Shown here: positions 1-14,121 of the stretch, piece by piece | Numbering within the stretch: the stretch's first letter is position 1 | Layout: every line of letters starts with the position of its first letter | DNA from: Promethearchaeia archaeon | Lineage (GTDB): Archaea > Asgardarchaeota > Lokiarchaeia > Sigyniarchaeales > SOKP01 | Length of the DNA stretch: 14,121 nt | Direction: 5' to 3' | NCBI GenBank assembly: GCA_046497275.1 | Contig: JAWOFX010000152.1 | Coordinates: 1 to 14,121, forward strand | Notes under the pieces: generated by a model | What the model was told of the DNA's origin: nothing | The model's database searches: none | The model's input: only the letters and a program-made list of their open reading frames with translations | Translations under genes and position numbers: made by a program

Positions 1-300
1 AAGATTTAAGCTCGCTGATTTTTGAATTAAGAATTTTTTAACCCTATACATGATATATTAAATGATTGTTATTTGGGAAAATAGAGATAATCATTTTCTA
101 TGCGTTCCAGTATAGTTCATGAGCAAAGCTTTTTTTAAATCCTCATCAAAATATTTAATCCCTGGATAATAATAGTCATGGAATCATCTGAAAGATGACC
201 TAAATAATAAATGTCCAGTTTTCCGGTAATTTTAAACCTTTCAATATTCCTTCGAGCAATAAAGACATCAGTATTGAGAAAATTTAAAAAAAAAATCAAT
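1..300 (-). pseudogene. Decayed 3' remnant of a DUF4153/DUF4173-like membrane protein gene
   Basis: ORF 135..332 contains FLNTDVFIARRNIERFKITGKLDIYYLGHLSDDS, which resembles my recollection of the family C-terminal pattern N-x-D-x-x-I-A-x-x-N-I-x-R...G-K-x-D-x-x-Y-L-x-x-L-S-x-D. The same frame resumes after stops (135-137, 117-119) as LERIENDYLYFPK*QSFNIS (stop at 69-71 where W would be expected), and a shifted frame continues YRVKKFL. No N-terminal part is present. Family name is from memory. Confidence 0.55.
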
Positions 301-306
301 TGATTT

Positions 307-1173
307 TTATTCATAAGTTTTATCAATTTCATTTATATACTTAAGACAGATGTTTAGAAAATCTTTTAAAACCTTTTTATCTATATTTTCAGGAATATTT
401 TCCGAAGAATGCCAATTTACAGCTTTATTTTTATTTTTTTCTACTCCAAAAAGTGCGGTTGCTTTATACCCATTTTCTATATACCTAACAACATCACATG
501 CCCGAATTTTGAGTTTATCTGTTCTAAAGTCCAAGAAATTCGGATCCTCCTTTCTTAGCCTATTAATTACAGACGTTATTTGTTCATTCATTTCTTTATC
601 ATAAACAATCCCATGCATATCTTTCTCAACTAATAGTATTGCTTCAGCAGCACCGCAACATTCAAGAATTAAATTATATGAATTATCTAAATAACCTCTT
701 TTTCCAATTTTCTCAACAAATGCTCTTGCTCCTTTATCACCAACCTCTTCACTGCCTTGTGAACATATCCATATCTCAATGTTTTGAGGTCGATGCTCAG
801 ATAAATATTTCCCTATACCTGCGGCCACAGCTGTAACTGCTAAATTATCATTAGCCCCTAAAACAACTTTCTTTCCTAAAAAGCCTTTAACTAATAAAAT
901 AAAGAATGGATAGAGAAGAAATAGAGAAGAAAAGTAGATATAATCAAGAATACTTATGGAAAAGATTAACCACTTAAATAATATAAAACCATTCTGAAAC
1001 ATTGAAATCCCAATAAATTTCCATAATGATATTATAAAAGTAAAAATAAGGAAAGCAATACCTATTATGGCAATTAAATATCGCAATTTTTCATTCATAC
1101 TAGCTATATTCATTTCTTTAGCACTATCTGTATGACCATCTTTATCTTCCTTAGCCGTTATTAGAATGATGCG
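307..1173. repeat. Diverged direct repeat, copy 1 (partner 5174..6019)
   Basis: Manual alignment. For example 421-480 vs 5288-5347 differ at 7 of 60 nt, all synonymous. Shared sequence ends at AATGATGCG (1165-1173 vs 6011-6019). Confidence 0.9.
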
Positions 1174-1179
1174 TTTTAG
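307..1179 (-). pseudogene. 5'-truncated paralog of the membrane M28 metallopeptidase (268 aa from Met at 1113; frame open up to 1179 with no ATG/GTG/TTG upstream of 1113)
   Basis: Colinear with the C-terminal part of 5174..6430: GANDN, QGSEEVG, LILECCG and NWHSSE are retained. GHTDSAKE is encoded upstream of the first Met (His codon 1132-1134). An in-frame TAA lies at 1180-1182 and about 130 N-terminal codons are absent. Confidence 0.8.
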
Positions 1180-1353
1180 TTAAAAAATTTTAATACTGGG
1201 TTGTATCCGCAATATGGAAGTGTAAAAGAATTTTTGGGACTAAAAAAATTCTGGCTGCAATATAATCAAACAGACTATATAAATGAGGGCATTATTACGG
1301 AAAATGATCGTTTAATTTTTGCTCAGCAATTTTTCATTATGGTGAAACTATAG
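1180..1353 (+). other. Start-less open frame of 57 codons, possible gene remnant
   Basis: Reads LKNFNTGLYPQYGSVKEFLGLKKFWLQYNQTDYINEGIITENDRLIFAQQFFIMVKL-stop, bounded by TAG 1177-1179 and TAG 1351-1353. No family recognised. Confidence 0.25.
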
Positions 1354-1375
1354 AAGGATGCGTCTAGGTGGTTTC

Positions 1376-1408
1376 TCCAATTCTGTAGGGCCACTTTCCA
1401 ATTCTGTA
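1376..1408. promoter_or_regulatory. 12-bp direct repeat TCCAATTCTGTA x2 (period 21 bp) just upstream of a TATA-like TTTAAAA (1413-1419)
   Basis: Exact copies at 1376-1387 and 1397-1408, about 100-130 nt upstream of the corrinoid gene ATG. The regulatory role is inferred. Confidence 0.4.
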
Positions 1409-1504
1409 AATCTTTAAAAATCTTAACTTATAATTTAAGTATATGTATGAAAAAAAAGTATTGAAAAAAAAACTAAAATTAAAGATATAGGATTTTGAGA
1501 ATTT

Positions 1505-2146
1505 ATGACAGATGAAGATATAATAAAAAAATTTAAAGAAGCTATTATAGATATGGACTTAGAAACTGCAAAAAATGCATGTGAAAATGCCCTAAATCAA
1601 GGAATTAAACCATTTGATATCATAAAGGATGGAATTGGAAGTGCAGTAAAAAAAGTAGGTGATTTATTTGAAGCTAAAGAGTATTTCCTGACAGAGCTCA
1701 TAATGTCAGGAGAAATAATCACACAAATTATGCAAATTCTAAAACCATACATCAAAAGTGATGGTAAAGCAAAAGCAAAGGTTATTCTAGGTACGGCTAA
1801 AGGTGATATGCATGATATTGGTAAAAATATCGTAAGAAACTTTATGCAAGCGGAAGGATTCGAAGTAATTGATTTAGGAGTAGATGTTTCTACAGATAGA
1901 TTTATTGAAGCGATGCGTGTGGAAAAACCACAAATTCTAGCAATCTCAGTTTTAATATCAGCAAGCATGCCCGAAGTAGAAAAAGTCATGAAAGCTCTTA
2001 ATAAAGAAGGGCTTAGAGAAAAAGTAAAAGTAGTAATAGGAGGTGCTCCTATTACGCAACAATTTGTATGTGATATTGGTGCTGATGGATATGCTAATGA
2101 TGCTATTGATGGTATAAACATTTGTAAAAGGTGGGCTCAAGAATGA
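1505..2146 (+). CDS. Corrinoid (cobalamin-binding) methyl-carrier protein, MtaC/MttC/MtbC-like, 213 aa
   Basis: N-terminal four-helix cap (GIKPFDII...VGDLFEAKEYFLTELIMSG) and B12-binding Rossmann domain with DxHxxG (GDMHDIGKNIV), VIDLGVDV, ISVL and VIGGAP. Confidence 0.95.
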   Translation: MTDEDIIKKFKEAIIDMDLETAKNACENALNQGIKPFDIIKDGIGSAVKKVGDLFEAKEYFLTELIMSGEIITQIMQILKPYIKSDGKAKAKVILGTAKGDMHDIGKNIVRNFMQAEGFEVIDLGVDVSTDRFIEAMRVEKPQILAISVLISASMPEVEKVMKALNKEGLREKVKVVIGGAPITQQFVCDIGADGYANDAIDGINICKRWAQE

Positions 2147-3288
2147 ATCCTAAAGAAAGATTGATGGCAGTTTTACGCCGTGAAGAGCCAGACCACATCC
2201 CTTTTACATTATATGCAGAAACCCTAAAATTAGTGGGCCTAGCGATATATGAACCTTGGCGAAAGCTCTTAGACCAGGGGCTCAGTCTTTTTGCTGCATT
2301 GGCAGTTCAGACACACAAAGTAAAATGTCCAAATGCATCTATGGATATCATACATCATTATAAAACACAAACAAGCTGGTCTCCTGTTGATTTAATGATA
2401 AGTATGAATAAACCACATGAGATATCAGGTGAGATTAAAACCCCTATTGGCACAGATAAGTTTTTTGCAGTGATGGAGTCTATGGATTTATCTGAAATGC
2501 TTCCTTGGTTCCCGGAGGATGGATTCTTTATCAAAACCCTTGAAGATTATGAGATATTTACATATTTAATTGAAGATACTGAATATACTCCTTATTATGA
2601 TGATGTTAATGAATTCCAGATGATAATTGGAAATTATGGTATTGTTCCAACTTTCGTTCCGAAGAGTCCCTTTCAATCGATGATAATGTTACTGGGACCT
2701 CATAGACTGGCTATTGATTATTATACACACAGAAAAGAATTTAATGAACTTTATAACGCAATCTACAAGAAGGAGTTAGAAGTATATAAAATTGCTGCGG
2801 AATCACCAGCCGAGGTTATTTGGGGGCCAGATAATGTGACTGGCCTTATCACTAGCCCTAAATTCTTTAAGGATTATAGTTTAAAGTTTTATAATGAAGT
2901 TGCAGATATATTTCATAAACATGATAAAATTTATGTTGTTCACATGGATGGTGAACTAAAATGCTTAGCAGACCTTATAGCGGAAACCAGAATAGACGCG
3001 ATTGAAAGTTTTACACCACCTCCAATTGGAGATTTAACTATAAAAGAGGCTAAAGAAAAATGGAAAGATAAAGTAATATGGTCAAATTTTCCAGAACCTG
3101 TATGTTTACAAGGGCAAAGAGAGGTAAAGAAGACAACCAAGAAGATGTTAAAGGAAGCGGCTCCGGGAAATAACTTTATATTAGGTATATCTGAAGGATT
3201 TCCTTCCTTTATGCACATGCTCTCATCTGTTCCAAATATTCTTAAAACAATAAACAAATTCGGTAAATATCCAATTGCTAAAGAATAA
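2143..3288 (+). CDS. UroD/MtaA-CmuA (URO-D/CIMS-like fold) family protein, probable corrinoid-dependent methyltransferase, 381 aa
   Basis: MNPKERLMAVLRREEPDHIPF N-terminus, WGPDN, VVHMDG, IDAIESF, KEAKEKW and FILGISEG are typical of this family. ATG 2143 overlaps the corrinoid TGA (ATGA at 2143-2146), so 2143 is preferred over the track start at 2131. Confidence 0.88.
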   Translation: MNPKERLMAVLRREEPDHIPFTLYAETLKLVGLAIYEPWRKLLDQGLSLFAALAVQTHKVKCPNASMDIIHHYKTQTSWSPVDLMISMNKPHEISGEIKTPIGTDKFFAVMESMDLSEMLPWFPEDGFFIKTLEDYEIFTYLIEDTEYTPYYDDVNEFQMIIGNYGIVPTFVPKSPFQSMIMLLGPHRLAIDYYTHRKEFNELYNAIYKKELEVYKIAAESPAEVIWGPDNVTGLITSPKFFKDYSLKFYNEVADIFHKHDKIYVVHMDGELKCLADLIAETRIDAIESFTPPPIGDLTIKEAKEKWKDKVIWSNFPEPVCLQGQREVKKTTKKMLKEAAPGNNFILGISEGFPSFMHMLSSVPNILKTINKFGKYPIAKE

Positions 3289-3300
3289 ATTTGCTTTGCA

Positions 3301-3311
3301 TTTTTTTTTTT
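3301..3311 (+). terminator. Oligo-T tract (T11), candidate archaeal intrinsic terminator
   Basis: 11 consecutive T beginning 13 nt after the methyltransferase stop codon. Confidence 0.55.
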
Positions 3312-3410
3312 AGTATTTCCTATAATTATAACAAAATGAGATAGTTCTATTAATACCAAAATGATTTGCTTTTTGAAAAAAAAAATAAAAATTTAGAGAT
3401 TTATGATATT

Positions 3411-5029
3411 ATGTCAGATTCTAAGGAATAATATATCCTGGCAATTGATCATGGTACATCGGGCCCCAAGAGCGCGATTGTTTCTACAAAAGGAAAGGTA
3501 ATTGATTGGGTTTTCAAGGAAGTTCCTCTTCATATGCCAGAGCCAGGAGCCGCAGAACAAGATCCAGATGATTGGTGGAATGGTATTGTAGAGGGAGTTA
3601 TTAAAATGATGTCGTCTAGCAAAGTAAGCAAGGATGATATCGTGGGTATCTGTAATATAAGTCAATGGAGCGGAACTATTCCTGTTGATAAAAAGGGGAA
3701 GAACCTCATGAATTGTATTATATGGATGGAACACGTAGAGCAGAACAAATTAATAGATTTCACAAGGGTTTACTTCAAGTTTCTGGCTATAATCTTTTCA
3801 AGATATTAAAATGGCTTAAGATAACCGGTGGAGGGCCAACTTTATCCGGGAAGGACTCTATTGCTCATATAATGTGGTTAAAGGAAAAACATCCAGATAT
3901 TTATAATGATACATATAAATTTCTCGAACCCCAAGATTGGATAATTTTTAAATTAACAGGGAAGTATGCTACATCAGAGGCAACAGCACACTTACATTGG
4001 TTAACTGATATACAAGATATTAACAATATTCACTATTCAAAGAAATTAATTAAAAAAATCAAAATACATGCAGATAAATTACCAGAGTTAAAGAAGACAA
4101 CTGATGTACTTGCTACTTTAACGCCTAAAGTAGCTAAGCAATTAGGTTTAAATCCTAATACTCCAGTAATTATGGGAGCCCCAGATTTACATTCTGCGGC
4201 AATTGGTTCTGGTGCTGTAAAGGATTATGAAGCACACTTTTGCATTGGAACCTCTGATTGGCTCATATGTCATGTACCTTTTAAAAAAACTGATATTGTA
4301 ACACAAGTAGCAAGTGCGCCCTCGGGAATTCCAGGAAGATATGTCACTATTAATGAACAAGAGATTGCGGGTGGAGCATTAAGCTATCTCCGAGATAATA
4401 TCTTATATCATAAGGATGAATTGCTTGCAGAAGAGCATGTACCCGATGTTTATAAAATATTTGATAAAATTATAGAAAAAACTCCACCGGGCTCTAATGG
4501 GCTTATTTTTACACCTTGGTTGTTCGGAGAGCGTAGCCCTGTAGATGACCATACTGTAAGAGGAGGATTATATAATATTAAATTAAATACTACGAGAGAA
4601 CATTTAATCCGTGCTGTATTTGAAGGTGTGGCATATAATGTTAAATGGCTCCTATTAGCAGTAGAAAAGTTCATCAAGAAAAGACTAAAGAAGGAAAAAC
4701 CAGAACTGATTGAGGATGGAAAAATTATACCCGCGCTTACAATTATAGGTGGGGGAGCCAATAATAAGATCTGGTGTCAAATCTTTGCAGATGTAATGGA
4801 TCGTAGGATTAAACAGATTAAAGACCCTATTCAAGTAAATGCAAATGGTGCCGCTTTTATGGCCTCTGTTGCTCTTGGATATATAAAGTGGAATGAAATT
4901 GCTGACATTGTAGAATATGCAAACATTTTCGAACCTAATCCCGAAAATAGGGAAATGTATGACAAACACTTCAGCGAGTTTAAAAATATATATAAATCTA
5001 TGGGTAAGGTGTATAAGCGCTTAAATTGA
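3411..5029 (+). pseudogene. FGGY-family carbohydrate kinase (xylulokinase-like), interrupted
   Basis: ATG 3411 reads MSDSKE, then TAA 3429-3431, then YILAIDHGTSG...EQDPDDWW...SQWSGTIPVD...CIIWM. A 1-nt deletion near 3730 (TGG ATG GA- ACA CGT) breaks the W-M-D-T-R motif. The other frame continues intact through TPWLFGERSP, RAVFEGVA and GGGANNKIWCQIFADV to TGA 5027-5029. Confidence 0.88.
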
Positions 5030-5154
5030 TCTTTTTTCTTTTTCCATCAATTGGATGTATAATCGCTGTTTTATTTCTCAGATCCTTCGATCTTTATGGA
5101 GAGAAACTCAAAAAAATGAGAAAAAAGCTTGAAGAATATCCAGAATTATTTTAA
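5026..5154 (+). other. 42-codon hydrophobic ORF: remnant of a GPH/MFS sugar transporter C-terminus, or a small membrane protein
   Basis: TTG 5026-5028 overlaps the kinase stop (TTGA). Translation MIFFLFPSIGCIIAVLFLRSFDLYGEKLKKMRKKLEEYPELF, stop TAA 5152-5154: one transmembrane segment plus a basic helical tail. Confidence 0.45.
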
Positions 5155-5173
5155 TTCTTTTTTTTATTATTTT

Positions 5174-6430
5174 TTAATTGTACTTTTTATCAATTGTATT
5201 AATAAAGCTTAGACAAATATTCAAGAAATCTTTCAGAACTTTTTTATCTAAGTTCTCAGGTATATCTTCTGAAGAGTGCCAATTTACTGCCTTGTTTTTA
5301 TTCTTTTCTACTCCAAAAAGAGCTGTTGCTTTGTACCCATTTTCTATATATCTAACAACATCACAAGCACCAATTTTAAGATTATCAGTTCTAAAATCGA
5401 GAAAATTAGATTCATTTTCCTTAAGCTCACTAATAATTTTCTTTAGTAGTTCATTCATCTCCTTATCATAAACAATCCCATGCATATCTTTTTCTACTAA
5501 CAATATTGCCTTAGCAGCCCCACAACATTCTAGAATTAGGTTATAACAGTTATCCAAATAGCCCAATTCACCATATTTCTCAACAAATACTCTTGCTCCT
5601 TTATCACCGACCTCCTCACTTCCTTGTGAACATATCCATATCTCAACATTTCGAGGACGATGCTCAGATAAGTATTTTCCTATACCTGCAGCCACAGCGG
5701 TTCCCGCTAAATTATCATTTGCTCCCAAGACAATTTTTTTTCCTAAAAAACCCTTAACCAATAGAATGAAAAAGGGATAGAGAATCAAAATAGAAGAGAA
5801 ATATATATAATCGAGAATACTTATTGAAAAGATTGTCCACTGAAAGAGTATAAAACCTTGTTGAAAAATTAACACTCCAATAAATTTCCATAATGATATT
5901 ACGATGCTAACAATAATGAAAGCAACACCTACTCTCCCAATAAGGTATCGCGATTTTTCGTTCATACTAGCTATGTTCATTTCTTTAGCACTATCTGTAT
6001 GACCTTCTATAATGATGCGCCATTTTATTTCATTTGTTGGCTTAATTATACCAAATACATTGCTAGAAGTTTTTTTCTTAAATAAAAACCAAATCCATTC
6101 TTTCATCAATATGAGTTCAGCAATTAAAACAAATAAAGCTAAAAAAATTAAAACAGCTGTAAAAATTGGGAAAGGAAAAATTAATGGTACGAATAATGGA
6201 GAAATCCCTGCGAGAATCCCAGCAACTTTCACTAATCCTTGGGGATATAATGCTGGTCTTGTTTCAAATGTATCGATAGTAGTCTCATCACAATAATTAT
6301 CGAACTCACTTTTTATCCATTTATTCGCCGCCTTTTCTGCTTCACTGCAAGAATATCTTGGTCCAAATTTCTCACATATCTCTTCGATAAAATTATACAT
6401 ATATTCTGTTAGTGATTTATCAATTTCCAT
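5174..6430 (-). CDS. Membrane-embedded M28-family zinc metallopeptidase (aminopeptidase-like), 418 aa
   Basis: GPRYSCSEAE N-terminus and the co-catalytic Zn ligand set GHTD, GANDN, GSEE, LILE and NWHS, plus two hydrophobic insertions. SD-like GAGGT lies on the minus strand upstream of the ATG. Confidence 0.88.
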   Translation of the reverse strand: MEIDKSLTEYMYNFIEEICEKFGPRYSCSEAEKAANKWIKSEFDNYCDETTIDTFETRPALYPQGLVKVAGILAGISPLFVPLIFPFPIFTAVLIFLALFVLIAELILMKEWIWFLFKKKTSSNVFGIIKPTNEIKWRIIIEGHTDSAKEMNIASMNEKSRYLIGRVGVAFIIVSIVISLWKFIGVLIFQQGFILFQWTIFSISILDYIYFSSILILYPFFILLVKGFLGKKIVLGANDNLAGTAVAAGIGKYLSEHRPRNVEIWICSQGSEEVGDKGARVFVEKYGELGYLDNCYNLILECCGAAKAILLVEKDMHGIVYDKEMNELLKKIISELKENESNFLDFRTDNLKIGACDVVRYIENGYKATALFGVEKNKNKAVNWHSSEDIPENLDKKVLKDFLNICLSFINTIDKKYN

Positions 6431-6543
6431 GACTTATTAAAACCTCTTCTTAAACAAAATTTATTATAAATGTATCTATGCGTTTAAAATATAAAAACAT
6501 TTAAAGTAATAAAGAACTTTTTAGGATTTTTTAATAATTTCTT

Positions 6544-7221
6544 TTAATATTTTCCAAAGAAAAATTCCATCACAATTTTATTAATATTTCTTAGATGTTT
6601 ATTGACTGTTGGCTCCTTTATATTAAAATGATGCCCAATTTCTTTTGCTGAAATTTTTTTTGGAGATTCAAAATATCCATTTTCTGCTGCATATTGGGCA
6701 ATTTCCCTTTGTCTTTTTGTAAACTCTGGAAATGGAACAGAATATTTTCCAATAATATCTTCTACTTTTTTAATATCTTTGATATCTCTTATTCCAAGAA
6801 GCTCGTATGTTTCGGTGAATTTAGAAAGTGTTTCGAATAAATTTGAGATATAATCTTCGTGTGTGATAAAATTTAGCAAAACAAGGTCTCGAGAGGCATA
6901 AATAGGAAAGAGAAATGCCCAAGGACCAGAATCGATTATAGGAAAAAATCCAGATGGTTCATTTTGATACATTATACAAGTTATTTCATCTTTATTTATA
7001 TCCAATATTTGGATGTTTTTTGGATTAAATTTATTTTTAATTTCTTTAGACAAATTTTCGATTGAGTTGGGTTTAAATTTAATTTTTTGAAGTGAAAAGA
7101 ATTGATTTTGATCATACTGAAATGCTTTCAAAATTTCAATTGATTTTATATCTTCAAATAAACCAGCGAATTCAGTAAATTTTAGTATATTTCCGGGGAT
7201 TTGAAGTCTAATTATTTTCAT
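6544..7221 (-). CDS. Transcriptional regulator with C-terminal HTH_10 (bacterio-opsin activator-type) domain, 225 aa
   Basis: C-terminus FTKRQREIAQYAAENGYFESPKKISAKEIGHHFNIKEPTVNKHLR matches the LTxRQxE...GYFxxPR...xLA..LGIS..T...HLR pattern. Confidence 0.85.
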   Translation of the reverse strand: MKIIRLQIPGNILKFTEFAGLFEDIKSIEILKAFQYDQNQFFSLQKIKFKPNSIENLSKEIKNKFNPKNIQILDINKDEITCIMYQNEPSGFFPIIDSGPWAFLFPIYASRDLVLLNFITHEDYISNLFETLSKFTETYELLGIRDIKDIKKVEDIIGKYSVPFPEFTKRQREIAQYAAENGYFESPKKISAKEIGHHFNIKEPTVNKHLRNINKIVMEFFFGKY

Positions 7222-7255
7222 GATTATTTTCTTTCCCTATTTAATAAATAAAAGC

Positions 7256-7312
7256 TAATGATACATAAAAAAGCATTGATCACTACCATATAAATAATTA
7301 ATGATCATTAAT
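7256..7312. promoter_or_regulatory. Candidate operator: perfect 16-bp palindrome ATTAATGATCATTAAT (7297-7312) and two related sites
   Basis: Related 12-mers TAATGATACATA (7256-7267), CATTGATCACTA (7274-7285) and TAATGATCATTA (7299-7310) in the divergent intergenic region. Confidence 0.45.
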
Positions 7313-7435
7313 ATTATTCTTATAAGAATAAAGTTACAATAAATATAAAAAAGGAAATCTATTAACTAAGAGGGTATTCTAGAATTTCTTATTCTTATAG
7401 TCATAGATCCGTTTAATATAATCAAATATAAAAAG

Positions 7436-8410
7436 GTGAAAAATATCATCAAGATTTTAGTAACAGGTGCTTTTGGTATCGTTGGAATGAGTGTTTTAGA
7501 TATTTTAATAGAAAAAAAGTATGAAGTTAGAATATTTGAAGTTAAAAATTTTAATAATTGGGTAAAATCTCAAAATTACAAGGATGATGCAGAGATTTTT
7601 TGGGGTGATATTAGAAATAAAGAAGATATCAATCATGCCTTAGAAGAAATTGATATTGTCATTCATTTAGCAGCCATCATTCCACCATTAGCTGATAAAG
7701 CACCGAATATAGCAGAAGAAGTTAATGTAGATGGAACACAGAATTTAATTGAAGCAATGGGAAATAAAGAAAATAAACCAAAATTAATATTCACATCATC
7801 AGTAGCGATCTATGGAGACAGAGTAAGTAATCCTCTTATTAAAATAGAGGATGAACCAAATCCGAATTCAACTGATCATTATGCCCAACAAAAGTTAAAG
7901 TGTGAAGATATGATTAAAAAGTCAGAATTAGATTGGGTCATTCTACGACTTACATATATCGTCTCACCTAAAAAAATTAAAATGGATCCTATAATGTTTG
8001 ATATGCCTTTAGATACTCATATAGAGGTATGTCATGCTAAAGATGTTGGATTAGCGATGGTTAATGCGATTGAATGTGAGAAAATATGGGGTAAAATCTT
8101 TCATATAGCAGGAGGTAACGAATGTAGAACTATATATAGAGAATATTTGAGAAAAATGTTTAATCTCTATGGAATAGGATTTGATGATTTCCCAGAAGCC
8201 GCATTTAGCAAAGGCGATTTTCATTGTGGTGATTTGGTGACGGATGAAAGCCAATCTCTTCTTAATTATCAGAGACATACGTTAAATGATTATTATGAAG
8301 AAGTTGAGGAGGAAATCGGATATTTGTATTATTTTATTAAATTATTCAGTTCTCTTGCTCAAAAATACTTACTTTATGAATCCAAATACTATAGAAAAGA
8401 AAATCATTAA
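7436..8410 (+). CDS. NAD-dependent epimerase/dehydratase (extended SDR), 324 aa, GTG start
   Basis: VTGAFGIVG (TGxxGxxG), WGDIRN, IHLAAI, NVDGTQNL, FTSSVAIYG and YAQQK (YxxxK). Confidence 0.93.
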   Translation: MKNIIKILVTGAFGIVGMSVLDILIEKKYEVRIFEVKNFNNWVKSQNYKDDAEIFWGDIRNKEDINHALEEIDIVIHLAAIIPPLADKAPNIAEEVNVDGTQNLIEAMGNKENKPKLIFTSSVAIYGDRVSNPLIKIEDEPNPNSTDHYAQQKLKCEDMIKKSELDWVILRLTYIVSPKKIKMDPIMFDMPLDTHIEVCHAKDVGLAMVNAIECEKIWGKIFHIAGGNECRTIYREYLRKMFNLYGIGFDDFPEAAFSKGDFHCGDLVTDESQSLLNYQRHTLNDYYEEVEEEIGYLYYFIKLFSSLAQKYLLYESKYYRKENH

Positions 8411-8550
8411 AAAGAGACTAAATTTTTTCTATAGAACATTTAAATTTTTAAATATTAATTTAAAAGAATTAGATTTTTAATATTAAATTATCTTATTCAA
8501 TCAAAAGGAACTATTAATTTTAACAAGAAATTCTTATCCAAAAAATTTCA

Positions 8551-9165
8551 ATGCCTAATATAGTTGAACCCGAGTTTGAGATAGATAAAAAAGGGAGAGT
8601 GCTCTGTAAATCTCATTCTAAATACGAATTTTTTAAAAAGCCAACTCTAACAAGAGCCCAAGAAATAGCTTTGGAAAAGCAATTGACATGCGAAACATGC
8701 TCTCATTATTTAAAAGATGATTGTTATTTTCCACGATCCCAGATTAACTTAATAGAGGATGATAGGAAAAATAGAAATGTATTCAAATGTAAATTATGCG
8801 GTAATAAAATTGATAGAATGTTAACTATTATCTATAAGCTATATTATAAAGAAAAATATGATATTGAAATTCCATTGGTTTGTTGCCTTTGTTATGATTC
8901 TCTTAAGAAGGATAAATTTATAGAAATCTCAAAAAAACGAATAAATTTAGCGTTTATCCCCTTTATAGTGAACATTTTTTTATGGGCTGTTATTATAATT
9001 TATAGCTATATGTTCTCCGCTATTCCACTCTCTCTCCTCTTAGTAATTATTTTTATCTTATTTAATTACGAATTATATCGATACATAAAAAAGCGGAAAG
9101 GTATAGAAAAGGGCATGAAATATTATAATAAAAACTTTATAGACTCAAAAGATGATGATTTGTGA
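8551..9165 (+). CDS. Hypothetical Cys-rich, probably metal-binding membrane protein, 204 aa
   Basis: CKSH, CETCSHYLKDDC, CKLC and CCLC motifs followed by a hydrophobic stretch of about 45 residues (likely 2 TM helices) and a basic tail. Clean ORF. Confidence 0.7.
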   Translation: MPNIVEPEFEIDKKGRVLCKSHSKYEFFKKPTLTRAQEIALEKQLTCETCSHYLKDDCYFPRSQINLIEDDRKNRNVFKCKLCGNKIDRMLTIIYKLYYKEKYDIEIPLVCCLCYDSLKKDKFIEISKKRINLAFIPFIVNIFLWAVIIIYSYMFSAIPLSLLLVIIFILFNYELYRYIKKRKGIEKGMKYYNKNFIDSKDDDL

Positions 9166-9167
9166 TT

Positions 9168-10280
9168 TTATCCTAAATTCCCTGCCCATCCTCTCACTCT
9201 TTTCCGCATATCTTCCTGATTGTTAATTATCTCTTTCAATTGTTCTGAATTTTTATTTTTAAGATTAACGAGTTTAGGTACAAAATCATAATAAATAAAA
9301 TGATTCTTACAAATTTTTGAAATGAAAGTATCCGGAATCTTTTTAGGATTATCCTTAAAATCTTGGTAATTTTCTTCCCATTTATTTAAAAACTCACCAC
9401 TCTCTTCATTATGTTCAAAGACGGGGAGAATCCCTAAACCATTTGGAGTTGTAACTGCTATATTCGCATATTTTAAAGAAAATCGATTTCCATTAAATGA
9501 TATTGCGATTCCTCCTTCAGTATTCAATCTCTCGAGCATATTAATATCTGTTATAGAATCCCCAATCGCAATCATCTCCTTTATAGGAATATTTGTCCTT
9601 TCTGAAATATTTTCCACTGCAAGTTCCTTTCTCTTACCTCCTCTCACTTTAATTTCATTCATTACTCTGAGGTATTCATTTTTCTCTCCTTTCCAAAAAA
9701 ATTCATTTAGATCTTCTATAACAGCAGCTAAATTTTTATTATTATCTATATATTTTTGAAATATTTCCTTTACTAATTTATCGACACTCTCGGTTATATT
9801 AGTTGATTTTTTTTTCAATTCTGAAATAGGAAAATCCGTACAATATACATGATCTTGGGGAATATTAAGCTCACTAGTCACTTGGTAAGCAAATTGTGAA
9901 TAACTGGTAGAAATTACAAAAACTTTCCAATCTTTATGCAATATAGCCATTAACTCTCTTATTCCCGGTAGAATGCCGAGATTATCTCGCGCTAATTCCT
10001 TAAGTTCCTCATCAGAGAAACATGCAACATACATAGGTGCCATAATTCTTAAAGTGTCTCCAGGTTGATAATTTGGAATACCTAATTTTTCTTTTATTCC
10101 CGGAGTATCAATCAAATAATCATCATATAGGGAAATCATAAAAAAGAATTCGCCCATATCATAATTTTGGAGCCCCAACTCAGATTTTTCTCCTAATAAT
10201 TTCCCTATTTCTGCTGCGAAATCAATAACAGATATCGGACCTTCGAGATCCCAACAGCAGACTTTCTTTCTTTTCGACAT
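9168..10280 (-). CDS. HAD-superfamily hydrolase, COG4030/MJ1437(EhaR)-like, 370 aa
   Basis: Motif I variant WDLEGPIS..DFA, SLYDDYL, YQPGDTL, motif II VISTSY, motif IV IGDSITD and ISFNGN. Subfamily name is from memory. Confidence 0.75.
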   Translation of the reverse strand: MSKRKKVCCWDLEGPISVIDFAAEIGKLLGEKSELGLQNYDMGEFFFMISLYDDYLIDTPGIKEKLGIPNYQPGDTLRIMAPMYVACFSDEELKELARDNLGILPGIRELMAILHKDWKVFVISTSYSQFAYQVTSELNIPQDHVYCTDFPISELKKKSTNITESVDKLVKEIFQKYIDNNKNLAAVIEDLNEFFWKGEKNEYLRVMNEIKVRGGKRKELAVENISERTNIPIKEMIAIGDSITDINMLERLNTEGGIAISFNGNRFSLKYANIAVTTPNGLGILPVFEHNEESGEFLNKWEENYQDFKDNPKKIPDTFISKICKNHFIYYDFVPKLVNLKNKNSEQLKEIINNQEDMRKRVRGWAGNLG

Positions 10281-10479
10281 TTTATCTATTTTTTTTATTT
10301 TAATAATTCCAATTATATTATTTTCGAGTAATAAAATTTAATTAAACTTTTTATTAAATAATTGATATTGAAAACTGTTTCTAATAAAAACTATGGTTAA
10401 CTAATCAAAATTTAAATTTCATCGCTAAAATTAGAATCTTTTTCTATAAAACTGTAATAGATCCAAGTATTACAAGATC

Positions 10480-10965
10480 TTATAATTTTCCAAAAATTTC
10501 TTTCAGACTTTTTTCTTTATTTTCTTTTCTGAGAATTTCTCGCCAATTAGGTTCTATTATATTAAAAGCTTGAATTGTTAATTCTTTGATTTCCTCATCC
10601 TCTGAATTTAAAAAAGAAGAAATATATGCAAGTGCTCGCTTATCCTTTATTCTCATAAGGCTTTCTATTATTGTTATTATTCTATATTTATTAGGATAAT
10701 CTTTATTTTGTTCATTATTTAACCTTTCAATAATCGCCCTAGTAGCTTTTGGATTTCCTATTCTACCTAATGCTTCTATTAAATGATTTACAACATTAAA
10801 ATTCTCTTCTTTTAATAAGGCTTTTACCATAAGATTTACAGCTCGACCGTCTTGCATATACCCAAGGGATCTTACTGCTTCTACTCGATCTTCCCAGTGC
10901 TCAGCATGAAACATTTCTCTAATTAATTCATTAAAATCCGCATCTCTTGACTTTTCTTCTGACAT
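10480..10965 (-). CDS. HEAT-repeat (PBS-lyase-like) protein, 161 aa
   Basis: Repeats RVEAVRSLGYMQDGRAVNLM, LIEALGRIGNPKATRAI and IIESLMRIKDKRALAYI. Confidence 0.85.
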   Translation of the reverse strand: MSEEKSRDADFNELIREMFHAEHWEDRVEAVRSLGYMQDGRAVNLMVKALLKEENFNVVNHLIEALGRIGNPKATRAIIERLNNEQNKDYPNKYRIITIIESLMRIKDKRALAYISSFLNSEDEEIKELTIQAFNIIEPNWREILRKENKEKSLKEIFGKL

Positions 10966-11100
10966 CTCTAAGTTTCAAAATATTTTTGATTTTATTATAA
11001 ATTGATGTTTATTAATCATAATTGCATATAGGAATCTTCAGAATTTATTAAAAGAGAAATTTTATGAGGAGAAAAAAGATTCTAGAAATAAAAATAAAAA

Positions 11101-12423
11101 TTATTTAGATAATAAGGAATTCATATGATCAATTCTTTTCTGAAGTAAAGATTGAGTTCCTACATCTTTTCTATGAAATAAATTTCCGTGGATAAATTCT
11201 ACACCTTTTTCTGCTATTTGTTCTGCTTTTTCTAAAGTTTTTTCTATTCCTAAGACACCTATAGCTCGCGAAGTGGTGGTATATATATTACCATCTTTTT
11301 TATACACAGATGCATAATAATATTTTGACCCAGCTTTTTTCAAACCATCCTCATCAATAGAGATTAATTGATCCTTTTGAGGAGATTTTGGATAACCTTT
11401 AGGTGCCAAATATTTACATACAGTTGCTTTATTTTCAAATTCTATATCAATGGTTAAATTTTCATTAATTATCCTATTACAGATATCAACAAAATTTGTT
11501 TTTAATATTGGTAAAATATTCATTGCTTCAGGATCACCGAGTCTTGCATTAAACTCAATTAACTTGATTCCTTTAGTAGTTTTCATAAATTGACCATATA
11601 AAAAACCCTTATATTTTGTGTTTATTTCTGCTTTAATGGCCGCAACAACTTGTTTCATATCTTCTAATGCTCTCTCCACATCATCTTCTGTAATAAAGGG
11701 CATTAGATGATTTGCCATAGAATAGGATCCCATCCCTCCAGTATTAGGACCCTCATCTCCTTCATATGCTCTTTTATGATCCTGTACTAAGGGGCTACTT
11801 ACGACGTTCTTTCCATCAACGAAAGTCTGAAGTGTAAATTCCTCTCCATCCAATTTTTCCTCTAGAATAAAATGCTGCTTTTGCTCAACTAGTTTTTTAC
11901 AATACTCAATCATGTCTTTCTTACTAAAAAGATGATCCCCGAATACTTTTACTCCTTTTCCGCCTGTTAATCCATCTGGTTTAACAACTAAATTTTGCGC
12001 CCCTATCTTGTCTATATATTCTTCAACACCTTCCATAGATTTATAGCTTTTACATTCCGCATTGGATTGTATCTTATATTTTTCTAATAAATTTCTCATA
12101 AAAATTTTTGAACCTTCAATCTGGGCTGCTTCTATTTTAGGTCCAACACAAGCAAATCCATTACTCTCTAGAGCATTTACAATCCCCACGCAAAGAGGAT
12201 TTTCAGGTCCTATGACCGCAAAATCAATCTTATTTTCTTTAGAAAATGCTATAATTTCTTTAAAATCCGTTTCTGAATGAATTTTTATACGGTGTCTGCT
12301 TAAATCATCCAATCCAGCATTTTTAAAACTCATAAAAGCATATAAATCTGCCCCGCCATTAACTAAAGCCTCTCCAATAACATGTTCTCGAGCTCCATGT
12401 CCAACAACCAAAACATTTACCAT
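11101..12423 (-). CDS. purD: Phosphoribosylamine--glycine ligase (archaeal type), 440 aa
   Basis: GHGAREH, VIGPENPL, AAQIEGSK, VVKPDGLTGGKGV, EEKLDGEEF, QDHKRAYEGDEGPNTGGMGSYS, EFNARLGDPEA and FHRKDVG. Confidence 0.97.
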   Translation of the reverse strand: MVNVLVVGHGAREHVIGEALVNGGADLYAFMSFKNAGLDDLSRHRIKIHSETDFKEIIAFSKENKIDFAVIGPENPLCVGIVNALESNGFACVGPKIEAAQIEGSKIFMRNLLEKYKIQSNAECKSYKSMEGVEEYIDKIGAQNLVVKPDGLTGGKGVKVFGDHLFSKKDMIEYCKKLVEQKQHFILEEKLDGEEFTLQTFVDGKNVVSSPLVQDHKRAYEGDEGPNTGGMGSYSMANHLMPFITEDDVERALEDMKQVVAAIKAEINTKYKGFLYGQFMKTTKGIKLIEFNARLGDPEAMNILPILKTNFVDICNRIINENLTIDIEFENKATVCKYLAPKGYPKSPQKDQLISIDEDGLKKAGSKYYYASVYKKDGNIYTTTSRAIGVLGIEKTLEKAEQIAEKGVEFIHGNLFHRKDVGTQSLLQKRIDHMNSLLSK

Positions 12424-12687
12424 TTTGAATCAGATTTGGAACTATTATTTCAATTATAACATTTAATGATTTTTCAAATAATAATATATTAATTAATAAT
12501 ATTCTAAAAATTAGAATCTTATTTCAGAAATAGATAAAATGTGTAAATTTTTAATGATTTTAATTCTATAGTTAATAATATTTAGTCAATTCGATTAAAT
12601 AGGGACGAATATTAATCATAATAGAGTTTTTCAAATTCAAAATTAAATAATTATTGTTATTATAAATTATTAAAGTGATGATAAAAG

Positions 12688-14067
12688 ATGTATCTGAAGC
12701 AAATTATTAATAATTGGAAAAATCCAGAATTATTTGAAAAAAAAATATCAATAGATAAAAATAATATTCTGAAACTCATAGCAGCAGCTCATTGGGCTCC
12801 TTCTGCTGAAAATCAACAAGTTTGGAAATTTTTAGTAGTTGATAAGAGGAAGATTAAGGAGATTGTTAAAGAAGCGGTTAATAAACAAGATCCCAGATTA
12901 AGCGCGACTAAGCATAAAATTGAAAAACCAATATTAAATGCAAAATTTGTTTTTAGTACTGAAAATTTTGACGCATTAAAAGATAAATATAAAGATTTTA
13001 TTGAAGATTCTCATGAAAATGATATAAGGTGTGCAGAAACAGCTTCTCTTTTTATTATTTATATCCACTCGAAAAAATTTTTAGGAAATACATTTGGAGC
13101 GAGTGAAATTGGAGCTGCAGTGATTAATACGATTATCGAATCATATAACTTAGGATATAATTGCAGATGGATTAGGAATTTTGATAGAAAATATCTTATA
13201 GAAAATCTTAACATTCCTGATAACTATATAATTAATTCAATTCTAGCTGTTGGGAGGGAGAGAGAAAGCGAAAACCTTCTGGAAATTGATAAAAAAGACC
13301 TTAATGATTTTTTCTATATTAACATGTGGGAAAATATTGGTGATTTTTCAAATTATCAAAATCAACAAGATTTTAATGAATATGATGTAGAAGCTGTTGA
13401 CGCAATTCTTGACAGACGTTCTATTAGGGATTTTAATGAAGAAAAAAATATTCCCCGGGGTATTAAATATGAATTAATGAAAGCTGCAATAATGGTTCCC
13501 CTTACAATTTCTAAACCATATATAAAAATCATAATGTTAGAGGATTCAGATAAGATTCAACAAATAGCTAACAATTCTAAAATAGTAATTAGAAGACAAA
13601 AACATGTTCAACAAGTTCCACTAATATATGTATTAGCCTATGATTGTTCTAATAATTCAGCCGCTTTTTACTCTGAGGGTGATACTGGAGCTATAATTCA
13701 GAACATTCTTTTAAGAGCTCATTCCTTAGGTATCGGTTCATGTTGGATTGGTGCATTTAACCGTGAAATGACTAAGAACATATTAAATATTCCCGAATAT
13801 TGGCACATCCCGACCTTAGCGGTTCTAGGATATCCAAATGATTATCCGCCTCCAACTCCTCGAAAAGATTTAGGAAAGATTTGTTATTATAATAAATGGA
13901 AAAATCGGATTAAAAAACGAAAAAGAAGCCTAATGCCTTCCTCACACTTTTTAAGTATTCTCTTTCGCAGAATGAGAAACGGAGAACAAAAATCAATTTT
14001 AAGAGAGCGAAAAGTTGGACAAATAAAAAATATACCAGAATTTCAAAATTTAAAAGAATCTGAATAA
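12688..14067 (+). CDS. Tandem two-domain nitroreductase-family flavoprotein, 459 aa
   Basis: Domain 1: AAHWAPSAENQQVWKFLVV and GAAVINTIIESYNLG. Domain 2: AILDRRSIRDF, DTGAIIQNILLRAHSLGIGSCWIGAF and LAVLGYP...PRK. Confidence 0.9.
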   Translation: MYLKQIINNWKNPELFEKKISIDKNNILKLIAAAHWAPSAENQQVWKFLVVDKRKIKEIVKEAVNKQDPRLSATKHKIEKPILNAKFVFSTENFDALKDKYKDFIEDSHENDIRCAETASLFIIYIHSKKFLGNTFGASEIGAAVINTIIESYNLGYNCRWIRNFDRKYLIENLNIPDNYIINSILAVGRERESENLLEIDKKDLNDFFYINMWENIGDFSNYQNQQDFNEYDVEAVDAILDRRSIRDFNEEKNIPRGIKYELMKAAIMVPLTISKPYIKIIMLEDSDKIQQIANNSKIVIRRQKHVQQVPLIYVLAYDCSNNSAAFYSEGDTGAIIQNILLRAHSLGIGSCWIGAFNREMTKNILNIPEYWHIPTLAVLGYPNDYPPPTPRKDLGKICYYNKWKNRIKKRKRSLMPSSHFLSILFRRMRNGEQKSILRERKVGQIKNIPEFQNLKESE

Positions 14068-14121
14068 ATTTAACTAGATCAATTATAAAATTAGAAGATT
14101 AAGATAATATATACTTTTCAA

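Follow-up and report, generated by a model that had tools for sequence, protein, structure and literature searches.

The window, the whole stretch of 14,121 nucleotides analysed here, corresponds to contig C96 of a Promethearchaeia archaeon and carries a pair of overlapping genes for a corrinoid protein and a methyltransferase (Table 1). The corrinoid protein has the architecture of a cap domain followed by a Rossmann (B12-binding) domain, and its TIGR02370 score is 177 bits, under the cut-off of 215. As claimed in an earlier note on this DNA, the two genes are coupled through an ATGA, in which the corrinoid-protein stop is fused to the methyltransferase start. The same 4-nt overlap was seen again in orthologues, and its recurrence favours the ATG at 2143 as the start codon over the listed GTG at 2131. 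The note had also placed an oligo-T terminator directly after the pair. The T run is present and also follows the cassette in a genome of the same genus (G183), but its role as a terminator is only plausible, as runs of eight or more T within 40 nt of the stop occur in 158 of the 2372 ORFs of the genome (6.7%). Sigma-70 and hairpin-terminator scans of the window, both unsuited to archaea, gave results at chance level.

Table 1. Positions of genes, motifs and candidate signals in the window.
Feature	Position	Strand	Remark
Portable cassette, extent	1379..3350	.	only long block common to same-genus genome G183, 97.6% identity
Corrinoid (B12-binding) protein, 213 aa, MttC/MtgC/MtaC type	1505..2146	+	PF02607 + PF02310
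DMHDIG cobalamin-binding motif (DxHxxG, residues 101-106)	1805..1822	+	
ATGA stop/start overlap, translational coupling	2143..2146	+	recurs in orthologues
UroD-superfamily TIM-barrel methyltransferase, 381 aa, H-D-E-E clade	2143..3288	+	PF01208 E 7e-14
D230-N231, end of strand preceding His strand	2830..2835	+	
H267-x-D269 in HMDG (residues 267-270, 2941-2952)	2941..2949	+	equivalent to MtaA His240-x-Cys242
E288, fourth conserved acid	3004..3006	+	aligned with MtaA Ser261
E351 in GISEG (residues 348-352, 3184-3198)	3193..3195	+	equivalent to MtaA Cys319
T11 run, candidate archaeal terminator	3301..3311	+	13 nt past methyltransferase stop

Identity with G183 is confined to 1125-1227 and to the cassette itself, and the flanks of the cassette differ not only between these two genomes but in nearly every lineage. 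Upstream of the cassette, the window has a 151-bp insertion relative to G183 (1228-1378), of which there is no second genomic copy. The cassette lies between a 5'-truncated M28 peptidase duplicate and a xylulokinase pseudogene. The truncated duplicate (304-1144, minus strand) has 81% nucleotide identity to 5171-6011 (minus strand), in the region of the gene for the membrane M28 peptidase (5174-6430), and its break coincides with the start of the cassette's upstream region. The xylulokinase-like FGGY gene (3411-5029, plus strand) is interrupted by an in-frame stop (TAA, 3429-3431) and shifted out of frame near 3725-3735, and an intact paralogue of 64% identity is found on contig C186. A link between the cassette and a sugar kinase was rejected because the neighbouring gene is a pseudogene, an intact copy exists elsewhere and the same-genus genome has other flanks. 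The neighbours of the cassette are uninformative about its substrate. Elsewhere in the window, a short intergenic repeat (5017-5179) recurs at both ends of contig C172, and a tandem two-domain nitroreductase is encoded at 12688-14067 (plus strand) with a weak BluB match (58 bits against a cut-off of 150).

Fold, putative metal-site residues and phylogeny of the methyltransferase

The methyltransferase scored 52 bits against PF01208, for which the gathering score is 23.9, and is therefore a member of the UroD superfamily, with a TIM barrel of the UroD/MetE type. Its closest named homologues come from Promethearchaeota/Lokiarchaeota, Hodarchaeota and Helarchaeota, which identifies the host as a Lokiarchaeon, and the label on homologues in public databases is uroporphyrinogen decarboxylase. 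A single-sequence PDB search returned nothing relevant, and profiles were required. The AF2/AlphaFold model (pLDDT 94.9) fits UroD and MtaA (PDB 4AY7) equally, with Z of 22-23 and rmsd of 3.6-3.7 over about 295 residues; for MtaA, the values are Z 22.3 and rmsd 3.7 for 296 aligned residues at about 14% structural identity. Identity as HemE was rejected, since the RQAGR motif is absent from the sequence, TIGR01464 gives no match and the gene is coupled to a B12 carrier. Identity as a coenzyme M (CoM) methyltransferase was rejected as well. The best NCBIfam match is PRK06252, and the scores against the CoM methyltransferase families NF040654, NF041608 and NF004889 are 17, 21 and 39 bits, all below the respective cut-offs of 400, 600 and 244, whereas a true MtaA, used as a control, reached 513 bits against NF040654. 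TIGR01463 gave no match at E<=0.1.

His240, Cys242 and Cys319 of MtaA are taken here to be its zinc ligands, numbered as in the 4AY7 sequence. The 4AY7 profile, hhalign against MtaA plus Mlp proteins, and MAFFT all agree in aligning H267 with His240, D269 with Cys242 and E351 with Cys319. A shifted C-terminal register, in which APGN would match APGC of MtaA, was obtained in one hhalign comparison against near-identical MtaA sequences only. It is contradicted by the three alignments and by the model, in which beta-8 (345-349) pins E351 to the end of the strand, and was therefore rejected. The earlier note had read HMDG and GISEG as occupying the ligand positions, with neither the His-x-Cys...Cys of CoM methyltransferases nor RQAGR present, and these observations hold. 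However, its set of three residues overlooked a fourth, E288.

Among 149 representatives at 50% identity, H267 is kept in 147 and D269 in 140, and the position of E351 is E or D in 146 of 147. E or D likewise occupies the position of E288 in 143 of the 149, in 78/78 homologues and in 119/119 of the fusion proteins described below. The representatives share a median of 29% identity with the query, and 133 of the 149 have the full H-D-[E/D]-[E/D] set, so that the exchange of Cys for carboxylates is conserved across relatives. N231 is kept in 77 of 78 homologues, 131 of 148 representatives and all 119 fusions; D230-N231 aligns with the DD of OdmB, and N231 is likely a second-shell residue or a substrate contact. 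The three Cys residues of the enzyme (62, 274 and 321) are not conserved, and there are therefore no substitute Cys ligands evident from elsewhere in the protein, a possibility the earlier note had raised against itself. Together, the His and the three acidic residues would form, at the C-terminal opening of the barrel, a putative divalent-metal site suited to an O or N ligand rather than a thiolate.

Phylogenetic trees were built with M. mazei-type MtaA, Acetobacterium malicum orthologues of OdmB and VdmB as proxies, Mlp proteins, HemE, the paralogues from the same genome and a single proxy for the MtvB/CdmB clade. The query family comes out as a single, long-stemmed clade, with SH-aLRT support of 100 in one tree and 100/99 in another; its members had been collected for their similarity to the query, and its coherence is thus partly by construction. 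None of the tested proxies of characterised enzymes (MtaA, OdmB, VdmB, HemE) falls inside the H-D-[E/D]-[E/D] clade. A forced grouping with MtaA was disfavoured (AU p=0.018), and the A. malicum OdmB/VdmB proxies form a clade of their own (100/99) that excludes the query. The MtvB/CdmB-clade proxy is a single long branch, placed as a weak sister of the query clade (90/29), and the motif of MtvB, MtoB and CdmB differs from that of the query. The phylogeny suggested in the earlier note thus returns a separate, well-supported clade that groups with neither CoM methyltransferases nor UroD. A profile search collected 1,002 clusters (50% identity, E<=1e-30), possibly including some neighbours of the clade, which ranges over Asgard archaea, Bathyarchaeia, Bacillota and Desulfobacterota. 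The genome contains a second clade member (H-D-E-D; contig C74, 4548-5675), which was missed by the PF01208 genome search and has no carrier adjacent. Its orthologues are found in about 25 Lokiarchaeia genomes, often in operons with PfkB, BKACE, PIG-L and GHMP-kinase genes.

Loss of the Cys ligands is in itself the normal state of methyltransferases I. OdmB, a characterised vanillate O-demethylase, has H-S-D at the site (PMC13222342 Suppl. Data 3), MtvB, MtoB and CdmB are without any His-x-Cys, and CmuA and MecE retain HxC..C (PMC13222342). Zinc is found in VdmB and OdmB and is absent from MtvB and CdmB, the latter having a hydrophobic, metal-free cavity (PMC13222342). Since HxD is found in OdmB and HxC is missing from MtvB, MtoB and CdmB, the Cys loss points to a known role as methyltransferase I. 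HxD also occurs in 5 of the 12 other PF01208 paralogues of this genome, and on its own was rejected as a mark of novelty. The uncharacterised methyl-transfer chemistry proposed earlier is thus overstated. At the positions of E288 and E351, OdmB has Gln and Ser, so that the four-residue set is specific to the query group; what is distinctive in the sequences is the set H267/D269/E288/E351 and the clade marked by it. Clades of methyltransferase I that lack characterisation are a recognised gap in the UroD superfamily (PMC13222342).

Several known systems share the superfamily with the query. OdmB and VdmB (Acetobacterium dehalogenans, Desulfitobacterium), MtvB (Moorella) and MtoB (Methermicoccus, Archaeoglobus) act with a cognate corrinoid protein, an activase and a second methyltransferase directed to a pterin. 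OdmB resembles the query in its H-x-D and in an acidic pair at the positions of D230 and N231, whereas MtvB and MtoB are without the site His. Their operons cluster the second methyltransferase and the activase; the query cassette has two genes only. MtaA (PDB 4AY7), MtbA, MtsA and the Mlp proteins share fold, metal-site positions and pairing with a corrinoid protein, but MtaA, MtbA and MtsA have His-Cys-Cys where the query has His-Asp-Glu and a further Glu. The UroD fold is also common to CmuA, MecE and CdmB (PDB 9RUI). CmuA is a methyltransferase-corrinoid protein (MT-CP) fusion, like bacterial members of the query clade, while CdmB differs in its metal-free cavity, with His and acids absent. 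HemE has the fold and PF01208 in common with the query, which lacks RQAGR and TIGR01464.

Association with a corrinoid carrier and partner genes

A close orthologue was found in 10 of the 301 genomes searched, these 10 being Asgard genomes of one family, and each of them has the corrinoid gene directly upstream; an upstream carrier is also present in 5/5 assembled loci, down to 42% identity. In a deltaproteobacterial relative, the carrier is downstream of the methyltransferase. A search for longer proteins gave 302 matches, the best 119 of which, at about 636 aa, were examined. The order is MT-CP in 118 of these, the N/H/D/acid/D signature is kept in all 119, and the fusions fall inside the query clade. 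A 626-aa fusion cluster was also matched at TM 0.85 in an Atlas fold search. The fusions of about 636 aa in Desulfobacterota, with their CmuA-like order, are annotated solely as corrinoid proteins.

A complex of the carrier and the methyltransferase was predicted with a score of 0.61, compared to 0.00 for the best control; the mark is reached by 58 of 80 solved pairs and 2 of 110 mismatched pairs, and the score may reflect likeness to solved carrier/methyltransferase complexes. Between runs, at least 90% of the contacts are the same, with partner pLDDT of at least 83. In the predicted interface, the carrier cap domain (17-19, 58-70) sits on methyltransferase residues 186-195 and 234-241. In a sample of 401 Bacillota genomes, 16 carry the clade, and every one of these encodes RACE as well as a stand-alone corrinoid protein; RACE overall occurs in 216 of the 401, and the genomes are kin and not independent. 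Adjacency, fusions and the predicted complex support the notion that the methyltransferase works with a corrinoid protein.

Neither a second methyltransferase nor an activase was found inside the window, as the earlier note had stated, and the search was extended to the genome (3.85 Mb, 98.9% complete). One RACE/AcsV-type activase is encoded on contig C45 (PF14574 E 1e-90, AcsV-like), and two MtrH-family (PF02007) genes on contigs C172 and C160 are unlinked to the cassette and score below equivalog cut-offs, with 247 against 287 bits for the MtrH-like protein. A pterin-binding match on contig C127 resembles DHPS by its N-terminal motif and is presumably not the second methyltransferase. ACS beta is present, along with an MCH fragment at a contig end, and MCR was not found in the 98.9%-complete genome. 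In Methermicoccus, the methyl group on the carrier is transferred to H4F/H4MPT, rather than to CoM, by the MtrH homologue MtoA (PMC8630106). The description of the pair as self-contained is accurate genetically but not biochemically, with the activase and a candidate second methyltransferase encoded in trans. The genome holds about 14 UroD-fold paralogues (with HxC, HxD and HxE sites), 4 MttB, three stand-alone carriers and the one activase; because three carriers stand for so many methyltransferases, the carrier of the cassette may be shared. A cluster on contig C65 (24155-28987) combines two non-pyrrolysine MttB genes with a corrinoid protein and a UroD-fold protein that is divergent but keeps HxC..C, and is a candidate quaternary-amine demethylase. 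A pyrrolysine reading of a TAG in an MttB match was rejected, the TAG being the stop of the upstream gene.

Proposed function and alternative explanations

The gene pair probably encodes a methyltransferase I and its cognate corrinoid protein, the substrate-specific half of a corrinoid-dependent demethylase comparable to the O-demethylase systems of acetogens and Methermicoccus, and standing outside the MtaA/MtbA, HemE and OdmB/VdmB families. From the fold, motif, gene coupling, clade and partner genes, we infer the following steps. At the expense of ATP, the activase on C45 would bring the cobalt of the corrinoid protein from Co(II) to Co(I), and the carrier cap domain would then dock onto the barrel. 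H267, D269, E288 and E351 would hold a divalent metal, either Zn or a harder ion such as Mn, Fe or Mg, and this metal would bind and polarise the heteroatom of an R-X-CH3 donor, for which an O-methyl ether is the most likely candidate. SN2 attack by Co(I) would take the methyl group and release R-XH. The MtrH/MtgA/MtoA-type methyltransferase on C172 would finally pass the methyl to H4MPT or H4F, and thus into the Wood-Ljungdahl pathway. As a two-gene unit, the pair is a minimal system open to direct assay. Identifying its donor would extend the methyl sources known for archaea of anaerobic sediments, would test whether a Cys-free metal site can activate alkyl ethers, and would correct the common mis-annotation as uroporphyrinogen decarboxylase.

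The methyl group could also move in the opposite direction, as in a methyltransferase II, from a methyl-Co(III)-carrier charged by methyl-H4MPT to a non-thiol acceptor (hydroxyl, amine or metalloid) in biosynthesis or detoxification. The reactions of O-demethylase methyltransferases are reversible, the cassette is a two-gene mobile unit with no transporter or conserved catabolic neighbour, and gene context is unable to fix the direction of transfer. However, relatives of the enzyme lie in catabolic sugar loci with importers, and a dedicated carrier or an MT-CP fusion typically goes with a first enzyme of defined substrate specificity, as in CmuA. This reverse role is considered unlikely.

Methylation of a thiol (CoM, methylthiol or homocysteine, as by MtaA or MtsA) with an unusual ligand set would agree with the MtaA fold (Z 22.3) and with PRK06252 as best match, but both Cys ligands are replaced with no other conserved Cys, and the low family scores, the AU result and the failure to find MCR make it quite improbable. 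Slightly less probable still is a CdmB-like scaffold that binds no metal and acts on a small electrophile, for instance a methyl halide. CdmB homologues are found in Sigynarchaeales (PMC13222342), and the MtvB/CdmB-clade proxy is the weak sister described above, yet CdmB, with its hydrophobic, metal-free cavity, lacks the His and the acids, and four polar residues are near-invariant in the query clade. Least probable of all is an enzyme independent of B12, either a metal-dependent enzyme acting on sugars or a UroD of the haem pathway, that lies beside a corrinoid gene by chance. It would suit the database label and the location of most members outside the query subclade, in sugar loci with no adjacent corrinoid gene, but not the conserved overlap, the fusions, the predicted complex, the 16/16 co-occurrence with RACE and carrier, or the lack of RQAGR and TIGR01464.

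Genomic context of relatives and candidate methyl donors

For the demethylase reading, loci of relatives were compared for indications of the methyl donor. Carrier-coupled loci of the Asgard subclade have no conserved sugar, aromatic or transporter neighbour. Most clade members that have no carrier next to them are found among carbohydrate genes. Among Bacillota, 9 of 16 loci contain a glycoside hydrolase, sugar kinase or sugar dehydrogenase, a raw count that includes several related loci, four of the nine having one gene order in common; the genes include GH78, GH35, GH38, GH20, GH13, an FGGY kinase and mannitol dehydrogenase. Other relatives adjoin GH36, GH4 with MttB, and GH65, and a second Lokiarchaeal subclade adjoins PfkB, GHMP kinase, PIG-L and a sugar MFS transporter. 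The nearest such relatives of the query subclade, a placement with weak support, adjoin GH4 and GH36 genes.

The presence of relatives in sugar loci makes methylated sugars or O-methyl cyclitols the leading class of donor, a tentative assignment. Methoxylated aromatics are a good deal less likely, and N-methyl compounds are less likely again. In the open-access literature, no paper was found describing corrinoid-dependent sugar demethylation. We speculate that the H-D-E-[E/D] clade may represent widespread B12-dependent demethylases of methylated sugars or O-methyl cyclitols, with a His/tri-carboxylate metal site activating the alkyl ether and with the Lokiarchaeon copy feeding the Wood-Ljungdahl pathway, a broad proposal that is held slightly more loosely than the donor class. 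A repeated gene set of GH4, MttB, a UroD-fold protein and DUF6785 was observed in the Bathyarchaeota genome GCA_018396495.1.

Follow-up and report, generated by a model that had tools for sequence, protein, structure and literature searches.

Nitroreductases (NTRs) generally follow a two-electron ping-pong mechanism between a reduced donor and an acceptor, and in NfsB the active site is lined by Phe124 of the partner subunit. A single-chain version of this design is represented by the Acg/FDO subgroup, which includes M. smegmatis Acg (2YMV), the M. tuberculosis proteins Rv2032, Rv3131, and TyzC, and P. rubra OxzB. Members of this subgroup are monomeric, have one active site and a lid, and mimic the NTR homodimer (PMC10404671; PMC11841060). 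Acg is an FMN-binding protein that is unable to use NAD(P)H and may serve to sequester flavin (PMC11841060; PMC12855090). In the canonical dimer, the FMN pocket lies at the interface: the ribityl phosphate is held by an N-terminal Arg-x-Ser-x-Arg motif together with a C-terminal Arg, the ring lies against the β3 backbone, and the pocket is closed by a loop from the neighboring monomer (PMC8484813). The neighbor also supplies the fifth strand of each sheet, and the opening for the substrate is formed by a middle region that protrudes (PMC8484813). In NfsA, one subunit contributes Arg15 and Lys167, and the other contributes Ser41 (PMC8286842).

The gene described here is located in a 14,121-nucleotide stretch of DNA from a Promethearchaeia archaeon (the whole stretch is referred to as the window; its G+C content is 30%). 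The predicted protein, P0001, matched PF00881 (Nitroreductase, NTR) in two stretches, with 116.2 bits relative to a gathering cutoff of 23.5. Like the Acg/FDO proteins, P0001 is a single chain of two NTR-like halves with a lid-like insertion; its predicted model matched 2YMV, and the logic of its motifs yields a single flavin site, which together suggest an Acg-type architecture. The differences were in sequence, size, and taxonomy. Specifically, the curated Acg/Rv3131 model NF047509 (Rv3131_FMN_oxido) scored 23.5 bits on aa 30 to 54 (25 residues), relative to a cutoff of 199, and 2YMV was absent from the results of both domain-profile searches at an E value of ≤0.001. P0001 has 459 aa, compared to about 330 to 370 aa in Acg-type proteins, and both of its halves are still recognizable as PF00881 domains. 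Moreover, the P0001 family is Lokiarchaeal, whereas the Acg/FDO subgroup is mainly actinobacterial. The single-site fused-NTR architecture is already known from Acg/FDO; the P0001 family looks like an Asgard version of it and probably had an independent origin.

A second fused two-domain NTR fold is that of 3EO7 (Anabaena variabilis Ava_2154) and the SagB-like two-domain proteins. 3EO7 also aligned with the model over both halves, but the sequence relationship was again remote: TIGR03605 (SagB-type dehydrogenase) scored 30.4 bits relative to a cutoff of 78.4, and 3EO7 was not retrieved by the domain profiles. The scores of two other curated models, NF008033 (NfsA, oxygen-insensitive NADPH nitroreductase; 51.1 bits, cutoff 223) and TIGR02476 (BluB, 5,6-dimethylbenzimidazole synthase; 57.7 bits, cutoff 150), were likewise below their cutoffs. 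The best sequence relatives of both halves were small homodimeric NTRs such as 3G14 (Clostridium novyi), 4DN2 and 4G8S (Geobacter), and 8CQT (BT_1316), which differ from P0001 in that they have a single domain, must dimerize, contain two equivalent FMN sites, and have no insertion like that of P0001 domain 1. A metagenomic single-domain protein of 212 aa (P0046) carried the full motif set and a C-terminal tail similar to that of P0001.

Other tandem NTRs were found as well. Three symmetric fusions (P0054, P0094, and P0146) have two PF00881 domains per chain, as P0001 does, but each of their halves keeps R-x-S-x-R-like, APSxxNxQ, and C-terminal basic motifs, and the halves of P0001 do not. These three proteins are recent duplications with two presumably live sites. 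Because they keep both motif sets, the asymmetry of P0001 does not come from fusion itself but is a specific, conserved state. In the ESM Atlas, a cluster of 424-aa tandem NTRs from Methylomirabilota matched the model with TM scores of 0.76/0.81 over 380 residues. We found no description of the P0001 family in the literature on pseudodimers and on nitroreductase in Lokiarchaeota.

Gene extent, domains, and motif pairing

The positions of the gene and its features are listed in Table 1. A sequence-only reading of the window had assigned the fused NTR to positions 12688 to 13910. This interval was too short, as the ORF reaches position 14067 (stop codon at 14065 to 14067), 52 aa beyond it. The added part forms a strongly basic tail with the pattern KRKRS..SILFRRM..ILRERKVG..IPEF, in which S423, L438, R439, and G444 were invariant in the alignment of homologues (A1, described below). 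The tail belonged to the lower-confidence regions of the predicted structure, and a search with the tail alone against PDB and Pfam gave zero matches. Shorter tails resembling it were present in the single-domain relatives P0046, P0048, and P0050.

Table 1. Features of the fused NTR gene and its upstream region (window coordinates; invariance refers to alignment A1)
Feature	Coordinates	Strand	Remarks
purD	11101-12423	-	divergent from the NTR gene
AT-rich intergenic region	12424..12687	.	shared with divergent purD
Fused two-domain NTR-fold protein P0001	12688..14067	+	complete ORF, 459 aa plus stop codon; full-length homologues 444-464 aa
Domain 1, NTR fold	12688..13332	+	aa 1-215; own FMN-phosphate and ring motifs lost, partner-side loop kept
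W10-K11-N12-P13-E14, degenerate R-x-S-x-R equivalent (dead site)	12715..12729	+	from alignment of halves and conservation
WAPSAENQQVW, W36-W46, putative partner-side loop of live FMN site	12793..12825	+	P38, S39, N42, Q44 invariant
Domain-1 insertion, about 55 residues	12877..13044	+	aa 64-119; gap opposite domain 2 in hhalign alignment
CRWIRNF, C159-F165, degenerate SCWIGAF equivalent	13162..13182	+	R160 (97%) for C352, R163 (95%) for G355
Interdomain linker	13333..13392	+	aa 216-235; lower confidence, pLDDT block means 74-88
Domain 2, complete canonical NTR monomer, predicted FMN-binding half	13393..13911	+	aa 236-408
RRSIR, R243-R247, putative FMN phosphate/ribityl motif	13414..13428	+	D242, R243, R244, R247 invariant; role per PMC8484813
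PLTISKP, P271-P277, degenerate P-S-x-x-N-x-Q equivalent (dead site)	13498..13518	+	from alignment and conservation
GSCWIGAF, G350-F357, strand with backbone predicted to face isoalloxazine ring	13735..13758	+	G350, C352, W353, G355, F357 invariant
P391-R392-K393, putative C-terminal phosphate-binding Arg	13858..13866	+	R392 invariant
C-terminal tail, conserved and basic	13912..14064	+	aa 409-459 (51 residues); outside the earlier interval

The two domains were homologous to each other, both by BLASTP (E value of 3e-9) and by profile-profile comparison with hhalign (probability of 99%, E value of 7e-18). The top PDB match was 3g14 for the domain 1 profile (A2; E value of 2.5e-22) as well as for the domain 2 profile (A3; E value of 1.2e-20). 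Structural comparison with VIA-align matched domain 1 with 3ge6_A over model residues 1 to 213 (165 aligned, rmsd of 1.9) and with 2fre_B over residues 2 to 217. Domain 2 matched 8cqt_A in 163 of 163 residues over model residues 235 to 404 (rmsd of 1.6) and 4dn2_B over residues 230 to 405 (rmsd of 1.8). The hhalign alignment had a gap in domain 2 opposite the domain 1 insertion, in which D68 and R70 were invariant and L71, P81, F87, D99, Y101, and C115 were near-invariant.

The sequence-only reading had proposed that the two domains lost complementary sets of NTR motifs. The strings that it quoted were all located where it had placed them: in domain 1, NWKNPELF (aa 9, position 12712), WAPSAENQQVW (aa 36, 12793), and CRWIRNF (aa 159, 13162), and in domain 2, RRSIR (aa 243, 13414), VPLTISKPY (aa 270, 13495), SCWIGAF (aa 351, 13738), and PRK (aa 391, 13858). 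Its pairing of these motifs was borne out when the halves were aligned. Specifically, W10-K11-N12-P13-E14 aligned with R243-R244-S245-I246-R247, P38-S39-A40-E41-N42-Q43-Q44 aligned with P271-L272-T273-I274-S275-K276-P277, and N158-C159-R160-W161-I162-R163 aligned with G350-S351-C352-W353-I354-G355. The statement that domain 1 has no PRK motif was roughly right, but D201-K202-K203 aligned with P391-R392-K393; K203 was kept in about 75% of the homologues, and the position matching the invariant Arg392 varied.

A single complete FMN motif set and its predicted structural setting

A word-indexed search of 5.8 billion proteins yielded about 40 full-length homologues of P0001 (444 to 463 aa) with 33 to 92% identity, and all of the named ones were from Promethearchaeota/Lokiarchaeota MAGs. 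Two further tandem members with 34% identity came from an exhaustive HMMER search of 1.8 billion representatives; beyond these, the same search returned only single-domain NTRs or unrelated fusions. Alignment A1 contained 40 sequences, including one of the members with 33 to 34% identity (P0042); the other two (P0044 and P0045) were outside it. All three of these distant members had the same reciprocal motif pattern as P0001. In total, about 43 homologues showed the pattern, which the earlier reading had put forward as a test of its proposal, and none of the 40 aligned sequences was without it. The motifs retained were DRRSIR, GSCWIGAF, and PxPR in domain 2, compared to APSAxNQQ alone in domain 1.

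The domain 1 and domain 2 residues marked in Table 1 were invariant throughout A1. Conservation was also measured as the Henikoff-weighted frequency of the top residue at 21 live-site positions and the 21 symmetry-related dead-site positions, and the means were compared to those of 20,000 random position sets. The live-site mean was 0.92, relative to 0.58 for the remainder of the two domains, and 0 of the 20,000 random sets were as high. The reciprocal pattern is beyond chance. Because it is conserved across the family, the protein is under selection and is not the product of a decaying gene. Thus, one part of the claim that P0001 is specialized rather than randomly decayed held up; the other part, a repurposed second pocket, fared less well, as described in the next section.

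In the motif reading, a complete and invariant FMN motif set was present for one site only. Since domain 2 holds all of the same-chain elements and domain 1 holds the neighbor-side loop, the retained motifs make up exactly one complete site, and this site agrees with the canonical FMN site (PMC8484813, PMC8286842), as the sequence-only reading had supposed. Judged from these motifs and the predicted model, P0001 very probably has one flavin site instead of the usual two, and the expected stoichiometry would be one FMN per chain (1:1).

The AlphaFold2 model, which was built on A1, had a mean pLDDT of 90.3 and a pTM of 0.92. Each half of the predicted model matched many NTR chains with Z scores of 16 to 22, and the model displayed the α+β NTR fold with the two-fold pairing of halves. 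As a whole, it matched two solved structures of fused NTRs across both halves, namely MsAcg 2YMV (Z score of 21.6, 255 aligned, rmsd of 3.3) and 3EO7 (Z score of 20.8, 293 aligned, rmsd of 2.7, structure-based identity of 17%). Because the model superposes on fused NTRs over both halves, the prediction is that these halves form an intramolecular pseudo-dimer, in agreement with the proposal of the sequence-only reading. It is the monomer model that predicts pairing within one chain rather than a domain-swapped oligomer. A prediction with two protein copies and two FMN molecules scored 0.00 (mark of 0.42) and was uninformative for or against self-association.

The best explanation overall, which we regard as probable, is that P0001 is a monomeric NTR-superfamily flavoenzyme in which two fused NTR-fold domains mimic the usual homodimer, with one FMN site and a second pocket that is a structurally maintained relic. 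Domain 2 would provide R243, S245, R247, and R392 to the ribityl phosphate and the G350 to G355 strand backbone under the isoalloxazine ring, and domain 1 would provide the partner-side P38-S39-x-x-N42-x-Q44 loop. The domain 1 insertion (aa 64 to 119), with its invariant D68 and R70, may act as a lid or substrate wall that shapes the entrance of the live site; we infer this role from the protruding region of NfsB-type enzymes. Turnover would be expected to proceed as in other NTRs, with two electrons passing in a ping-pong fashion from a reduced donor to an acceptor at the single FMN. The status of P0001 as an enzyme is not guaranteed, by analogy with Acg, its closest architectural analogue, for which we know of no demonstrated enzymatic activity.

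If P0001 is such a monomeric single-site flavoenzyme, it would clearly illustrate, in nature, how gene fusion turns a symmetric homodimeric flavoenzyme into an asymmetric monomer with a single site, with one half specialized in holding FMN and the other in closing and decorating the active site. This transition appears to be independent of the Acg/FDO line of mycobacteria and of the SagB-like line. The family would help in understanding single-chain nitroreductases and in engineering them, and it would represent one more uncharacterized redox enzyme in the metabolism of Asgard archaea. No new kind of biology follows unless the second pocket binds something, and P0001 is a real but fairly ordinary variant.

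The second pocket and competing explanations

In the second, or dead, site, the phosphate-binding R/S/R triad was replaced by W/N/variable residues, and the position of the C-terminal Arg was variable. The equivalents of the flavin-facing residues Cys352 and Gly355 were Arg160 and Arg163 in 95 to 97% of the homologues. Flavin should be excluded from this pocket because an Arg replaces the glycine on which the ring lies. Thus, the symmetry-related pocket would no longer bind flavin, and Arg160 and Arg163 would most likely plug the former flavin slot. A complementary pattern of loss is also what would be expected without any new function: once a single element is lost, its site is dead and the remaining elements of that site are free to change, and the other site stays fully constrained, so reciprocal decay is the default after one site dies.

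The main competing explanation is that the second pocket was repurposed for a substrate, an effector, the anionic tail of the donor, or a partner protein, which would make P0001 an asymmetric and possibly regulated enzyme. A subset of the dead-site residues was in fact kept like active-site residues (P13 in 92%, R160 in 97%, R163 in 95%, P271 in 97%, and P277 in 91% of homologues, together with I162), as was K280 (93%), and the R/K-x-I-R-N-F segment was retained even at 34% identity. In addition, the pocket would be cationic (K11, R160, R163, K203, K276, and K280), which would suit an anionic ligand. However, an Arg in place of the flavin-facing Gly serves as well for a plug as for a ligand binder, and the N-terminal and helix-B equivalents varied freely in distant members. 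The conservation analysis of the dead pocket that the sequence-only reading had called for also went against repurposing: the dead-site mean was 0.66, relative to the background of 0.58, and 6.7% of the random sets were equally high, so the set was not significantly above ordinary positions. There was no conserved partner gene either, since synteny with purD was confined to the close clade and the neighbors were different in the L006, L008, and L009 loci. On balance, repurposing seems unlikely, and the plug is the more likely role for Arg160 and Arg163. A narrower version, in which Arg160, Arg163, and several Lys residues form a dedicated anionic-ligand site for the phosphate/glutamyl tail of the donor or for an allosteric effector, is somewhat less likely again. 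If it were true, one of the two former flavin sites in the chain would dock the donor and the other would carry out catalysis, which to our knowledge has not been described for nitroreductases.

A different possibility is that P0001 is a noncatalytic flavin holder or sensor, with one bound FMN that serves in storage or redox sensing. This idea has been proposed for Acg, which has a restrictive lid and has been discussed as a flavin-sequestering protein (PMC11841060, PMC12855090), and the Lokiarchaeal protein appears to have the same monomeric single-site design and a lid-like insertion. However, P0001 has no sequence kinship to Acg by NF047509 score or by domain-profile recovery of 2YMV, domain 2 is closest to ordinary small NTRs, and the invariant D68 and R70 of the putative lid look more like substrate-binding residues, which makes a holder or sensor improbable. 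The least probable explanation, that both pockets bind flavin (the second noncanonically) or that the chains form a domain-swapped homodimer, has a precedent in the two intact motif sets of P0054, P0094, and P0146 but is very hard to reconcile with the altered phosphate triad and variable C-terminal Arg position of the second site, the Arg at the flavin-facing Gly position in 95% of homologues, and the confident prediction of the monomer as an intramolecular pair (pTM of 0.92).

Origin, distribution, and gene neighborhood

Full-length matches to P0001 were found in only 6 of 301 sampled genomes of the phylum, all six from the family to which the window belongs; the gene was missing from a 97%-complete genome of the same genus. 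Thus, the gene is a patchily distributed accessory gene. Identical pieces of the ORF (151 to 240 nt) were found in contigs from three metatranscriptome runs on salt lakes (two studies), which indicates presence in RNA libraries only; gaps in this coverage of the gene carry no meaning.

In the tree of NTR domains, the sister of the domain 2 clade was P0046 (SH-aLRT of 99), and the domain 1 clade was long-branched (stem of 1.1), with a placement that was not supported. The two clades had congruent internal branching, suggesting a single old fusion after which the halves co-evolved. Since both domain profiles share 3G14 as their best PDB relative, an internal duplication with accelerated change in domain 1 is favored over a fusion of two paralogues, although it is not proved. 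A stand-alone domain 1 protein was not found with the query used; only P0040 (298 aa) and P0041 (278 aa, labeled partial) ended soon after domain 1. The halves of P0054, P0094, and P0146 were sisters within each protein. Because these proteins have sister halves and keep both motif sets, NTR fusion has occurred repeatedly, and asymmetry is an additional step. Single-domain NTR paralogues related to domain 2 are also present in the genome, at G000:C43:28885-29448 and G000:C172:111679-112254. The match in the latter contains four in-frame stops, and it may be a pseudogene or span two frames.

The divergent purD/NTR pair recurred in three homologous loci (L001, L002, and L004; 49 to 65% identity). 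The order of a HAD-like hydrolase gene, a gene for a 161-aa HEAT-repeat protein, and purD beside the NTR gene was seen in the window (8551 to 12423), in L001 (1015 to 5749), and in L004 (2777 to 5899). In both the window and L001, but not in L004, the HAD gene was preceded by an unannotated ORF of about 200 aa. The purD/HEAT/HAD order was not seen around the members with 34 to 42% identity. We therefore rejected the gene neighborhood as a functional clue, as these genes recurred only in the close clade and their arrangement reads as plain synteny.

Genes for a corrinoid protein and a URO-D-type methyltransferase adjoined the homologue in L002, and a URO-D gene adjoined the one in L009; in the window, these genes are 9 to 11 kb away. 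A link to corrinoid/URO-D genes, which were nearby in these three loci, was too inconsistent to serve as a basis for function. A few kilobases downstream of the homologues were genes for Arf/Ras/Roc-type small GTPases (L001, 10079 to 11083; L002, 11539 to 12543; L004, 10475 to 12037), which are a typical Asgard signature. A 380-aa multi-Fer4 protein also recurred downstream in L001 and L002.

Elsewhere in the window, positions 3713 to 5029 contain an FGGY-type sugar kinase ORF with a TTG start. The first position that it matches in the N-terminal Pfam profile is 131 of 245, and the kinase N-domain may lack its first third or have it in another frame. The corrinoid/URO-D/FGGY cassette is bracketed by two M28 peptidase ORFs on the minus strand, located at 307 to 1113 (268 aa) and 5174 to 6430 (418 aa), and the match of the 268-aa ORF to the family profile is confined to its C-terminal portion.
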